Source of the DNA: Terriglobales bacterium
Lineage (GTDB): Bacteria > Acidobacteriota > Terriglobia > Terriglobales > Acidobacteriaceae
Assembly (NCBI GenBank): GCA_035573675.1
Contig: DATMAB010000020.1
Location: 88,408 to 152,407 of the forward strand
DNA: 64,000 nucleotides
Direction: 5' to 3'
Of this stretch, positions 1-64,000 are shown piece after piece. Numbering within the stretch: the stretch's first letter is position 1; the number at the start of each line of letters is the position of its first letter. The notes under the pieces are model-generated. The model worked only from the letters and a program-made list of their open reading frames with translations, had not been told where the DNA came from and made no database searches. Made by a program: the position numbers and the translations under genes.

Positions 1-1254
1 CTCAAGCAGAAGAAAATCGTCAACACGCGCGAAGTCATCCGCTTCGACCTGGACGGGCTCTCGGCACAACTGCCGCCGAGCAAGCGCATCCTGAGTTTCG
101 AGCTGTGGCAAGAGGAACTGCCGCGCACGACCACGCGCAAACTGAAGCGCTACCAGATCCGCAAGAGCGTGCTGGAAGGAGCCGCAGCCGCCGAAGCCGA
201 AGCGTCCCCGGTGCGCGAGCTTTCGAGCGAGGACGCGGCCTGGCTGGACGAGCCCGATGTGCAGCGCGCCCTGCGCGTGGTGCGCGAGGCGGCTCGTGAA
301 AAGAAAGAATCCATCCATCCCAACGACAACCTGGAACTCGACCTGGGGCTTGACTCCATGGAGCGGGTGGAACTGCTGGTGGCGCTGGAGCAGGAGCTGG
401 GCGCTTCGGTGGACGATTCGGTGGTTTCCGAGGTCTACACCGTGCGCGACCTGGTGGATGCGGTGCGCAAGGGCATGGGCGCCGAGGGCGCGAAGCGCGC
501 CTCGTTTCCCGGCTGGGAGGCCGTGCTCGCCACCGACACCGACGACCCCGAGGTCACGGCCATCACGGAGCCGCGGCCCATCTCGACCGCGGCCATCTTC
601 CTGCTGGGACGCGCCGTCAACTTGTTCTTGCGTGACGCCTTCCGGTTGAAGGTGATCGGCCTCGAGAAACTGCCGAAGCATGGTCCCTTCCTGCTCTCCC
701 CAAACCACCAGAGCTACCTGGAAGCGCCCATCCTGCCGACGCTGTTGCCCTGGAGTCTGTGGAAAGACATGTTCTACGTGGGGACGAGCGAGATTTTCGG
801 CGAAGGGATTTTTCGCAGGATCGCGCGCCTCATCAAGCTGATCCCGGTGGACCCGGATGCGAACCTGGTGCGGGCGATGCGGGCCGGGGCTTATGGGCTG
901 CGGCGCGGCATGGTGCTCACCCTGTATCCCGAAGGCGAGCGCTCCATCGATGGTCGTCCGAAGACGTTCAAGAAGGGCGCCGCCATCCTCTCCTATCACC
1001 TGCAGGTGCCCATCTACCCGGTGGCGGTGGAGGGCTTCTACGAGGCCTGGCCGCGCGGCAAGCCGTTCCAGAAGTTCGCCGACTTGAAGATCATGTTCGG
1101 CGATCCCATCTATCCACCGAAGAAGGGCGGCAACCCGGAGCTGGTCTACGACCAGATTACGCGCGAGCTGCGCGCCCGCGTGGTTGCGATGTGGCTGAAG
1201 CTGCGCGGAGAAGAACCGGACCAAGCCGACCGGTTGGACCAAGCGGCAGACTGA
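1..1254 (+). CDS. 3' part of a fused acyl-AMP ligase / acyl-carrier / PlsC-type acyltransferase (Aas-like); 5' end lies outside the window
   Basis: Frame 1 is open from nt 1 and reads ...ELPRTTTRKLKRYQI, typical of an adenylate-forming enzyme C-terminus. It continues with a carrier-domain motif (LDLGLDSMERVEL) and acyltransferase motifs (NHQSYLE as an HX4D-like box, YPEGERS as a PEG box). The stop is at 1252-1254. Confidence 0.75.
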   Translation, partial: LKQKKIVNTREVIRFDLDGLSAQLPPSKRILSFELWQEELPRTTTRKLKRYQIRKSVLEGAAAAEAEASPVRELSSEDAAWLDEPDVQRALRVVREAAREKKESIHPNDNLELDLGLDSMERVELLVALEQELGASVDDSVVSEVYTVRDLVDAVRKGMGAEGAKRASFPGWEAVLATDTDDPEVTAITEPRPISTAAIFLLGRAVNLFLRDAFRLKVIGLEKLPKHGPFLLSPNHQSYLEAPILPTLLPWSLWKDMFYVGTSEIFGEGIFRRIARLIKLIPVDPDANLVRAMRAGAYGLRRGMVLTLYPEGERSIDGRPKTFKKGAAILSYHLQVPIYPVAVEGFYEAWPRGKPFQKFADLKIMFGDPIYPPKKGGNPELVYDQITRELRARVVAMWLKLRGEEPDQADRLDQAAD

Positions 1255-1263
1255 AAACATCAA

Positions 1264-1346
1264 CCACAAAGGACACGAAGGAATACAAAGGGATTTCAGC
1301 GACTTTCTTTGCTCCTTTCCTTTGTGAACTTTCGTGGACTTTGTGG
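1264..1346. terminator. Long imperfect hairpin between convergent genes; possible bidirectional terminator
   Basis: CCACAAAG (1264-1271) pairs with CTTTGTGG (1339-1346). Inner arms also pair: CACGAAGG/CTTTCGTG and ACAAAGG/CCTTTGT. The hairpin lies between the stop at 1254 (+) and the stop at 1355 (-). No classical T-run follows it. Confidence 0.4.
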
Positions 1347-1354
1347 TTAGACTC

Positions 1355-2278
1355 TTACTTTGCCCGGGGATGGGTGTCGTCGTACACCTTCAGCATGTGC
1401 TTGACGGAGAGCTGCGTGTAGCGCTGGGTGGTGGCGAGGCGCTCGTGGCCCAGCAGCTCCTGGATGGCGCGCAGGTCGGCGCCTTCTTCCAGCATGTGGG
1501 TGCCGAAGGCGTGGCGCAGCGTGTGCGGGTGAACGTCGGCGGAAAGACCGCGCGCCAGCGCGATACGTTTGACAATGCGGCCCACACTGCGTGTGGTGAG
1601 TCTTCCGCCGCGGCGATTCACCAGCAACGCGGAGCAGGAGCGCTTGAGCGCCGCCAGCCTCTCCCGCCGAACCGGCAGGTACGCGGCGAGCGCGGCGCGG
1701 GCCACCTCGCCGAACGGCACCAGTCGCTCCTTCTTCCCTTTGCCGCGCACCAGCAGAGCTTCGTTCGACCACTGCACATCTTCCAGATCGAGGCCGACCA
1801 GCTCAGAGTTGCGCAGTCCGCATCCGTACAGCAGCTCGAGGATCAAGTGGTCGCGCTCGGGGAAGGCGGTCTCGTTGGCCATGGGAGCGTCGAGCATGGA
1901 GTTCATTTCCTCGACCGTAGGGACGCGCGGCAGCTTCTTGGGCAGCCGCGGCGTCGAGACCAGCACGGCGGGATTCTGCTCCACCATGCCTTCACGCGCC
2001 ATCCAGCGATAGAGCGAGCGCAGTGCGGCCAGGGCGCGCGCGACCGAGGTCTTGCTGAGTCCCCGGTGATAAAGGTGCGAGAGGAAGGCGCGGATGCGAA
2101 GATGGTCGATGGCGGGCCAGTCGGCATCCGGGCCAGCCCAGGCGGCAAAACGCCCCAGGTCCTGACGATAAGCGCGCAGCGTGTGCCGCGAGGCGCGGCG
2201 CTCGGATTCGAGCGCGCGGAGGAACTGGACAATGGCGCGCGGGACAGGACCGCGCGGGCTGGACTTTCTCTTGCTCAT
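1355..2278 (-). CDS. xerC: Tyrosine site-specific recombinase, XerC-like
   Basis: Taken from the ORF 1355..2902, starting at MSKRKSS (ATG at 2278). It carries tyrosine recombinase catalytic motifs: ...RNSEL..., [37 protein letters not shown]. The ORF portion upstream of 2278 is Arg/Pro-rich junk that overlaps xerD. Confidence 0.8.
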
Positions 2279-3333
2279 TCCTTTTCCTTCGCCACGGCGG
2301 TTTTGAATCGGGCACGCGCCCGCGGATGGTGGCTGCGGTAGACGTGCTTCAAGCGGTCGAGGGCCACGTGCGTATAGACCTGCGTGGTGGAGATGTCGGC
2401 GTGGCCCAGGATGGACTGCACGGTGCGCAGGTCGGCGCCGCCTTCCACCATGTGCGTAGCACAACTGTGACGCAACATGTGCGGGCTGGCACGGCGCCCG
2501 CCAGCGGACGAGGCGCGCACCATCTGCCACACGCGCTGGCGCGAAAGGCGACGGGCGCCGCGGGCAATGAACAGCAGCGGCGAGGCCTTGCCTGCGGCCA
2601 GCACGGAGCGGCCCTGATCGAGGTACAGGCGCAAGGCGTCGAGCGCGGGACGGCCCAGCGGCACGATGCGTTCCTTGTCTCCCTTGCCACGGACCAGCAC
2701 GTAGCCGAGGTCGAGCTTGAGGTCTTCCTGACCGACGCCGATGATTTCCGAGACGCGCAACGCGCCTCCATAGAACATCTCCAGCATGGCGCGGTCGCGG
2801 AGCGTGAGGGCCTGCGCCAACGGCGTGTCTTCCGCCCGAGGCGGGCCGGCGAGAAGGGCTTTTACGTCGTCGCGCGCCAGCGACTTGGGCAGCACCTTCC
2901 ACTGGCGCGGCGCATCGATGTTCAACGTTGGGTCGCGGGTGACATGGCGGTCCAGAAGCAAATAGCGGTAGAGATGGCGGAGGGTCGAAAGCTTGCGCGC
3001 CACCGACCGGCCATCTACGGCGAGCGAGAACAGGTGGTCAAGGAAGTCGCGGACGTCGGCACGGCGCGCGTGGGCAAGTCCGCGCTTCTTGCGAGCAAGG
3101 AACTCGCCGAACTGGGTGACATCGCGCGTGTAGGCCGCGATGCTCAGCCTCGCCAGTCCCTTCTCTACCCGCAGGTAGTCGGCAAAGCCGGCGAGCAGGC
3201 GCTGGTCCGGGGCGGAAAGGGCTGCGGCTCCCATAACCGAAGTATGCGCGTTATCAGACGCAGAAAGGAATAGCAATTCGGGTGCGGGATGGCCGACAGT
3301 TCGTCCCAGCGTGGTGTCCGAGTCGTTTGACAC
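2275..3333 (-). CDS. xerD: Tyrosine site-specific recombinase, XerD-like
   Basis: Motifs are LRVSE..., [40 protein letters not shown]. Its stop overlaps the xerC start in an ATGA overlap at 2275-2278. The start is uncertain; an alternative ATG at 3234 gives MGAAALS. Confidence 0.8.
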
Positions 3334-3404
3334 GGTTTTTCGCCGCCATTTAGCCTGTTGCTCCTACCGTTTCCCGTGGAAATTCCCGAACGTTCGGAGG
3401 TCGG

Positions 3405-4931
3405 ATGAAACTTCAACGGCCCAAACTCATCGATCTGCTGACGGTGCTGCTGCTGGCTGCGCTGAGCGCGGCGGCGCAGGATGTTGCCTCCTTCGAGAAG
3501 CGCATCACGGTGAAGAAGCTGGAGAACGGCCTGACGGTGCTGATCTGCGAGCGTCCCGAAGCGCCCGTGTTCTCCTACTTCACCCACGTGGATGTGGGCG
3601 CCGTGCAGGAAGTGCCGGGCATCACCGGCCTGGCCCACATGTTCGAGCACATGGCCTTCAAGGGCACGGACAAGATCGGCACCAAGGATTACGCCAAAGA
3701 AAAAGCGGCCCTGGAGAAAGTGGAGCAGGCCTTTGCCGCCTATGATCGGGAGCGCCTGAAGCGCGTGGGCCGCGATGACGCCAAGGTCAAGGAACTGGAA
3801 AAAGCCTGGAAGGACGCCATCGCCGAGGCCAACCAGTACGCCTTACCGGACGAGTTCGAAGAGATCATCGAGCGCGAGGGCGGAGTGGGCGTCAACGCTT
3901 TCACGAACTGGGACGAGACCGGCTACTTCTACTCGCTGCCCGTGAACCGGCTCGAGCTGTGGGCCTATCTGGAGTCGGAGCGCTACCTGCATCCCGTGAT
4001 GCGCGAGTTCTACAAAGAGCGCGACGTCGTCTTCGAGGAGCGCCGCATGCGCACCGACAGCCAGCCGGTGGGGAGGCTGGTGGAGCAGTTCCTGGCGGCT
4101 GCGTTCACGGCCCACGGGTATCACCGGCCGGTGGTCGGCTACGCCTCCGACCTGATGTCCTTCTCCGCCACCGATGCGGAGGAGTTCCGCCGCAAGTATT
4201 ACGTTCCGGCGAACATGGTGGTGGCCGTGGTGGGTGACGTCAAAGCGGCGGAGGCTTTGCCCATCATCGAGAAATACTTCGGGAGGCTGCCCAACACACC
4301 CAAGCCTGAGCCGGTGCGCACCCAGGAGCCGCCACAGAACGCGGAGCGCACGGTCATCCTGCGCGACCAGGCGCAGCCGTTTTATCTGGAGGGCTACCAC
4401 CGCCCGGATGTGCTGGATCCCGACGACGTCGTCTACGACGCCATCAGCGACATTCTTTCCAAGGGAAGAACGTCCCGCCTGTACCGCTCGCTGGTGCGGG
4501 ATAAGAAAATCGCCGTGGCCGCCGCCGGCTTCAGTCCGTTCCCCGGAGCGAAGTACCCGCACCTGTTCGCATTCTTCGCGGTGCCCACGCCCGGACATAC
4601 CAACCAGGAGTGCGCGGATGCCATCCACCAGGAGATCGAGCGCCTGAAGACCGAGGACGTGAGCGACGAAGAATTACAGAGCGTCAAGACGCGGGCCAAG
4701 GCCGACCTGATCCGGCAGCTCGACAGCAACCAGGGACTGGCGTTGCAACTGGCCACCTTCGAGCGCCGCTTCGGAGACTGGCGCGAGCTGTTCCGCCAGG
4801 TGGAGCGCATCGAAAAAGTGAGCAAAGCGGACATCCGCCGCGTGGCTAACGCGGTCTTTCGCGACACCAATCGCACCGTGGGGATGATTGAGACGGTGAA
4901 GCCGGCCGCCGCCCCGAAGGGAGGCCAGTAA
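3405..4931 (+). CDS. M16 family (pitrilysin/insulinase-like) zinc peptidase, active-type subunit, secreted
   Basis: It has an N-terminal signal-like segment and the inverted zinc motif HMFEHMAFKG (HxxEH). The downstream glutamate region ERDVVFEERR is present. Confidence 0.85.
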   Translation: MKLQRPKLIDLLTVLLLAALSAAAQDVASFEKRITVKKLENGLTVLICERPEAPVFSYFTHVDVGAVQEVPGITGLAHMFEHMAFKGTDKIGTKDYAKEKAALEKVEQAFAAYDRERLKRVGRDDAKVKELEKAWKDAIAEANQYALPDEFEEIIEREGGVGVNAFTNWDETGYFYSLPVNRLELWAYLESERYLHPVMREFYKERDVVFEERRMRTDSQPVGRLVEQFLAAAFTAHGYHRPVVGYASDLMSFSATDAEEFRRKYYVPANMVVAVVGDVKAAEALPIIEKYFGRLPNTPKPEPVRTQEPPQNAERTVILRDQAQPFYLEGYHRPDVLDPDDVVYDAISDILSKGRTSRLYRSLVRDKKIAVAAAGFSPFPGAKYPHLFAFFAVPTPGHTNQECADAIHQEIERLKTEDVSDEELQSVKTRAKADLIRQLDSNQGLALQLATFERRFGDWRELFRQVERIEKVSKADIRRVANAVFRDTNRTVGMIETVKPAAAPKGGQ

Positions 4932-7090
4932 TGACTCAGCTCAGGCGACTCCGTTCCGTGACGGCGCTCCTGGCCCTCTGCCTGTGGGCCTGCGGGCACG
5001 CTGCCGGCCAGGCCACCGACTGGAAGCAGATCAGCCGGCCGCCGCTGCCTCCGTTCCATCCGCAGCAGCCGGTGCGCGTCGTACTGCCCAACGGCATGGT
5101 GATCTTCCTGCAGGAGGACCATGAACTGCCGCTCATCGAGGGCCAGGCTACAGTCCGCGGCGGCTCGCGCGAGGAGCCCGCGGCCAAGGTCGGCTTGGTC
5201 AGCATCTACGGCGAGGTCTGGCGCACGGGCGGCACCAAGTCCAAAACCGGCGACCAGCTCGATGACTTCCTGGAAGCGCGTGGCGCGCGCGTGGAGAGCG
5301 GAGATGGAGTGGACAGCACCAATCTCTCCTTCTCCTGCCTCAAGGGCGATTTCGACGACGTGTTCGCGATATTCACCGAGCTGCTGCAGCAGCCGGAGTT
5401 CCGAGAAGACAAGATCACACTGGCCAAGACGCAGGAGAACACGGCCATCGCGCGGCGCAATGACAACGTGCAGGGCATCGCCGGCCGCGAGGCCAGCAAG
5501 CTTGGCTATGGGGCGGAAAATCCCTACGCGCGCCACACCGAATATGCCACGGTAGCCGCGGTCACGCGGGACGACCTGCTGAACTGGCACAAGCAGTATG
5601 TCCATCCCAACAACATCATTCTGGGAATCGTCGGCGATTTCGATGCCAAAGCCATGGAAGCCAGGCTGCGCAAAGCCTTTGCCGCCTGGCCGAAAGGACC
5701 GCAGGCCAGGCCGGCTGCCATCGAGTACCAACCGGCCAAGCCGGGCGTGTATTTCGTCGCCAAGGACGATGTGAACCAGAGCGAGATCCGCATGGTCCAC
5801 CTGGGCATCAGGCGCGACAACCCGGACTACTTCGCGGTCGAGGTGATGAACGAAGTGTTCGGCACCAGCGCACTGGCGCGGTTGTTCACCAGCATCCGCT
5901 CGCGCAAGGGCCTGGCCTATGCCGTCGGCGGAGGTGTGCGCAGCGCCTTCGACCATCCCGGGCTCTTCAGCATCACCATGAGCACCAAGAGCAACACCAC
6001 GGTCGAGGCCATTCACGCTCTGTACGAGGAGATCGACAATTTCCTCGGACCCAGGCCGGCTACGGAGGAAGAGCTCAAGCGGGCCAAAGACGGCATCCTG
6101 AACTCCTTCGTCTTCAACTTCGATAGCAAGGGAAAAGTCCTGAGGGAGAGGATGCGGCTGGAATTCTACGGGTACCCCGCCGACTTCCTGGAGCGCTACC
6201 AGGCCGCAATCGAGAAGGTGACTGTGGACGATGTCAACCGCGTCGCCAGGAAATACATTCAGAAAGACAAGCTGGCGGTCCTGGTGGTAGGCAAAGCGGC
6301 GGACTTCGACAAGCCTCTGGCCAGCCTGGGAACCGTGACCGCGCTCGACGTCACCATACCGGAAGCCGGACCCAAGACGCCGGCGGTGGCGGGCTCGAAC
6401 GCGGAGGGCAAGGCGTTGGCAGCCAAGGTGGTGCAGGCTTTGGGCGGGGCCGAGAAGCTGCGCGCCATCAAGGCAATCCGAAGAAAAGGGACCTCTATCA
6501 ACAAGACGCCGCAGGGCGAGATGGCCTTCCGCGAGGAAGGCATCGTGGTGTACCCGGACCGCAGTTGGACGAAAGTCACTCTGCCCATGGGCGAGATGAC
6601 CATTGTCATCTCACCCGAGGCGTCCTTCATGGCCATGGGAGGCATGCCTCCGCGGGAAGTTCCGGGCCCCATGAAGCAGGAGGGCGTCAGCGACATCAAG
6701 CGCGACCTGGTCTTCATCGCCCAGAATGTGGAAAACCCCAAGTTCGTCTTCGCGGCAGCGGGCACGGAGAAAATCGGGGAGACTGAAGCGGCCGTCCTGG
6801 AGATCAACGCCGACGGCACCCCCTTGCGCTGGTATGTCGATCCGCAGAGCGGCAGAGTGTTGCGAGCCGCCTACCGTGCGTCCAGCATGACCGGACCCGT
6901 GGACCGTGTTGAAGACTACTCCGACTGGCGCGAGGTCGACGGGCTGCGCGTGCCCTTTAAATCCAAGTCAACCGACAACGGCGCAGAGGTGGGCTCAAGC
7001 GAGAAGCTGGAACTGGAGGTTAATCCGGTCATCGATCCCAAGCTGTTCGAGAAACCAGCCGAAGCGGCTGCACAACAGCCTTCGAACTGA
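4931..7090 (+). CDS. M16 family peptidase-like protein lacking HxxEH, with an extra C-terminal domain of about 240 aa
   Basis: It overlaps the upstream M16 gene by 1 nt (TAATG) and has a signal peptide. The M16 fold signature region is NGMVIFLQEDHELP, with no HxxEH motif. Residues from about 470 to 719 extend beyond a normal M16 pair. Confidence 0.8.
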   Translation: MTQLRRLRSVTALLALCLWACGHAAGQATDWKQISRPPLPPFHPQQPVRVVLPNGMVIFLQEDHELPLIEGQATVRGGSREEPAAKVGLVSIYGEVWRTGGTKSKTGDQLDDFLEARGARVESGDGVDSTNLSFSCLKGDFDDVFAIFTELLQQPEFREDKITLAKTQENTAIARRNDNVQGIAGREASKLGYGAENPYARHTEYATVAAVTRDDLLNWHKQYVHPNNIILGIVGDFDAKAMEARLRKAFAAWPKGPQARPAAIEYQPAKPGVYFVAKDDVNQSEIRMVHLGIRRDNPDYFAVEVMNEVFGTSALARLFTSIRSRKGLAYAVGGGVRSAFDHPGLFSITMSTKSNTTVEAIHALYEEIDNFLGPRPATEEELKRAKDGILNSFVFNFDSKGKVLRERMRLEFYGYPADFLERYQAAIEKVTVDDVNRVARKYIQKDKLAVLVVGKAADFDKPLASLGTVTALDVTIPEAGPKTPAVAGSNAEGKALAAKVVQALGGAEKLRAIKAIRRKGTSINKTPQGEMAFREEGIVVYPDRSWTKVTLPMGEMTIVISPEASFMAMGGMPPREVPGPMKQEGVSDIKRDLVFIAQNVENPKFVFAAAGTEKIGETEAAVLEINADGTPLRWYVDPQSGRVLRAAYRASSMTGPVDRVEDYSDWREVDGLRVPFKSKSTDNGAEVGSSEKLELEVNPVIDPKLFEKPAEAAAQQPSN

Positions 7091-7105
7091 GGCTCCAAGC
7101 ACCGG

Positions 7106-7135
7106 ACGGCCCAGAAACCTGGGCCGTTTTTCTTT
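7106..7135 (+). terminator. Rho-independent terminator after the M16 pair
   Basis: The stem is ACGGCCCAG/CTGGGCCGT with loop AAAC, followed by TTTTTCTTT. Confidence 0.85.
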
Positions 7136-7202
7136 GCACGGGAATGGGCTTGACAGCCACGGAGGCCCGGCGTTACGTTAGGCGAACAAAAGGCGAAAAG
7201 TC

Positions 7203-8216
7203 ATGACGCCTTCGGCCGCACTCCCGTTCCCTTCCCCGCAGGACCAGCCTCCGCGCCTGGTCGGCATCGCGCGGCTTGCCGCCGAAAGCAAGGCGCTTTC
7301 CGAAGGCCATCAGGTTGAGTACCGCACGCTCGATGCCCGCAGCTTGCTGAACCGCTGCGAATCGCCGCGCATGCCGTTTCGCTGGACCATCAATCCTTAC
7401 CGCGGCTGCGAATTCGGCTGCCACTACTGTTATGCCCGCTACACCCACGAGTTCATGGAGCTGCGCGACGGCCGCGACTTCGAGCGCGTGATCTACGCCA
7501 AGCAGAACGCAGCCTGGATGCTGCGCCGCGACCTGCGGCAGGTAAGAGCGGGCGAGCTGATCGCCATCGGGACGGCCACCGATCCCTACCAGCCGGCGGA
7601 GCGACGCTACGGTGTGACGCGCTCCATCCTGGAAGAACTGGCGCAGCACCGCGGGCTGAATCTCAGCATGGTCACCAAGTCCAACCTGATCTTGCGGGAT
7701 GTGGACCTGCTACGGCGCCTCAGCGAGCGCAACCGCTTCTCGGTCCTGCTGACGATAACCACTACGGATGCGACGCTGGCCCGTCTGCTTGAGCCGCGCG
7801 CACCGCGTCCCGATCTGCGCCTGGAGGCGGTTCGCGGGCTGGTCGAAGCCGGGATCGAGGCTGGCGTGATGTGCGCGCCCATCCTGCCGGGCATCACCGA
7901 TTCACCGCAAAATCTGGAGAACGTGGTCCGCGCGGCAGCCAACGCCGGCGCACGCATGGTTGCGAACAATGCTCTGTTCCTCAAGCCGTGCTCCCTGCAG
8001 GTGTTCCTGCCGTTGGTCGAGGAGCACTTCCCTCACCTGGCCTCGCAGTACCGGCGGCTTTACGCCAAACGAGCGTACCTGCCGGACCACTACCGGCGCG
8101 AGACCTCACAACTCATGACCGGGCTGCGCCGAAGATATGGGGTCGACAAGCGGCGCGCGCAAAGCGTGGCGTACGCGCATGAGCGGATGACCGAGCAGCA
8201 ACTGGGACTGTTCTGA
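7203..8216 (+). CDS. Radical SAM protein (PA0069-like family)
   Basis: The motif NPYRGCEFGCHYCYARY contains the CxxxCxxC radical SAM cluster motif near the N-terminus. Confidence 0.8.
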   Translation: MTPSAALPFPSPQDQPPRLVGIARLAAESKALSEGHQVEYRTLDARSLLNRCESPRMPFRWTINPYRGCEFGCHYCYARYTHEFMELRDGRDFERVIYAKQNAAWMLRRDLRQVRAGELIAIGTATDPYQPAERRYGVTRSILEELAQHRGLNLSMVTKSNLILRDVDLLRRLSERNRFSVLLTITTTDATLARLLEPRAPRPDLRLEAVRGLVEAGIEAGVMCAPILPGITDSPQNLENVVRAAANAGARMVANNALFLKPCSLQVFLPLVEEHFPHLASQYRRLYAKRAYLPDHYRRETSQLMTGLRRRYGVDKRRAQSVAYAHERMTEQQLGLF

Positions 8217-8242
8217 GCGCCTGTGGTCTAATAGCCGCTCTC

Positions 8243-9871
8243 ATGCCCGCCGGCACGTTCGTCCTGATCGCTATTCTGTCCGTTTCTTTGACGGCCCTCT
8301 CCCAGGACGACGCCCTGCTTCGCCAACTCGACGCCAGGGAAGAACAACTGGAGAAACTCTGGGCCGAGTACTGGACCACCGATCGGGAAATCACTCTGGG
8401 GAACGACAAGCTCTCGACCGTGCCCCTCCGGCAACGCATTCGCGACGTGCTCACCGAGCCGGAATTCCTGGCGAAGATGAGATCGGCTGAATTCCAGGAC
8501 GCCACGCTGGAACGGCGCCGCCAGTTCTTCCTTCAGGAGGCGATTGAGGCCCAAATCGCTGCGGACACGGAGTTGGCGCAACTGGTGGAGGAGATCGAGC
8601 GCGACGAAAGCGCCCTCCGCTACCAGGTGGGCGAGCGCAAGCTGACCCGCGCCGAACTGAACAATATCATCGGCCACGAGCCCGATCGCGCCTTGCGCCG
8701 GACGGCCTGGGAGGCGCGAGCGCAGATCACGGCGCTGACAGGTGAACGCGTACGCAAGGCCATGAAGCTGCGCAACGCGCTGGCGCAGCGCCACGCCGGG
8801 CGGGCATTCACCGACTTCATGCTGGAGCGCAAGCAGACGGACCGCAAGGGGTTGATGGCGTGGTTCGAAGAGATCCGGCGTGAGACCGACGCCGACTATC
8901 AGCGCTTGCTCGAACGCATCCGCCGCGAGCTGAAGGTGGAGAAGGTCGAGCCCTGGGATTTGGAGTTCTACTTTTCCACCATCACCGGCGAGTTCGAGCA
9001 GAAGCTGCTACCGGCCGAAGAAGCCTGGCCGCGTATTCAGAAGCTGAGCCGGGCGCTGGGCTTCGATTTCGAGACGCTGGGCACGGACGTGGTGATTGCT
9101 GACATCACGTTTGGCGGCGGCACCTACCCTATCTACTACGGCAAGCAGGCGCGCATCGTAGTGAACAAGTACAAGGGCGTACGCTTCACCGACACGCTCT
9201 TGCACGAAGCCGGTCACGGACTGCACTTCACGCTGATGCGCGAGCCGTCTTTCCTGCTGCGCGCGAATTACGCCGAAGCCTATGGCGAGGGTCTCGGCCA
9301 GGTGATGGCTCTCCTGCTCTACCGCGACGAAATTGCCGGGCCGTACTTCGGGCTTTCTGCGGAGCAAGTACGCGCAATTCAGGAGCGTTACCGGCTGAAG
9401 TCCATCGTCGACATGCGGGAGACCATGGCGGCTTCCCTGTTCGAGTTTGCCGCCTACGCAAGTCCCAACCAGGACCTGGTCGCGCTCTACAACCGCATCT
9501 ACTCCGAGTATCTCGGCGTGGATATGCACGGTACGGCGACTTGGGCGTTCGATCCGTTCTATTCGACGGGCCCCATCTACCTGCAAAGCTACGTGTTAGC
9601 CGAGATGGTCGGCCGGCAGATTCACCATGCCGTCGACCAGCGCTTTGGACGCAAGTGGGGGCTGGAAGCCGGCCGCTTCCTGCATGAGAAGTTCTTCATG
9701 CGCGGAGGCCGGTTGCCACTGGATGAAATCATGAAGGAAGGCACGGGTGAGCCGCTGACGGCGCGTTACCTGATTGAAGCGATGAAAGACCCGGGAGCGG
9801 CTAGCCGCGCTTCATCCATTCCGCATACAACCGATGGAAGTGGTGCACGCCTTTCTCCTGGCGGACGCTGA
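8243..9871 (+). CDS. Secreted HEXXH zinc metallopeptidase (M3/M32-like oligopeptidase fold suspected)
   Basis: It has an N-terminal signal-like hydrophobic segment and the motif LLHEAGHGLHF. The 3' 71 nt overlap the convergent Rieske gene, so the tail may not all be genuine. Confidence 0.65.
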   Translation: MPAGTFVLIAILSVSLTALSQDDALLRQLDAREEQLEKLWAEYWTTDREITLGNDKLSTVPLRQRIRDVLTEPEFLAKMRSAEFQDATLERRRQFFLQEAIEAQIAADTELAQLVEEIERDESALRYQVGERKLTRAELNNIIGHEPDRALRRTAWEARAQITALTGERVRKAMKLRNALAQRHAGRAFTDFMLERKQTDRKGLMAWFEEIRRETDADYQRLLERIRRELKVEKVEPWDLEFYFSTITGEFEQKLLPAEEAWPRIQKLSRALGFDFETLGTDVVIADITFGGGTYPIYYGKQARIVVNKYKGVRFTDTLLHEAGHGLHFTLMREPSFLLRANYAEAYGEGLGQVMALLLYRDEIAGPYFGLSAEQVRAIQERYRLKSIVDMRETMAASLFEFAAYASPNQDLVALYNRIYSEYLGVDMHGTATWAFDPFYSTGPIYLQSYVLAEMVGRQIHHAVDQRFGRKWGLEAGRFLHEKFFMRGGRLPLDEIMKEGTGEPLTARYLIEAMKDPGAASRASSIPHTTDGSGARLSPGGR

Positions 9872-10901
9872 AGCGGCCGCGCTCGTAGCTGCGGGAGCGC
9901 AGGTTGCGCTGCACTTTCTCGCAGATATCTTCGTCCTCGAGCTGGATCTCGTGGCTGAAGCGCACGCCGGCCTGGGCAGCCTCGGTGTTCGTTAGTTCCG
10001 GAAGCACGTACCACTCGAAGATGGCCAGTGTTTCCTCCGCCGCCAGCGGCACAACGATATTCAGCGACACGTTGTCCGGATAGCAGTTCAGCATCCAGTT
10101 GGGAAAAATCCAGAAGTACTCGGCTGCGAGCCCGGCAGCGTCAGGGTAGCGGCGGGGCGCATCACGCTCGTTCTCCGGCCCGCGAATGGGACTGGATTGC
10201 CGCGAGTGGCGCGGGAAGGTCTCGGTGACGTACCGGCCGTAATCCAGCTCCCGGTTCAGGCCGGGATGGACGCTGGGCAGATGGTAGCCCTCCAGATAGT
10301 TGTCCACGTAGGTCTTCCAGTTGCACTGCATGACGTACTCACGCCGCTCGAAAAACCGCACGCGTTCGAGCGGAAAGCGTTCGGCCTGCCGCGGCAGATC
10401 CCCGAGCGCCGGCAGCAGCGGTTCGGCCGCGTCGTCGAGATTCACGAACACCCATGCCGCCCACTCTTCCACGCGCACCGGCCGGAGTCCGAAATCTTCC
10501 GCGCGGAAGTCTTGCGCTCCTTCGAATTCCGGCGCCGTGATCAGGCGGCCGTCCAAACCGTAGGTCCAGCCGTGGTAGGAGCAGCGGAAAACTTTGCGCG
10601 AGCCGCATCCTTCGGCAGGCGGCCCGGCGCGATGCCGGCAGACGTTGTAGAAAGCGCGCAGCCTCCCTTCCCCGTCGCGCACGACCAGCAGCGGCTCGCC
10701 CGCAACCTGGCACGTGAAATAGTCGCCCGGTCGTGCCACCTGCTGGCGGCATCCCGCCACCTGCCACGTGCGCCCGAAAAGGCACTGGTGCTCGTGCGTC
10801 AGCACGGATGGTTCCGTGTAAAGGCTGGCAGGGAGCGTCCAGGCGCGAATGATGTCGGGGTCGACGCTCAGGTCGGCGAAAAGATTCCGGTCGGAGGGCA
10901 T
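9801..10901 (-). CDS. Rieske [2Fe-2S] oxygenase, alpha-subunit type
   Basis: The Rieske motifs are CRHRAGP...CSYHGWTY. The start is set at MPSDRN (residue 41 of ORF 9801..11021), because the first 40 codons overlap the DUF4870 gene. Confidence 0.8.
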
Positions 10902-10909
10902 GGACCTAT

Positions 10910-11323
10910 TCAGAAACCGAGCATACCCCGCGCCATACGCCCGAGCACGGGGTACTCGGCCCACTCGCCCTTTCCCGCCTTGATGGCATACACGATGGCC
11001 AGGATCAGCATCGCTGCCCACCCCATCATGCCCAACAGCCAGGCGAGGGGAACCAGGGCGACGAACGCGGGCGGCGGCCCGGACATGCTGCCGCCCGCCG
11101 CGCCCAGGATGGCCACCGCCACGATGCCAACGAAGAAGACCACCCAGATGACCATGTAGACCAGCTGCAGGAACACCGCCTGCAAGGCATGGAAGGTTAC
11201 GAAACGCGAGTCGCGCTTGACCAGCAGGATGATGAGCGGAGCGATGAAGGTGCCCACAATCTGCAGGGCATGGGCGAGCACGGCAAACGTGCGCTCATCC
11301 TGCGTGACGGGTGTGGCTTCCAT
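10910..11323 (-). CDS. Small multi-pass membrane protein, DUF4870-like
   Basis: This is the C-terminal 137 aa of ORF 10910..11833, starting at [20 protein letters not shown]. It has 3-4 hydrophobic helices. The upstream part of the ORF is antisense to proS. Confidence 0.6.
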
Positions 11324-11452
11324 TCCAGGCTCCTGCGATCCGGCGGACGCGGCGCGGGAGCCATTATACGCAGCCCGGCCCGCCAGCCCCGCTTCTGCTG
11401 GGGTCCATCCTTTAGAATGAACGATTCGATGGATTCGAAGGCAAGGAGCACA

Positions 11453-13207
11453 ATGCAACGCTGGTCGCAACTGTTCATTCCCACGCTGCGCGAGGCCCCG
11501 GCGGACGCCGAGGTGGCCAGCCACAAGTTCCTGGTGCGCGCCGGCTACATCCGCCAGCTCGCCGCCGGCATCTACTCCTACCTCTTTCTGGGACAGCGGT
11601 CGCTGCTCAAGATCCAGGCCATCGTGCGCGAGGAGATGAACCGCATCGCGCAGGAGTTCTACCTGCCCGCCCTGAACCCGCGCGAGCTTTGGGAGGCATC
11701 CGGCCGCTGGACCTTGATGGGCGAAAACATGTTCCGGCTGAAGGACCGCAAGGGCGCCGACCTGTGCCTGGGCATGACCCATGAAGAGGTCATGACGGAA
11801 ATCGCGCGCAAGGAACTGCGCAGCTACAAGCAACTGCCGCAGATCTGGTACCAGATCCAGACCAAGTTCCGTGACGAGCCGCGGCCCAAGTCAGGTCTGC
11901 TGCGGGTGCGCCAATTCATCATGAAAGATTCGTATTCCTTCGACCTGGATCCCGCCGGACTCGACGTGAGCTACCAGAAGCACTACGACGCCTACTGCGC
12001 CATCTTCGACCGCTGCGGACTGAAGTACATCGTGGTGGAGGCGCACTCCGGCGCCATGGGGGGTTCGCAGTCGCACGAATTCATGGTGATGACCGAAGCT
12101 GGTGAGGACATGGTGGCGAGCTGCGAGAAGTGCCGGTACGCGGCCAATCTGGAGAAGGCCACCTCGCGCCTGGACCCGGTCGAGGACCTGGCCCCCGAAG
12201 GCGACGGCAAGCCGCTTCCGGTCGAAACGCCCGGGATGAAGACCATCGACGACGTGGCCCGGTTCCTGGGGGTGTCTCCGAAACAGAAAATGAAGACCCT
12301 GGCCTACATGGCGGGCGACCTGAACGCCGGCAAGATCTACCCCCTGGTGGTTTTCGTCCGCGGTGATCACATGCTGAACGAGGCCAAGCTGGCGGCGGCC
12401 TTGCCCGCCAAAGATGCGCTCCGTCCCATGCATCCGGAAGAAATCGAGCAGATCTTCGGCTCACCGGCGGGATACCTGGGGCCCATCGGTACGGAGAAGA
12501 TGTCGTACAACGGAGAGGCCGTCCGCGTGATGGTGGACGAAGCCTTGCGCGGCCGGAAAAATCTGGTCGCCGGCGCCAACCGCGAGAACTATCACCTGAA
12601 AAACGTCACGCCGGAGCGCGACTTCCCTGTACCGCAATGGGTCGACGTGCGCAGTGCCGAGGCGGGAGAAGGCTGTCCCAACTGCGGCCATCCCCTGCGC
12701 GTTTCCAAGGCGGTGGAGATCGGCCACATCTTCAAGCTCGGCTACAAGTACGCGGAATCGCTGGGAGCACGCGTCCTTGACCAGGAAGGCAAGGAGGTTA
12801 CGCCCATCATGGGCAGCTACGGCATCGGCCTGGAGCGCATCCTGACTGCGGCCGTGGAACAGAGTCACGACGCGGATGGTTTCTGGCTGCCGCCGCAGAT
12901 CGCTCCCTTCGAGATCATCGTCGTACCCACCAACGCGCGCGATAGCAAGCTGCTGGAAACGGCCGTGGCCGTGGCCGAGCAACTGGGGAAGGCCGGCTAC
13001 GACGTCCTGCTCGACGACCGCGATGAGCGCCCCGGGATCAAGTTCAAGGACGCCGACCTCATCGGTGTTCCCTTCCGCGTCACTGTTGGCAAGAAAGTTT
13101 CCGAGGGCAAAGTGGAGGTGGCGCGGCGCTCGACACGTGAAACCCAGGATGCTACCATCGGCGCAGTTGCGGACACATTCCGGAACTTTTTCCCGCCCGG
13201 CCGTTGA
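11453..13207 (+). CDS. proS: Proline--tRNA ligase
   Basis: It starts [36 protein letters not shown], preceded by AAGGAG. Class II aaRS motifs are present ([28 protein letters not shown]). Confidence 0.9.
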
Positions 13208-13240
13208 CTTCGAGCCGGTCGACTCCGGAGGCAGGACGCC

Positions 13241-13582
13241 ATGAGATCGCTGAAGGCGCTGTTAGGGATCGTCGTCATCGTAGGCGGCGTCTACGTAGCT
13301 TTTAAGCTTATCCCGCCCTATTTCGCGAATTTCCAATTTGAAGACGCCATTGAGAGCGAGACCAGGCTGGGCGTGTACTCCAACAAGAGCGAGGCCGAGA
13401 TCATTGAAAATGTCCTGAAGAAAGCCAAGGATCTCGACATCCCCCTGCGTGCGGAGCAGGTTCATGTGCAGCGCGAAGGGAGCGCCCTGGTCATCTGGGC
13501 GGAGTACACCGTACACGTGGATCTGCCGGGCTATCCCGTGGAATTGAAGTTCAGGCCGTCGACCAAGAACAAGCGCATTTAG
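13241..13582 (+). CDS. Small N-terminally anchored membrane protein, unknown function
   Basis: It has one TM helix (LLGIVVIVGGVYVAFKLI). Composition is balanced, and it is packed tightly after proS. Confidence 0.55.
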   Translation: MRSLKALLGIVVIVGGVYVAFKLIPPYFANFQFEDAIESETRLGVYSNKSEAEIIENVLKKAKDLDIPLRAEQVHVQREGSALVIWAEYTVHVDLPGYPVELKFRPSTKNKRI

Positions 13583-13658
13583 ACCGGCATCCTGGGCAGT
13601 TTCCCGACTGCAGCCTTTGCGGGTAACATGATGGAGCGCGCCCGGCCCCTGGGCGGGC

Positions 13659-16343
13659 GTGGACGCGCTCGCTGTATCGGTGGCCACTCGCACAAAAATA
13701 CCGCCGCGTTCGAAACGCCGGGTCGGTTCGCGGACTTCCCGCGCCTTCGGCCGGATTCCCATCCCCCGCAGCCTCCCGGGCAGGATTCTCCTCTCCATCG
13801 CGGTTCTGGTCGCCGTAACCGGCTTGAGCCTGTTCATTTGGATCTACGTCAAGTACGACCGCATGGTGGACCGGCGCATGAGTGGCCAGATCTTCACCAA
13901 CGCCTCCAAGATCTATGCCGCGCCCCGGCTGGTGCGCGTCGGCGACCGCCTGACGGCCCACGATGTGGCCAGTGAACTCCGCCGCGCCGGCTACACCTCC
14001 GAGGGCGAGAATTCCCCGGTACGCATGGGCAGCTACCGGATGCTCGGCGACAGCATCGAGATCCACCCCGGAGCGGAATCCTATTTCGCCGCCCAGCAGG
14101 GACGCATCTACTTCCGTGGCGGGCAGGTGTCGCGCATCGTGGTGACCCGCGGCGATTCTCGCAGCGATGCCGCCGCCTACGGCCTGGAGCCGGTGCTGGT
14201 CACCGCCTTGTTCGACAGTGAACAGCGCTCCAAGCGGCGCCTGGTGCAGTACGCGGAAATCCCCAGAGTGTTGCGGGACGCCGTGCTGGCCATCGAGGAC
14301 CGCCGCTTCTTCGAGCATGGCGGGGTGAATTACTGGCGGCTGGCGCAGGCCGCGTTCATCGATGTGTGGGAAGGACATCGCCAGCAGGGCGGTTCCACGC
14401 TCACCATGCAGCTCTCCCGGCGTTTCTTTCTCACCCCGGAAAAGACCGTCAAGCGCAAGCTCACGGAGATCCTCATCACCTTTCTGCTCGAGCACCGCTT
14501 CACTAAGGAACAGATCTTCGAGCTCTACGCCAACGAGGTCTACATGGGGCAGCGCGGGTCGTTCGCCATCAACGGCTTCGGCGAGGCGGCGCGCTCCTAC
14601 TTCAACAAAGACTTGCGCAGCCTGAACCTGCCGGAAGCTGCGCTGTTGGCGGGCCTGATCCAGCGTCCCAGCTATCTTTCTCCCTATAAGTATCCGGAGC
14701 GCGCGCAGGCGCGGCGCAACCTGGTGCTCGACGGCATGGTGGAAACCGGCGCCGTTACGCGCGAGGAAGCCGAGCGCGCCAAGGCGGCGCCCCTGAAGCT
14801 GGCGCCACCCAACGTGGAGGCCAGCGACGCTCCCTACTTCGTGGACCTGGTGAAGGATCAGTTGCTGGAGCGCTACAGCGAAAGCGACCTCAACGAGCGC
14901 GCCTTCCGCATCTACACCACGCTGGATCCGGAACTGCAGCGGTACGCCGCGGAGGCCGTCCAGCAGGGGCTGAAGGAAATCGACGCCGAACTCATCAAGA
15001 AGCGGACGCGCCGCGTCCCGGTGGGAAAGGGCAAGTTTGAAACACGCGTCCAGCCGGGTCCGATGCCGCAGGTGGCTCTGGTGGCTATGGACGCACACAC
15101 CGGCGCCGTTCTGGCGCTGGTCGGCGGAAGGAACTACGGGACCAGCCAGTTGAATCACGTGGTCGCCAAGCGGCCGACCGGCTCCGTCTTCAAACCGTTT
15201 GTGTACGCGGCTGCGATCAACACCGCCGTGACCGGCCAGCAGCCGGTCGTGACCGCGGCTTCGCTCATCGACGACTCGCCGACTACTTTTCTTTACGGCG
15301 ACCAGATCTACGAGCCGCGCAATTATCAGGAGAAGTACCACGGGATGGTCACCGCGCGCTACGCGTTGGCCCTTTCGCTGAACAACGCTACCGTCCGGCT
15401 GGCGGAGCAGATCGGCTATGACAAGGTGGCCGAACTGGCCCGTGCCGCCGGCATCAAGTCGGTAGTAGGCACGCCGGCCGCCGCCCTCGGAGCGTACGAT
15501 GCCACGCCCCTGGAGATGGCGGGAGCCTACACTGTCTTCTCCAACCAGGGCGTTCACGTGACCCCGCGGCTGCTCAATGCGGTGCGCACGGGAACCGGCG
15601 AGCCCGTGGAAGAGTTTCAGTCCGAACGGAAGCCGGTACTGGACCCGCGCGTCGCCTATGTCATGACCAACATGATGGAGGTGGTCATCAACTCCGGCAC
15701 TGCCGCTGGTGTACGCGCCCGCGGTTTCTCCGCCCCCGCGGCCGGCAAGACCGGCACGTCTCACGACGCCTGGTTTGCCGGTTACACCTCGGAGTTGCTT
15801 TGCATCGTCTGGGTCGGTTTCGACGACTACAGCGACCTTCGCATGAGTGGGGGAACCACCGCTGCGCCTATCTGGGCCGAGTTCATGAAGAAGGCGGTCC
15901 TTCACCCGCAGTACGGCCGCTCCCGCTCCTTCTCTCCGCCCACGGGCATCGTGGGCGTGCAGATCGACAAGGCCACGAATCTGCTGGCCACCCCAGCCTG
16001 CCCCGACACCTACTTCGCCACGTTTATCGCCGGCACCGAGCCGCAGGATACGTGCGAACACGGTTCCGGGCTGAAAGGCCTGGCCCAGCGGCTTCTGGGC
16101 CTCGATGGGCACCCGACGCCGCCGGCAGTGGTGTCTAATCCTGGGACTAGCCCGCCCGCGGGGGCTGGTTCGCAGCCCGCGGGACAGACGGCCGCAAGCG
16201 ATGGAACGGTTCCCGCAAAGAAGAAGAGCTTTTTGGGAAGGGTTGTAGGCATTTTCAAGGACGAAAAAAAAGAAGCGCGCGCCGCTCCCGGCCAGCCGGA
16301 AACCCCACCCAGCCAGGGCGCCGGCAACCGCGCTCCGCAGTAG
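13659..16343 (+). CDS. Class A penicillin-binding protein (bifunctional glycosyltransferase/transpeptidase)
   Basis: GT51 motifs are EDRRFFEHGGVN and GGSTLTMQL. Transpeptidase motifs are TGSVFKPF (SxxK) and KTGTS. The C-terminal tail is low-complexity and Pro-rich. Confidence 0.9.
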   Translation: MDALAVSVATRTKIPPRSKRRVGSRTSRAFGRIPIPRSLPGRILLSIAVLVAVTGLSLFIWIYVKYDRMVDRRMSGQIFTNASKIYAAPRLVRVGDRLTAHDVASELRRAGYTSEGENSPVRMGSYRMLGDSIEIHPGAESYFAAQQGRIYFRGGQVSRIVVTRGDSRSDAAAYGLEPVLVTALFDSEQRSKRRLVQYAEIPRVLRDAVLAIEDRRFFEHGGVNYWRLAQAAFIDVWEGHRQQGGSTLTMQLSRRFFLTPEKTVKRKLTEILITFLLEHRFTKEQIFELYANEVYMGQRGSFAINGFGEAARSYFNKDLRSLNLPEAALLAGLIQRPSYLSPYKYPERAQARRNLVLDGMVETGAVTREEAERAKAAPLKLAPPNVEASDAPYFVDLVKDQLLERYSESDLNERAFRIYTTLDPELQRYAAEAVQQGLKEIDAELIKKRTRRVPVGKGKFETRVQPGPMPQVALVAMDAHTGAVLALVGGRNYGTSQLNHVVAKRPTGSVFKPFVYAAAINTAVTGQQPVVTAASLIDDSPTTFLYGDQIYEPRNYQEKYHGMVTARYALALSLNNATVRLAEQIGYDKVAELARAAGIKSVVGTPAAALGAYDATPLEMAGAYTVFSNQGVHVTPRLLNAVRTGTGEPVEEFQSERKPVLDPRVAYVMTNMMEVVINSGTAAGVRARGFSAPAAGKTGTSHDAWFAGYTSELLCIVWVGFDDYSDLRMSGGTTAAPIWAEFMKKAVLHPQYGRSRSFSPPTGIVGVQIDKATNLLATPACPDTYFATFIAGTEPQDTCEHGSGLKGLAQRLLGLDGHPTPPAVVSNPGTSPPAGAGSQPAGQTAASDGTVPAKKKSFLGRVVGIFKDEKKEARAAPGQPETPPSQGAGNRAPQ

Positions 16344-16352
16344 GAGGTAGTC

Positions 16353-17177
16353 ATGACTCGAGCATCCTGGCTCATGGCTCTGTGCGTTCTCTGGTTCAGC
16401 TTTCCGCTCGCCGCGCAAATCCCCGAACCGCTTGTTCCCCCGCTCGACCAGGATCAGACAGCCACCACCCCGACCGAGCTTCGCCGCGCCGAGCCTCCTC
16501 CGCGCGACTGGACGGCCGCGCAACTGGAAAAGCGCGGCGACGAACTGCGCGCCACCAAGGTCTATGCCGATTCCATCGACTACTACCAGGCGGCGCTCAA
16601 GAAGCAATCCAGCGCCGTGCTCTACAACAAGATGGGCCTGGCGGAGTTGGCGATGCTGCGCTACGACCGTGCCAAAAAGAACTTCGAAAAAGCGGTCAAG
16701 ATGAATCCGCAGTACCCGGAGGCCCTGAACAATCTGGGCGCCGTTTATTACATCCGCAAGAGCTACGGACGGGCTATCAAACAGTACAAGAAGGCGATCG
16801 AGGCCAGCCCCAACTGGGCCAGCTTCCACAGCAATCTGGGGACCGCTTATTTCGCGCGCAAGGAGTACGACAAGGCTACCGTGGAATACCTGCGCGCTCT
16901 GGAACTGGACCCGGAGATCTTCGAGCGGCGCTCGACTATGGGCGTCTCCGCCCACCTGACCACCTCCACGGATCGTGCGCGTTATTCCTACGTGATCGCC
17001 AAGATGTACGCCCACATCGGCGACACCGAACGCAGTCTCCTCTATCTGAAGAAGGCCATGGAACAGGGTTATAAGGACATTAACGACGTTTACAAGGACG
17101 AAGAGTTCGCCACCGTACGCAAGGACCCTCGCTTCACCGAGCTGATGGCTGCGCCTCCCCCCGCCATCCCGAATTGA
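16353..17177 (+). CDS. Secreted TPR-repeat protein
   Basis: It has a signal peptide and repeated TPR-like units (AxxxYxxAL...P..A.NNLG). Confidence 0.75.
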   Translation: MTRASWLMALCVLWFSFPLAAQIPEPLVPPLDQDQTATTPTELRRAEPPPRDWTAAQLEKRGDELRATKVYADSIDYYQAALKKQSSAVLYNKMGLAELAMLRYDRAKKNFEKAVKMNPQYPEALNNLGAVYYIRKSYGRAIKQYKKAIEASPNWASFHSNLGTAYFARKEYDKATVEYLRALELDPEIFERRSTMGVSAHLTTSTDRARYSYVIAKMYAHIGDTERSLLYLKKAMEQGYKDINDVYKDEEFATVRKDPRFTELMAAPPPAIPN

Positions 17178-17301
17178 AGGTTCGGCGATGGCGCTGGGGT
17201 TAGCTATCCGGCTGCCACTCATGGCGCTCTTGGTGATGGCTGGCGCCGCGGACCTTGACATGGATTCGCTTGGCGCGGCGTCAATCCAGGGAGGACACCA
17301 G

Positions 17302-17763
17302 ATGTCTTTCTCCATCGAATCTCCAGCCTTCGCACCCGGCGGCGACATCCCGCGCAAGCACACCTGCGACGGTCCTGACGTCTCCCCGGCCCTGCGCTGG
17401 AACGAGCCTCCGGCGGGCACCAAGGGTTTCGCGTTGATAGCCGACGACCCCGATGCTCCCGTAGGCACCTGGGTACATTGGGTCGTCTATGATCTCCCGG
17501 CGGCCACGCGCGAGTTGCCTGAAGGCGTTGTCAAGCAGAAAGATGTTCCGGGAGGAGGCCGTCAGGGAACGAACGATTTCCGCCGCCTCGGTTACGGCGG
17601 ACCGTGCCCTCCGCCCGGCAAGCCTCATCGTTACTTCTTCAAGCTCTATGCGCTCAGCACCGCGCTGGGCCTGGAGCCCGGCGCGACCAAGGTCGACGTC
17701 GAGCGCGCGATGAAGGGGAGGGTGCTGGCCGAAGCGAGCCTGATGGGTCGCTACCGGCGCTAG
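17302..17763 (+). CDS. YbhB/YbcL (PEBP/Raf-kinase-inhibitor-like) family protein
   Basis: Motifs are MSFSIESPAFAPGGDIP..., DPDAP..WVHWVVYD and PPPGKPHRYFF. GGAGG lies 8 nt upstream of ATG 17302. The ORF could instead begin at 17188, which would add a signal-like leader. Confidence 0.8.
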   Translation: MSFSIESPAFAPGGDIPRKHTCDGPDVSPALRWNEPPAGTKGFALIADDPDAPVGTWVHWVVYDLPAATRELPEGVVKQKDVPGGGRQGTNDFRRLGYGGPCPPPGKPHRYFFKLYALSTALGLEPGATKVDVERAMKGRVLAEASLMGRYRR

Positions 17764-17764
17764 C

Positions 17765-18769
17765 TCATCGCGCGGGCAGCCGCACCTCGAAGGTCTTGGA
17801 GAGCGCTCGCGTGCGGCCCTCGGCGTCCTGCACGCCTACCTTGGCCCGGAAGCTCTGGCGGGAGCTGGCTTTTGCCGCATCCAGTACCAGCCTGACCATG
17901 CCATCTTCCGGCGTAGGACACTGCGTTTCGCTGCGTACCTCCTTCAGCGTGTTGTCCGCACCTTGCGGCCTGAACACTATGTAAACCGGACCGCGGGCGT
18001 TTCGACAATGCAGCGAGATCTTCAGATCCAGAGTGTCCGGATTCGCACTCGCGCTGACTTCCGTGTCGCCGAGGAAAACCAAGAGCGGCGCCGGCCCGCC
18101 GGGAGATGCGGCTGCGTCTGGCCAGCGCTGTTCGAACTCGGCCAGCGCTTCCTCGGAGGCGCGCAGGCTGTGCTGCCCACGTGTCTCCCAGCGGGGGTGA
18201 CTGGAAAAAAACGCCAGCGGCTTCGGCGTCTCTCCGCGGGCCTGCCGCAACAGTTGTTGCAGGGCGAACATGGAGTCGGGATGGTAGCCGGCAGCGGCCA
18301 TCAGCATCATGCCCGTGGCATCGGCGCGGTGCTCACGGTCGCGCAGCACCTTGCCGAACACATAGGGCAAAGCCAGGTGCAGCCCTTTTAAGGCGAGGTT
18401 GGGATGGCGGAGGATCACGTGCGCGACCTCGTGGGAAAGAACGGCCGCCCACAAACCGCGATCCTCATTCAGCAGCCGCGCCAGGCCGCCGGCAACCCAC
18501 ACCCGCCCTTTGGCGTCGGAGTACGCGTTGATGCTCTCGTTCTCGAGGATGGCAAAGCGCCAGTCCAGCTTGGCTTCCGCCACCAGCGGCGTGCCGACCA
18601 GGTGACGGAACACGGCGGTTCCCATTACCAGCTGCGGCCGCAGGTCCGGATCCAAGGCCGCTGCATCAGCGTCCTTTTGCTCAGCCCACGCCAGGCTGCC
18701 TGGGGACAGACAGAACCCGACCACCACCAGTTGCAGCCAGACGAATCGCCTTGTCGGGTGAGGTTTCAC
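17765..18769 (-). CDS. M48 family metallopeptidase, secreted or lipoprotein-like
   Basis: It has a signal-like N-terminus and the HEXXH motif in LSHEVAHVILRH. Confidence 0.75.
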   Translation of the reverse strand: MKPHPTRRFVWLQLVVVGFCLSPGSLAWAEQKDADAAALDPDLRPQLVMGTAVFRHLVGTPLVAEAKLDWRFAILENESINAYSDAKGRVWVAGGLARLLNEDRGLWAAVLSHEVAHVILRHPNLALKGLHLALPYVFGKVLRDREHRADATGMMLMAAAGYHPDSMFALQQLLRQARGETPKPLAFFSSHPRWETRGQHSLRASEEALAEFEQRWPDAAASPGGPAPLLVFLGDTEVSASANPDTLDLKISLHCRNARGPVYIVFRPQGADNTLKEVRSETQCPTPEDGMVRLVLDAAKASSRQSFRAKVGVQDAEGRTRALSKTFEVRLPAR

Positions 18770-18939
18770 GCTTCGCCCCAGAAGACGAGGGAAGCATATG
18801 CCATAACCCGTTTAACTGCAATTGGTTACGGGTAATCTCGTTTGGTTACGACGAGCGTTACTTTGGGCACCTTTACGCTGCATGCGACCCCGGGTAACGT
18901 CGAGAGTGCAACAGGCCGCGCAAGCGGAGAGGTTGGGCT

Positions 18940-19518
18940 TTGAACAAGAACCCCCAGGACGTTTCCGTTATCGTCTACCCGGATCAGCCGAAAGCGGGCT
19001 GGGTTCCGCCGCGGCCGAAGCCGTCGCTGATTCGTCCGGTCAGCGGCATGTTGGCCATGGCCGGTGCGACCGCCAGTTCCACCGGTTTCTCTTCCAGCGT
19101 TGCGACCGGAAGTATTCCGGTCATCGACCTGGATTCGGCCCGCCGCATCTATCGCAGCATCAAAGGATTCCGTATCCTGTTTGCCTTGGTCACCGTGACG
19201 GTTCCGGTGTCCTTCTTCCTCTTCGTGGCCCTCGGAGCCGGATGGCTGCGCGCGGAATTCTTCGAAGGAACGCTGATTCTGGCCTACGCCACCGCGATTG
19301 TTCGGCCGGTCGCGGAGCTGGCGGAGCAGTTGTTCCCGTTCCGCACCGTCATCAACGCCTTCAACTGGTGGATATTCGCTGTCGGCCTGGCCGCGCTGGC
19401 CCTGCGACGCACGCTTCTCGATCATCTGGAGCGGGCCGAGCTCTGGGCCAAGACGCGCGCCTTTACTGCCGAGTGGACAGCCCGCAAGGCTCAGGCGAAG
19501 AGAGCCCAATTCCGATAG
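18940..19518 (+). CDS. Hypothetical membrane protein
   Basis: It uses a TTG start and has three hydrophobic helices. Third-position usage looks coding. I recognise no motif. Confidence 0.5.
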   Translation: MNKNPQDVSVIVYPDQPKAGWVPPRPKPSLIRPVSGMLAMAGATASSTGFSSSVATGSIPVIDLDSARRIYRSIKGFRILFALVTVTVPVSFFLFVALGAGWLRAEFFEGTLILAYATAIVRPVAELAEQLFPFRTVINAFNWWIFAVGLAALALRRTLLDHLERAELWAKTRAFTAEWTARKAQAKRAQFR

Positions 19519-19657
19519 CCTGAAGCTCGCAAACCGCGCAGCCTGTTACCGCGTGGAGCGCATCTTTCGAAGGGTGCGCTTTCGGTGTCGTTGACTTCCG
19601 GCGGCGTGGCCCCTAAGATGCTCCCCGCCCCACCACCGCCCCTAGAAGGAAGGCCGC

Positions 19658-20011
19658 GTGCTGACCATTCAGACCAAACGCATCGATCCGGACATCGTCG
19701 TGCTGCAACTGGCGGGCCGCCTTACCCTGGGGCGCGACGCCCAGCACGTGGAGTGGCAGGTCGCAGACCTGGTGAAGGCCGAGGAGAAGAAAATCATCTT
19801 CGATCTCTCTCAGCTCGACCACATCGACAGCACGGGCATCGGCATCGTGGTGGCATGTTCCGGCAAGCTCCGCCAGTCCGGCGGCGAACTGCGGCTGGCC
19901 GGCGCCAAGGGCCTGGTGGCCGAGGTGCTCAAGCTCACCAATGTCAACGCCATCGTCAGCATGTTCGAGAATGCCGACGCTGCGGCGCAGAACTTCTCGC
20001 GCCCTGCCTAG
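19658..20011 (+). CDS. STAS-domain anti-sigma-factor antagonist (SpoIIAA-like)
   Basis: The motif is ...IIFDLSQLDHIDSTGIGIVV... with the conserved phosphorylatable Ser context. It uses a GTG start. Confidence 0.8.
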   Translation: MLTIQTKRIDPDIVVLQLAGRLTLGRDAQHVEWQVADLVKAEEKKIIFDLSQLDHIDSTGIGIVVACSGKLRQSGGELRLAGAKGLVAEVLKLTNVNAIVSMFENADAAAQNFSRPA

Positions 20012-20047
20012 GGCTCGCATCCTTCCGAAAGCGTACGCCCCAAAGAT

Positions 20048-20638
20048 CTAGCGCTGCTGTGGCCGGCTCGCCGGCGGAATGACGCCGTTCATCCGCAGGT
20101 ACACCACCATCTGGCCGTAGTGGTCGAAGCAGTGCGCCACGACCGATGAGGCCATGGCCAGGCGCGTGGTCTGGTTGTCCCCGAACGGGCTCTTGATCCA
20201 CGCCGTGGCGTTTTCCGCTTTTACCGCGTCCATGGCCTTGTGCACATAGGCAAAGGAATCCTTGAGGAACTTCACCGCGTCGGCCTTGGTCTTGATGGAG
20301 TCGGGGCCATTTTCACCGGTTCCGATATCGATGGGAATCTTCTCTTCCAGGATGGCGGCGCCGATCATGTAGTTCACGGCCGCCACGTGCTTGATCTGCT
20401 GCAGGTAGGTGCGGACGCCTTTGAACTCACCATGGGAAGGCGCAAAGTCGAACTTGTCTTCCGGCATGGCTTCGGCGGCCGGAACGAACTCGCTCTCAAT
20501 CCAGCCCAATTGGCCGTGCACAACCTTGGTAACGGTAGGCGGCGGACCCGGGTCCTTCTTGGCCGCCTCCTGCGCGAACGCCATGCCACCCACGGCAAGT
20601 AACACCAGCAAGACCGCACACAAAGAATGCCTGTTCAT
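20048..20638 (-). CDS. DinB-family (four-helix bundle) protein, secreted
   Basis: This is the C-terminal 196 aa of ORF 20048..21541, starting at MNRHSLCAVLL (signal peptide). It shows a DinB-like His pattern (HVAAVNY..., AHCFDHYGQMVVYLR). Confidence 0.7.
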   Translation of the reverse strand: MNRHSLCAVLLVLLAVGGMAFAQEAAKKDPGPPPTVTKVVHGQLGWIESEFVPAAEAMPEDKFDFAPSHGEFKGVRTYLQQIKHVAAVNYMIGAAILEEKIPIDIGTGENGPDSIKTKADAVKFLKDSFAYVHKAMDAVKAENATAWIKSPFGDNQTTRLAMASSVVAHCFDHYGQMVVYLRMNGVIPPASRPQQR

Positions 20639-20700
20639 CTCGAGTCTCCTTGGGAAGTGAGAAACAGCCGCATATCTTATCGCACAGCCGCGCACGCTGC

Positions 20701-21999
20701 TCAGGCAACGGGCGTAATGATGGCGCCCACGCGCAGGGGATGACGGCGCACGGCCACCAGACCGAGAATCAGGCCCGTGGCTGCGGCCAGCAGGGCCGTC
20801 ACCATGCCGGAGCGCTCGGCGACGCCGCCCCACATGGCGCTCCCTGCCGCCAGCCCTCCCTGCAGCACCAGAAGGTACATGGAGAGGGAGCGCGCCCGCA
20901 GCCAGGGCGGCGACATCGTTTGCGCGGACAGGTTCAGGCTCGCCAGAATCACGATCCATGCCAGGCCGCCCACCAGCAGTGCAAGACACATCGCCGCGAA
21001 CGCCTGCAGGTAGGCCATCGCCGCGGTCACCAGGGCGAAGACCAGGGTCGCGGTCGCGACCAGCGTGTTGAGCGAAGCCATGCGCCGAAACAACGGCAGC
21101 AGGCCCGCGCCCAACAACGCTCCAGAACCGAACGCTCCCAGCAGAAAACCGAAGCCGATCGAACCGTGAGGGCGCGCGATGAGCGGCAGCATGGCCCACA
21201 TCCCGCTGGCGAATACGCTGAACAGGCCGGAGCGCACCAGCACGGACTGCACGGGCGGCGATTGTCGCACGTGGTCGAAACCCGCTTTCATCGAATCCAC
21301 AATGCTGTTCAGAGGCACCGGAACATCGTGGTGGACGCGCTTCCACTGGTGCAGGAACAGGATTACGCCGAAAAACGAAGCGGCATTCAGCAGGAATGCC
21401 ACGCCCGAGCTGGTCGCCGCAATAATCACTCCGCCGATCGCCGGCCCGACCGCGCGCGCAATGTTGAAGCCGGCGGAATTCAGCGCCACCGCTTGCGGCA
21501 GTCTCTGGTGCGACGCCACCTCGGGGATGATTGCCTGCCACGCCGGGTCGTTCATCACCGCGCCCAATCCCAAAAGGAACGTCAGCAGCAGCAGGATGCC
21601 GGGCGTTACCACGCCATAGATGGTCAGGACGCCGAGCGTGGCCGCGACCAGCACCATCCAGGCCTGCGTCGCCAGGAGAAGCCGGCGACGGTCCACCATG
21701 TCCGCCAGCGCCCCCGCAGGCAGGACCACCAGGAACACGGGAAGACTGATGGCGGCTTGCACCAGCCCCACCAGCATCGGCGAGGTAGTGAGTGAAGTCA
21801 TCAGCCAGCCGGTCCCCAGGTTATGCATCCAGGTGCCGGTGTAGGAAATGACCGCCGCCAGCCACAAGTTGCGGTAGAGCGGCTCACGCAAGGGCGAAAA
21901 GGCGGAGAGGTAGTCCTCCTGCGACGCCGCAACCACGCTGACGGGGTTCTCGGTATCGGCCATCAGGTATGGGACTTCAGGGGTTCGGGAAGCAGCCAT
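20701..21999 (-). CDS. MFS transporter
   Basis: It is 432 aa with about 12 predicted TM helices. The layout resembles the EntS/MFS_3 type. Confidence 0.8.
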   Translation of the reverse strand: MAASRTPEVPYLMADTENPVSVVAASQEDYLSAFSPLREPLYRNLWLAAVISYTGTWMHNLGTGWLMTSLTTSPMLVGLVQAAISLPVFLVVLPAGALADMVDRRRLLLATQAWMVLVAATLGVLTIYGVVTPGILLLLTFLLGLGAVMNDPAWQAIIPEVASHQRLPQAVALNSAGFNIARAVGPAIGGVIIAATSSGVAFLLNAASFFGVILFLHQWKRVHHDVPVPLNSIVDSMKAGFDHVRQSPPVQSVLVRSGLFSVFASGMWAMLPLIARPHGSIGFGFLLGAFGSGALLGAGLLPLFRRMASLNTLVATATLVFALVTAAMAYLQAFAAMCLALLVGGLAWIVILASLNLSAQTMSPPWLRARSLSMYLLVLQGGLAAGSAMWGGVAERSGMVTALLAAATGLILGLVAVRRHPLRVGAIITPVA

Positions 22000-22099
22000 T
22001 CGCGGAAGCGCAGCCCCGAAGCAAGCAGGAGCCGCCTACCTTTAGACTCCGCGAATCCGGCAAGGTTAGCACAGTGCCCGACCATCGCCGGCCTGCCCT

Positions 22100-23587
22100 T
22101 CAGCCATTGGCGGAAACCGATTCGGCAGCCGCCACAAACGGCCAGTGCCGATGCCTCCAGGAGCGATGCAGAAAGATGGCGGTGCCGACCACCAGGATGA
22201 CCACGGCATAACGCACTTCCTTGAGGAAGTTCGGGCGCGAGACCAGCACATACAGGAAGCCGGTGATGGCCAGCAGCGCCGGCAGGGGATACAGCCACAT
22301 GCGGAAGGGGCGCGGCATATCGGGCCGCCGCCGGCGCAGCACCATCACTCCCACTGCCTGCACCAGGAATTGGATCATGATGCGAATGACGACCAGAGCG
22401 GCGATCACATCCGCCAGCCGCAGGAAGCAGAAGGCGGCCGCCACCAGGCCCAGCGCCAGCAGAGAGACATGCGGAAAGCGGTGTCTGGGGTGGACCTTGG
22501 CGAAGGCCCGGAAGTAGTTGCCGTCCAGCGCTGCGGCATAGGGCACTCGCGAGTAGCCCAGCAGCAGCGAAAAAACCGAGGCGAACGCGGTCCACATGAT
22601 GAGGACCGTCACCACGTGCGCCGCCCAGCTCCCGTAGATGCGTTCCATGAAGATGGAAATGATGTAGAAGCGCGTGTCGGTGCGCGCGGCCTCGTCCAGC
22701 TCACGCCACGGCATCACCCCCAGGATGGCGATGTTCATCACGATGTAGATGGAGGCCACCGCCGCAATGGAATAGAGCAAGGCCCGCGGAATGTTGCGCC
22801 CCGGGTCGCGCACCTCGTCGCCGAAAAAGCAGACGTTGTAATAGCCCCAGTAGTCGTACGTGGCGATGAGCAGCGCAGCCCCGAAGCCCAGGAAGAACTT
22901 CTCATTGAGCACGAACGCATCGGGAGGAAAATCGAACGCCAGCCGGGGATTGAAGTGGGTCAACCCGGCGAAGATGATCCACACGATGGTGGAGATGACT
23001 CCGGCCCACAGCACCTTGGAAAGCCATCCGATCACCGTGATGCGACGGTAGAGCAGGAAGACGGCCAGCAGACACACGCCCACCGCCACGAACGTGCCGG
23101 GGTTGACCAGCACCCGCACCTGCAGGTCTCCCAGCAGCGGCAGCCCCAGCCGGAACTCCCGCGTCAGCCAGGCCGGTTCCAGCGCCGGCACAATGTAAGT
23201 CGCGTACTGCGCCAGACCGATGCAGCCCGAGGCGATGGAAAGCGGCGCGCTGAACGAGATCTGCCAGATAAACAGGAAGGAGAAGAAGCGGCCCAGCTTC
23301 TCGGCGCCGTAAATCTCCCTTAGGTAGCGGTAGGAACCGCCCGAGCCCGGCATGGCTGCGCCCAATTCGGCCCACACCAGGCCGTCGCATACGGCCAGGG
23401 CCGCGCCCAGGATCCACCCCAGCATGGCCTGCGGACCGCCCGCGGCGCTCACAATCAGCGGGATGGTGATGAACGGCCCCACGCCGATCATGTCGATCAT
23501 GTTTAGCGCGGTGGCGCCGCCCAGGCTGATGCCGCGGATGAGCTGCGGCTCTGTCGCCTCACCGCTAGCGCGGCTCATGTCCCGCAC
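22100..23587 (-). CDS. APC-superfamily amino acid/polyamine permease
   Basis: It is 495 aa with 12 or more TM helices. The N-terminal motif is GATALNMIDMIGVGPFITIP. Confidence 0.8.
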   Translation of the reverse strand: MRDMSRASGEATEPQLIRGISLGGATALNMIDMIGVGPFITIPLIVSAAGGPQAMLGWILGAALAVCDGLVWAELGAAMPGSGGSYRYLREIYGAEKLGRFFSFLFIWQISFSAPLSIASGCIGLAQYATYIVPALEPAWLTREFRLGLPLLGDLQVRVLVNPGTFVAVGVCLLAVFLLYRRITVIGWLSKVLWAGVISTIVWIIFAGLTHFNPRLAFDFPPDAFVLNEKFFLGFGAALLIATYDYWGYYNVCFFGDEVRDPGRNIPRALLYSIAAVASIYIVMNIAILGVMPWRELDEAARTDTRFYIISIFMERIYGSWAAHVVTVLIMWTAFASVFSLLLGYSRVPYAAALDGNYFRAFAKVHPRHRFPHVSLLALGLVAAAFCFLRLADVIAALVVIRIMIQFLVQAVGVMVLRRRRPDMPRPFRMWLYPLPALLAITGFLYVLVSRPNFLKEVRYAVVILVVGTAIFLHRSWRHRHWPFVAAAESVSANG

Positions 23588-26282
23588 TCAGAAGATTGAC
23601 GAACAGCCGCACCGCGCCGGGCACTCCGGCAGGCAGTTGGCGGAAGAAGGAATAGCCCGTGAAGATGTAGGTGCCCTTTCCGTACCGCGCGCGCAGCAGA
23701 CCGCCCGGCAACGCGGGTTCGCCCGGATCGTGGGAGGCCAGCAGTGGCTGGTAGCGTTCGTCCCACTGTTCCATGAAATAGAGCCCACGCTCCTGCACCC
23801 AGCCCTCGAAATCGCGCGCGCGGATCTGGTTGGGATAGCGGAACAGCACGTCCTCCGGCGCGAGGATTTCCACCGGCGCCTCTTCCGTGGCCACGCGGAC
23901 CCGGCCGACGCGCGCCGGATACGGCATGTAGTTGCCGGAGTTGAACTGCTCCCACTCCGAGTTGTACTGCACGATCAGCGTGCCGCCTTTCTCCACGTAG
24001 TCCAGCAGCCGCCGGTTCGCACGCCGTACGTCTTCGCGCACGTCGTAGGCGCGAATGCCGAGGATAACAGTTTGATAACGGCTCAGGTCACCTTCGGAGA
24101 CGTCGGCAGGGCTGAGTTCGGTCACGTCCAGGCCCAATTGCCGCAGGATCCCCGGAATGTCGTCCCCGGCGCCCATCACATAGCCGATCTTGAGTCCTTC
24201 CGGAACCGCCACTTCTACAGCACGGATGTGCTGCACCGCTGGACGAAAGAAATACGACGCGCCCAGGTCCTCGCGCTCCACAATGCTGAAACCCTCGGTG
24301 TAGACGTGCCCTTGATGCTCGAGGCCGGCGCGAATCTCGTGTCTCCCTTCCATTCGCTCTGGGGCGGAAACCAGGAATGTGCAGGTCATGGAGCCGTTCG
24401 CCGGCAGTGAGACCGCTTGTGCGGCAGGTGCTGCGCTCCAACCATCGGGCACTTCCAGCCGCAGAGTTGCGTCCGCAGGTTTCTCCCGGTTGTTACGCAC
24501 CGCCACCCGAACCTCGATGTCGCCGTTCCTCCCCGCCACCACCACCGCGGCTGGTGGCTCCGGAAGCACCGAGAACGCTGGTACCACCGCCAACGGGCGG
24601 CCGGACTTCCCCCTTCCTGCGGCATCGAGGGAGCCGGCCAATCCTCCGAGCTCATAGGTTGCCTTGCCACGCACCGGGATCGGTGGTAGCGGCTCACCAA
24701 CCGGCCCGGCATCATCCACCGTGTATACCGATTCCCGCTCCGGATCGCCGCGGCGCCAGTAGGGGCGCGTGATGTCTGCGTCTTCCGGTACTTTCACCTC
24801 GAATTCCACTCGTGCTTCCTCACCCGGCGCGACTGTTCGCGCACGCTGTCCGGAAACGTGTGCCGTCCAGCGCTGTGGGAGGTCGAGCTTTACCTGCTTC
24901 ACCTCGATGGTTCTCGCGCCACGATTCGCGACACGTGCGGTGAGTCTGAAGCTCTGGCCCGGCACCAGCATGGCCGTCGTCGACTCAGCCTCTAACCGGA
25001 ACTCCAGTCCCAACGCCAGCGCGGCCGCTTTGTCGAATTGTTCTTCCTTGGTCCGCAGGTGTGTAAGCAGGTCCGCTTTGGCTGCCACCGAAAGGCTCGC
25101 CCGCTCAACCCGCCGCACCAGTTCTCTAACCTGCTGCAGCCCTCGAAGCAGGATTTGTCCCGCCTTTGCCGGGTCGCTGCCGGCAGCCATCTTGGCTTCT
25201 GTCACCCGCGATTCAATCTCGATCAGCGCCGGACGCAGGAACGCCGCTTTGGACTCTTCTTTGCCCAACCGTGCGGCGAGGCCGGGCAGCGTAGTGTCAA
25301 TCCCGTCGAAGTAATCCTGCTCCCGGGCCGCCGCAGTGCCCGCGGCTAGCACGGAATCCACCAGCTTGTAGTTCGCAAAGCGCGGACCCGGCGTCAGGCG
25401 CCACTCGCCGGCGCCTTGCGAGAGTTGCCGGCCCAGTCCTTCGAACGCCACCTCCACATAGGACTTGCCCAGCACTTCATCGCGCTGGCTGGTTTCCAGC
25501 GACAGCGTGGGATTCTCCTCCCGCCGGATGTTGTCGATGTAGAGCTTCTTGGGCTGCCAGGGCGCGAGCCCCTGCGCGATCTGCTCCGGGAACCGGTTGG
25601 GGTCAGCGGCGGCGCGGAACGCTTCCCGGGAAAGGATGCCTGCGGCCTGGTGCTGCCCGTGGCCATCACGAGACGTCCCCTGGAAGCGCGAAACCAATAC
25701 ATCGGGCCGGAACGTGCGGATGACGCGCACCATGTCGGCCAGCGCCACGTCGTGGCCCTGCCACTTGGCAAATGCTTCCTCGGCGGATTTCGAGTACCCG
25801 TAGTCCACCACGCGTGTGAACCTCTGCTCCACGTCGTAATAGCGGTCCGAGGCCAGCAGCTCCAGCGTACGCAGCACGCCCAGTTCATCGGAAAGATTGC
25901 TGCTGGTCTTGTTCTGCCCGCCCTCACCGCGGTTCAGCGTCAGCAGCAGCACGGTAGCGCCCCGCCCACGCGACTCCAGCGTCATCATTCCGCCGTCTTC
26001 GTCGTCGGGATGGGCCGTCGTGTGCAGCAGCCGGGCGGTCGTGCCCAGCTTGCGCAGCATCTGCTCCAGGCCCGCCTTGCCCGTGTCATACGGAAGAGGA
26101 CGATACGGGTCGGGGGCGGGCGTCTGCGCGCTGACCGGCCAGCCCAGCGCAATCAGCGCCAGCCAGGATGCCCAACGGAGTCCGGCAAGCAGCTTGCGGC
26201 TTCCCGAGAGCTTCGCCTTCATGTTGGCCACGCCGGTTGGATGCCGCATCGCTTCGATTGGTTCTAAATGTTTTGCTTTCAA
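23565..26282 (-). CDS. Large secreted PIG-L/LmbE-family deacetylase fusion protein
   Basis: The N-terminal PIG-L motif is TTAHPDDEDGG. About 650 further residues follow. The C-terminal segment resembles a class-I glutamine-amidotransferase-like fold (YQTVILGIRAYDV). An alternative start is at 26222. Confidence 0.7.
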   Translation of the reverse strand: MKAKHLEPIEAMRHPTGVANMKAKLSGSRKLLAGLRWASWLALIALGWPVSAQTPAPDPYRPLPYDTGKAGLEQMLRKLGTTARLLHTTAHPDDEDGGMMTLESRGRGATVLLLTLNRGEGGQNKTSSNLSDELGVLRTLELLASDRYYDVEQRFTRVVDYGYSKSAEEAFAKWQGHDVALADMVRVIRTFRPDVLVSRFQGTSRDGHGQHQAAGILSREAFRAAADPNRFPEQIAQGLAPWQPKKLYIDNIRREENPTLSLETSQRDEVLGKSYVEVAFEGLGRQLSQGAGEWRLTPGPRFANYKLVDSVLAAGTAAAREQDYFDGIDTTLPGLAARLGKEESKAAFLRPALIEIESRVTEAKMAAGSDPAKAGQILLRGLQQVRELVRRVERASLSVAAKADLLTHLRTKEEQFDKAAALALGLEFRLEAESTTAMLVPGQSFRLTARVANRGARTIEVKQVKLDLPQRWTAHVSGQRARTVAPGEEARVEFEVKVPEDADITRPYWRRGDPERESVYTVDDAGPVGEPLPPIPVRGKATYELGGLAGSLDAAGRGKSGRPLAVVPAFSVLPEPPAAVVVAGRNGDIEVRVAVRNNREKPADATLRLEVPDGWSAAPAAQAVSLPANGSMTCTFLVSAPERMEGRHEIRAGLEHQGHVYTEGFSIVEREDLGASYFFRPAVQHIRAVEVAVPEGLKIGYVMGAGDDIPGILRQLGLDVTELSPADVSEGDLSRYQTVILGIRAYDVREDVRRANRRLLDYVEKGGTLIVQYNSEWEQFNSGNYMPYPARVGRVRVATEEAPVEILAPEDVLFRYPNQIRARDFEGWVQERGLYFMEQWDERYQPLLASHDPGEPALPGGLLRARYGKGTYIFTGYSFFRQLPAGVPGAVRLFVNLLSAGHEPR

Positions 26283-26490
26283 CGCGCAAGAAGGATTCGG
26301 CTGGCGCCGGAGAGGCTGCGGTGAAAACTGTCGTCACCAAGGCGTTGATGTGGATGGAGGGTATTCACACCCCCATCTGCTCCTGAACCGGGTGATCGGT
26401 CCGGGCCGCGACGCACACGCCTCGACTCCGGAGTACAAGGTCACCGCCGTGCGCGTGGAACGTGCCGAAGCGCGCGACGCGGATTGACCT

Positions 26491-26964
26491 TCAGGCGGCG
26501 CGTTCCAGCGCGAAGGACGAGATGGTCGGCTTCACCAGGCGCGCGAAGTCCGCATAGGCCAGGCGAATGATCTCGTTGTGCGAGCCGGCGTTGAACGCGA
26601 TCTCCTGGTCGCGGGTCAGCGCTTCTTCCACGAAGACCGGCATTCCATAGAGATTCCCGAAGGGCGGCATGGCGCCGGTTTCGCAGTCGGGGAATTTTTC
26701 CCGAAACTCAGCTTCCGTGGCCAGCACGGCATGCTTCGCGCCGGCCGCCGCCTTGACCGCACCCAGGTCCACGTGGCGCGACGCCGGAAGCACCGCCATC
26801 GCCATCCTGTCATCGAGCTTGAGGATGACGGTCTTGGCCATCTCCCGCCCCGGAATGTGCGTCAGGGCTGCGATTTCCTGCGCCGTGAAGGCGGTGGAAT
26901 GGGCGATGCTCACGTAGCGAACGCCTTCCTTGTCGAGGAATTCCTTCAGTCTCTGGACCGGCAT
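26491..26964 (-). CDS. YbaK/EbsC-type aminoacyl-tRNA deacylase domain protein
   Basis: It is 157 aa. The conserved KTVILK... and GAMPPFGNLYGMPVFVEE pattern is typical of the YbaK/ProX family. Confidence 0.75.
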   Translation of the reverse strand: MPVQRLKEFLDKEGVRYVSIAHSTAFTAQEIAALTHIPGREMAKTVILKLDDRMAMAVLPASRHVDLGAVKAAAGAKHAVLATEAEFREKFPDCETGAMPPFGNLYGMPVFVEEALTRDQEIAFNAGSHNEIIRLAYADFARLVKPTISSFALERAA

Positions 26965-27061
26965 GGCTACCTCCTTGCTGCCTGTCGGCAGCCTGCACTA
27001 AGTCTAGCGCGAAGCGCGTTCGGTTTCAGTGATGCAGGAACCTTGGGCCCGTGCGCTCTGC

Positions 27062-27547
27062 CTACCTCTTGTATCCGATCTGGCGCAGGAAGCTCTGGCG
27101 CGCCGCCTGCTCCGCTGTTCCCTCCACGCCCTTGGGAGAGCTGCCGTCGATCACTCCCAGCACGCCGCGTCCCTGCGAACTTTTCGCTACCACCACCTCC
27201 ACCGGGTTGGCCGTGGCGCAGAAGATGGAACAGATTTCCGGCACGCGAGCCAGTGCCGGCAGCAGGTTGACGGGATAGGCGCCGCGGATCACCAGCACGA
27301 ACACGTGTCCGGCAGCCAGCGCTTGTGCATTGCGTACGGCCACCGCACGCAGCTCATCGTCATTGCCTTCGGTGCGCGTCAGGCAGGGACCGGAACTCTC
27401 ATTGAACGCCAGCCCGAATTTGCACTGCGGCACGGTCCCGACCACGGCCTCGTAGACGTCCTCCACCGTCTTGATGAAGTGCGACTGGCCGACGATGATA
27501 TTGGCGTCCGCCGGGAATTCCATGCGTACGGCATCCAGGTCGAGCAT
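27062..27547 (-). CDS. Adenosine-specific-kinase-like protein (PF04008-type)
   Basis: Motifs are GQSHFIKTVEDVYEA..., KFGLAFNESSGPCL..., FCATANPVEVVV... and LRQIGYK. The start is taken at MLDLDAV (ATG 27547). Confidence 0.6.
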   Translation of the reverse strand: MLDLDAVRMEFPADANIIVGQSHFIKTVEDVYEAVVGTVPQCKFGLAFNESSGPCLTRTEGNDDELRAVAVRNAQALAAGHVFVLVIRGAYPVNLLPALARVPEICSIFCATANPVEVVVAKSSQGRGVLGVIDGSSPKGVEGTAEQAARQSFLRQIGYKR

Positions 27548-27689
27548 GGGAAACCTCCTGCTGGCCGCGTGGCGCACATGATATCGCAGGTGGGCGGCTC
27601 CGGCGGAAGCCGTGGCATCGCCGACCCGGGGCCACGAGCGCTCCCGGACGCGCCTCCCGCGGCGCGTCCGGAAACGGCTCCCTGGATGT

Positions 27690-28433
27690 CTACTTGCCCG
27701 CCGGAACGTAACTCAGGTCTGCTCGGTAGCGAGAGACGTAGGTTCGGGTGTAGCGGATGTGCTTGCGGAGGTCTTGCACGACCGCAGTTCCCTGCTCCGC
27801 ACCGTAGACGCTTGCCAGCATATCCGACAGCGACTTCTCCGGCGGCGCGAAGGACGCCCAGTCCTTGCGGCCGACGCTCAGCACGAAGCGCGGACCTTCG
27901 CCGCCGCTCACCAACTGGTACCACATCAGTCCTGTTCCCCAGTTCGATTTCTTGATCGCCTCGGAGATCTTTTTCACGTTCTCGGCGAACTCCGTGACGC
28001 CTTCCGGCTTCACGTAGAAGTGGGTCACCTGGCTGAACGCTGCCGGCTCGGCGGTGGCAGCCGGAACGCTCATGTCACCCCGCATCACCCACAGCGAGGG
28101 ATAAGCCGAGTCCTGGTGGGGAGCGAGATTGGCCGCTGCGTCGGCGCTGTCGGCCTGCTCAAAGGCCTCACGTCCGTCGAAATCCTTCCACTCATGGCCG
28201 GGTGAACTGATGATGTAGCTCCCCGTGTTCTCCCCCATGATCACTTCGAACACGCGCCAGGTCCAGGTGTCGTTCTGTTTCTTGTGCCACTCCGCATGTT
28301 TCTTGCGGCCTTCTTCGTAGGCTTGCTCGTGTCCGGGCTTCGGCTTGGCAATGTACACCTGCGCCACGTTCTGGGCCCCGGCGGGCAGGGCCAACGCTAC
28401 CAACAGACAGCATGCGAACGTCCACTTGCGCAT
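27690..28433 (-). CDS. Secreted hypothetical protein, apparently two tandem alpha+beta domains
   Basis: The signal peptide is MRKWTFACCLLVALALPAGAQ. Composition is balanced, and I recognise no catalytic motif. Confidence 0.6.
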   Translation of the reverse strand: MRKWTFACCLLVALALPAGAQNVAQVYIAKPKPGHEQAYEEGRKKHAEWHKKQNDTWTWRVFEVIMGENTGSYIISSPGHEWKDFDGREAFEQADSADAAANLAPHQDSAYPSLWVMRGDMSVPAATAEPAAFSQVTHFYVKPEGVTEFAENVKKISEAIKKSNWGTGLMWYQLVSGGEGPRFVLSVGRKDWASFAPPEKSLSDMLASVYGAEQGTAVVQDLRKHIRYTRTYVSRYRADLSYVPAGK

Positions 28434-28563
28434 TCGGGAATCCTCCTGGGATGGTTGGTTGGAATAGGTTGGAAAGCGGGCACGGGCGTGAGGCCCGCAG
28501 CGACCGTAGCAAGCTACGCCCTTGCGCAGCAGGAGTCAACTTTGGCTGCCGGGCGGCTTGCGC

Positions 28564-29613
28564 CTACGCCCGGCGGAAGAACAGCGCCTGCCGTGCAATG
28601 GGCTTAGTCCGGGCCACCAGCGCGGCCATCTGCGAATCGCTCAGAGGCGTGAAGCGGCGAGCCAGCTCTACGTTCTCTTCCAGTTGCTGCACTGAGTCGC
28701 AGCCGACAATGACCGTGCTCACGGGCAGCGAGAGCACGTAATACAGCGCCTCTCGCATCGTGACCGTTCCCGGCCGGCTGCCTCCCGCCCACGAGGACGA
28801 ATCACTCGCGGAAGGTTTCCACGAGGAGAGAATGCGCCCGCGGGCCGGCACTTTCATGCCGATGATGCCCATCTCTTTCTCTACCGCCAGGGGAAGCAAT
28901 CGCTCGATGAAGCTGCGATGGTGCTTGTCTGCAGCATTGAGCGCCAGCAGGATGGTATCGAACGGGAAACGCTGGATGGCCGCAATCAGCACGTCCGGAT
29001 CAGCGTGACCCGTGACGCCCAGGTAGCGCACCATCTTCTGCGCCCGCGCCTGTTCCAGCGCCTCCATGGCGCCGCCTTTGGCGAAGATCTGTTCCACCTG
29101 CTCCATTCTGGAAAGGTTGTGCACCTGCCACAGGTCGAGATGGTCGGTGTTCAGCAGGCGCAGGGATTCTTCCAGCAACCGGAGCGACCCATCGCGGGTG
29201 CGGTCATGCGTTTTGGAAGCCAGGAAGACCTGCGCCCGCCGCCGCTTCATCACCTGTCCGATATAGCGCTGGCTCCAGCGCGCTTCACCGCCGTATGCGG
29301 CGGCCGTATCCACGTAGTTCACGCCCAGGTCGAGCGCGCGCTCCACAATGGCAGCTGCCGCTGCCTCATTGTTCGGCTGCTCGATGGCGGCCTGCCCGCC
29401 CAGGCTGAACAAAGCCGTCCGGTAGCCGGTACGGCCCAGGTTGCGCGTGGACATCGCTGGGGCCGTCGCCGGATTCTCGGGCAGTGGTGGGAACGCGGTC
29501 GCCTGTGACCCTGCTACGCTGCCGGCCAGGAAGCCGGCGGTGGCCGCGCCTCCCATCTTCAGGAATTCCCGTCGCGGCCGGTTCGTTTCCCCGCTCGGCT
29601 CCTTCTGGCTCAT
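28564..29613 (-). CDS. Aldo/keto reductase with a Tat-type signal
   Basis: The twin-arginine leader is RPRREFLKMGGAATAG. AKR motifs are present (VNYVDTAAAYGGEA..., HNLSRMEQV). Confidence 0.8.
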   Translation of the reverse strand: MSQKEPSGETNRPRREFLKMGGAATAGFLAGSVAGSQATAFPPLPENPATAPAMSTRNLGRTGYRTALFSLGGQAAIEQPNNEAAAAAIVERALDLGVNYVDTAAAYGGEARWSQRYIGQVMKRRRAQVFLASKTHDRTRDGSLRLLEESLRLLNTDHLDLWQVHNLSRMEQVEQIFAKGGAMEALEQARAQKMVRYLGVTGHADPDVLIAAIQRFPFDTILLALNAADKHHRSFIERLLPLAVEKEMGIIGMKVPARGRILSSWKPSASDSSSWAGGSRPGTVTMREALYYVLSLPVSTVIVGCDSVQQLEENVELARRFTPLSDSQMAALVARTKPIARQALFFRRA

Positions 29614-29652
29614 CGCACACCTCGCCCGTGATTATAAGTCCGCGCGGGGCGA

Positions 29653-31962
29653 TTACGATTCTTGCAGAGCGCGCACTTCTGTGTTGGTGTGCCGCAGGCG
29701 GATGGCCAGCGCTTTGGCCAGGCCCTCAAGCAGGTTGATGGCCAGCCGCTTGTGTTCCTCGGCCAGTCCATCGAAGCGTTCCCGTGAAAGCACGTAGAGA
29801 TCGGTGTCGGTGTGCGCCACGGCATCGGCCGAGCGCGGCTGGCGGTCCAGGAACGACATCTCGCCGAAGAAGTCGCCGCGCCCGAAGGTCGCCAGGTGAT
29901 GGCCGGCCGTGCCCGCCAGCGGTAGCAGGATGCGCACGGCTCCACGCCGGATCAGGAACAACTCGTCGCCCGCGTCGCCGGCCGCGAAGATGCGCTCGCC
30001 GGCCTTGTAGGAGCGCTTCTCCATGCACGCTTCCAGCGCCGCGATGGTCTCTTCCTTGCGCGCCTTGAATTGCTCGAACTGGCGCAGCTCGAGCACCGTT
30101 TCTTCCTTTTTCTCCAGGCGTTCTTCTTCGAGGATCTGGTTCTCCACCCACTCCAGCGCCTCGTCCAGTTCTCCGAAGATGCGCACGTTGCGCTGGCGCA
30201 CCAGTCCCACCTGGTCGAAGTACTGCTGCATGTCGCGGCCGCTGGGAACGTAATGCGGAATCTGGCTGAAGATGAGATACCCCTTGCGTTCCGCCATGGT
30301 GTCTTCGATGCGGTCGAGCATGTGGGCGGCCGTCACGTCCACCGACTGCACGCGGCGCATGTCCAGGATTACGTACTTTTTGGTCTTCAGCTCCGGCTCC
30401 AGTACCGTGTAGAGCTGGTCCGTGGTGCCAAAGAACAGGCTGCCTTGCAGCTCGAAGATGGCGGACTGGTTGCCGCGTTTCTCCAGGATCTCCATCTCCT
30501 GCGGCAGGCGCACCTGCTTGGAGAACATCTGATTGCCGTAGGTTTTCCGCCGCACGACCGAACCCCCGATCTGCTCCCGGATGAACAGCAGGATGGCCAG
30601 GCCGACCCCCACTGCGGAGGCGGCGATCAGGCTCACCGTCTCCGCCACCACCACCACGATCACAATCACCACGAAGTCAAGGACTGTGGAACGCGACTTG
30701 AGCAGATGCAGGCTGTTGCGGTCCATCATGCGGAAACCGACCACCAGCAGGATCCCGGCCAGGGCGGCGATCGGCACCCAGGCGATCAGCCCGCCGAGCA
30801 GGAGGAAGGCGCCCAGCGCCAGCACGCCTTCAATCAGTCCGGAGAGGCGGCTTTGCCCGCCGCTGGTCAGGTTGACGAGCGTCGCGCCCATCTGGCCCGC
30901 TCCGGGCACGCCGCCGACGATGGTGGAAGCCACGTTGCCCAGGCCCTGCCCGATCAGCTCGCGGTTGGAGTTGTGGCGGCTGCGGGTCAGCGCATCGAGC
31001 ACGACGCAGGTCTTCAGCGTGTCAATGGAAAGCAGCACGGCCAGAGTCAGCGCCGGGATGAACAGGAACTTCAGGTCCGCGGCCTTCAGCGCCCCGACCG
31101 CCCTCCAGCGGCCCAGGGTCGCGTCCAGGAAGCCTCCCTCCGACCCGCCCAGCGGCCCGACAATCAGCTTGTTCCCGGTCAGCTCCAACAGCGACCGGTC
31201 GACCAGCGTCAGCGCGAAGTAGGCCGCCACTGCGGCGATCAGCCCCAGGATGGCCGCAGGCACTTTCTTGGTCAGCTTGGGCGCAATCACCATCACCGCC
31301 ACCGCCACCGCGCCCACCACGATGCTGTACCAGTTCCACTGCCAGGGCGTGGTGATCGCCTGCCAGACCTGCACGCCCTTCGGGACACCCAGGAACTTGG
31401 GCACCTGGCTGAGGATGATGATCAGCCCCACACCGCTGAGGTAACCGCTCACCACCGGGTAGGGCATGTACTTGATCAGCCGGCCCAGTCCTACCAGGCC
31501 GAATCCCGCCTGCATCAGGCCGCAGAGCAAGGACACGATCACCAGCATCAGCACCGCCGACTCCGGCGTAATACCCTTCTGCGAGAGTTCGATGGCCAAC
31601 GCCGAAAGCACGGCCGCGGCCGGCGCGCAGGGCGCCGTGATCAGGCGATTCGTCCCTCCCAGGGCCGGAGCCACCAGGCCCAGCGCGGTCGTGCCCAGAA
31701 TGCCCGCGATCGCCCCCTGCGCGGCATAGGCCGTGCCCAGCGGAGAGAAGATGGTTACGCCGAAGGCTATGGCCGAAGGCAGGGCCACCAGCATGGCGGA
31801 AAGGCCGCCCCAGAAGTCGCCGGCCAGGTTTTCGGGCTTCGTGAGGGTCACGGGAAGGCGCGTATCATACCACTGCACTGCACGTGGTGCGATGGCAGGG
31901 CCTGCTCCCACTCTTCCCTTCACCCGGGCGGAGCCCGCCTGGCGGGCGAAGTCGAGGGGCAA
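29653..31962 (-). CDS. SulP-family anion transporter fused to STAS and cyclic-nucleotide-binding domains
   Basis: The SulP TM core contains LSAMLVALPSAIAFG.... A STAS-like segment and a C-terminal cNMP-binding motif (FLIRRGAVRI...FGEMSFLD) follow. The exact start is uncertain. Confidence 0.8.
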   Translation of the reverse strand: MPLDFARQAGSARVKGRVGAGPAIAPRAVQWYDTRLPVTLTKPENLAGDFWGGLSAMLVALPSAIAFGVTIFSPLGTAYAAQGAIAGILGTTALGLVAPALGGTNRLITAPCAPAAAVLSALAIELSQKGITPESAVLMLVIVSLLCGLMQAGFGLVGLGRLIKYMPYPVVSGYLSGVGLIIILSQVPKFLGVPKGVQVWQAITTPWQWNWYSIVVGAVAVAVMVIAPKLTKKVPAAILGLIAAVAAYFALTLVDRSLLELTGNKLIVGPLGGSEGGFLDATLGRWRAVGALKAADLKFLFIPALTLAVLLSIDTLKTCVVLDALTRSRHNSNRELIGQGLGNVASTIVGGVPGAGQMGATLVNLTSGGQSRLSGLIEGVLALGAFLLLGGLIAWVPIAALAGILLVVGFRMMDRNSLHLLKSRSTVLDFVVIVIVVVVAETVSLIAASAVGVGLAILLFIREQIGGSVVRRKTYGNQMFSKQVRLPQEMEILEKRGNQSAIFELQGSLFFGTTDQLYTVLEPELKTKKYVILDMRRVQSVDVTAAHMLDRIEDTMAERKGYLIFSQIPHYVPSGRDMQQYFDQVGLVRQRNVRIFGELDEALEWVENQILEEERLEKKEETVLELRQFEQFKARKEETIAALEACMEKRSYKAGERIFAAGDAGDELFLIRRGAVRILLPLAGTAGHHLATFGRGDFFGEMSFLDRQPRSADAVAHTDTDLYVLSRERFDGLAEEHKRLAINLLEGLAKALAIRLRHTNTEVRALQES

Positions 31963-32014
31963 TGCATTTGCTTCTTAATATCCCCTGCGGCAGTTCGCTC
32001 CAGGCGCCGCTCTT

Positions 32015-33187
32015 CTAGTCAGTCGCGCCCTGCCGCATGTCCTGCACCCTGCCCTTCCATTCCCCTCCCCGTCCTGCCCAGTATCGCAGCGCTGAATAAA
32101 CTGTGGCCCCCATATAGAACAGCGCAACCAGCGGGAGCGCCACCGCCCACCACCAGCCCAGGCCGTAGAAACGAGCCATGGGCAGGTACGCCGTTGTCAT
32201 CATCGCCCAGGCCAGAATCCCGAGCGCGGCAGGAAGGGGCCGTCCACTCACGACCAAAGCGGGCGGAAGCAAATAGGCCACCACCATTCCTGCCAGCGCT
32301 CCCACTAACAGGAGCGTCGAGTGACGCAACTGGTTGAACGCCGTGCGTGAGATCATCCGTCCGATAGACGCCGCTGACCCATACTCCCGTATGCTGAGCG
32401 TTCGCGCCGCGAGTCCCAGCCAGACCCTGCCGCCGGTCTTCTTCACCACGCGCGCCAGCGCACAATCGTCGATGATCTCCCCGCGTACAGCCGCGAGGCC
32501 TCCGGCGCGCTGCAGCGCTTCAGGGCGGATCAGAAGGCACCCGCCTGCCGCGCCCGCGGTGTCGCGCCGCGGGTCCGCAATCCACGCCGGCGGATAAAGC
32601 TTGAAAAAGAAAAACACGAAGGCCGGGATCAGCAGCTTCTCCGCCGGTGTTTCGCAACGCAGCCTGACCATCACCGACGCCAGGTCGTAAGCCTCGCGTT
32701 CCGCCTTCCCCACCAGCGTCGCCACGCTGTCCGGCGCGTGCACCACATCCGCGTCCGTGAACAGCAAATATTGCGGGCGGAGTTCGCGCGCCCGCTGCAC
32801 TCCCTGCTCCAGCGCCCACACCTTGCCGGACCATCCCGGCGGCAGCGGCCGTCCTTCGAGCAGGGTCAGCGCCTCGGCTTTGCCGGTCCGGCCGGCCGCC
32901 TGGCGCGCCACGCGGGCCGTGTCGTCGCTGCTGCCGTCATCCACCACGAAGATGTGAAGCGGTCCGCCATATGCCTGCTGCAGCAGCGACTCGACGCTTC
33001 GCACGATGACCGCCGCCTCGTCTCTCGCCGGAACCACCACGGCCACGCCAGCCTGGCTGCCGCCTGCCTCTCCACCCGGCGCGAAGAGCGTTCGCACTTG
33101 CCAGAACCCGCCGCGCCCCAGCAGTACGTACGTCCAACTGAGGACCGAAAGAGCTCCGCCTACTGCAGCCAGGTCGCGGATTTCCAC
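32015..33187 (-). CDS. Family 2 glycosyltransferase, membrane-bound (HpnB-like architecture possible)
   Basis: The GT2 motifs are VVVPARDEA...FVVDDGSSDDT...TDAD. C-terminal TM helices are present. Confidence 0.7.
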   Translation of the reverse strand: MEIRDLAAVGGALSVLSWTYVLLGRGGFWQVRTLFAPGGEAGGSQAGVAVVVPARDEAAVIVRSVESLLQQAYGGPLHIFVVDDGSSDDTARVARQAAGRTGKAEALTLLEGRPLPPGWSGKVWALEQGVQRARELRPQYLLFTDADVVHAPDSVATLVGKAEREAYDLASVMVRLRCETPAEKLLIPAFVFFFFKLYPPAWIADPRRDTAGAAGGCLLIRPEALQRAGGLAAVRGEIIDDCALARVVKKTGGRVWLGLAARTLSIREYGSAASIGRMISRTAFNQLRHSTLLLVGALAGMVVAYLLPPALVVSGRPLPAALGILAWAMMTTAYLPMARFYGLGWWWAVALPLVALFYMGATVYSALRYWAGRGGEWKGRVQDMRQGATD

Positions 33188-33354
33188 GGGGCTCAGTCTA
33201 CGACGATTCTCTCCGGCTCCGGCAACCCGCGCCCTCGGGACGGCAACTAAGAGTGCATAATCAGGAAAGACCGGCAGTATTCATAGGAACGACATTTTCA
33301 TACCGTCCTCGCTGGTAAGGAGGACACAACTGATCTCGAAGATCAGGAGGCCTT

Positions 33355-33813
33355 ATGGAAAGGCAGGATGAGCGTTGGAACATCCTTATGGAACACAACC
33401 GGCTTTTGGACACTCGCTTGCTGGTGTGGGAGATGCTGATCTGCCAACTTGCCCATCGTGATCAGGTCCTGGACGAACGATACGCCAGGATCATGCAATT
33501 CGTCCGCGAGGTCCTGGAGCAAGACCTCATCCGTCGTTCCGCCATCAAGGAAGTGCAACTGTATGCGCAGTTGGAGCGCGAGGCGCCGCAACTCCGCCGC
33601 CTGCTGGGCGAGCTTTACAAGGAGCACGAGGCCCTGTTCGGCAAGCTGGAGGCCATCCACCGCGAGCTGAGCCATGCCACTCCGGAAAGCGCCGGCGTGA
33701 TTCGCGAGCTTGGCCTCGGCTTCACCCAGGCCCTGCGCGCCCACATGCGCCGCGAGGAGCAGGAATTGATCCCTGCGGCCGCCGAAACCCTGGAGTACCG
33801 GGCCGCAAGCTGA
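33355..33813 (+). CDS. Hemerythrin-HHE-like small helical protein (tentative)
   Basis: CAGGAGG lies 4 nt upstream of the ATG. The protein is helical with His/Glu spacing such as HMRREEQELIP. The competing antisense ORF 33343..33927 is Ala/Arg/Gln-rich. Confidence 0.45.
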   Translation: MERQDERWNILMEHNRLLDTRLLVWEMLICQLAHRDQVLDERYARIMQFVREVLEQDLIRRSAIKEVQLYAQLEREAPQLRRLLGELYKEHEALFGKLEAIHRELSHATPESAGVIRELGLGFTQALRAHMRREEQELIPAAAETLEYRAAS

Positions 33814-34052
33814 CCTACGCTGGAGCACCGCCCTCTGCTTTAACGTGATGGAGTGAGTTTGCGAGTCGGCTTGTCTTTGCCAGCATCGGGCCGGTGGCCA
33901 CGCTGGACGCCGTTTTGCAGGTCGCACGGCGCACCGAAGCCCTGCAGTGCCCGGCCTGTGGACTATCGAGCGGACTAACCACCACGGTCGCTAAAGACTG
34001 TCCACGCCCGCCGCATCCGACGGCACGCCTTCGAACACGGGCCTGGGCAGGC

Positions 34053-34128
<76 letters not shown>

Positions 34129-34224
34129 ACGGTGGGAAAGAAGCAGCAGAAGGCAGGACTGGATTATAGCATCCGTCTCGCACGAGGCCGCTTCTTTGCT
34201 TGCTCTGCCCGCCGCGCGTCAGCC

Positions 34225-34608
34225 TCAGTGGGCGCGCGAGAAATGCTCGTGCACTACGCGCCAGTTCTTCCCTTGGCGCACGAACACATGGGTGCCGCGG
34301 CCGTGTATGACGTGGCCGCGCCCCAAGCCCACGCTCCAGTAAAAAGTCGCCACCGCCGTATCGCCCGTGACTTGCACGAGCGGCTGCTCGATGCGGTAGG
34401 TCATCTTAGGCGATTGCCTGAGGTAGAACTGGAAGGTCTTCCGTTGAGCACCCAGGCCGCGGATGCGGGCGTGCGTTGTGGAAGAGAACCCGACGAACCT
34501 GGGGCTGAAGACTCGCATGGCGCCGGAGACATCGCGCCGGTTGAACGCTCGAGCCTGCTCCCGCTCCAAGCGGAGAATCGCCCTCTGAATTGCCCTGGCG
34601 TCAGCCAT
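34225..34608 (-). CDS. NTF2-like (SnoaL/DUF4440-type) protein
   Basis: It is 127 aa. Pattern: ...REQARAFNRRDVSGAMRVFSP...GKNWRVVHEHFS, typical of DUF4440/SgcJ-like proteins. Confidence 0.65.
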   Translation of the reverse strand: MADARAIQRAILRLEREQARAFNRRDVSGAMRVFSPRFVGFSSTTHARIRGLGAQRKTFQFYLRQSPKMTYRIEQPLVQVTGDTAVATFYWSVGLGRGHVIHGRGTHVFVRQGKNWRVVHEHFSRAH

Positions 34609-34710
34609 GTCTCAACCTCCTGGCCACGCTCCAAGACATTATACGGCGGCGGATTCGTCCCCTTGATGGAACGCACGTCACGGCTCAGGAAGGAGGCTTG
34701 CAGAGGACAA

Positions 34711-36402
34711 CTAGAAAGTGAAGGCGAGGCCGCCGCGCACGGAACGTGCCGCCTGCACCAGGTACAGCGTCTGGCCATCCGAGCCGACGACGGGCACATA
34801 CCCCTGGGCCAGCAGGTTGCGGACGTCGACCAGCGCTTCGATCTGTCCCGGGCCCCGTACCGGAATGGGCTGGCGGATGAAAAGGCTGAGGTACGGATCC
34901 GTCTGTCCCGGCGAAGCGTCGAACATATCCACGGGCGTCAGGGCCCGCCCGCTGGTCCACTTGTAGGAAGCGATCCAGCGCGTCTTGGCGCCGGGCAGGC
35001 GTCCGGAGAGCTTGGCGCTGGCGGCGTGACGCCGAACAGTGCGCAGGGAGGCGCGTGCCTCATCCAGGGAGACGCCCGGCTCCAGAAGGTCCAGGACACC
35101 CCCGAAGGCATACCCGAACGTGGCCGTCACTTCCGGCATCACCTGGCGCTCAAAGACCACTCGCACGCCGTCGGCGGAGAGATTGCCGCCATTGTAGGCG
35201 AAGGTATTGGAGTAGACGTCGGTCAGCACATCGTCGCCGTCCACGTCCGCGTCGCCGACACCCAGAAGCGCCGTGTTCACCAGCCGGTCGGCGAAGGCGG
35301 CCACCTGCAGGTTGTTGCCGCCGATGCGCCGCGAAAGCGCGATCTCTTGATGCCGGGCCTGCTCCAGCAGGGGCGCGCCGCCGTGCAGCGTGAAGCGCGG
35401 GCCGGATTCGCTCAGGTCAGCCGGCGCGGTGTCAAATCCCTTGGCCATCCGCGTATTGGGCTGCGAAGTGGCGTAGCGGTAGGACAGCACGGTGTACGGC
35501 GTAAGATGGAGTTCGGCGCTGCCGAACGGCTTCACCGCGCTGACGCGGCTGCCGAACTGCACGCTCTGCAGTTCGCCGCCGGCATGGACCTGGAGGAAGC
35601 TGCCCACGGTGACGGTGTCGCTCAGCGAGAGGGCGAGGGCTTCCAGGGCCGCGCCGTGCTCGACGGTTTCCGCGGTGGCGAAACGTCGCATGGTCAACGC
35701 CACCTCGGGCCGCGAGCCGTCGGGCAACCGGTGGGAGTAGCTGGCGCGCAGGACGCCCGGCGTGCCCGGTCCCTGCCCCAGGTTCCCGCCCACAGAAAGC
35801 GTGCCGGCGGAGAACAGCGAGCGCTCCACCAGGAAGGACGCGTTCATGTCGCTCGAACCGGGGCCGGGATCGCCGCCGGCCACCAGCGCCAGCCGGGCCT
35901 TGAGCACGCGATCCTTCTCGTTCCCCGAACGGCTCACCACCATCAGCGATTCGCCCTCACTCAGCCGCAGCACGGGGCGGTTCACGGTCGAGCGCAAGGT
36001 CCACTTCCAGTCGTCCTCATCCTCGCGCGGCCGCGCCTCCGGACTCAGCAACAGGAGAGCCTCGAACAGCGTGTTCAGCGTGAGGTTGAGAATGGCGTGG
36101 GTGCCGGAGCGCAGCACCAGGTTCTCGCGCAACGTAGGCAGGAAGGATGGCGCGCTGACCTTGACGTAATAACGGCCCGGCGCCAAGCCGGAGGCGAGGA
36201 AGTGGCCGCGCTCATCGGTGAACACCTTGCGCGGCACCTCGGTGGCGGAAGCGAAGATCTCGACCACCGCGCCCATCTGCGGCACCCCGGCGGTGTTGGT
36301 GACCGAGCCGCTGACGGTGGCTGGCCGGGGCGCGCCGGCGGAAGCCGGCAGCGCGGCTGCCAGCATCACCAGCATCCAGCCCAGTCTGTGGTTCCTCGAC
36401 AT
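34711..36402 (-). CDS. Outer-membrane beta-barrel protein with an N-terminal CarboxypepD_reg-like domain
   Basis: It has a signal peptide. The CarboxypepD_reg motif is VSGSVTNTAGVPQMGAVVEI...ERGHFLASGLAPGRYYVKVSAPSF. The protein is beta-rich and ends in a C-terminal aromatic residue (...GGLAFTF). Confidence 0.8.
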   Translation of the reverse strand: MSRNHRLGWMLVMLAAALPASAGAPRPATVSGSVTNTAGVPQMGAVVEIFASATEVPRKVFTDERGHFLASGLAPGRYYVKVSAPSFLPTLRENLVLRSGTHAILNLTLNTLFEALLLLSPEARPREDEDDWKWTLRSTVNRPVLRLSEGESLMVVSRSGNEKDRVLKARLALVAGGDPGPGSSDMNASFLVERSLFSAGTLSVGGNLGQGPGTPGVLRASYSHRLPDGSRPEVALTMRRFATAETVEHGAALEALALSLSDTVTVGSFLQVHAGGELQSVQFGSRVSAVKPFGSAELHLTPYTVLSYRYATSQPNTRMAKGFDTAPADLSESGPRFTLHGGAPLLEQARHQEIALSRRIGGNNLQVAAFADRLVNTALLGVGDADVDGDDVLTDVYSNTFAYNGGNLSADGVRVVFERQVMPEVTATFGYAFGGVLDLLEPGVSLDEARASLRTVRRHAASAKLSGRLPGAKTRWIASYKWTSGRALTPVDMFDASPGQTDPYLSLFIRQPIPVRGPGQIEALVDVRNLLAQGYVPVVGSDGQTLYLVQAARSVRGGLAFTF

Positions 36403-36423
36403 CCGTTCGCGAATCCTTCTCCG

Positions 36424-38166
36424 CTACTCGATCGCAAACTTCGCCGTGGGCGCGATCGTTTGCTTGGAAAGATTGTCGTTCACCTTGATGGTGAGCTGGT
36501 AGACGCCCGGGGGCAGGTTCTGAATCGGCAGGCTCTTTTCCAGCGTGACCTGCTCGCCGACGTTGCCCAGTTGATCGGTGCTCTCTACCTGCTTCATCAG
36601 CGACTGCTTGCTGGCCACGTTGACCAGATCGTACTCGATGGTGGCCGAAGGTTTCTGCGTCTTCTCATCGACCGAGAGGTTATAGACCTGCATCCAGAAG
36701 TTCACGCGGTCGTTGGCGCTGCGCTTAAAGGAAGCGGGCTTGCCGTCCGCCGGCTCCACGCGCGGCCGCACTTTGGTGGTGCCGATCACGAAGTTGCCGG
36801 AGCCGACCTGGCGCGTGGGCACTTTTTCCATCTGGTCGGCCACGATCAGCGTGGAAGCCGCCAGCTTGTCTTCATCGTAGGACGGTACCAGCAGGCCGCG
36901 GCTCCAGGTTCCTACCCGGTCGCCATTCACGTCCTTCACCACGATGTCGAGGCGATAGCGGCCCGGCCGCAGCGGCATCGCCTTCCAGTACACCGACGCG
37001 TTCTGAATGGTCTTGGAGAGCAGCGCCTCCGGCACGTCCACCTGCACCGTGTCCTCGAACGTCTGCGCGATGCGCCCGGTCAGCGTGGTCAGCCGCCCGA
37101 AGATGTTGGCGACGCCGCGCTGCACGCCTTCCTTGTTTACGAACGTCAGGTCGCGGTTCTTCAACTGGATGGTCACCGGCACCAGCACGGTGTCGGTGGT
37201 GACGCGCACAAAGTCCACGCGCACGTCGAACGGCATCAGGTTGTAGCGAACCTTGCTGGTGACGACCTCTTCCAGCTCCTTGAACTTGATCTGCGGAGGC
37301 TTCTGCAGCTTGCCGTACAGCTCCAGGCGGTCGAACTGGCTGGTGGGAAGGTTGCGGTTGAAGGGCCCCACGCCCAGCCTTTCCAGGCCGCCGCCGGTGA
37401 AGCGGTCGGCCTTGTTGGCCAGACCCATCTCCTCAAACCAGGTCGGGCCCGCGTTGGGCACATACAGGAGCGCGTCCTTTTCCGAGCGGTCGATGGTCAT
37501 GTGGTAGTCGCCGCACATGCAGGTATCGACGAACTCGATCTCGACTTCCTGCTGCCCCGCGCCCGGCAGGTCCAGATAGCGGTAGCGCCAGACTTCGAAC
37601 GGGAAGGTCGAAGTCGACCCGCCTCCTTCCTCCATCGGCCGCTGATACATTCCGCCGCTGGGGTGCGCATCGATCTGGTCGGGCGGTCCGAAAATGATGT
37701 AGATGCGACCGCGGTCTGTCTTCCACCCCGGCTTGCCGGCCGCGAAGCGTTCATTGGCGTAGGCCATGCGCCGGTAATGCTCTTCCTTGTATTCGTTCTC
37801 GACCGTGTCCGGGGTGGGATCGCGGCGCAGCCAGAACTGCTCGATGAACTGGTCGCGTTCCTCATCGTTGGAGAACTGCTTGAAGGCTTGCAGCTCTTCG
37901 TCCATGATGATCCAGCGCACGTCTTCGTCGAGCCAGCGCTTGTAGGTCTTGCCCAGCTCCCGCTTCAGGCTCTTTTCCTGCTCTTTGCGCTGTTTTTCGG
38001 TGAGAGGACGCTTCAGCGGGTCGGCCTCTTCCCGGGCCGCATCCTGGCCGGAAGTGCTTGGCCCCGCGGGCTTGGCGTCATTCTGCCCCCACACGGGCGC
38101 TCCGGCAAAACTCCACAGGGTCAATAGAAGAACAACGAAGAAGGTCCTAAATCGGTCCACAGCCAT
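36424..38166 (-). CDS. GWxTD-domain protein, secreted
   Basis: It has a signal peptide and the diagnostic motif GKPGWKTDRGRIYIIFGPPD. Confidence 0.8.
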   Translation of the reverse strand: MAVDRFRTFFVVLLLTLWSFAGAPVWGQNDAKPAGPSTSGQDAAREEADPLKRPLTEKQRKEQEKSLKRELGKTYKRWLDEDVRWIIMDEELQAFKQFSNDEERDQFIEQFWLRRDPTPDTVENEYKEEHYRRMAYANERFAAGKPGWKTDRGRIYIIFGPPDQIDAHPSGGMYQRPMEEGGGSTSTFPFEVWRYRYLDLPGAGQQEVEIEFVDTCMCGDYHMTIDRSEKDALLYVPNAGPTWFEEMGLANKADRFTGGGLERLGVGPFNRNLPTSQFDRLELYGKLQKPPQIKFKELEEVVTSKVRYNLMPFDVRVDFVRVTTDTVLVPVTIQLKNRDLTFVNKEGVQRGVANIFGRLTTLTGRIAQTFEDTVQVDVPEALLSKTIQNASVYWKAMPLRPGRYRLDIVVKDVNGDRVGTWSRGLLVPSYDEDKLAASTLIVADQMEKVPTRQVGSGNFVIGTTKVRPRVEPADGKPASFKRSANDRVNFWMQVYNLSVDEKTQKPSATIEYDLVNVASKQSLMKQVESTDQLGNVGEQVTLEKSLPIQNLPPGVYQLTIKVNDNLSKQTIAPTAKFAIE

Positions 38167-38524
38167 GCGAGAGACGACTCCTCTAGGCTCCTAGGATTCT
38201 AGGTGCATCGGGGGCCAAAATCAAGACTTACCATCCCCTCGGCCCGCCCGCCTAACTGCACCAAAACCAGTGATTTGGATGCCTTCCGGCTGAGAAGCGT
38301 CTCGCCGTCGCGAAGTTGCCTGGGACCGTCCGTCCCAGGTGCGCCCGAAGCCCCTTGGCCGTTATAATTCCGGAGAGCCCTGAGGGAGCATTGGCCGCCG
38401 CCGGTCCTGCCCTGGAGCGGGAGGAAACTTTTGCGGCGGCCTTCTCGTAACTGTATCCAGGCGGGTTCCCGCTTTGTCGGGAAGTCTTGCAGTCCGGGCC
38501 TCCGCAATTATTGAGAAATCCTGA

Positions 38525-39907
38525 ATGAGCCGAAGAAAGAAAATCGCGATCATTGCGGGCGCCGCAGTGGCGGTGCTGGCCATCGTCGGCTTCACGGTCC
38601 GCCAGAGCCGCAGGAACGTGGTGGAAGTGCAGGCCGGCAAGGTGGAACGCCGCGACCTGGCTTCGGTGGTCACCGCCTCGGGCGAGATCAAGCCGCAGCG
38701 CTACGTCAACATCAGCGCCAACGCATTCGGCAAGATTGTGAAGCTGTACGTGCGCGAAGGCGACCGCGTGCGGCAGGGGCAGCTCCTGGCGCAGCTGGAG
38801 AACGTGCAGTCCTCGGCCGATGTGGCCGCCATGCGCTCGTCGCTGGAGGCCGCGCGCACCGATGAAGTCGCCGCCGAAGCCGCCCTGCGCACCGCGCAGG
38901 CCGATCTCAGTCGCGCCAGGGCGGAACTGGAGCGCACCAAGCTGGACTACGAGCGCGCCCAGGGCCTGTACCAGGCGGCTCTCATCTCCAAGGCCGAATA
39001 CGACAGCCGCAAAGCGGCCTATGAGGCCGCCGATGCCGGCCTGGCTCAGGCCCAGGCCCGGGTGGCGCAGGCGCGCGCCCAGCGCGAGTCCGCCAGAGGC
39101 CGCGTCGGCCAGGCGGCAGCCACGCTCACCCGCGCCTCGGACGTCCTCAGCAAGACCATCTACACCGCGCCCTTCGACGGCGTGGTCACCAACTTGCCCG
39201 TGCGCGAAGGCGAAACCGTCGTGGTCGGCATCCAGAACTCCCCCGGAAGCACGCTCATGACGATCTCGGATCTCTCAGTCATTACGGCTGAGGTCAAAGT
39301 GGATGAAACCGACATCGTGAACGTGAAGCTGGGCCAGCCGGCCGACGTCACCATCGACGCCATTCCCGGAAAGACCTTCAAGGGCAAGGTGACGGAGATC
39401 GGCAACATCGCGGTCGTGCGCTCCACCGGCCTCGCGACCTCGCAGACCACCACCAGCAGCCAGGAGGCCAAGGACTTCAAGGTCGTGGTCACGCTCGACG
39501 ATCCGCCCGCGAACTTGCGGCCGGGCTTGTCGTCCACCGCCAAGATTACGACGGCCACTCGCCAGGGCGTTCTGACCATTCCGATCCAGGCCCTCACTAT
39601 CCGCCAGAAGTCGGATCTGGAGGAGAAGAAGGGCGAGAAGGGCGCCGCCCAGGCGGCCGCCCCGGTTCCGGCGGACAAGAAGAAGGAAGAGCTGCAAGGC
39701 GTCTTCGTCATCCGCGACCGCAAAGCCGTATTTGTGCCGGTAGAAACCGGCATCACGGGCGTGACCGAGATCGAAGTCACCAGCGGTCTGCAGGAGGGCG
39801 ACGAGATCGTGACCGGCAGCTACCGGGTGCTGCGCTCGCTGCGCAACGGCGCCGGCGTCAAGGTGGAAAAGCCCTCGGAGCGCAAGAAAGAGGAAGAAGA
39901 ATCGTGA
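38525..39907 (+). CDS. macA: Periplasmic adaptor (HlyD/MacA-type membrane fusion protein)
   Basis: It has an N-terminal TM anchor, a long coiled-coil (Ala/Gln/Arg heptads), and barrel-sandwich motifs (GEIKP...VREGDRVRQGQLLAQLE). Confidence 0.8.
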   Translation: MSRRKKIAIIAGAAVAVLAIVGFTVRQSRRNVVEVQAGKVERRDLASVVTASGEIKPQRYVNISANAFGKIVKLYVREGDRVRQGQLLAQLENVQSSADVAAMRSSLEAARTDEVAAEAALRTAQADLSRARAELERTKLDYERAQGLYQAALISKAEYDSRKAAYEAADAGLAQAQARVAQARAQRESARGRVGQAAATLTRASDVLSKTIYTAPFDGVVTNLPVREGETVVVGIQNSPGSTLMTISDLSVITAEVKVDETDIVNVKLGQPADVTIDAIPGKTFKGKVTEIGNIAVVRSTGLATSQTTTSSQEAKDFKVVVTLDDPPANLRPGLSSTAKITTATRQGVLTIPIQALTIRQKSDLEEKKGEKGAAQAAAPVPADKKKEELQGVFVIRDRKAVFVPVETGITGVTEIEVTSGLQEGDEIVTGSYRVLRSLRNGAGVKVEKPSERKKEEEES

Positions 39908-39984
39908 GACAAAGCCGCGCTTCCGCCGTCTAACCCGGAGAGCGAGGTCGAGGGTCCGACGGCCGCCCGGCTGCGGAAAGCGTC

Positions 39985-40740
39985 ATGAGCGAGGAGAAGC
40001 AGATGGCAACGCAGGTCGAGAGCGTAGTCGAAGCCGGGGTCACGGCGCCGCCGTCCAACTGCATCATCTACACCCACGGTCTGTGGAAGACCTACGACAT
40101 GGGCGCCGAGGAAGTGCACGCCCTGCGCGGCGTCGATATGCGCATCGACCGCGGCGAGTACGTGGCCATCATGGGACCTTCGGGCTCGGGCAAGTCCACG
40201 CTCATGAACCTGATCGGCTGCCTGGATACGCCTACCCGGGGCCAGTACTGGCTCAACGGACAACTGGTCAGCGAGCTGGATGATGACGAGCTGGCCCGCA
40301 TCCGCAACAAGGAGATCGGCTTCGTCTTCCAGACCTTCAACCTGCTGGCCCGCGCCACCGCGCTGCACAACGTCGAGCTGCCGCTCATCTACAACGGCAC
40401 GCCGGCTGCCGAGCGCATCCAGAAAGCCAAAGCCGCGCTGGCGGCGGTGGACCTGGCCGACCGCATGCACCACAAGCCCAACGAGCTCTCCGGCGGACAG
40501 CGCCAGCGCGTCGCCATCGCCCGCGCCCTGGTGAACAATCCCTCCATCATTCTGGCCGACGAGCCCACCGGCAACCTGGACTCGCAGACCGGCGCCGAGA
40601 TCATGGCCCTGTTCGACCGCCTGCACCAGCAGGGCAACACCATCATCCTGGTCACCCACGAGCACGATATCGCCGAGCACGCCCATCGCGTCATCCACAT
40701 CCGCGACGGCAAGGTCGAGCTCGACGAGCGCAAGGCGTAG
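39985..40740 (+). CDS. ABC transporter ATP-binding protein (MacB/LolD-type ATPase only)
   Basis: Walker A is [10 protein letters not shown], the signature is [15 protein letters not shown], and Walker B is [11 protein letters not shown]. No FtsX-type permease domain is fused to it or adjacent. Confidence 0.9.
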
Positions 40741-40771
40741 CAACGTAAGCCGACCGACTCGTGAGTAGGCG

Positions 40772-41482
40772 TTATTGGTTCTTTTCCAGTTCCGCGTGCA
40801 GCCGAATGCTTCCACCGGTGATCTTGAGCTTACGCTCCCAGGCCTTGTATCCGGATTTCTTGACCGAAATCACGTGCTCACCGGGTGCAAGTTCCAAAGT
40901 AGACGGTGTGCTTCCGACGAAGGCACCGTCCACCTCGATGTCGGCTCCACTTGGCTCTGAGGACACGTCCACCTTGGCGATCGAGGCGGCCGGAGCGGCG
41001 GGTGTCGGTGCTGGAGCAGAGGCTGTGGCGGCGGGCTGCTTTTGCGCGGTGGCGGCGCGTTCAGCGCCGCCGCCAGCCCAGTCCTTCAGGATCGCCCCGC
41101 ACGCGGTTTCAACCGAACCGCCAAGTGAACGCGTGGACTTGCTGACGATCGAATCCCCTTCGCGGTTGAATACCGCGACCTTGTTGTCCTTGCGGATCCA
41201 GCCCTTGCCCCCTTCGTGGTCCAGCAGGACCACATAGTCGGCGCGCTCGGCACGATTGTTGATGGTGACGCCGGAGCACTTCTCCCCGAAGGTCTTGATG
41301 ATTTCGGCAGTCTGTGGGCGGGCGCCGCCGCTCGTACCGCCGGCGAAGCCTTCGCTGGTGCCGGCAAACCCGCCGGAAATTTCCCAGCTCTTGCTGTCGG
41401 TGACGAAGACGCGTGGGTTTTCGCCCAGGCTGACAGTTGGACTAACCAAGAGCAGGCAAAACAGAATCCGTGGAAGATGCAT
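40772..41482 (-). CDS. PEGA-domain lipoprotein/secreted protein
   Basis: The start is at MHLPRILFCLLLV (ATG 41482, GAGGA upstream). The C-terminal PEGA domain is SSEPSGADIEVDGAFVGSTPSTLELAPGEHVISVKKSGY. Confidence 0.75.
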   Translation of the reverse strand: MHLPRILFCLLLVSPTVSLGENPRVFVTDSKSWEISGGFAGTSEGFAGGTSGGARPQTAEIIKTFGEKCSGVTINNRAERADYVVLLDHEGGKGWIRKDNKVAVFNREGDSIVSKSTRSLGGSVETACGAILKDWAGGGAERAATAQKQPAATASAPAPTPAAPAASIAKVDVSSEPSGADIEVDGAFVGSTPSTLELAPGEHVISVKKSGYKAWERKLKITGGSIRLHAELEKNQ

Positions 41483-41602
41483 CGCGGGAGTCCTCGGTGG
41501 CGGATTGGGGCCGACAGACGGCCGCATTATAGCCGGACCGGCCGGTCAATGAGAGAAAACCCCGTTCATGGTTCTGGGTGACAAGCGTAGCGTGAAAGGG
41601 AG

Positions 41603-42994
41603 CTAGTGCGACGTGCCGCTGCCGCCGGGCTGCTGCTGCTCGGAGGCGGTCTGCGACTGCGCGGTAGCGCGGGCGGCGAAATAATTGCGGTCGTACAGGT
41701 TGCGATAGAAGCGACCGGTGATCTCCGCGGCGCGCGGACCGAACGTCGGCCGCCCGCCCTGCAGGAACACCACCGTCACCAGGGGACCGCGCTCGGTCGG
41801 CGTCCACGACGCGAACCAGCCGAAGCGCGTGCCGTTGTGCGAGCAGGTGCCCGTTTTGCCCGCGACGGTCTCTTCCCAGAAGCTGTAGCGCAGGCTGCGC
41901 GCGCTGCCGTACTCCACCGCGCCCACCATGCCCTCGGAAACCTCCGGGATCAGCGACCCGATGTTCAGCTCGCGCTTGATGCGCGGCTGGAACGACGCCA
42001 GCTCCTGCGCCGTCGACGGGTGCTGCAGGTAGTAGAGCGTGCCGCCGTTGGCGACGGCCGCCATGAACGCACCCAGTTGCAGCGGCGTCATCTGGATGCC
42101 TTCGCCGTGCGAGCACATCAGCCCCACGCCAGCTTTCGGCTCGGTCTCGGGGAAGACGCCGGGATGCTCGCCTTCAATCCCCCATCCCGCCAGTTCGCCC
42201 AGGCCGAACTCGTGCGCGTAGCGGCTCACGCGTTCGAACCCCAGCCTGCGGCCCAGCACCTGGAAGTAGGGATTGTTGGATTCCGCGGTGGCCTTGGTCA
42301 GGTTCATGGTGATGGGGCGGCGCGGGACGTAGCGGCGCCGCCGGGTGAATCCCAGCACGATTTCCTCGTCGCGCGTCACCACGCCGTCATTCAGCGCCGC
42401 CAGCGCCACCGCCACTTTGAACGTCGAGCACGGTTGCGCGCCCTGGGAGAGCGCCAGCTTCTGATTGACCATCGTCAGGATGCGGCCGGTGAACGAGTCG
42501 ATCACCACCACCGTCCCGTTCATGCGGCCCAGGGCGTCCAGCGCCGCTTCGCGCACCACCGGGTCTTCCCCTTCGGTGACGTCGCCCGCGGTCACGTCGT
42601 CCGCGTAGGAGCTGGTGTAGAAGCGCTCGTAACGGCGATAGCGGCGCTTCTTCCTGGTCGCAGTCTTCCGGGTGGTGGCTTTCTTGGAGCCGCTCCTGGC
42701 TTGCGTGGAACCGGATTTTGTTTTGCCCGTTGCGTCGGCTGCCTGGCCGGTAGTAGCCGCTCCGGCAAGGTCGGAAAGCAGCCACAGCACCAACGCTATG
42801 GTCACGACGATGCTGCGAGGAGAGCGCGTTCTGATCACGTTCGTCCGGAGCCCGAAAAAATTGACCGCATGGCGCACGGCCCTTGCCGGCCCATACGGGA
42901 GAGCAATGCCGTGATGGTACGGGATTCGTGTTCCCGATTCAATACCCAAACGGTGGTGTACTTCCGCGCGGAAAGCCATCCAACCCTCGTGCAA
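41603..42994 (-). CDS. Penicillin-binding transpeptidase-domain protein (monofunctional, class B-like)
   Basis: Motifs are CSTFK (SxxK), SNN (SxN) and KTGTC (KTG). It has a TM anchor (IVVTIALVLWLL). The exact start is uncertain. Confidence 0.75.
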   Translation of the reverse strand: MHEGWMAFRAEVHHRLGIESGTRIPYHHGIALPYGPARAVRHAVNFFGLRTNVIRTRSPRSIVVTIALVLWLLSDLAGAATTGQAADATGKTKSGSTQARSGSKKATTRKTATRKKRRYRRYERFYTSSYADDVTAGDVTEGEDPVVREAALDALGRMNGTVVVIDSFTGRILTMVNQKLALSQGAQPCSTFKVAVALAALNDGVVTRDEEIVLGFTRRRRYVPRRPITMNLTKATAESNNPYFQVLGRRLGFERVSRYAHEFGLGELAGWGIEGEHPGVFPETEPKAGVGLMCSHGEGIQMTPLQLGAFMAAVANGGTLYYLQHPSTAQELASFQPRIKRELNIGSLIPEVSEGMVGAVEYGSARSLRYSFWEETVAGKTGTCSHNGTRFGWFASWTPTERGPLVTVVFLQGGRPTFGPRAAEITGRFYRNLYDRNYFAARATAQSQTASEQQQPGGSGTSH

Positions 42995-43186
42995 TCAACG
43001 AATTAGACTTGGCCGCTGCGCGCCTTGGGGTAACCAGAGTGATGACCTGTGCCTGGCACGCACGTGCCTGGGGCAAAATCTCGGCACCCGTGACTTTGGT
43101 GCAGGCTCGCGCCTTCACTCCTGACACCTGATGCCTGAACTTGTTTCGGGATACGCTCGCATCTGACCCTTACAGTGGCACCAGCC

Positions 43187-44887
43187 ATGAAGTACTGCGA
43201 TAGCTGCCGGACCACATATCCGACCGAGTTCACCATCTGTCCCAGGGACAGGAACGCCCTGCGGGATGCAGCCGAACTCGTTCCCGGCATGGTGCTGCGC
43301 GGCAAGTACGAAGTGCTGCAAAAGATCGGGGCCGGCGGCATGGCGACCGTCTACCGCGTGCGGCACGTGCACCTGCAGGAGGAAGTGGCGCTCAAAGTAG
43401 TGAGCAGCAGCCTGTTGGCGGAGCCGCAGTTCGTGGATCGCTTCCGCACCGAGGCGGTCATCACGCGCAAGCTGCGCCATCCCAACGCCGTCCGCCTGGA
43501 TGATTTCGATACCACGGAAGACGGGCGTCCGTTCATCGTCATGGAGTTGGTCGAGGGACAGTCGCTGCGCCAGCTCCTGCAGCAGAAGGGATGGCTGGCG
43601 CCGGAGCGCGTTGCCGCCATCGCGCGCCAGGCCGCGCTGGCTCTGGACGCGGCCCATCGGCTGGGCATCATCCACCGGGACGTCAAGCCGGAAAACATTC
43701 TGCTCATCGCGCAGCCCGACGGCAGCGACCTGGTCAAGGTCCTCGACTTCGGCATCGCCAAGCTCAGCAACGGGTCTCGCCAGGATGCCACGCATACGCA
43801 GACCGGTATCATCCTCGGCACGCCGCAATACCTTTCGCCGGAGCAAGCCCGCGCCAGCCGCAGCATCCAGGTGGATGGGCGCGCCGACCTCTATGCGCTG
43901 GGCGTCGTGCTCTATGAAATGCTCACCGGCCGCGTGCCGTTTTCGGCCGAAAATCCGTTCGACCTGCTGCAACACCACATCCACACACAGCCCACGCCGC
44001 CGCATCAGGCCAGTCCCGGCTTGATCATTTCCGCCGCCATGTCGGAACTTGTGCTGAAGGCGCTGGAAAAGGACCCCGCGCGGCGCTTCCAGACCGGCGA
44101 GGAAATGGCGCAGGCGCTGGCGGATCCGGCCGTGCTGATCTCCGCCGAACCTTGCGCCCAGGTTTTCAGCACTGCGGCTCTGGCCGCGGCCGCCATGGCC
44201 GATGCTCCACCCGCGGAGCCGGCGCTCTCCGCGCCCACCGAGCGGGCAGTCGCTCCTGAGCTTGCGTTGCAGCAGGTGGAAGCTGTATTGCAGTCCGCGG
44301 GCACCAGGACCAAATCCTCGGCGCTCACCCGCACGCTGCTGATGGGCAGCGTCACGCGCACCGATACTCCCGCCGAGCCGGCAGCGCCCGCTTCCCTTCC
44401 GCAGCCCAGCCGTTTTGGATGGCGCTCGCGGATGGCCGTGGCGGCAGTGCTCGCGGCACTTCCCATTGCGGCGGGCATTGCTGTATTCGGTGGCGATGGT
44501 TCGACCGGCAGCGTCTACGCCGAGGCCACGGAGACGGCACCGGTGTCGAGCACAACCAGCAAGCCCGTTAGTGATCGTTCCATGGTTACGACGACGCGTC
44601 CCGCGAGTGAGCCCACTGCGTGGCCGAACTCTCGTTCGGCAGCGGCGCGCGGTAAGGGCAAGGGCAGAGGCCCCAAGTGGAAGAACAGCGGGCAGCGGAC
44701 GGTCAGTTCCCAGGAATTGACCAACGAAGGTTACCTGCGTATGCAGCGTGGCGACTACGCCGGCGCCGAGGCCGCCTTCTCGGAAGCCCTGGAGATCGAT
44801 CCTGCGAACGACTCCGCCCGCAAGGGCCTGCAGGCCGCCCGCACCGCTCAGACGGTCCAGGGCGTGGCGCGAGTGCTGGGCCGCTAA
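43187..44887 (+). CDS. Ser/Thr protein kinase with an N-terminal zinc-ribbon-like CxxC...C motif, a TM segment and C-terminal TPR
   Basis: Hanks kinase motifs are GAGGMATVY, HRDVKPENILL, DFGIAK and GTPQYLSPEQ. The N-terminus is MKYCDSCRTTYPTEFTICP. A GTG at 43175 is an alternative start. Confidence 0.85.
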   Translation: MKYCDSCRTTYPTEFTICPRDRNALRDAAELVPGMVLRGKYEVLQKIGAGGMATVYRVRHVHLQEEVALKVVSSSLLAEPQFVDRFRTEAVITRKLRHPNAVRLDDFDTTEDGRPFIVMELVEGQSLRQLLQQKGWLAPERVAAIARQAALALDAAHRLGIIHRDVKPENILLIAQPDGSDLVKVLDFGIAKLSNGSRQDATHTQTGIILGTPQYLSPEQARASRSIQVDGRADLYALGVVLYEMLTGRVPFSAENPFDLLQHHIHTQPTPPHQASPGLIISAAMSELVLKALEKDPARRFQTGEEMAQALADPAVLISAEPCAQVFSTAALAAAAMADAPPAEPALSAPTERAVAPELALQQVEAVLQSAGTRTKSSALTRTLLMGSVTRTDTPAEPAAPASLPQPSRFGWRSRMAVAAVLAALPIAAGIAVFGGDGSTGSVYAEATETAPVSSTTSKPVSDRSMVTTTRPASEPTAWPNSRSAAARGKGKGRGPKWKNSGQRTVSSQELTNEGYLRMQRGDYAGAEAAFSEALEIDPANDSARKGLQAARTAQTVQGVARVLGR

Positions 44888-44912
44888 CCGTAGCTTTCGA
44901 ATCAACCGCTCC

Positions 44913-46136
44913 CTAGCGCGCCTCTCCCCTCCTGCGGATGAACGTCGGCACGTCCAGGTCGTCCTGCTCCACCACCGCCGCCACCGATTCCCGCACCGTG
45001 TCGAGCGCCGCACCCTCACGGCGTGTCCCGCCCGCTGCGACTGCCGCCGGCACGCGCTGGCCTGCCGCTGCTGGCACATAAGCTGCGGCCATGCGTGTGG
45101 CCGCCAGCGCCGCTGCCGCCTGCGACACCACGCTCTCCCGGCGCTGGGGCATCGAGGTCTTGAACCCGGTGGCGATCACCGTGATCTTGACCTCGTCCTT
45201 CATCTGCTCATCCTGGACCGCGCCGAAGATGATGTTGGCGTCTTCGTGCGCCGCCGTCTGGATGATGGTGGAAGCTTCGTTCACTTCCGCCAGCCGCAGC
45301 GTGCTCGAGCCGGTGATGTTGATCAGGATGCCGCGTGCGCCGTCGATGGCTCCCTCCTCCAGCAGCGGCGAGGCGATGGCCTTCTGCGCCGCTTCCAGCG
45401 CGCGCCGTTCTCCCTTGGCCGTGGCCGTGCCCATCACCGCGTGCCCCATACCGGCCATGATGGTCTTCACGTCGGCGAAGTCGCGGTTGATGATGCCCGG
45501 GATGGTGATGATGTCGGAGATGCCCTGTACGCCCTGCCGCAGGATGTCGTCGGCGATGCGGAAGGACTCGAAGAACCCTGCGTCCTGGGCCACGCCCAGC
45601 AGTTTTTCGTTGGGGATCACCAGGACGGTGTCCACGCACTCCACTAACTCCGCCAGGCCCCGTTCCGCCTGCTGGCGCCGGCGCTTGCCCTCGAAGGCGA
45701 ATGGCTTGGTCACCACCGCCACGGTCAGCGCGCCCATCTCTGTCGCCAGCGACGCAATGATGGGCGCGGCGCCGGTGCCGGTGCCCCCGCCCAGGCCGGT
45801 GGTGACGAACACCATGTCCGCGCCTTCCAGCGCTTCGATGATCTTGTCCGTGTCCTCGAGCGCCGCTTTGCGGCCCACTTCGGGGTTGGCGCCCGCGCCC
45901 AGGCCGTTGGTGAGCTTGACGCCGAGCTGGATCTTCACCGGAGCCTTGGAGAGCTCGAGGGCCTGCTGGTCGGTGTTGGCCACGATGAACTCCACGCCTT
46001 CCATGCGCGCGGTAATCATGCGGTTCACCGCGTTCCCGCCGCCGCCGCCCACGCCGATCACCTTGAGCCTGGCCTTGTTGCGCGCTTCCTCGTGGAACTT
46101 GATGCGGATGTCGCCGTTCCCTGTTCCTTCGCTCAT
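44913..46136 (-). CDS. ftsZ: Cell division GTPase FtsZ
   Basis: The tubulin signature is [16 protein letters not shown] and NTDQQAL are also present. Confidence 0.95.
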
Positions 46137-46209
46137 ATCCTCCTCGCTTCAGGCTGTGTGCTGGTCTCGCGCGCCCCCGGAGCTCACCCAGGCAGCGCAG
46201 GCCGTTCGC

Positions 46210-47457
46210 TCACCTTGCGTGTCCATTGGTTCCGTTGCCGTTGCCGTTTTTTCCGAACATCGCTTTCAACCGCGCCAGCAGGCTTTCCGGCTGCGGGCCA
46301 CGAGCCGCCAGAGCACGGTGCCCATAAAAGATCATTCCCAAGGCCGTGGAGAACTCGGGCTCCGCCAGCGCCGCGGGCATCTTGTCCAAAACTGCGGGAG
46401 CCGCCGCGCGCACCGGGCGCTTGAGGATCTCCTCGGCTACCTGCGCCATGCCGCGCAGGCGGGAGCCGCCGCCGGTCAGCACCAGCCCGGCGCCACAGAG
46501 TTCGAGCACGCCGGCGTGCGCCAGATTGTCCCGCAGCATCTCGAAGAGTTCCTGCGCCCGTGGCTCCAGGATCTCCGCCAGCGAGCGCTGCGGCATGAGA
46601 CGTGATGGGCGGTCGCCCACCGAAGGCACCTCGATCTCGTTGCCTTCGGGTACGCGGCTGACCAGCGCGCTGCCGGAGGCGCACTTGATCTTCTCGGCGT
46701 CGGCCAGCGGAGTCCGCAGACCGACGGCTACATCATTGGTGAAATGATCGCCGCCGATGGGCACCACCGCGGTATGCACAACCGCGCCTTCGTGATAGAC
46801 GATGATGTCCGTCGAGCCCGCTCCGATATCGGCCAGGCACACGCCCAGTTCGCGCTCGTCGGGACGCAGGATGGCATCAGCCGAAGCCAAGGGCTCGAAC
46901 ACAGTGTCGTCCACCTGTACGCCGGCCCGGTTCACGGCGCTCACCACCGTCTGGGTGGCGGCTGCGGCTGCCGTCACCATGTGAACTTTCGCTTCCAGGC
47001 GGCTGCCCAGCATGCCCAGCGGGTCACGGATGCTGCTCTGTTCGTCGAGCAGGAACTCCTGTGGCAGCAGGTGCAGGACTTCGCGGTCGGCAGGCAGCAC
47101 CACCCCGCGCGCTTTCTCCACCGCCAGGCGCACATCCTCGCGGGTGATCTCGCGCGGCCTCGCCGCCACACTGACGCCACCGCGGCTGTTGATGCCGCGG
47201 ATGTGCGCCCCGGAAACGCCCACCAGAGCGCGTTCGACCGGGGCTCCGGCCGCTTCCTCGGCCAGTTCGCAGGCGCGCTGGATTCCGGCCACGGCTTTCT
47301 CCAGATCCACGATGGCGCCTTTGCGCGTCCCGCGTGACTCGGTGACGCCGTGGCCGCGGTAGCGCAGACCGCTCTCCCCGATCTCCGCCACCAGCACACA
47401 GGTCTTCGAGCTGCCCATGTCGATGGCGGTGACGAAACTCCCTTGTGCCTGCGGCAT
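46210..47457 (-). CDS. ftsA: Cell division protein FtsA
   Basis: Actin-like ATPase motifs are AIDMGSSKT and DIGAGSTDI. A C-terminal amphipathic helix (LLARLKAMFGK) is followed by an NGNGNGTNG tail. Confidence 0.92.
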   Translation of the reverse strand: MPQAQGSFVTAIDMGSSKTCVLVAEIGESGLRYRGHGVTESRGTRKGAIVDLEKAVAGIQRACELAEEAAGAPVERALVGVSGAHIRGINSRGGVSVAARPREITREDVRLAVEKARGVVLPADREVLHLLPQEFLLDEQSSIRDPLGMLGSRLEAKVHMVTAAAAATQTVVSAVNRAGVQVDDTVFEPLASADAILRPDERELGVCLADIGAGSTDIIVYHEGAVVHTAVVPIGGDHFTNDVAVGLRTPLADAEKIKCASGSALVSRVPEGNEIEVPSVGDRPSRLMPQRSLAEILEPRAQELFEMLRDNLAHAGVLELCGAGLVLTGGGSRLRGMAQVAEEILKRPVRAAAPAVLDKMPAALAEPEFSTALGMIFYGHRALAARGPQPESLLARLKAMFGKNGNGNGTNGHAR

Positions 47458-47461
47458 GGGC

Positions 47462-48490
47462 CTAGCGTTTTCCTTTCCTGGTCGCCGTGCGGGAGGTCTG
47501 GACCGTAGGTTTCGGCGGAGCGGCGGACTTCACCGGCGACGTCGAGCGCGAATCCGGGTTGACGATGATCTGCCGGTCGTAGCGCAGGTCCACCGACTCC
47601 AGCTTCTGGAACTGCTGCCGCCACTCGGCGGCGTGCGCGATGTAGACCTTGTAGCGCTTGAGGTAGTGCGCTGAGCCCAGGTGGATGAGCACCGCGCCGG
47701 CCGGATCCGCCACCAGCACCTTCACGTCCTCCGGGTCGCTGAGGTCCACTTCGCTCAGATCCCGGGAGTAGTTGCCGCCCTCGGAATCCAGGTCGCGCAC
47801 CAGTTCGTCGTAGATCTTCATGCGCGCGGCGCGAGTCGAGAGCGGCTCGTTCTCGTTCATCCCCAGGATGACGGGGAAAGAATATCCGGCGGCGCGGCCG
47901 GGCGGCATTTCCATGATGACGCCGGCGCCATCGACCAGGGCGATGCGCGAGCCCGTGCGCGTGAACGCGACGGGCGTGCGCTCGCGCACTTCGACCTTAA
48001 TGCGGTCGGGAAGCAGGCGCATCACCGTCGCGGATTCCACCCAGGAAATCTCCTGCAGCTCCTTCTTGCGTTCTTCCAGGGGGACGGAAAAGACCTGGCG
48101 TCCGATGTCGGAACGGAAAACGGCGAGCACCTGGGCGGGCGCGACTTTCTCGATGCCCGCGATCTCGATGTGATCGGCGGAGTCCATTCGGAAGCGCGCG
48201 GAACGCGCTCCGTACCCGTAGACCAGCGTCACCGCGCTGCTCACCAGTCCCACAAGCGTCAGGACCATGAGCATCTGCTTCAAGCGGTCGGCGGTGCGTC
48301 TGGGAAGGGGCGCGCGGCGGACCGGGATGCGCTTCTCGGCCCGCAGGAACGGCGATTCTTCCTCGGCGTCAAGGTCCAGTTCGCGAGGGAATTCGTCTTC
48401 GCCGGATTCGTCTGCTGGGCGCGCGTAACGGCCGCGCGCTGGAACCGGAGACCTGCCCGTTCGGGCAATGAAACCTTCGTCTCGCGCCAT
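47462..48490 (-). CDS. ftsQ: Cell division protein FtsQ (POTRA domain)
   Basis: It has a single TM segment (LMVLTLVGLVSSAV) followed by POTRA/FtsQ-type domains. It sits immediately upstream of ftsA. Confidence 0.8.
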   Translation of the reverse strand: MARDEGFIARTGRSPVPARGRYARPADESGEDEFPRELDLDAEEESPFLRAEKRIPVRRAPLPRRTADRLKQMLMVLTLVGLVSSAVTLVYGYGARSARFRMDSADHIEIAGIEKVAPAQVLAVFRSDIGRQVFSVPLEERKKELQEISWVESATVMRLLPDRIKVEVRERTPVAFTRTGSRIALVDGAGVIMEMPPGRAAGYSFPVILGMNENEPLSTRAARMKIYDELVRDLDSEGGNYSRDLSEVDLSDPEDVKVLVADPAGAVLIHLGSAHYLKRYKVYIAHAAEWRQQFQKLESVDLRYDRQIIVNPDSRSTSPVKSAAPPKPTVQTSRTATRKGKR

Positions 48491-48626
48491 GCGCTAGGTC
48501 GAGTTGTCGCGCGGAAGAATCGCCACTGACACTATAACTTCATTTGCTCAAAATCCGCACAGAAATTTTCCACGCCGGTGATGTTTTCGGATGGGTAACG
48601 CGGGCGGCCTGGAATCAGCCGCTCGC

Positions 48627-49025
48627 TTAGAGCCTGTAGCCCTGCTGTGGCAGCGGGCGGGCCTGGGCGCGCAGGTTGCGGCTCTGGTTATTGCACGGCG
48701 GGATGCCCTCGGCGGGCTGGGGCGCTTCCCGCTCGAGGTTCCGTTCGACCCGAGAAGCGCGGTCGGCCAGGCGCACGGCCGAGTCGATGTCTCCCAGCGC
48801 CATCTCCATCTGGGAGAACAGGTACAGTACCCGGGGATCATCCACCTGGCTGGCGGGAGGGGCGCTGAAGTCGGCGGCGTGCGCGGTTTCCGAAGCGGGC
48901 ACCGGAAGGAACGGTTGCGCCGCAGTGAAGATGACCGCGAAAGCCGCCACCAGGATCACCAGCCGGATTGCGATCGGATTCACGTGCCGTTCTCCCTCGT
49001 ACCCCCTTTGCGCTGGGTTACGCAT
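48627..49025 (-). CDS. Hypothetical single-pass membrane protein in the murC-ftsQ gap
   Basis: ORF 48627..49127, with the start set at MRNPAQ (ATG 49025). Codons upstream of that have low GC3, while downstream codons are strongly GC3-rich like host genes. One TM helix is present (IAIRLVILVAAFAVIFTAA). Confidence 0.45.
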   Translation of the reverse strand: MRNPAQRGYEGERHVNPIAIRLVILVAAFAVIFTAAQPFLPVPASETAHAADFSAPPASQVDDPRVLYLFSQMEMALGDIDSAVRLADRASRVERNLEREAPQPAEGIPPCNNQSRNLRAQARPLPQQGYRL

Positions 49026-49139
49026 CGGGTGAGCTTCCGGTTCCAGAACCGTGCTCCCTTCTATAGACGCTGCAGGGACGAAATCGTATGAGCCAATTCC
49101 AGAGTGGACTGCGTTTTTTTCGGACACATGGAAGCCGAA

Positions 49140-50555
49140 CTATGGTTTCTGGGAGACAGGCTGCGCCTGTGCCCGTAGTTGCTCCAGGATTTGGGAGCCG
49201 AGGTGAGAAACATTGCCCGCGCCCAAGGTGAGGATCATGTCGCCCTCCTGGGCTCGCGACGCAACCGCTGCCGCGGCTTCCGCGAAGGAAGGCGCATAGA
49301 TCGCTTCTCTGCCGCCCTTTTCGCGGATACACTGCGCCAGAGCTTCGCCGGTGACGCCGGGAATGGGGCTTTCGCTGGCGGCGTAGATATCCAGGATGAA
49401 CAGAGAATCAGCCGCCGCGAAGGCGGTGGCGAATTCGTCCAGCAGCAGTTGGGTTCGGGTGTAACGGTGGGGCTGGAAGATGACGTGGATGCGGCCGTAG
49501 CCGCAGGAACGGGCCGCAGCCAGCGTCGCGCGCACCTCGGTGGGATGGTGGCCGTAATCGTCGATCACGGCGACGCCGCGGACGGCGCCACGCAACTGGA
49601 ACCGGCGATCCACGCCGCGAAAGCCTTCCAGCGCGTCACGAATCTGCGCGGACGGGATGTCGAGGCCCACACCGACGGCCACGGCTGCGGTGGCATTCAG
49701 CACATTGTGGGCGCCGGGAACGCGTACGCGGAATTCGCCCAGGTTCTGCCCGCGGTAACGCACGGTGAAGCGGCTCACCGGGCGTTCCTGCACGGTGCCG
49801 GGTTCGACGGCGCCAAGCGTGAGGCAGAAATCAGCATCGTCGCCGGTGCCATAGGTGACCACGCGACGGGAGAGCCGTGGCACCAGCTTGCGCAGATGGC
49901 GGTCGTCCCGGCACAGGATAGCCATGCCGTAGAAGGGCAGGCGCTCGATGAAGTCACGGAAGGCGCGCAGCACGTCCCGCATGTCGCGATAGCAGTCCAT
50001 GTGCTCGCGGTCGAGGTTGGTCACCACGGCGAGGATGGGAGAGAGCTTGAGAAAGGAGCGGTCACTCTCATCGGCTTCGGCCACGAGGTACTGGGATTTG
50101 CCCAGACGGGCGTTAGAGCCCATGGCATCCACGCGTCCGCCGACGACTACCGTGGGATCCAAACCACCTGCGGCCAGAACCGCCGCGACCATGGAAGTGG
50201 TGGTGGTCTTGCCGTGCATGCCGGCGATGGCGATGCCGTACTTCAGGCGCATCAACTCAGCCAGCATCTCCGCGCGCGGGATGACCGGAATGTGATAGCG
50301 GTGCGCTTCCAGCACTTCCGGGTTGTCGGGGGCGATAGCCGAACTGGTGACGACGACTTCGGCACCCTGCACGTTTTCCGCACGATGACCTTCGAGGACG
50401 GTGGCGCCCAGCGTGCGGAGACGCTCGGTCACAGCGGACAGCTTGAGGTCGGAGCCGGAAACCTTGTAACCCAGCGTCAGCAGGACCTCGGCGATGCCAC
50501 TCATGCCGATGCCGCCGATGCCGACAAAATGAACGCGTTGGATGCGAGCGAACGT
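49140..50555 (-). CDS. murC: UDP-N-acetylmuramate--L-alanine ligase MurC; 5' end unresolved
   Basis: Motifs are GMHGKTTTTSM (P-loop) and DESDRSF. The tracked ORF starts at ATG 50504 (MSGIAEV), which is inside the conserved N-terminal motif HFVGIGGIGMSG. The frame stays open up to the TAG at 50568-50570 with no ATG, GTG or TTG. I extended the call to ACG 50555, which has AGGAG 9 nt upstream. See findings. Confidence 0.85.
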   Translation of the reverse strand, partial: TFARIQRVHFVGIGGIGMSGIAEVLLTLGYKVSGSDLKLSAVTERLRTLGATVLEGHRAENVQGAEVVVTSSAIAPDNPEVLEAHRYHIPVIPRAEMLAELMRLKYGIAIAGMHGKTTTTSMVAAVLAAGGLDPTVVVGGRVDAMGSNARLGKSQYLVAEADESDRSFLKLSPILAVVTNLDREHMDCYRDMRDVLRAFRDFIERLPFYGMAILCRDDRHLRKLVPRLSRRVVTYGTGDDADFCLTLGAVEPGTVQERPVSRFTVRYRGQNLGEFRVRVPGAHNVLNATAAVAVGVGLDIPSAQIRDALEGFRGVDRRFQLRGAVRGVAVIDDYGHHPTEVRATLAAARSCGYGRIHVIFQPHRYTRTQLLLDEFATAFAAADSLFILDIYAASESPIPGVTGEALAQCIREKGGREAIYAPSFAEAAAAVASRAQEGDMILTLGAGNVSHLGSQILEQLRAQAQPVSQKP

Positions 50556-50617
50556 AGCTACCAGCTCCTAGCGGCTAGCTTCCAGCTTTGGCTCCTAGCC
50601 ATTGGCTCTCAGCTTAA
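50555..50617. repeat. Degenerate tandem heptamer array (nAGCTnn) at and upstream of the murC 5' end
   Basis: On the + strand the units read TAGCTAC CAGCTCC TAGCGGC TAGCTTC CAGCTTT GGCTCCT AGCCATT GGCTCTC AGCTTAA. The first five units keep AGC in register. Confidence 0.5.
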
Positions 50618-50718
50618 ACCCTCATCAACATAGCCTAAGACATCGCCGGCCACAGGTGGGTCAACTCCGAAGTACCGAAGACTGGGCTACCCCCTACCCC
50701 GTCCAATGGAATCAACCA

Positions 50719-50749
50719 GTTAGGGGGGCAATAATATAGTTGACTAACC
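50719..50749 (+). repeat. Left end of the insertion: direct repeat GTTAGGGG plus inverted repeat IR-L
   Basis: Read directly from the sequence: GTTAGGGG|GGCAATAATATAGTTGACTAACC. Confidence 0.8.
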
Positions 50750-50757
50750 ACGCTCAG

Positions 50758-50793
50758 AATCGGAAGCGCGGTGACAGGGTGCGCGATGGGTGT
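50758..50793 (+). repeat. 36-nt subterminal block, copy 1
   Basis: AATCGGAAGCGCGGTGACAGGGTGCGCGATGGGTGT. It matches 51681-51716 at 33/36 positions. Confidence 0.8.
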
Positions 50794-50808
50794 GTGGCCA
50801 GGCAGTAC

Positions 50809-51648
50809 ATGCGGGTACTCGCCCAGCTCGTGCATCCCGCCGCTGGCCCGGATACTCTGTTCGTTGTGCTTAAGGTGTATTTGGACGAAAGCGGAATTAA
50901 CCGGGATGCGTTCGTCTGTGTGGTGGCTGGGTACGCCGCCAATACCGCCAGATGGAAGAAATTTGAGAAGGACTGGGCCTCGATCCTTAAGCGTTACAGA
51001 GTTGCCGAGTTTCACGCCAAGGACTTCTTCCGTCGAGATGAGGACGGGAATCCTCTGCACGAGCATTACCGACACCTGGGGCGCGACGGGGCAAATGCCT
51101 TCCTGAATGATTTGATAAACGCAATCAACAAGGCCAAGCCCAAAATGATTGGCAAGGCGGTTCTGGTCGAGGACTTTTTCTCGTTCAGCCTAGGGGAGAG
51201 GCGGTATCTGACTGGCGCACAGTACGACCCGACTGCCAAGAAGTTCCTTAGCAGCGGTGCTCCCGAGACGCACTTCCATGTGCCCATGCAGGCTGTCGTA
51301 ATCAATGCGGCCCTGGGGGCGAAGAGGCTCAAAGAGAAGGCCCACTTCGTGTGTGACCGTCAAGACGAATACGCTCCGCTAGTGGTGGAGAGGTTCGCGG
51401 AGATTGCGAAGCGGAATCCCGATTTGCCGCTAGGCGATTTGGTTCACTCCGACAGCAGGGATGTGTGTGCCTTGCAGGCCGCAGATTTGGCTTGCTGGGG
51501 AGCAAGCGTCTACGCCAAGAAACGCTTCAAGAAGAACGAAACGGAGACGGATTATATGGTCCGCCGCCTTCTGGAGCGCGAGGCTGATTTTGAACTGATG
51601 GATGCACGAAAGCTGCGCCTTCTTCTTGAGGGCTTTCATGGGCAATAA
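50809..51648 (+). CDS. DUF3800-family protein
   Basis: It has the N-terminal hallmark KVYLDESG and the C-terminal hallmark LQAADLACW. The start is uncertain: ATG 50809, or GTG 50866/50875 just before YLDESG. The tracked ORF start at 50740 is a TTG inside IR-L. The stop TAA (51646-51648) lies inside the internal IR copy. Confidence 0.75.
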   Translation: MRVLAQLVHPAAGPDTLFVVLKVYLDESGINRDAFVCVVAGYAANTARWKKFEKDWASILKRYRVAEFHAKDFFRRDEDGNPLHEHYRHLGRDGANAFLNDLINAINKAKPKMIGKAVLVEDFFSFSLGERRYLTGAQYDPTAKKFLSSGAPETHFHVPMQAVVINAALGAKRLKEKAHFVCDRQDEYAPLVVERFAEIAKRNPDLPLGDLVHSDSRDVCALQAADLACWGASVYAKKRFKKNETETDYMVRRLLEREADFELMDARKLRLLLEGFHGQ

Positions 51649-51716
51649 TATAGGTGACTAACCAAGCCAGTCCCGCCCAAAATCGGAAGCGCCGTGACAG
51701 GGGACGCGATGGGTGT
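51641..51716 (+). repeat. Internal third copy of the element end: IR-like 23-mer (51641-51663, 22/23 match to IR-L) plus the 36-nt block (51681-51716)
   Basis: GGCAATAATATAGGTGACTAACC ...17 nt... AATCGGAAGCGCCGTGACAGGGGACGCGATGGGTGT. It has the same orientation as the left end. It exactly fills the gap between the convergent stops at 51648 (+) and 51717 (-). Confidence 0.8.
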
Positions 51717-52469
51717 CTACAGAAGTCCAATCTTGAGGCACTCCGCTTTTGTCGCGGCGATGATCCCCGAGACTTTGCGGATAAGAGCGTCCAGTTTAGC
51801 CTCGACTGGTTTGCCTTTCATGATCTCGATTTCCCCGAACGCTACCGCAAAGGAGACGTGTACCTTGTAGCGGATTTTCGTTCCCGGTCTGACGGCAGCG
51901 TATATCAACTCGTCTTTGTCGCCGTCCCATCCGCAGTAGGGGATGCGGAACGGTCCACTCACCTCCATCCGTTCAACGTGAAGCGGCCCAGTGCTCATTC
52001 CGATAGGCACAATCAGGCGGTGCTTCGAAGCATTACAAAGTTCGTTCAATGCCCAAAGGGCATCATCCCCTCCCTTGTAAGGCTTGAAGCTCGCAAAAAG
52101 CGCATGAATCTCCTTCGGGAAATTTTTGCAGGCACTACCCAGGCGGCTTTTGAAGTCAGCTTCCGTAGCGGAGAACGGAAAGTGAACGTTACCAGAATCG
52201 CCGCCAGCAAGCGTAGCAACACTAGAAGCCGCGAGGTCAAGAGCTGCCCGGAGACTCTCCAGGACACCGGAAACTCGGTGGGTCAGGACTTCCGGCAAGG
52301 GTTTAGCGAGTTTGATCTTGTGGAGTTCATAGATTCCTTCGTCATCCATCTCGGTCACGGCAATGTGGGGGTTACTCTTGAGGAATCTGCGACATCTCCC
52401 CTTGAACTGCTTGAAGTCGCGCTTTGCCCACGCGATTCGTTTCCGGGAATCATCGAAGGGTCGCTTCAT
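51717..52469 (-). CDS. Hypothetical protein (250 aa), cargo of the insertion
   Basis: Composition is balanced, Lys/Glu-rich and low in Arg. Codon preference is consistent (AAG, TTC, ATC, GAC). The motif KPYKGGDDALWALNELCNASKHRLIV is present. I prefer this over the Arg/Ser-rich opposite-strand ORF 51654..52556. Confidence 0.65.
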   Translation of the reverse strand: MKRPFDDSRKRIAWAKRDFKQFKGRCRRFLKSNPHIAVTEMDDEGIYELHKIKLAKPLPEVLTHRVSGVLESLRAALDLAASSVATLAGGDSGNVHFPFSATEADFKSRLGSACKNFPKEIHALFASFKPYKGGDDALWALNELCNASKHRLIVPIGMSTGPLHVERMEVSGPFRIPYCGWDGDKDELIYAAVRPGTKIRYKVHVSFAVAFGEIEIMKGKPVEAKLDALIRKVSGIIAATKAECLKIGLL

Positions 52470-52571
52470 GGCATGACCGGAGAAACTGCCACAATGCGCA
52501 CGGGTGACCCAGGCAGGCGGGGCAGTAGCAGCGGATGGCTTCTTGGAGGGGCTTAGGTTTCATCATGGCAC

Positions 52572-52859
52572 CTAGTTCACAGGATCAGTCTCAGCCTTCA
52601 GTCGCAGAATTGCTTGCTCAAGCAAGTGCAGCGCTTGAACAGGATTTTCAAGACTCGCTGAGGAAACTTCGGCTGCGCTATGTCCCTGGAAACGCTGAAC
52701 AGCATCCGCGATTCCAGCCTCTTGAGCAATGCGAAGAAGCGCCCCCATGCCAGCCTTTAGCAGCACGATCTCCCGTTGCTGGTGGAACACAAGCTCAAGC
52801 AGCCGAAGAGTCTCCAGCTTCGATAGAAACATCGGAGGTTGCATCGGAGAGTTCGTCAT
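52572..52859 (-). CDS. Hypothetical small helical protein (95 aa), cargo of the insertion
   Basis: It shows a heptad-like hydrophobic pattern (LSKLETLRLLELVFHQQREIVLLKAGMGALLRIA). The ATG lies about 20 nt inside the element from IR-R. The competing + strand ORF 52535..52861 cannot be excluded. Confidence 0.4.
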   Translation of the reverse strand: MTNSPMQPPMFLSKLETLRLLELVFHQQREIVLLKAGMGALLRIAQEAGIADAVQRFQGHSAAEVSSASLENPVQALHLLEQAILRLKAETDPVN

Positions 52860-52884
52860 GACCCCACACTACACGAAGGGGCAG

Positions 52885-52915
52885 GGTTAGTCAGGTACAT
52901 TATTGCCGTTAGGGG
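52885..52915 (-). repeat. Right end of the insertion: inverted repeat IR-R plus direct repeat GTTAGGGG
   Basis: The + strand reads GGTTAGTCAGGTACATTATTGCC|GTTAGGGG. Confidence 0.8.
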
Positions 52916-53102
52916 CGGAGATCTCGACAGGTCTCGGAATCTAAAGGAGTTACGGGCAAAGTCTCGTCCGCAAAGTACTTAGCTTTCCGAGAATAGAACC
53001 GGACTTATGTTAGCATTCCGTAATTCACCTGTCAAGCAAGAATATCCGATTGAGTCGTCCCAGGAATCGCTTGTTGGGCACCGCTGGAAGGCGGTCCCGG
53101 AT

Positions 53103-54176
53103 TCAACGGCCTGCGGCAGTCATTACTAGGCGCGCGATGGCTCCGGCGGCGTCGTGATGGGCGAGGCGGCGGGCGGCTTCGGACATGGAGCGCAGACGAG
53201 CGCGGTCGGCGAGCAAGTCGCGTACCGTTTCCACCAGGCGATGAGCGGTGAGTTCGGACTGCGGCAACAACACAGCGGCCCCGGCTTTCGACAACGCTTC
53301 GGCGTTGCGATGCTGGTGGTCATCGGCCGCGCGCGGAAAGGGCACGAAGATGGCGGGCCGGCCGGCAGCGGCGACTTCGGCGACGGTGGAGGCGCCGGAG
53401 CGGCACAGCAGCAGGTCGGCCTCAGCGAACGCTTCCCACATGCGCTCGATAAAGCGGGAAACGACGGAGTTGGGGCCGGCGCGCTCGTAGGCCGCAAGCA
53501 CGGCTTCGAAGTCGCGCTCGCCGGTCTGGTGCAGGACGCGCAGACCGGGAATGTTCCTGTTGAGCAAGGCTGCAGCTTCCATCATGACGCGATTGAGCGG
53601 CGCAGCGCCCTGGCTGCCTCCGAAAACCAGGAGCGTAGGCGATCCTGTGCCTTCGCGCGAGCCGAGGCTGAAAAATTCCTTGCGCACGGGCGTGCCGGTG
53701 ATGTGGGCGTTGCGGAAGTGCCGCGCCGTCTCCGGAAACTGCACCGCCGCAGCCGTGACCCAGCGGGCTACGAGGCGGTTGGCAAAACCGGGCACGACGT
53801 TGGATTCGAAAGCAACGCACGGAATGCCGGCCATCACGGCCGCCAGCATGGCGGGACCGGAGGCATATCCGCCCACGCCCAGCACAGCCTGGGCACGGAA
53901 GCTGCGCACCAGGCGTCGCGAACGGAGGATGGCGCGCGGGAGCCCCAGGGATGTTGAAAGACGCGTGGCGAGGGTGACGTTCTTGAGGGGACCGACGTCG
54001 ATCAGTTCGAGGTCAAAACCAGCGGCGGGGACCAGGCGGGTTTCGATGCCCCGGGCGGTGCCGATAAACAAGAGTTCGGCGCCGTGTTCTTCCTTGAGAA
54101 CACGCGCGATAGCCAGAGCGGGGATGACGTGGCCTCCGGTGCCGCCGCCGGCGATAACGATGCGCGGGGTGTCGAT
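53103..54176 (-). CDS. murG: UDP-GlcNAc:lipid I GlcNAc transferase MurG; start codon non-canonical or unresolved
   Basis: The tracked ORF starts at TTG 54071, but the frame is open upstream and encodes IDTPRIVIAGGGTGGHVIPALAIARVL. That segment contains the conserved MurG G-loop. An in-frame TGA lies at 54210-54212, and no ATG, GTG or TTG occurs before 54071. I extended the call to ATC 54176. See findings. Confidence 0.85.
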   Translation of the reverse strand: MDTPRIVIAGGGTGGHVIPALAIARVLKEEHGAELLFIGTARGIETRLVPAAGFDLELIDVGPLKNVTLATRLSTSLGLPRAILRSRRLVRSFRAQAVLGVGGYASGPAMLAAVMAGIPCVAFESNVVPGFANRLVARWVTAAAVQFPETARHFRNAHITGTPVRKEFFSLGSREGTGSPTLLVFGGSQGAAPLNRVMMEAAALLNRNIPGLRVLHQTGERDFEAVLAAYERAGPNSVVSRFIERMWEAFAEADLLLCRSGASTVAEVAAAGRPAIFVPFPRAADDHQHRNAEALSKAGAAVLLPQSELTAHRLVETVRDLLADRARLRSMSEAARRLAHHDAAGAIARLVMTAAGR

Positions 54177-54462
54177 TGGGTGCCGTCCCTTCGGGACTCG
54201 ATTTCGTTCTCATGCTAACCCGGCACTTACGTACCGGGCTATCGAATTGCCGTCGCTTCGCGACTGACGGGTTGCGGCACCCTCCCCTTGCCGGCTCGCC
54301 TACGCTCGCGGCCGGTCGGGCGCAAGTCGTGCACATGGCTCCAGACGGCACGCCTGAAGGCGTGCCCCTCCGAAATCGAGGCTCCTTTGAGGTTTTCCGC
54401 AACCTGTGAAGTCATGCCCTGACACGAACCTCAGCCAGGATCACGGAAAGGCCGAATCAACA
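54177..54462 (-). ncRNA. Hairpin-dense ftsW-murG spacer; candidate structured leader or cis-regulatory RNA, class unknown
   Basis: Five strong local hairpins are present in + coordinates. GTCCC-TTC-GGGAC is at 54185-54197. CCCGGCAC-TTAC-GTACCGGG is at 54219-54238. GTCGC-TTC-GCGAC is at 54252-54264. CCGGCTCGCC...GGCCGG is at 54291-54315. GGCACGCC-TGAA-GGCGTGCC is at 54347-54366. There is also a long-range complement between GGTTGCGG (54270-54277) and CCGCAACC (54397-54404). No credible ORF is present. Confidence 0.45.
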
Positions 54463-55554
54463 TCAATCCGTGTGCTGGGTGATGTTGAGCAGCACACCGA
54501 TGGAGGCCAGGGTGACGAACAGCGAAGACCCGCCGTAGGAAACCAGGGGCAGGGGGATACCTTTGGTGGGCATCAGGCCGAGGACCACACTGATGTTCAG
54601 GAAAGCCTGCACAGCCACCATGGCGGTGATACCGGCAGCGAGCAGGCGGGCAAAGGGCTCCGAGGCGGCGTTGGCGCAGCGAATGCCGCGGTACAGGAAC
54701 ACGGTGATCAGCGCCAGCAGGATGAGCGCGCCGACCAGGCCGGTTTCTTCCGCGGCCACGGCGAAAATGAAGTCGGTATGCGGCTCCGGCAGGTAGAAGA
54801 GCTTCTGCTTCCCTTCCATCAGCCCGGTGCCGAAGACTCCGCCGGCGCCCACGGCAATCAGAGACTGAATGACGTGGAAGCCGCGGCCCAGCGGGTCCGA
54901 GTATGGGTCGAGGAAGGCGAGGATGCGCTCGTAGCGCCATTTGACACGGAACACCAAGAAGTACAGGGGCACGAGCGAGGCCGCCGCGGCGATGCCGAAA
55001 TAGCGCAGGCGCAGTCCGGCGAGGAAGAGAAGAACGGCGGCGATCAGGACCACGACGATGGCGGTGCCGAGATCCGGTTGCTTCACGATGAGCGCGGCGA
55101 ACAGCAGGATGGGGACAGTGGCGGGCAGCAGCGTGTTGCGCCAGTCATCGAGGGCACGCAGGCGTGTTTCCAGGAACCAGGCCAAATACAGGATGAGCGC
55201 GGGCTTGGCCAGTTCCGAAGGCTGGAAGGAGAAAGCGCCCAGGCGGATCCAGCGGTGCGTGTTGGCGGTGCGATCGAGAAAAAAGACCGCAACCAACAGC
55301 AGCGTGGTGAGGCCCAACAGCGAGAACACCACCGCCGGGTGCCGCAAACGGCGGTAATCCACGTGCATGAGCGCGACCATGGCGGCCAGGCCCGCAGTGG
55401 CCCAGGCCATCTGGCGAAAGAGGAAGTGGTAGGGCGACCCGAAGCGCTCCGCGGCCATGACGGCGGAAGCGCTGAACACCATGACCAAGCCGGAGAAAAC
55501 CAGCAGCAACGTGGCTGTGAACAGCGTCTTATCCACGCTGACGCGCTTAGCCAT
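54463..55554 (-). CDS. ftsW: SEDS-family peptidoglycan polymerase / lipid II flippase FtsW
   Basis: The start is at MAKRVSVDKTLF (residue 84 of ORF 54463..55803), overlapping the murD 3' end by 8 nt. It has about 10 TM helices and the motif QPSELAKPAL. Confidence 0.88.
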   Translation of the reverse strand: MAKRVSVDKTLFTATLLLVFSGLVMVFSASAVMAAERFGSPYHFLFRQMAWATAGLAAMVALMHVDYRRLRHPAVVFSLLGLTTLLLVAVFFLDRTANTHRWIRLGAFSFQPSELAKPALILYLAWFLETRLRALDDWRNTLLPATVPILLFAALIVKQPDLGTAIVVVLIAAVLLFLAGLRLRYFGIAAAASLVPLYFLVFRVKWRYERILAFLDPYSDPLGRGFHVIQSLIAVGAGGVFGTGLMEGKQKLFYLPEPHTDFIFAVAAEETGLVGALILLALITVFLYRGIRCANAASEPFARLLAAGITAMVAVQAFLNISVVLGLMPTKGIPLPLVSYGGSSLFVTLASIGVLLNITQHTD

Positions 55555-56962
55555 GCGCCTGGGCGCCTCCCTCACCGGGGATGGTAGCGGCGGCTGGGCC
55601 TTTGGCGCGGGCCTCCAGCGCGGCCACGGCTTCCTTGAAGACCCGGCCACGGTGCTCGTAGTTCTGGAACTGGTCGAAGCTGGCGCAGGCCGGGGCGAGC
55701 AGCACGATCTCGCCGGGTGAGGCGGCTTCGGCGGCGCGGCGAACAGCGTTTTCCAGGGTCTCGGCGCGGAGGACGTCGGCCGCCCCTGCGATCTGGCGCT
55801 CAATCTTCTCCGCGGCTGCGCCGATGGTATAGACGCGGCGGGCGCGCTCCTTTAAAAGCGGAGCGAGCACGGAGTAGTCGCTGCCCTTATCCTTGCCGCC
55901 CAGGATGATGTGGATGCCGCCGGGGAAAGACTCCAGCGCCTTGATGGCGGCATCGACGTTGGTGGCCTTGGAGTCGTTGTAGAACTCGACGCCGTTGAGC
56001 GTGGCCACGTACTCCAGGCGGTGCTCGACCGCCTTGAACTCGGAGACGGCGCTGGCCACGCGCCGCGGCTCGGCGCTCACGATGCGGCCGCAGCAGGCCG
56101 CCGCCAGCACGTTTTCCAGATTGTGCGCCCCCTTGAGGGGAATGCCGGAGACGGGCATGATCTCCTGCCGGTCGTTCTCGTCATCGCGCCACCAGATCTT
56201 GCCGTCGGCGGCCCAGGCGCCGGCTTCGACTTCGCTCTTGCGGCTGAACCAGCGCACCCGCGCGCGCGTCTTCCTGGCCAGATCGCGGCAGGTGGGGTCG
56301 TCGAAGTTAAGCACCGCGAAGTCGCTTTCCTTCTGGTTCTCGAAGATACGGGCCTTGGCCGCCACGTAGTTTTCGAAGCTACGGTGGCGGTCGAGATGGT
56401 CGGGCGAGACGTTGAGCACTACCGCGATTTCGGGATGAAAGCTGTGGATGGTCTCGAGCTGGAAGCTGGAAATCTCGAGAACAACGTAGGTGTCTGACGT
56501 GCAGTCCGCGACCAGGGAAATGGCCGGGGTTCCGATGTTGCCGCCGACCAGGGTCTCGTAGCCGCCCCAGGAGATCACTTCCCCGGTGAGGGCGGTGGTG
56601 GTGGTCTTGCCGTTGGAGCCCGTGATGGCGACGATGTGTCCGGCGAGGAAGCGCGAAGCCAGCTCGACCTCACCGATCACGGGAACCCCCAGGGCGCGGG
56701 CCTGCTCGAGTTGGGGCACGTCCACGGGCACGCCGGGACTGACCACGATGAGGTCCTGGTCGCGGAAGGTGCGCTCGCCGTGGCCGCCGGCCTCGACGGC
56801 GATGCCGGCATCGAGCAGGGCGGGGATTTCCTGGCGCAGTTCCTCCTCAGTCTTGGCGTCGCTCACGGTGACGCGCGCCCCGCGGGCCTTCAGGAACAAG
56901 GCTGAGGCCACGCCCGACTTGCCCAGGCCGACGACGAGGATGCGTTGGTTGTTAACGTCCAC
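55547..56962 (-). CDS. murD: UDP-N-acetylmuramoylalanine--D-glutamate ligase MurD
   Basis: It has a GTG start and the motifs ILVVGLGKSGVA and ITGSNGKTTTTAL. Confidence 0.92.
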   Translation of the reverse strand: MDVNNQRILVVGLGKSGVASALFLKARGARVTVSDAKTEEELRQEIPALLDAGIAVEAGGHGERTFRDQDLIVVSPGVPVDVPQLEQARALGVPVIGEVELASRFLAGHIVAITGSNGKTTTTALTGEVISWGGYETLVGGNIGTPAISLVADCTSDTYVVLEISSFQLETIHSFHPEIAVVLNVSPDHLDRHRSFENYVAAKARIFENQKESDFAVLNFDDPTCRDLARKTRARVRWFSRKSEVEAGAWAADGKIWWRDDENDRQEIMPVSGIPLKGAHNLENVLAAACCGRIVSAEPRRVASAVSEFKAVEHRLEYVATLNGVEFYNDSKATNVDAAIKALESFPGGIHIILGGKDKGSDYSVLAPLLKERARRVYTIGAAAEKIERQIAGAADVLRAETLENAVRRAAEAASPGEIVLLAPACASFDQFQNYEHRGRVFKEAVAALEARAKGPAAATIPGEGGAQAHG

Positions 56963-56965
56963 GTG

Positions 56966-57000
56966 CAGTTCTCAGTTCTCGGTTCTCAGTTCTCAGATTT
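56966..57000. repeat. Tandem heptamer array directly upstream of the murD start codon
   Basis: On the + strand the five units are CAGTTCT CAGTTCT CGGTTCT CAGTTCT CAGATTT. On the mRNA strand this reads (GAGAACY)n and ends 3 nt before GTG 56962. Confidence 0.8.
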
Positions 57001-57049
57001 CAGCCGTCCGTTTGCCAGCCACGCATCATTCTGACACGAGTCGGTGAGG

Positions 57050-58183
<1,134 letters not shown>

Positions 58184-58193
58184 TCAAGACCCC

Positions 58194-58270
58194 GTTTCTC
58201 GTTTCTCGTTTCGCGTTTCGCGTTTCTCGTGTCTCGTGGTTGGTTTTTCGAGAAACGAAAAACGAGAAAC
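58194..58270. repeat. Tandem heptamer array folding into a long hairpin in the murF-mraY spacer
   Basis: The + strand reads GTTTCTC GTTTCTC GTTTCGC GTTTCGC GTTTCTC GTGTCTC GTGGTTG GTTTTTC. Three inverted units follow: GAGAAAC GAAAAAC GAGAAAC. The arms 58194-58214 and 58250-58270 are complementary at 19/21 positions. Confidence 0.8.
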
Positions 58271-58272
58271 CT

Positions 58273-59657
58273 TCAACCTGTTGTCGCAGCCGCTTCGCGG
58301 CGTGCTTGCCAGACTTCCAGCGCTTTCTCCAGACGCACCCCGCGGGAGGCCTTCAGCAGCACGACATCGCCTGCGACGACCTCGCGAGCCAGCCACTCAC
58401 CCGCCTCTTCGGGAGTGGTCAGGAAGCTGGCTTCGACGCCGGCGGCGCGGGCGCCTGCGACGATATGTTCGGCGTTCCCGCGCACGCCGATCAGCACATC
58501 GATGCCGGCCTGGGCCAGATGCGCGCCGCAGCGGCGATGCAGTTCCGCCGCCGAAGATCCGAGCTCGAGCATCTCTCCCGCCACCACGATGCGCCGGCGG
58601 GCGGAAATGCCGGCCAGCGTATCCACCATCGCGTCCAGCGCACGCGGGTTGGAATTGTAGCAATCGTTGACCACGGTGGCCCCGGCGAGCTCCAGCACCT
58701 GGCCGCGCTTTTCGCCCGCCTGCAGGGAGGCTAGAGCTCGGGCGATATCGTCGAGCGGGATGCCGCGCTCCAGCGCCACAGCCACCGCGGCCAGAGCGTT
58801 GTAGATGCTGTGACGGCCGAGCAACGGCAGGGAGGCGGAACAACGCGCGCCGCCGGCTACGACCTCGAAACGGCTGCCGCGCAGGCCGAGGTCTTCCACG
58901 GCTTCCGCGCGGACATCGGCGGGATGGTTAAGCGCGAAGGTCACGACGCGGCCAGCGAAGTCACGGCCGAAGCGGGAGACGTATTCATCGTCGGCGTTGA
59001 GCACAGCCACACCGCTCGCGGGCAGGGATTCGATGAGCTCGTACTTGGCGCGCGCGATCTCGGCCACGGAAGCGAAGAATCCCAGGTGCACGGGCGCGAC
59101 GTTGGTGACGACTCCCAGATCGGGGCGAGAGATGCGCCCCAAGGCCGCGATCTCGCCTCGATGCGACATCGCCAGCTCGACCACGGCGACCTGGTGCTCC
59201 GGCTCCAGGCGGAGCAACTGCAGCGGCAGGCCGAAATGGTTGTTCAGATTGCCCTCCGACTTCATCACGCGAAACTTAAGGGAAAGCAGGGCTGCGATAG
59301 CTTCCTTGGTGGTGGTCTTGCCGGTCGAACCGGTGACGGCCACCAGTGGGCCGCCCCAGGTGCGACGCGCGGAGGCGGCCAGGGCCTGCAGGGCAGCCAA
59401 CGTGTCTTCCACCACCAGTAGGCGGGAACGGGCGCTGAACTCCGAAACCTTGGCACGGCTGACGACGGCGGCCACGGCTCCTGCCGCGAGCGCCTGAGCG
59501 ACGAAATCGTGGCCGTCGAGCCGCTCGCCCTTGACCGCGAAGAACAGTTCGCCCGGCTTGACGGTGCGGGAATCGATGGAGTAGCCCTCGGCAACGGCGG
59601 CGGGATCGAATTCTCCGGTCGCCGCCGTGAACTCCGCCACGCGCTGGAGGGAAAGCT

Positions 59658-59661
<4 letters not shown>
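58273..59661 (-). CDS. murF: UDP-MurNAc-tripeptide--D-Ala-D-Ala ligase MurF
   Basis: The motif VTGSTGKTTTKEA is present. It overlaps the murE stop by 4 nt. Confidence 0.92.
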
Positions 59662-61184
<1,523 letters not shown>

Positions 61185-61279
61185 CGGTTGTTTTCGATTA
61201 TAGACACCGCAGGACGCGTTTTTCCGGGGCTAACGCCCCGCCTGGCGCCGCACCTACGCGGGCAGAAACCCCGCTCTCG

Positions 61280-61368
61280 CACCCAAAACCCAAGAGCTGC
61301 TTTCCCACCCAAGACCCGAACTCCGCTTTCCTACTCAAAAACCCAAGCCCCGATTTCCCACCTGAACC
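61280..61368. repeat. Tandem repeat of 26-27 nt (about 3.4 copies) in the ftsI-murE spacer
   Basis: The units are CACCCAAAACCCAAGAGCTGCTTTCC, CACCCAAGACCCGAACTCCGCTTTCC, TACTCAAAAACCCAAGCCCCGATTTCC and CACCTGAACC. They are contiguous, with no spacers between them. Confidence 0.75.
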
Positions 61369-61376
61369 TGGCTGAG

Positions 61377-63608
61377 CTAGCGCGTGAAGCGCACCGCCAC
61401 GCGGGCTCCGGCCGGAATCCGGGTGCCCGGCGGAGGGGCCTGCTCGCGGGCTACTCCACTGCCCACCACATCCAGTTCGATGCCAGCCTGCTGCGCTACG
61501 ACCAGGGCTTCGCGCAGCGGCTTGCCGATCAGCGACGGCACTAACACGCCGCCTTCGGGATCGAGCATGACGGTGCCGCTGGCAGGCGGCGGAAGGGGCG
61601 GCGCCTCAAGCGGCGGAGCGGCATCCGGCCGGCGTTCTGGTTGCGCAGCCACCAGCAAGCGGGCCTGCGGCTGGGCCGCAGGTCGCTCATGCGCCGGCGG
61701 CGCGGCAGACGCGGCTTCCAGTCCCTCGCCGCTCCACGCCGGATGGTCGGGCGAGCCTTCGGAAATCTCATCATCGCTGACGGAGGCGGCCGCCCGCAGC
61801 ATCTGTTGCTGGCGTGGGAGCTCGATATCATGTGGCACGCGCAGGTAGGCCAGCACCTGCTGGGCGACGCGCGCGAACACCGGAGCCGCCACCTGTCCGC
61901 CCTGGCGCGGACCTACCGGCGAATCCAGGATCACGGCCACCGCCACGGCCGGCTGGTTCACCGGAGCAAAGCCGGCGAAGGAAGCCACGTGCTTCCAAGA
62001 GGAGTAGGCCCGCGTGGAAGGATCGATCTTCTGCGCCGTCCCGGTCTTCCCGGCCGCGGTGTAGCCTTCCAGGATGGCGCGGCGGCCGGTTCCGTGAAGC
62101 ACCACGCCTTCCATCATGCGCTTCATCTGGATGGCGGTCTCCGGCGATATTACGCGCCGCTGCTCGGCAGGCTGGAAGACGACCTTCTGCAATCCGTCCT
62201 TCTCGCGCGTAATTCCCGCCACGATGCGCGGGGCGGTCCACACGCCGTCGTTGGCGATACTGGAGATGAGCGCGATCAGTTGGAGCCCGGTGATGCCGAT
62301 CTCCTGCCCCATGGAGATGGCCCCGATGGACACCTTGGACCAACGGTTCACCGGCTTGGTGAGGCCGCGGCTCTCGCCCGGCAACTCGATGCCCGTAGGC
62401 TGGCCGAATCCGAACCGCCGGATGTACTGGTCGAAACGCTCTTCGCCCAGGCGCAGCCCGAGCTTGATGGTGCCCACATCGCTGGAGTGGGCCAGGACGT
62501 CGCTGACGGACAGCACGCCGAAGGGCTTGTGATCGCGGATGCGCATGCTGCCCAGGTAGATGGCGCCCATCTGACAGTCGATCATCTCCGAAGGCCGGGT
62601 GAGTTTCTCTTCCAGTGCCCCGGCGATGGTGACCAGCTTGAAGGTGGAACCGGGCTCATAGACATCGCTGACCGCCCGGTTCTTCAGCGCCTCCGGGGAA
62701 GACTTGCGGAAAGTGTTGGGATTGAAGGTTGGCCTGCTGGCCAGCGCCAGAATCTCCCCGGTGTGCGGGTTCTGGACGATGATGGTGCCGGCGGCCGAGC
62801 GCGTCTGCCGCATGGCTTCATCCAGTTCACGCTCGGCGATGTACTGGATCTTCTCGTCCAGCGTGAGCACCACGTTCTGGCCGGGCGCAGGCTCGCGTTC
62901 CACGCGCCCGAACCAGCGGCGGCGGGCGTCCACGGAGATCATCATGCGTCCGGGCGCGCCCCGCAGTTGCTGGTCGAAGGCATACTCGATGCCCCCCAGC
63001 CCTTCGTCGTCCATGCCCACGTAGCCCAGAACCTGGGCCGCCAGCTCGCGCTTGGGATAGAAGCGCTTGGACTCCTTCTGGAAGTAGATGCCGCGTAGGT
63101 TCAGGGCGCGGATGCGCTGGCTGGTCTCGGCGTCGACCTTGCGCGCGATCCACGCGAAACCGCGCGAGGACTTCAGCTTCGCCTGGATGTCGCCCGCCTC
63201 GGTCCCCAGCACGCGCGCCAGAAGCTGGGCCGCCGTTTCCTGATCGGGAATCTCGCTGGGGACGGCGAACACCGAGTCCACAGTGACGGACATGGCCAGT
63301 TCCTGGCCGTTGCGGTCATAGACGATGCCGCGGCGAGGCGCGACCTCGATGGTGCGCTGCTGCTGGCGCTGGGCGCGTTCCAGCAGTTCGCCGTACTGCA
63401 GGATCTGCAGGTCGATGAGCCGCAGGCCAATCAGCCCGGCCCAGAGAAACAACCCCAGCGCCAGCAGCAGCAGCCGCCGTGGGACGCCGTTGCCGTTCCC
63501 GTTGCCTGCCATAGATGCAGATGCGGCCCGGAGTCCGCTCCGGGCCGCTGGGGGTTCTGCAAATCCTTCCCGGCAGGCGCTCGGCGCCGCCGGGTCGCCG
63601 GTCTGCAA
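61377..63608 (-). CDS. ftsI: Division-specific class B penicillin-binding protein FtsI
   Basis: It has a TM anchor, SxxK (GSTFK) and KTGTA motifs, and a C-terminal PASTA-like segment. An alternative start at ATG 63512 gives MAGNGNGNG. Confidence 0.9.
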   Translation of the reverse strand: MQTGDPAAPSACREGFAEPPAARSGLRAASASMAGNGNGNGVPRRLLLLALGLFLWAGLIGLRLIDLQILQYGELLERAQRQQQRTIEVAPRRGIVYDRNGQELAMSVTVDSVFAVPSEIPDQETAAQLLARVLGTEAGDIQAKLKSSRGFAWIARKVDAETSQRIRALNLRGIYFQKESKRFYPKRELAAQVLGYVGMDDEGLGGIEYAFDQQLRGAPGRMMISVDARRRWFGRVEREPAPGQNVVLTLDEKIQYIAERELDEAMRQTRSAAGTIIVQNPHTGEILALASRPTFNPNTFRKSSPEALKNRAVSDVYEPGSTFKLVTIAGALEEKLTRPSEMIDCQMGAIYLGSMRIRDHKPFGVLSVSDVLAHSSDVGTIKLGLRLGEERFDQYIRRFGFGQPTGIELPGESRGLTKPVNRWSKVSIGAISMGQEIGITGLQLIALISSIANDGVWTAPRIVAGITREKDGLQKVVFQPAEQRRVISPETAIQMKRMMEGVVLHGTGRRAILEGYTAAGKTGTAQKIDPSTRAYSSWKHVASFAGFAPVNQPAVAVAVILDSPVGPRQGGQVAAPVFARVAQQVLAYLRVPHDIELPRQQQMLRAAASVSDDEISEGSPDHPAWSGEGLEAASAAPPAHERPAAQPQARLLVAAQPERRPDAAPPLEAPPLPPPASGTVMLDPEGGVLVPSLIGKPLREALVVAQQAGIELDVVGSGVAREQAPPPGTRIPAGARVAVRFTR

Positions 63609-63663
63609 CTTCGGTTCAAGCCAGGCCGGGTCCTGCTCCCCGGAGTTCGTTCCGGAGAATCCT

Positions 63664-63987
63664 TTAAGGCTGGGGCGAGATCACCAGGACGCCGTCCGCC
63701 CGCGCCATCACGGGCGCGCCCAGATCCGTGCCCGGCGCTTCCAGGCGCATCATCTGGCCCACTCGCGGAGCCTCCAAGCCCATCTGGCGGGCGAGGGCGT
63801 CAATGCGTTCCGGGCTGCGCAGTGAGGCTTCCTCCAGGCGCAGAGCGCGATTCTGCTCCACCAGCGCGTCGCGTTGCGCTTTCATCGCTTCCAGCTTGTA
63901 ACCGTATTCAATGGAACTGAAATGCTGGCCGGCATAAACCATGACCAAGGCGAACAGCGCGCAAACGGCGACGGTGAACATGGCCAT
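63664..63987 (-). CDS. ftsL: FtsL-like division protein (single TM plus coiled-coil)
   Basis: The TM segment is FTVAVCALFALVMVYA, followed by a leucine-zipper-like segment. It sits upstream of ftsI. The frame is still open at the window edge, so the true start may be beyond nt 64000. Confidence 0.6.
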   Translation of the reverse strand: MAMFTVAVCALFALVMVYAGQHFSSIEYGYKLEAMKAQRDALVEQNRALRLEEASLRSPERIDALARQMGLEAPRVGQMMRLEAPGTDLGAPVMARADGVLVISPQP

Positions 63988-64000
63988 CTCGCGGTTGCGC

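Follow-up and report, generated by a model that had tools for sequence, protein, structure and literature searches.

A probable non-autonomous, cargo-carrying IS1595-family derivative with a third, internal end between murG and murC of a Terriglobales bacterium

The DNA analysed here, a stretch of 64 kb from a Terriglobales bacterium to which we refer as the window, carries murG and murC on its minus strand, and an insert of 2.2 kb lies between these two genes. The features of the insert and of its flanks are as follows, in the order of their coordinates.

49140-50562, minus strand: murC, the downstream flanking gene; taken from its first canonical ATG, the reading frame reaches 50504, and homology extends upstream of it
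50719-50726, no strand: left copy of the 8-bp target-site duplication, GTTAGGGG, read directly and identical to 52908-52915
50727-50749, plus strand: w1, the outer left terminal inverted repeat, GGCAATAATATAGTTGACTAACC
50750-50793, plus strand: subterminal part of w1, a direct repeat with 51664-51716, with a -10-like CAGAAT and the motif GTGACAGGG at 50771-50779
50809-51648, plus strand: DUF3800 gene, 279 aa, from an ATG at 50809, with an alternative GTG at 50866
51641-51716, plus strand: w2, an internal third end (inverted repeat plus subterminal sequence), with the repeat GGCAATAATATAGGTGACTAACC and the motif GTGACAGGG at 51694-51702
51717-52469, minus strand: gene of the 250-aa passenger (p250 family), for which there is no Pfam model
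52515-52556, minus strand: vestige of an IS1595-family transposase gene, ATGATGAAACCTAAGCCCCTCCAAGAAGCCATCCGCTGCTAC, which reads M(M)KPKPLQEAIRCY; the deletion junction comes next
52572-52859, minus strand: 95-aa ORF, matching in position an 81-aa ORF found ahead of the transposase gene in L096, an autonomous relative
52885-52907, minus strand: w3, the right terminal inverted repeat, GGCAATAATGTACCTGACTAACC, the transposase-proximal end
52908-52915, no strand: right copy of the target-site duplication, GTTAGGGG, read directly
53103-54176, minus strand: murG, the upstream flanking gene

A previous sequence-only reading had proposed that 23-bp inverted repeats, matching at 20/23 positions, and an 8-bp duplication mark a classical transposition footprint around an interior of lower GC content, and each of these points is borne out. 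The two outer repeats, w1 and the inverted w3, agree at 20 of 23 positions and delimit a transposed segment of 2,181 bp (50727-52907); the duplication is exactly 8 bp long, as the next base differs both outward and inward. GC content is 0.63-0.69 in the mur genes on either side and falls to 0.53-0.575 within the element. The earlier reading had overlooked a third copy of the 23-mer, which lies in direct orientation at 51641-51663 with one mismatch; the end to which it belongs, w2, fills the interval where the DUF3800 gene and the 250-aa gene converge. From the repeats, the w1 and w2 copies extend into a direct repeat of 68/77 nt (62/68 positions identical, plus a 9-nt indel), and w2 also pairs with 52880-52907 as a 28-nt inverted repeat (82%). 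This arrangement goes well beyond chance. With up to three mismatches the 23-mer occurs three times in the 64-kb window and not once in 100 dinucleotide-preserving shuffles, while 200 shuffles of 50500-53100 yielded three inverted pairs of at least 20/23 in total, none with an 8/8 flanking duplication, as against two such pairs in the real sequence, one of them with the 8/8 duplication. Together with the 45 related elements described below, these observations confirm that a genuine transposon insertion of 2.2 kb lies between the two mur genes.

Because of the insertion, murC is cut off from promoters further upstream in this essential operon, which may affect its expression. Nevertheless, to call the murG-murC junction normally contiguous, as had been done, overstates the case for this lineage: the spacer would measure ~351 nt even without the element, relatives have spacers of 40 nt (L100 and L101) or an unrelated one of 574 nt (L099), and one relative carries a toxin-antitoxin pair between ftsW and murG. 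The junctions of L099 and L100 are devoid of the genes of the element. The proposed search for an empty site (predicted to read ...AATCAACCAGTTAGGGGCGGAGATC..., also given as ...GGAATCAACCAGTTAGGGGCGGAGATCTCG...) recovered none, neither in a metagenome scan with a 28-nt reconstruction (0 matches) nor among the closest MurC relatives; in the closest of these (L098, 89% identity in murC), 19 nt separate the end of the contig from the insertion point. The exact MurC protein was seen at the window locus only, and a single copy of the exact composite is known; a separate Logan assembly, L087, holds the element in an identical arrangement.

Copies of the repeats with other 8-bp flanks, a prediction of the sequence-only reading, do exist at the level of a family. 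A scan of the genome collection with the pattern GGCAATAATRTANNTGACTAACC (the family ends can also be written GGCAATAAT...ACC) matched 86 loci in other genomes, mostly of Acidobacteriota/Terriglobia, at 45 of which the ends form inverted pairs spaced 482-3,987 bp apart. Perfect 8-bp duplications flank 40 of the 45 pairs and comprise 38 distinct sequences, whereas the next 8 bp outward, taken as a control, are never identical. All pairs but one (44/45) enclose a homologue of a ~320-aa transposase that matches PF12762 DDE_Tnp_IS1595 (5.5e-37), PF12760 Zn_ribbon_IS1595 (3.2e-14) and the NCBIfam model NF033547 transpos_IS1595 (170.6 bits, cut-off 75), and that in this Acidobacteriota group is at most ~41% identical to annotated plasmid-borne IS1595 transposases. 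Duplications of 8 bp, a zinc finger and a DDE domain are characteristic of the IS1595 family (PMC8101967). The ends in the window differ by 0-3 mismatches from the 23-bp ends of the 44 transposase-enclosing elements, and some autonomous members have ends identical to w1, for example the transposase-proximal ends of L016 and L056 and the distal end of L026. The motif GTGACAGGG, present in w1 and w2, is typical of the distal end of the family and occurs in 15 of the 44 transposase-distal ends of the relatives. A second metagenome scan, with a lineage-specific subterminal pattern, returned two short contigs only, each with one element end. The failure to find an empty site is all that speaks for the notion that the repeats arose by chance or serve regulation in the spacer, with the three genes as its ancestral residents; given the shuffle tests, the occurrence of 45 related elements elsewhere, each at a different site in another genome, the drop in GC within the element, and the L099 and L100 junctions that lack these genes, this notion is almost certainly wrong.

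The element was thought to contain no known transposase, which does not hold. The same repeats enclose an IS1595 transposase in 44 of 45 relatives, and about 13 codons of such a gene, overlooked in the earlier reading, are still present in the window. The 50 nt from 52581 to 52532 are 86% identical to the junction in L096 between the stop of the small ORF and the transposase start, and the vestige encodes MKPKPLQEAIRCY, to be compared with MKPRTLQEAIRYF at the N-terminus of the L096 transposase. Beyond codon ~13, the alignment to L096 resumes ~55 nt upstream of the p250 start; the p250 gene itself is 72% identical in nucleotides to the L096 element over 716 nt, and the first 57 nt of w3 are 79% identical to the L096 transposase-proximal end. 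On this alignment, the segment 51641-52907, hereafter unit B, proves to be an L096-like derivative from which ~1.1 kb, with the transposase gene, has been deleted. The window element therefore has the inverted repeats and the 8-bp duplication of the IS1595 family without encoding a transposase with the Zn_ribbon_IS1595 and DDE_Tnp_IS1595 domains, and we consider it a non-autonomous derivative rather than an insertion sequence proper because only these ~13 codons remain.

The protein identified earlier as DUF3800 indeed belongs to this family (Pfam PF12686, E 3e-9, 38.2 bits against a cut-off of 21) and carries the DE (YLDESG) and QxxD (QAAD) motifs defined for it (PMC7736814). Its gene is also called at 279 aa in L087, is full length when compared with DUF3800 passengers such as that of L046, and has its stop codon within the inverted repeat w2; the protein gave no sequence match to solved structures. 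Across the related elements, DUF3800 is found as a passenger in seven and p250 homologues in 14. The p250 family comprises more than 9,000 clusters and resembles no solved fold, and the window protein has no match in Pfam, PHROG, PADLOC or NCBIfam; by tblastn, nothing was found in phage or plasmid collections. Its structure model is confident (pLDDT 87) but has a best PDB fold match of E 0.18, and its sole structural match is an unnamed viral protein (A0A514TZW7, E 4e-10). The nearest p250 homologues, P0002 (66%) and P0005 (62%), adjoin IS1595 transposase genes, and the exact window protein was seen at the murG-murC locus only. A strict association of p250 with insertion sequences can be dismissed, as the homologues P0003, P0008, P0009 and P0010 stand alone and lack inverted repeats in their vicinity. 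We also rejected an assignment of p250 to the HEPN ribonucleases because the histidine of the motif is absent in the window subfamily (LRAALDL versus Rx4-6H); the best HEPN structures reached a probability of at most ~0.1 and a TM-score of 0.29. A search of 5.8 billion proteins with the 95-aa ORF returned only the ORF itself, annotated as VNK82_09905. It is coding-like in its GC content by codon position (0.71/0.36/0.52) and has no significant similarity to the 81-aa ORF of L096 or the 93-aa ORF of L097. At w3, a promoter-like CTGACT-17-TAGTGT is directed into this ORF.

Two explanations had been offered for the missing transposase: mobilisation in trans of a non-autonomous cargo element, or mobilisation by one of the uncharacterised proteins. 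The best candidate for a transposase of a new type would be the DUF3800 protein, which lies directly inside an end in the window, the usual position of the transposase gene, and belongs to a family reported to be RNase H-like with acidic DE and QxxD motifs (PMC7736814, PMC10910872). However, DUF3800 is a passenger alongside the IS1595 transposase in seven autonomous relatives, most members of the family move without it, and it is likewise found at loci that are not transposons, namely those of retron type VII and those linked to Cas12a (PMC7736814, PMC13594972). In addition, the inverted repeats and the 8-bp duplication are of the IS1595 type, and the element holds the remains of a deleted IS1595 transposase gene. 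A role of a cargo protein as transposase is thus extremely unlikely, and it is superfluous as an explanation, since both DUF3800 and p250 ride beside an IS1595 transposase in autonomous relatives. Of the two explanations, it is the first that is supported.

Immediately left of w2 stands the 8-mer CTTTCATG (51633-51640). In a position matrix derived from the 40 duplications of the family it scores 5.84 bits, a value at the 99.95th percentile of the 8-mers in the window, and it is thus a nearly ideal target; unit B probably inserted here, in the 3' end of the DUF3800 gene, in an earlier, nested event. As a target, GTTAGGGG is GC-rich and atypical for the family (70th percentile). In the scenario that we propose, unit B would have arisen from an L096-like element by loss of ~1.1 kb with the transposase gene, retaining w3, the 95-aa ORF, 13 codons from the start of the transposase gene, p250 as its passenger and w2 as its distal end. 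Unit B, or its intact ancestor, would have entered CTTTCATG at the DUF3800 3' end of a second family member with w1 as its distal end, and a transposase could then have paired w1 with w3 and moved all the DNA in between. This order of events is inferred from one comparison, that with L096, and from the target-site score. Three ends could also have resulted from two independent insertions, with a DUF3800 element and a 250-aa element each entering the spacer, and back-to-back insertions are indeed known in the family (L054). Yet GTTAGGGG flanks w1 and w3 rather than w2 and w3, CTTTCATG differs from GTTAGGGG by 5 mismatches, and a separate DUF3800 element would have no right-hand inverted repeat upstream of 51641. 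Moreover, CTTTCATG lies within the DUF3800 reading frame, and the junction was therefore formed in the DUF3800 gene and not in the spacer. Two neighbouring insertions are thus very unlikely.

We conclude that 50727-52907 is in all likelihood a non-autonomous, cargo-carrying derivative of the IS1595 family, a mobile insertion cassette with a nested-composite history. The repeats with their duplication, the family membership of the ends, the transposase vestige with its deletion and the homology of the cargo to known passengers are established. As its own transposase gene is lost, the element would have been moved by a transposase made elsewhere. An IS1595-type enzyme (N-terminal zinc ribbon plus DDE domain) from an intact member would bind 50727-50749 and 52885-52907 and place the 2,181-bp segment in the murG-murC spacer, where repair of the staggered cuts would generate the 8-bp duplication GTTAGGGG. 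It could be argued that the element transposed in this way but is now a stranded fossil, immobile in a genome with no cognate transposase left. No transposase homologue is present across the 64-kb window, one copy of the composite is known, and in w3 a position that hardly varies among the ends of the family is substituted (A10G). On the other hand, the duplication is perfect and intact elements have ends that are the same as w1; moreover, the family is common across Terriglobia, and the transposase search covered only these 64 kb of the genome. We regard immobility as a substantial possibility, if the less probable outcome.

To our knowledge, this abundant IS1595 group of soil Acidobacteriota is undescribed. 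Almost every member bears 1-3 kb of swapped cargo, and besides DUF3800 and p250 the passengers include DUF4145, a PIN-like domain with DUF433, and a methylase fused to an Mrr domain. One could imagine that the choice of passengers is not random and that the group specialises in carrying small modules for conflict or maintenance. We consider this unlikely; in its favour, DUF3800, p250 and other passengers recur, and a conserved subterminal motif, CCGTGACAGGG, is located at a predicted inward transcription start. The motif might then be the sign of an operator, or of an RNA derived from the end, that acts with the cargo; the RNA idea loosely resembles TnpB and its omega RNA in IS200/IS605, as well as the non-coding RNAs reported beside DUF3800 genes. 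The motif is not specific to DUF3800 cargo, the sequence 3' of it shows no conservation across 17 ends, and a search of 50300-53300 with Rfam models, including DUF3800-associated motifs, at E up to 1 gave a single, spurious match within murC. In any case, known biology, a deletion derivative of IS1595 moved in trans, can explain a transposase-less footprint, and the element offers a dissectable example of how a cassette may form, from internal deletion to nested insertion to alternative ends. These observations should help in annotating metagenome-assembled genomes, in which such cargo genes are labelled 'hypothetical', and provide a lead on the functions of DUF3800 and of the 250-aa family.

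Several known systems resemble the element in part. Passenger-gene elements of the IS1595 family presumably correspond to the ISNwi1+ and ISPna2+ subgroups of ISfinder, and the present group may belong to the ISNwi1 subgroup, judging by an inverted-repeat consensus of ggnnatTAT for the latter. IS1595 elements with passenger genes have been termed 'transporter IS' (Siguier, Gagnevin and Chandler, 2009, as cited in PMC3129680). They share with our elements the 8-bp duplication, inverted repeats starting with GG, a zinc ribbon and DDE_Tnp_IS1595 domain in the autonomous relatives, and passenger genes that take up ~1-3 kb from the transposase gene to the distal end; in contrast, the window copy has 13 codons in place of a transposase gene, three ends and two stacked passenger modules. 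Closer in structure is the mobile insertion cassette MIC231 of Bacillus cereus (De Palmenaer et al., 2004, as cited in PMC3129680 and PMC3281130), in which insertion-sequence ends and a target duplication surround passengers without a transposase gene and mobilisation is presumed to occur in trans. The window element has this same structure, although the parent family of MIC231 is IS231/IS4 and not IS1595, and here the origin by deletion is directly visible and an extra internal end provides two alternative left ends. MITEs, too, are non-autonomous deletion derivatives that keep their inverted repeats and duplication, as does a 482-bp member of the family without a transposase gene and with a perfect duplication (L027), but the window element is 2.2 kb long and contains three ORFs. 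As in composite transposons, the outer ends of two element copies would jointly move the intervening DNA; here, however, single ends and not two complete copies surround the cargo. Finally, an analogy may be drawn with TnpB/IscB of IS200/IS605, in that a recurrent passenger with a nuclease fold (DUF3800) lies beside a conserved, end-proximal non-coding motif, except that nothing here indicates a guide RNA or a maintenance role.

Direct reading of the sequence bears out the repeat layout proposed in the sequence-only reading for the 2,181-bp element (50727-52907) between murG and murC, in which terminal inverted repeats are flanked by a duplication of exactly 8 bp.

Features of the element and its surroundings (window positions)
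49140-50504, minus strand: murC, flanking gene
50719-50726: left copy of the target-site duplication, GTTAGGGG
50727-50749: w1, outer left terminal inverted repeat, GGCAATAATATAGTTGACTAACC, directly after the left GTTAGGGG
52885-52907: w3, right end, inverted copy matching w1 at 20/23 positions
52908-52915: right copy of the duplication, a second GTTAGGGG, directly after w3
53103-~54176, minus strand: murG, flanking gene
54463-55803, minus strand: ftsW, flanking gene

The inverted repeats and duplication are not due to chance, because shuffled sequences produced neither copies of the 23-mer (three in the window with up to 3 mismatches, 0 in 100 shuffles) nor the complete arrangement: across 200 shuffles of 50500-53100, inverted pairs matching at 20/23 or better turned up three times, never with an 8/8 duplication. 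GC content is indeed lower inside the element (0.53-0.575 vs 0.63-0.69 in the flanking genes), and an independent Logan assembly (L087) contains the identical arrangement.

The absence of any known transposase, which had puzzled the sequence-only reading, is explained by the membership of these ends in an IS1595-type group. When 185,579 species-representative genomes were scanned once for the pattern GGCAATAATRTANNTGACTAACC, 86 loci matched, nearly all in genomes of Acidobacteriota/Terriglobia, with a minority in Gemmatimonadota, Planctomycetota, Binatota, Patescibacteria and others. Relaxed matching inside 8-kb blocks around these loci gave 45 inverted pairs with a spacing of 482-3,987 bp. 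At the level of the family, other copies with different 8-bp flanks exist: 40 of the 45 pairs are flanked by a perfect 8-bp duplication, with 38 distinct sequences, and the adjacent 8 bp outward, taken as a control, match in 0 pairs. The duplications are AT-rich (37% GC), with a CTTnnnAG-like preference.

Forty-four of the 45 related elements contain a homologue of a ~320-aa protein matching PF12762 DDE_Tnp_IS1595 (5.5e-37), PF12760 Zn_ribbon_IS1595 (3.2e-14) and NCBIfam NF033547 transpos_IS1595 (170.6 bits, cut-off 75), and these matches identify the predicted family transposase as IS1595-type. The IS1595 family is characterized by duplications of 8 bp together with a zinc finger at the N-terminus and a DDE domain at the C-terminus; in the Merlin elements, which are related to it and occur in eukaryotes, the inverted repeats begin with GG (PMC8101967). 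Identity to the closest annotated plasmid-borne IS1595 transposases does not exceed ~41%, so that the group forms a divergent branch of the family. Read by eye, autonomous copies have a -35-like TTGACT in the inverted repeat, ~17 nt from a -10-like hexamer located immediately 5' of the transposase start codon. The start of the inverted repeat, GGCAATAAT, presumably resembles the ISfinder consensus of the ISNwi1 subgroup. Many autonomous elements also carry, antisense and directly past the transposase stop, a small conserved ORF of 60-80 aa with the motif EY..FE.AL..VLSVSH..IK..LDAEK (L033 3375-3596, minus strand; L026 2486-2701, minus strand; L068 5489-5785, plus strand; ~20 other members), which has no match in Pfam or NCBIfam and is not present in the window element.

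No transposase homologue was found anywhere in the 64-kb window. We aligned the right part of the element (52907->51641, minus strand; hereafter unit B) with L096, the autonomous element that carries the closest 250-aa homologue (P0002, 66% identity).

Blocks aligned between unit B and L096
Block 1: first 57 nt from the w3 tip; transposase-proximal end of L096; 79%
Block 2: 52581-52532; stop of the 81-aa upstream ORF and transposase start of L096; 86%
Block 3: 716 nt of the 250-aa gene; its L096 homologue; 72%

In the window, block 2 reads TAG..ATGATGAAACCTAAGCCCCTCCAAGAAGCCATCCGCTGCTAC, translating to M(M)KPKPLQEAIRCY, and the L096 transposase begins with MKPRTLQEAIRYF. A remnant of the transposase gene, overlooked in the sequence-only reading, is located at ~52556-52515 on the minus strand. 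Past transposase codon ~13, the window resumes ~55 nt 5' of the 250-aa gene start; ~1.1 kb has therefore been deleted, and with it the remainder of the transposase gene. The same alignment establishes w3 as the transposase-proximal end and the internal end w2 (51641-51716) as the distal one. The 95-aa ORF of the window is the positional counterpart of the L096 81-aa ORF; no similarity between the two was detected, and the 95-aa ORF is an orphan.

The end w2 begins with a third copy of the 23-mer (51641-51663, direct orientation, 1 mismatch), likewise overlooked previously. Copies 1 and 2 lengthen to a 68/77-nt direct repeat, identical at 62/68 positions plus a 9-nt indel, and both contain GTGACAGGG (50771-79 and 51694-702). 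Copy 2 exactly occupies the gap between the convergent DUF3800 and 250-aa genes, whose stop codons lie at 51646-48, within the repeat, and at 51717-19. The conserved motif at these two positions, CCGTGACAGGG(C), occurs in 15 of 44 autonomous relatives irrespective of cargo, in the distal ends of L006, L008, L012, L016, L036, L038, L045, L046, L049, L050, L053, L056, L064, L079 and L080. It lies 44-52 nt inside the transposase-distal tip (74 nt in L016) and ~8 nt downstream of a -10-like hexamer; 3' of it, no conservation was seen across the relatives' distal ends. An indel (GGGC vs GGCAGG) argues against coding, and the motif may serve as an operator, mark the start of transcription or be recognized by the transposase or a host factor. 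Two relatives with DUF6941 cargo, L006 and L036, have in common a non-coding stretch ~50-290 nt inside the distal end, with repeated TTTCGCC ... TAATTGCG between motif and gene, which may represent a leader or small RNA.

How did a three-ended element arise? Its left part, w1 with the inward-reading DUF3800 gene, resembles the distal part of family members such as L075, L029 and L082. The 8 bp directly left of w2, CTTTCATG, fall within the DUF3800 reading frame and, scored on a position matrix of the family duplications, reach the 99.95th percentile among the 8-mers of the window; DUF3800 is essentially full length. Two separate insertions at the murG-murC site can be dismissed, since the duplication borders w1 and w3, not w2 and w3. 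A nested history in three steps is probably the simplest. Unit B, or its intact ancestor, would first have entered the DUF3800 cargo of a different family member at CTTTCATG; its transposase gene would then have been lost by deletion; finally, a transposase supplied in trans would have paired w1 with w3 and carried the 2,181-bp segment to GTTAGGGG. There are precedents within the family. L027 (7305-7786), a 482-bp member without a transposase gene and with a perfect duplication (CAAATTTC), is thus non-autonomous too, the second such derivative; its 95-aa ORF is homologous to a passenger of L053. L054 exhibits back-to-back insertions, the next element end (7006-) beginning 8 bp past the end of the first (4882-6997).

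Without the element, the murG-murC spacer would measure ~351 nt; it is 40 nt in L100 and L101 and 574 nt, unrelated, in L099. L100 (1855-2333) and L101 (2418-2896), with 78% MurC identity, have two genes between ftsW and murG, one of 57 aa and one for a ParE toxin, so that the dcw cluster of this lineage tolerates small accessory insertions. Given the variable spacers and this ParE-type toxin-antitoxin pair, the junction is a permissive intergenic site in the lineage. No empty site was recovered among the junctions of MurC relatives or in a metagenome scan. Past the murG stop and before the element lies a promoter-like TTGACA-17-TAACAT (53035-53007, minus strand), which has a TG upstream and is now 2.2 kb from murC, with the element between. 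The 95-aa and 250-aa genes are co-directional with the operon, DUF3800 being opposed. The element may affect murC expression. A weaker hybrid promoter-like site (52899-52927, minus strand), with its -35 in the flank and its -10 inside w3, reads into the element. Just 5' of murC lies an imperfect 25-nt tandem repeat (50564-50615; GCTCCTAGCGGCTAGCTTCCAGCTT / GCTCCTAGCCATTGGCTCTCAGCTT), and L098 has a similar AGCTAGRAGC-rich stretch. Neither murC (50505-50568) nor murG (54071-54212) has a canonical start 5' of its essential N-terminal glycine-rich motif. ACG replaces the TTG start of relatives in murC, as in the 89%-identical L098, and the first ATG (50504) would drop the GIGGIG motif. Homology of murG begins at 54164 (RIVIAGGGTGGH); after the stop at 54212-10 there is no ATG/GTG/TTG before 54071, and ATC stands at 54176-74. 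These starts are either non-canonical or assembly errors.

The DUF3800 protein matches PF12686 and has the DE and QxxD motifs of its family. This family is reported to adopt an RNase H-like fold and has been connected with retron type VII, with Cas12a-associated loci and mobile elements, and with a group of non-coding RNA motifs in its neighbourhood (PMC7736814, PMC10910872, PMC13594972, PMC5737381). The 250-aa protein, VNK82_09900 in the NCBI metagenome-assembled genome of a Terriglobales bacterium from which the window derives, belongs to a family of 9,431 clusters (50% identity, E <=1e-3; 4,184 at E <=1e-10), and no Pfam model matches any of 14 tested members. Its structure model is confident (pLDDT 87, pTM 0.82); a PDB fold search gave nothing significant (best E 0.18), and one unnamed viral protein is a structural match (E 4e-10, TM 0.69). 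A HEPN identity was rejected, the window subfamily lacking the Rx4-6H histidine. Nor is the family restricted to insertion sequences, since four homologues stand alone and lack inverted repeats in their vicinity. One solitary homologue, P0009 (L104/L105 2864-3412, minus strand; 43% identity), is divergent from an adjoining Y1_Tnp gene for an IS200/IS605-type or REP-associated tyrosine transposase, and no IS1595 ends were found near it. Recurrent passengers of the group are the 250-aa family (14/45 elements) and DUF3800 (7/45). Others are DUF433 with a PIN-like protein, DUF4145, DUF6941, a histidine-kinase-like ATPase, an N6/N4 DNA methylase fused to an Mrr-type nuclease domain and, as a weak match, a PBECR2 nuclease; by its annotation, this cargo looks like defence or addiction functions.

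The interest of these observations lies in an IS1595 group of Acidobacteriota that swaps its cargo and has apparently not been described, and also in the 250-aa family, which is large and unannotated, and the subterminal motif. Mobile insertion cassettes and passenger-carrying IS1595 elements are both established (PMC3129680, with reference to De Palmenaer 2004 and Siguier 2009). Judged from its sequence, our element appears to act as a mobile insertion cassette does, its origin being an IS1595-family element with passengers: it has the defining ends, duplication and a transposase vestige, and departs only in encoding no transposase, which makes it non-autonomous.

What the first reader, a model, noticed from the sequence alone, without database searches (positions are those of the whole stretch)
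54177..54462. Hairpin-dense spacer of about 285 nt between ftsW and murG: candidate structured leader RNA that could sequester the murG ribosome-binding site
Other junctions in this cluster are 4-8-nt overlaps or spacers under 200 nt. This 285-nt spacer has no credible ORF.

Read on the operon (minus) strand, it contains:
- GGCACGCC-UUCA-GGCGUGCC, an 8-bp stem
- a CCGGCCGCG...GCGAGCCGG stem
- GUCGC-GAA-GCGAC
- CCCGGUAC-GUAA-GUGCCGGG, with a GNRA loop
- GUCCC-GAA-GGGAC
- a long-range complement, GGUUGCGG...CCGCAACC, that would enclose three of the hairpins

The GNRA/GAA loops appear only in the minus-strand reading. This argues that the RNA, not the DNA, is the functional form.

The last hairpin contains the only SD-like sequence (GAAGGGA) in front of the putative murG start, as in a translational expression platform.

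The segment CCGCAACCCGUCAG-hairpin loosely recalls the 3' half of the ydaO/c-di-AMP riboswitch, which is associated with cell-wall genes. I cannot place the rest of that consensus and do not claim that identity.
Basis: partly seen in the sequence, partly recalled or inferred. Interest (0 to 1): 0.62.

Follow-up and report, generated by a model that had tools for sequence, protein, structure and literature searches.

The report
Transposase-linked repeat cluster upstream of murG
The hairpin-rich gap between ftsW and murG is a pile-up of genome-wide repeat elements that elsewhere flank small IS200-like transposase genes, not a dedicated regulatory RNA; its insertion also removed murG's normal ATG start codon.

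Summary
The hairpins are real: the minus-strand RNA fold has z = -4.05. The spacer is not a conserved murG leader.

- **Known motif.** Rfam finds Acido-Lenti-1 (RF01687) at 54219-54265, at 39 bits against a cut-off of 37. No ydaO or other riboswitch match appears.
- **Dispersed repeats.**
  - The genome holds 28 copies over the cut-off and 43 at E<1e-3, of which 39 are extragenic.
  - Each of its four Y1/IS200-like transposase genes is bracketed by inverted copies.
  - In 40 homologous loci from other species, 21 show the same flanks.
- **Match to the transposase flank.** The murG-proximal ~90 nt (54266-54177, three hairpins) aligns end to end with the 5' flank of one such transposase, including the SD-bearing hairpin.
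- **Other hairpins.** The 8-bp hairpin belongs to a second repeat family with 67 copies. The CCGGCC stem lies in a third, low-copy module.
- **Relatives.** The same-genus relative has a 4-nt ftsW-murG spacer. Other relatives have unrelated spacers.

One part survives: the last hairpin is the transposase's ribosome-binding hairpin, now in front of murG. murG has lost its ATG and has only ATC (54176) as a well-placed start.

The parts
54463..55803 (-). ftsW. The longest ORF is shown; the true start is probably near 55575. The stop TGA is at 54465-54463.
   Evidence: ORF list. It is 91% identical to FtsW of the same-genus relative by tblastn. My crude gene model gives 54463-55575.
54432..54462 (-). 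About 31 nt directly after the ftsW stop, with no repeat match in the genome.
   Evidence: blastn of the spacer against the genome found only the self hit here.
54407..54431 (-). Degenerate half copy of repeat family C (AGGTTCGTGTCAGGGCATGACTTCA). The 3' arm has decayed and supplies GGTTGCGG, the 5' arm of the long-range pair.
   Evidence: It is 83-92% identical over 22-29 nt to the 5' halves of at least 10 family C copies.
54345..54376 (-). Repeat family C copy: TTTCGGAGG-GGCACGCC-TTCA-GGCGTGCC-GT, the 8-bp hairpin.
   Evidence: The genome has 67 copies within 3 substitutions of GGGCACGGCTTCAGCCGTGCC, against about 0.05 expected by chance. 58 are extragenic. Stem variants are compensatory (GGC/GCC, GAC/GTC, GCGC).
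54271..54328 (-). Low-copy repeat module D. It contains the CCGGCCGC...GCGAGCCGG stem and CCGCAACC, the 3' arm of the long-range pair.
   Evidence: Matches: 84% over 58 nt to C18:228372-228429, 79% to C8:13509-13560, 86% over 35 nt to C10:246979-247013. Two of the three matches lie near A-L-1 hits (C18:228444-228524, C8:13425-13457). The C10 match lies beside a family C copy at C10:247054-247074. Matches themselves.
54219..54265 (+). Rfam Acido-Lenti-1 (RF01687) match, comprising hairpins hpA and hpB. Read on the minus strand: GUCGC-GAA-GCGAC and CCCGGUAC-GUAA-GUGCCGGG.
   Evidence: cmscan gives 39.0 bits against a gathering score of 37, E = 3e-7. The closest copies in the genome are 90-96% identical.
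54177..54266 (-). Full three-hairpin repeat unit in transposase-sense orientation: hpA, linker, hpB, purine-rich linker, then CGA-hpC (GTCCC-GAA-GGGAC)-GGCACCCA. hpC carries the SD-like AAGGGA.
   Evidence: It aligns end to end with the 5' flank of the Y1 gene at C7:25364-25456; similarity stops within 1 nt of that gene's ATG. The genome has about 20 units showing all three hairpins.
53103..54176 (-). murG, with putative non-canonical start ATC at 54176-54174. The ancestral ATG position now reads CCG (54164-54162).
   Evidence: The stop-to-stop frame 53103-54209 has no ATG, GTG or TTG before RIVIAGGGTGGH. The 17 relatives whose junction was resolved (3 of the 20 fetched showed no ftsW upstream) start with M followed by R[AV][IV][IL]AGGG in most. 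murG is single copy in the genome.

Best explanation
The ftsW-murG spacer is a BIME-like mosaic of dispersed, extragenic, hairpin-forming repeats. They were inserted into a junction that is only 4 nt long in the same-genus relative.

**Composition.** Reading with the operon, the spacer holds:
- a decayed copy and an intact copy of a 67-copy hairpin family (C);
- a low-copy module (D);
- one complete ~90-nt three-hairpin unit, whose first two hairpins are the Rfam motif Acido-Lenti-1.

**What the unit is.** It is the terminal inverted repeat of small (147 aa) Y1/HUH IS200-like transposase genes. In this genome and in many Acidobacteriota and Planctomycetota, the gene is bracketed by two inverted units whose hpC ends abut its start and stop codons.

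**Inferred mechanism.**
- By analogy with REP/RAYT and IS200/IS605 systems, the hairpins are probably recognised as single-stranded DNA by the transposase. I infer that this is how the units were scattered through intergenic DNA.
- The hairpins are not there to regulate murG.

**Consequence for murG.**
- The transposase-proximal end of the unit now lies directly before murG. That end carries the weak 5-bp hairpin with the SD-like AAGGGA, which sits 8 nt before the transposase ATG.
- murG's ancestral ATG is gone.
- murG is therefore most likely translated from ATC 54176, 9 nt after that SD. This step is inferred.
- Any influence of the cluster on mRNA stability or on ftsW/murG coupling would be a by-product.
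For: **Shown**
- RF01687 is found at 54219-54265, over the gathering score.
- The genome has 28 copies over the cut-off and 76 at E<=1.
- 39 of 43 copies with E<1e-3 are extragenic in a genome that is 87% coding. Orientation relative to neighbouring genes is 18:21.
- There are four Y1 genes (PF01797 83 bits; NF033573 59 bits against a cut-off of 55). Each has a '-' copy on its left and a '+' copy on its right.
- The murG upstream region aligns with the transposase 5' flank up to the start codon.
- In 40 homologous Y1 loci from other species, 21 carry RF01687 over the cut-off at the same stereotyped flank positions. At least 13 carry it on both sides in inverted orientation.
- Family C has 67 copies. 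Module D has copies near A-L-1 hits or a family C copy.
- The same-genus relative has TGA-AGCC-ATG, and other relatives have unrelated spacers.
- Copy number per related genome ranges from 0 to 59.
- No promoter-like or terminator-like site lies in the spacer.

**From the literature**
- Y1 genes with dispersed TIR or REP-like flanks in Acidobacteria are described in PMC3733652 and PMC6006769.
Against: - Three relatives with many Acido-Lenti-1 copies (G008 35, G018 27, G017 12) have no Y1 homologue at E<=1e-10. The repeat-transposase link is therefore not one-to-one.
- No transposition or binding has been shown. The single-strand-DNA mechanism is an analogy.
- About 31 nt after ftsW and about 20 nt between the two C copies match no repeat.
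- The cluster folds better on the operon strand (z = -4.05 against -1.75). Nothing here excludes that it has acquired an effect on murG expression.
- ATC as the start is unverified.
Confidence: 0.85

Rival explanations
1. Exapted repeat cluster. The inserted repeats have since acquired a function in the dcw operon. hpC would serve as murG's ribosome-binding site and throttle its translation. The stable hairpins would uncouple or stabilise the ftsW and murG parts of the transcript, as E. coli REP/BIME elements do.
For: - murG is single copy and essential by general knowledge. It has lost its ATG and has no other SD-like sequence.
- The same hairpin stands at the same spacing before the transposase ATG, and directly before the starts of at least three other host genes: C15:41587, C14:10837 and C25 around 4876.
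- The operon strand folds with z = -4.05.
Against: - hpC is only 5 bp, and the local 56 nt are no more stable than shuffles.
- Units show no orientation bias towards gene starts (18:21).
- The close relative does without the spacer.
- No expression data are available.
Confidence: 0.25
2. Dedicated cis-regulatory leader or riboswitch sensing a cell-wall-related ligand and sequestering the murG RBS.
For: The spacer is hairpin-dense, lies upstream of a cell-wall gene, and has an SD-like sequence inside a hairpin.
Against: - No riboswitch model matches at E<=10, including ydaO.
- The spacer is absent from the same-genus relative and has no homologue in 17 relatives.
Confidence: 0.03
3. A free-standing small RNA gene (Acido-Lenti-1, as typed in Rfam), transcribed from the plus strand antisense to the operon and acting in trans or as an antisense regulator of murG.
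For: - Rfam types RF01687 as 'Gene; sRNA'. Weinberg et al. 2010 rated it a likely RNA, not cis-regulatory.
- The match is on the plus strand.
Against: - There are 28-76 copies per genome in either orientation, clustered in arrays.
- Copies sit at fixed positions as inverted flanks of Y1 transposase genes across phyla.
- No promoter-like site is found.
- This copy has a C.A mismatch on the plus strand where the minus strand has U.G.
Confidence: 0.05
4. Assembly artefact. Repeats could have caused a mis-join or an indel at the ftsW-murG junction, and the real genome would have a normal murG start.
For: - This is a draft genome of 28 contigs.
- murG lacks a canonical start, and an out-of-frame ATG lies at 54213.
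Against: - The repeats are short (under 100 nt), diverged (84-96%), and embedded in unique flanks on both sides.
- Gene order ftsW-murG is as in the relatives.
- Three base changes would be needed to turn CCG back into ATG.
Confidence: 0.04

Closest known systems
Acido-Lenti-1 RNA motif (Rfam RF01687; Weinberg et al. 2010, PMC2864571)
   Same: The two-hairpin core at 54219-54265 scores over the family's gathering threshold. The taxon fits (Acidobacteriota). The motif is multi-copy and not tied to particular genes.
   Different: - Rfam lists it as an sRNA gene. [quoted passage not shown]
- Here it is part of a longer three-hairpin unit that forms the inverted flanks of Y1 transposase genes.
- The third hairpin (hpC) is not in the Rfam model.
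REP / BIME elements with RAYT transposases (REPtrons; Nunvar 2010, Bertels and Rainey 2011, Ton-Hoang 2012, from my own knowledge)
   Same: - Short extragenic palindromes in tens of copies, singly and in clusters.
- A Y1 HUH transposase gene flanked by the repeats in inverted orientation.
- Clusters sit between genes of operons.
   Different: - No GTAG tag.
- The proteins carry the Y---Q--HH signature rather than the RAYT YI..NP motif.
- They score 26 bits against a cut-off of 80 on NF047646.
- There are four gene copies, including a tandem 95%-identical pair.
TIRYT / TIRtrons of Acidobacteria (Di Nocera et al. 2013, PMC3733652)
   Same: [quoted passage not shown] A sharply defined group is described in Terriglobus, Koribacter, Acidobacterium and Granulicella.
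   Different: I could not compare sequences, because the figures with the TIRs are not held. That paper makes no link to the Rfam motif.
TnpA(Y1) subclass 1.2 and class 3 (Quentin et al. 2018, PMC6006769)
   Same: - The proteins fit the subclass 1.2 key motifs: DH[IV]H, WQ, YI.NQ..HH, about 148 aa.
- The flanks resemble those described for class 3: several atypical hairpins with a C-n-G-A foot, in high copy number in Acidobacteria.
   Different: - Subclass 1.2 was reported as lacking associated hairpins or REPs and as mostly cyanobacterial and Bacteroidetes.
- Class 3 has other protein motifs (NHVH, W[TA], YV..EQ).
- Here subclass-1.2-type proteins carry class-3-like flanks.
IS200 tnpA 5'-UTR stem-loop that occludes the Shine-Dalgarno sequence (from my own knowledge; alluded to in PMC3733652)
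   Same: A small hairpin holds the SD just upstream of a Y1 transposase start codon. The same hairpin now precedes murG.
   Different: hpC is only 5 bp, and its effect on translation is untested.

Membership tests
Rfam RF01687 Acido-Lenti-1 | Covariance-model score at or above the gathering score (37 bits) | tested here: met
   39.0 bits, E = 3e-7 in the 801-nt search and 2.6e-5 in the whole window.
Rfam RF01687 Acido-Lenti-1 | An 8-bp hairpin, a conserved GCUA linker and a 5-bp hairpin, full model length | tested here: met
   Model positions 1-46 of 46 are aligned. One non-canonical pair appears on the plus strand.
REP/RAYT system (REPtron) | Short palindromic repeats, many copies, predominantly extragenic | tested here: met
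   43 copies at E<1e-3, of which 39 are extragenic.
REP/RAYT system (REPtron) | Y1 transposase gene flanked by the repeats in inverted orientation | tested here: met
   4 of 4 genes in this genome. 21 of 40 loci in other species have at least one flank hit, and at least 13 have both.
REP/RAYT system (REPtron) | Conserved GTAG tetranucleotide at the foot of the hairpin | tested here: not met
   The units show a CAG foot before hpA and a C-n-G-A foot before hpC. No GTAG is present.
REP/RAYT system (REPtron) | RAYT-type protein (NCBIfam NF047646; Y motif YI..NP) | tested here: not met
   26.1 bits against a cut-off of 80. The Y motifs are YIRNQKKHH, YIESQEEHH and YIHNQAEHH.
IS200/IS605 insertion sequence | Y1 HUH transposase (PF01797 / NF033573) | tested here: met
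   PF01797 83 bits. NF033573 59.1 bits against a cut-off of 55.
IS200/IS605 insertion sequence | Different subterminal hairpins at the left and right ends on the same strand, with no terminal inverted repeats | tested here: not met
   The left and right flanks are the same ~90-nt unit in inverted orientation.
IS200/IS605 insertion sequence | Several near-identical full-length copies in a genome | tested here: inconclusive
   One tandem pair is 95% identical. The other two genes are 51-55% identical.
TnpA(Y1) subclass 1.2 (Quentin 2018) | Key motifs DH[IV]H, WQ and Y---Q--HH; length about 148 aa | tested here: met
   All proteins are 147 aa with WQ and Y---Q--HH. The HuH motif is DHIH or DHVH in three and NHAH in one (motifs from PMC6006769 Table 1). 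No phylogeny was made.
TIRYT/TIRtron, Acidobacteria group (Di Nocera 2013) | Sequence identity of the TIRs or proteins with the published examples | not testable with these tools
   The sequences are only in figures and an alignment file that are not held.
ydaO / c-di-AMP riboswitch (RF00379) or any riboswitch | Covariance-model match | tested here: not met
   No such hit at E<=10 in 53900-54700 on either strand.
Conserved cis-regulatory leader of murG | Homologous structured sequence upstream of murG in related genomes | tested here: not met
   The same-genus relative has a 4-nt spacer. The other 16 relatives have overlaps to ~200 nt of unrelated sequence with no Rfam hit.

The most novel reading that the evidence does not exclude
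- **Reinterpretation of the motif.** Acido-Lenti-1 (RF01687) would not be an sRNA gene. It would be the hairpin-bearing terminal repeat of subclass-1.2-type Y1 transposases, a subclass reported to lack such repeats.
- **Co-option at murG.** In this genome the transposase-proximal SD hairpin of one unit would have been co-opted as the translation-initiation region of the essential gene murG. murG lost its ATG in the process and would initiate at ATC.
Probability: 0.4. Interest if true: 0.5.

Novelty: new member of a known kind. Interest (0 to 1): 0.32.

Why it matters
- **For the finding itself.** It removes a false riboswitch candidate. A REP-type cluster can mimic a structured leader, and a genome-wide repeat census plus one close relative settles the question.
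- **For Rfam and mobile-element work.**
  - The data give a concrete explanation for an Rfam family of unknown function.
  - Its copies flank Y1 transposase genes at fixed positions in Acidobacteriota and Planctomycetota.
  - They tie that family to a transposase subclass thought to have no repeats.
- **For this organism.** An essential cell-wall gene appears to depend on a repeat-derived ribosome-binding site and a non-canonical start codon. That is a testable case of a selfish repeat reshaping the expression signals of a core gene.

Tried and rejected
- **Riboswitch or leader search.** Rfam with permissive thresholds on 53900-54700 gave no ydaO or other riboswitch. Only sub-threshold nadA and RAGATH-32 noise appeared.
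- **k-mer profile.** The 11-mer multiplicity profile was uninformative because stems covary and the background is about 5.
- **Gene calling.** The first two versions of my crude gene caller mis-called or dropped ftsW. The third, with start trimming, was used. It is only approximate.
- **Failed or wasted runs.**
  - A fuzzy-regex scan for module D timed out and was replaced by blastn.
  - One alignment call was made with a dummy sequence and should be ignored.
  - One script failed on a file name.
- **Signals in the spacer.** No promoter or intrinsic terminator was found.
- **Strand preference.** Counting G.U against A.C pairs across copies gave too few informative pairs to decide: 2 favour one strand and 1 the other.
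- **Transposase remnant at the junction.** I considered that the junction retains transposase codons: GGCACCC-AATCG compared with GGCACCC-ATGCCGC-AATCG. A 5-nt match is too weak to claim.

Full report
**1. The observation**

Genes in this part of the window run on the minus strand. ftsW ends with TGA at 54465-54463. The conserved MurG N-terminus (RIVIAGGGTGGH) begins near 54161.

- GGCACGCC-UUCA-GGCGUGCC at 54366-54347.
- CCGGCCGC...GCGAGCCGG at 54315-54291.
- GUCGC-GAA-GCGAC at 54264-54252.
- CCCGGUAC-GUAA-GUGCCGGG at 54238-54219.
- GUCCC-GAA-GGGAC at 54197-54185.
- The distant pair GGUUGCGG/CCGCAACC.

The structure exceeds chance:
- The 306-nt operon-strand RNA folds at -139.5 kcal/mol against -118.5 +/- 5.2 for dinucleotide shuffles (z = -4.05).
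- The opposite strand gives z = -1.75.
- Perfect local hairpins and long-range 8-mer complements are both enriched over shuffles.

**2. What the hairpins are**

A permissive Rfam scan of 53900-54700 found no ydaO or other riboswitch. It did find Acido-Lenti-1 (RF01687) on the plus strand at 54219-54265. The score is 39 bits against a gathering score of 37. There is also a partial second match at 54181-54197. It is the only non-tRNA family over threshold in the whole window.

In the window's own 3.16-Mb genome the same model finds 28 copies over the cut-off and 76 at E<=1, often in clusters.

blastn of the spacer against the genome shows it is a mosaic:

| Window coordinates | Element |
|---|---|
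| 54407-54431 | Decayed half copy of repeat family C |
| 54345-54376 | Intact family C copy, the 8-bp hairpin |
| 54271-54328 | Low-copy module D, containing the CCGGCC stem |
| 54177-54266 | Full Acido-Lenti-1-containing unit |

Details of the families:
- Family C has 67 copies within three substitutions of GGGCACGGCTTCAGCCGTGCC. About 0.05 would be expected by chance. The stem variants are compensatory and 58 copies are extragenic.
- Module D recurs at C18:228372, C8:13509 and C10:246979, near A-L-1 hits (C18, C8) or a family C copy (C10).
- Only about 31 nt after the ftsW stop and about 20 nt between the two C copies match nothing else.
- The arms of the long-range pair lie in the decayed C copy and in module D.
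- The other long-range complements involve sequence within the repeat modules, such as GACGGCAC/GUGCCGUC.

**3. The repeat unit and its transposase**

Pairs of Acido-Lenti-1 hits in inverted orientation about 590 nt apart led to four genes:
- C7:25457-25897
- C7:26322-26762
- C26:170869-171309
- C21:84435-84872

They encode 147-aa Y1/HUH transposases:
- PF01797 scores 83 bits.
- NF033573 (IS200/IS605) scores 59 bits against a cut-off of 55.
- NF047646 (RAYT) scores only 26 bits against a cut-off of 80.

Each gene has a '-' copy on its left and a '+' copy on its right, whatever the gene's own strand.

Listing the copies in transposase-sense orientation shows the complete unit:
- CAG-hpA-CGGCA-AnTCGATAGC-hpB-G, then about 20 purine-rich nt, then CGA-hpC-GGCAC(CC).
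- All three stems show compensatory variation.
- The hpC end abuts the start codon on one side of the gene and the stop codon on the other.

The murG upstream sequence from 54266 to 54177 aligns end to end with the 5' flank of the C7 gene:
- The transposase reads GAGTCCCGAAGGGACGGCACCC-ATG.
- murG reads GAGTCCCGAAGGGACGGCACCCA-ATC.

**4. Generality**

With a crude gene map (87% coding), 39 of 43 copies at E<1e-3 are extragenic. Their orientation relative to the neighbouring genes is unbiased (18:21). That is REP-like behaviour, not that of a cis-regulatory leader.

In 30 related genomes the copy number ranges from 0 to 59. It is essentially zero in the sister family. Homologous Y1 genes occur in several of the repeat-rich genomes and are flanked by the motif there too. 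Three repeat-rich genomes have no homologue at E<=1e-10.

A scan of species-representative genomes found at least 569 homologous Y1 loci. Most are in Acidobacteriota (Terriglobales, Pyrinomonadaceae, Blastocatellia, Bryobacteraceae), and some are in Planctomycetota and other phyla.

Rfam run on 40 of these loci gave the following:
- RF01687 was over its cut-off at stereotyped positions in 21 loci.
- The left copy is on the '-' strand and ends 45-100 nt before the start codon.
- The right copy is on the '+' strand and begins about 45 nt after the stop codon.
- At least 13 loci have both flanks.

**5. Relatives of the spacer**

MurG is single copy here.

- The same-genus relative (FtsW 91% identical, MurG 79%) has ...ACTGA-AGCC-ATGCGT..., a 4-nt spacer.
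- Sixteen other relatives have overlaps to about 200 nt of mutually unrelated sequence.
- None of these spacers gives an Acido-Lenti-1 or riboswitch hit.

**6. Consequence for murG**

Most relatives begin MurG with ATG followed by R-[AV]-[IV]-[IL]-AGGGTG. Here the ATG position reads CCG. No ATG, GTG or TTG lies in frame between the upstream stop (54212-54210) and the G-loop.

The only near-cognate codon in a sensible place is ATC 54176. It lies 9 nt after AAGGGA in hpC, one base away from where the transposase ATG sits after the same hairpin.

Similar placement of hpC directly before a start codon occurs at other host genes: C15:41587, C14:10837 and C25 around 4876. The unit's end can therefore evidently serve, or at least be tolerated, as a translation-initiation region.

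hpC is weak. It has 5 bp, and the surrounding 56 nt are no more stable than shuffles (z = +0.92). I see no thermodynamic case for a switch. No promoter-like or terminator-like site lies in the spacer.

**7. Comparison with what is known**

- **Weinberg et al. 2010** defined Acido-Lenti-1 from 89 sequences. They rated it a likely RNA that is neither cis-regulatory nor a switch, and gave it no function. [quoted passage not shown]
- **Di Nocera et al. 2013** described TIRYT/TIRtrons. These are tyrosine transposase genes flanked by long, partly palindromic inverted repeats that can form dispersed families. One sharply defined group is in Acidobacteria.
- **Quentin et al. 2018** defined two relevant groups.
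  - Subclass 1.2 has DH[IV]H, WQ, YIKNQKEHH and about 148 aa, and was said to lack associated hairpins.
  - Class 3 has other motifs and is flanked by atypical hairpins with a CnGA foot, in high copy number in Acidobacteria.
- **The proteins here** match the subclass 1.2 motifs, while their flanks behave like those of class 3.

The system works like a REPtron or TIRtron. It fails two RAYT membership tests (GTAG tag, RAYT protein model) and one IS200/IS605 test (non-inverted ends).

**8. Verdict**

The hairpins are real. They are an insertion of selfish, transposase-associated repeats, not a murG leader or riboswitch.

As a discovery, the spacer is an ordinary kind of thing, a new instance of a known kind. 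Two side results are modestly interesting:
- an explanation for RF01687;
- an essential gene left with a repeat-derived SD and an ATC start.

Limits:
- My gene map is approximate.
- The single-strand-DNA mechanism is inferred by analogy.

Noticed in passing
window 54162-54213: murG has no ATG, GTG or TTG before its conserved G-loop. The position of the relatives' ATG reads CCG. ATC 54176 is the only well-placed near-cognate codon. ATG 54213 is out of frame.
   Followed up: partly
L062, L064, L066, L067, L069, L071 (and degenerate in L068), just upstream of murG: Six relatives from different genera share TTTATAGTCA(C/G)-NNN-ATG directly before murG, and L068 has a degenerate form. A -10-like TATAGT ends 6 nt before the A of the ATG, as expected for a leaderless murG mRNA from its own promoter. 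The motif is absent from this window.
   Followed up: no
genome-wide, e.g. C27:211924-211944, C15:13132-13152; window 54347-54367: A second REP-like family has the consensus TTTCGGAGGGGCACGGCTTCAGCCGTGCCGT, often followed about 25 nt later by GGGCTTTAGCC. It has 67 copies with compensatory stem variants and no Rfam match. No associated transposase was identified, although copies lie between the tandem Y1 genes on C7.
   Followed up: partly
G000 C7:25300-27350: Two tandem Y1 transposase genes are 95% identical. Each is bracketed by repeat units, and an array of at least four further units or partial units follows.
   Followed up: partly
G000 C6:84701-84830: A complete repeat unit is followed by GTGCCGCAATCCTTCG, encoding VPQSFVSN, the first 8 codons of a Y1 transposase. 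The reading frame then diverges. This looks like a truncated transposase remnant.
   Followed up: no
G000 C15:41497-41590, C14:10742-10840, C25:4782-4880: Repeat units end a few nt before the start codons of unrelated host genes, two of which have signal-peptide-like N-termini. The geometry is the same as at the transposase genes and at murG.
   Followed up: partly
L069 and L075, ftsW-murG spacers of two relatives: The spacers are built from GATTGAG/AATTGAG-like heptamer repeats in direct and inverted arrays. They are unrelated to the repeats in this window.
   Followed up: no
L074, ftsW-murG spacer of relative G003: An ATG-initiated frame of about 45 codons (MSQSSVKSEFRTIIDSL...) sits between ftsW and murG.
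   Followed up: no
L078:263-369: A palindrome of about 100 nt upstream of murG in a sister-family genome gives spurious sub-threshold matches to several microRNA precursor models.
   Followed up: no
window 50505-53102 (earlier notes): Earlier notes report an IS1595-type cargo transposon between murG and murC, and a missing canonical start for murC. Together with this finding, two mobile-DNA insertions lie in one dcw cluster, each next to a gene without a canonical start.
   Followed up: no
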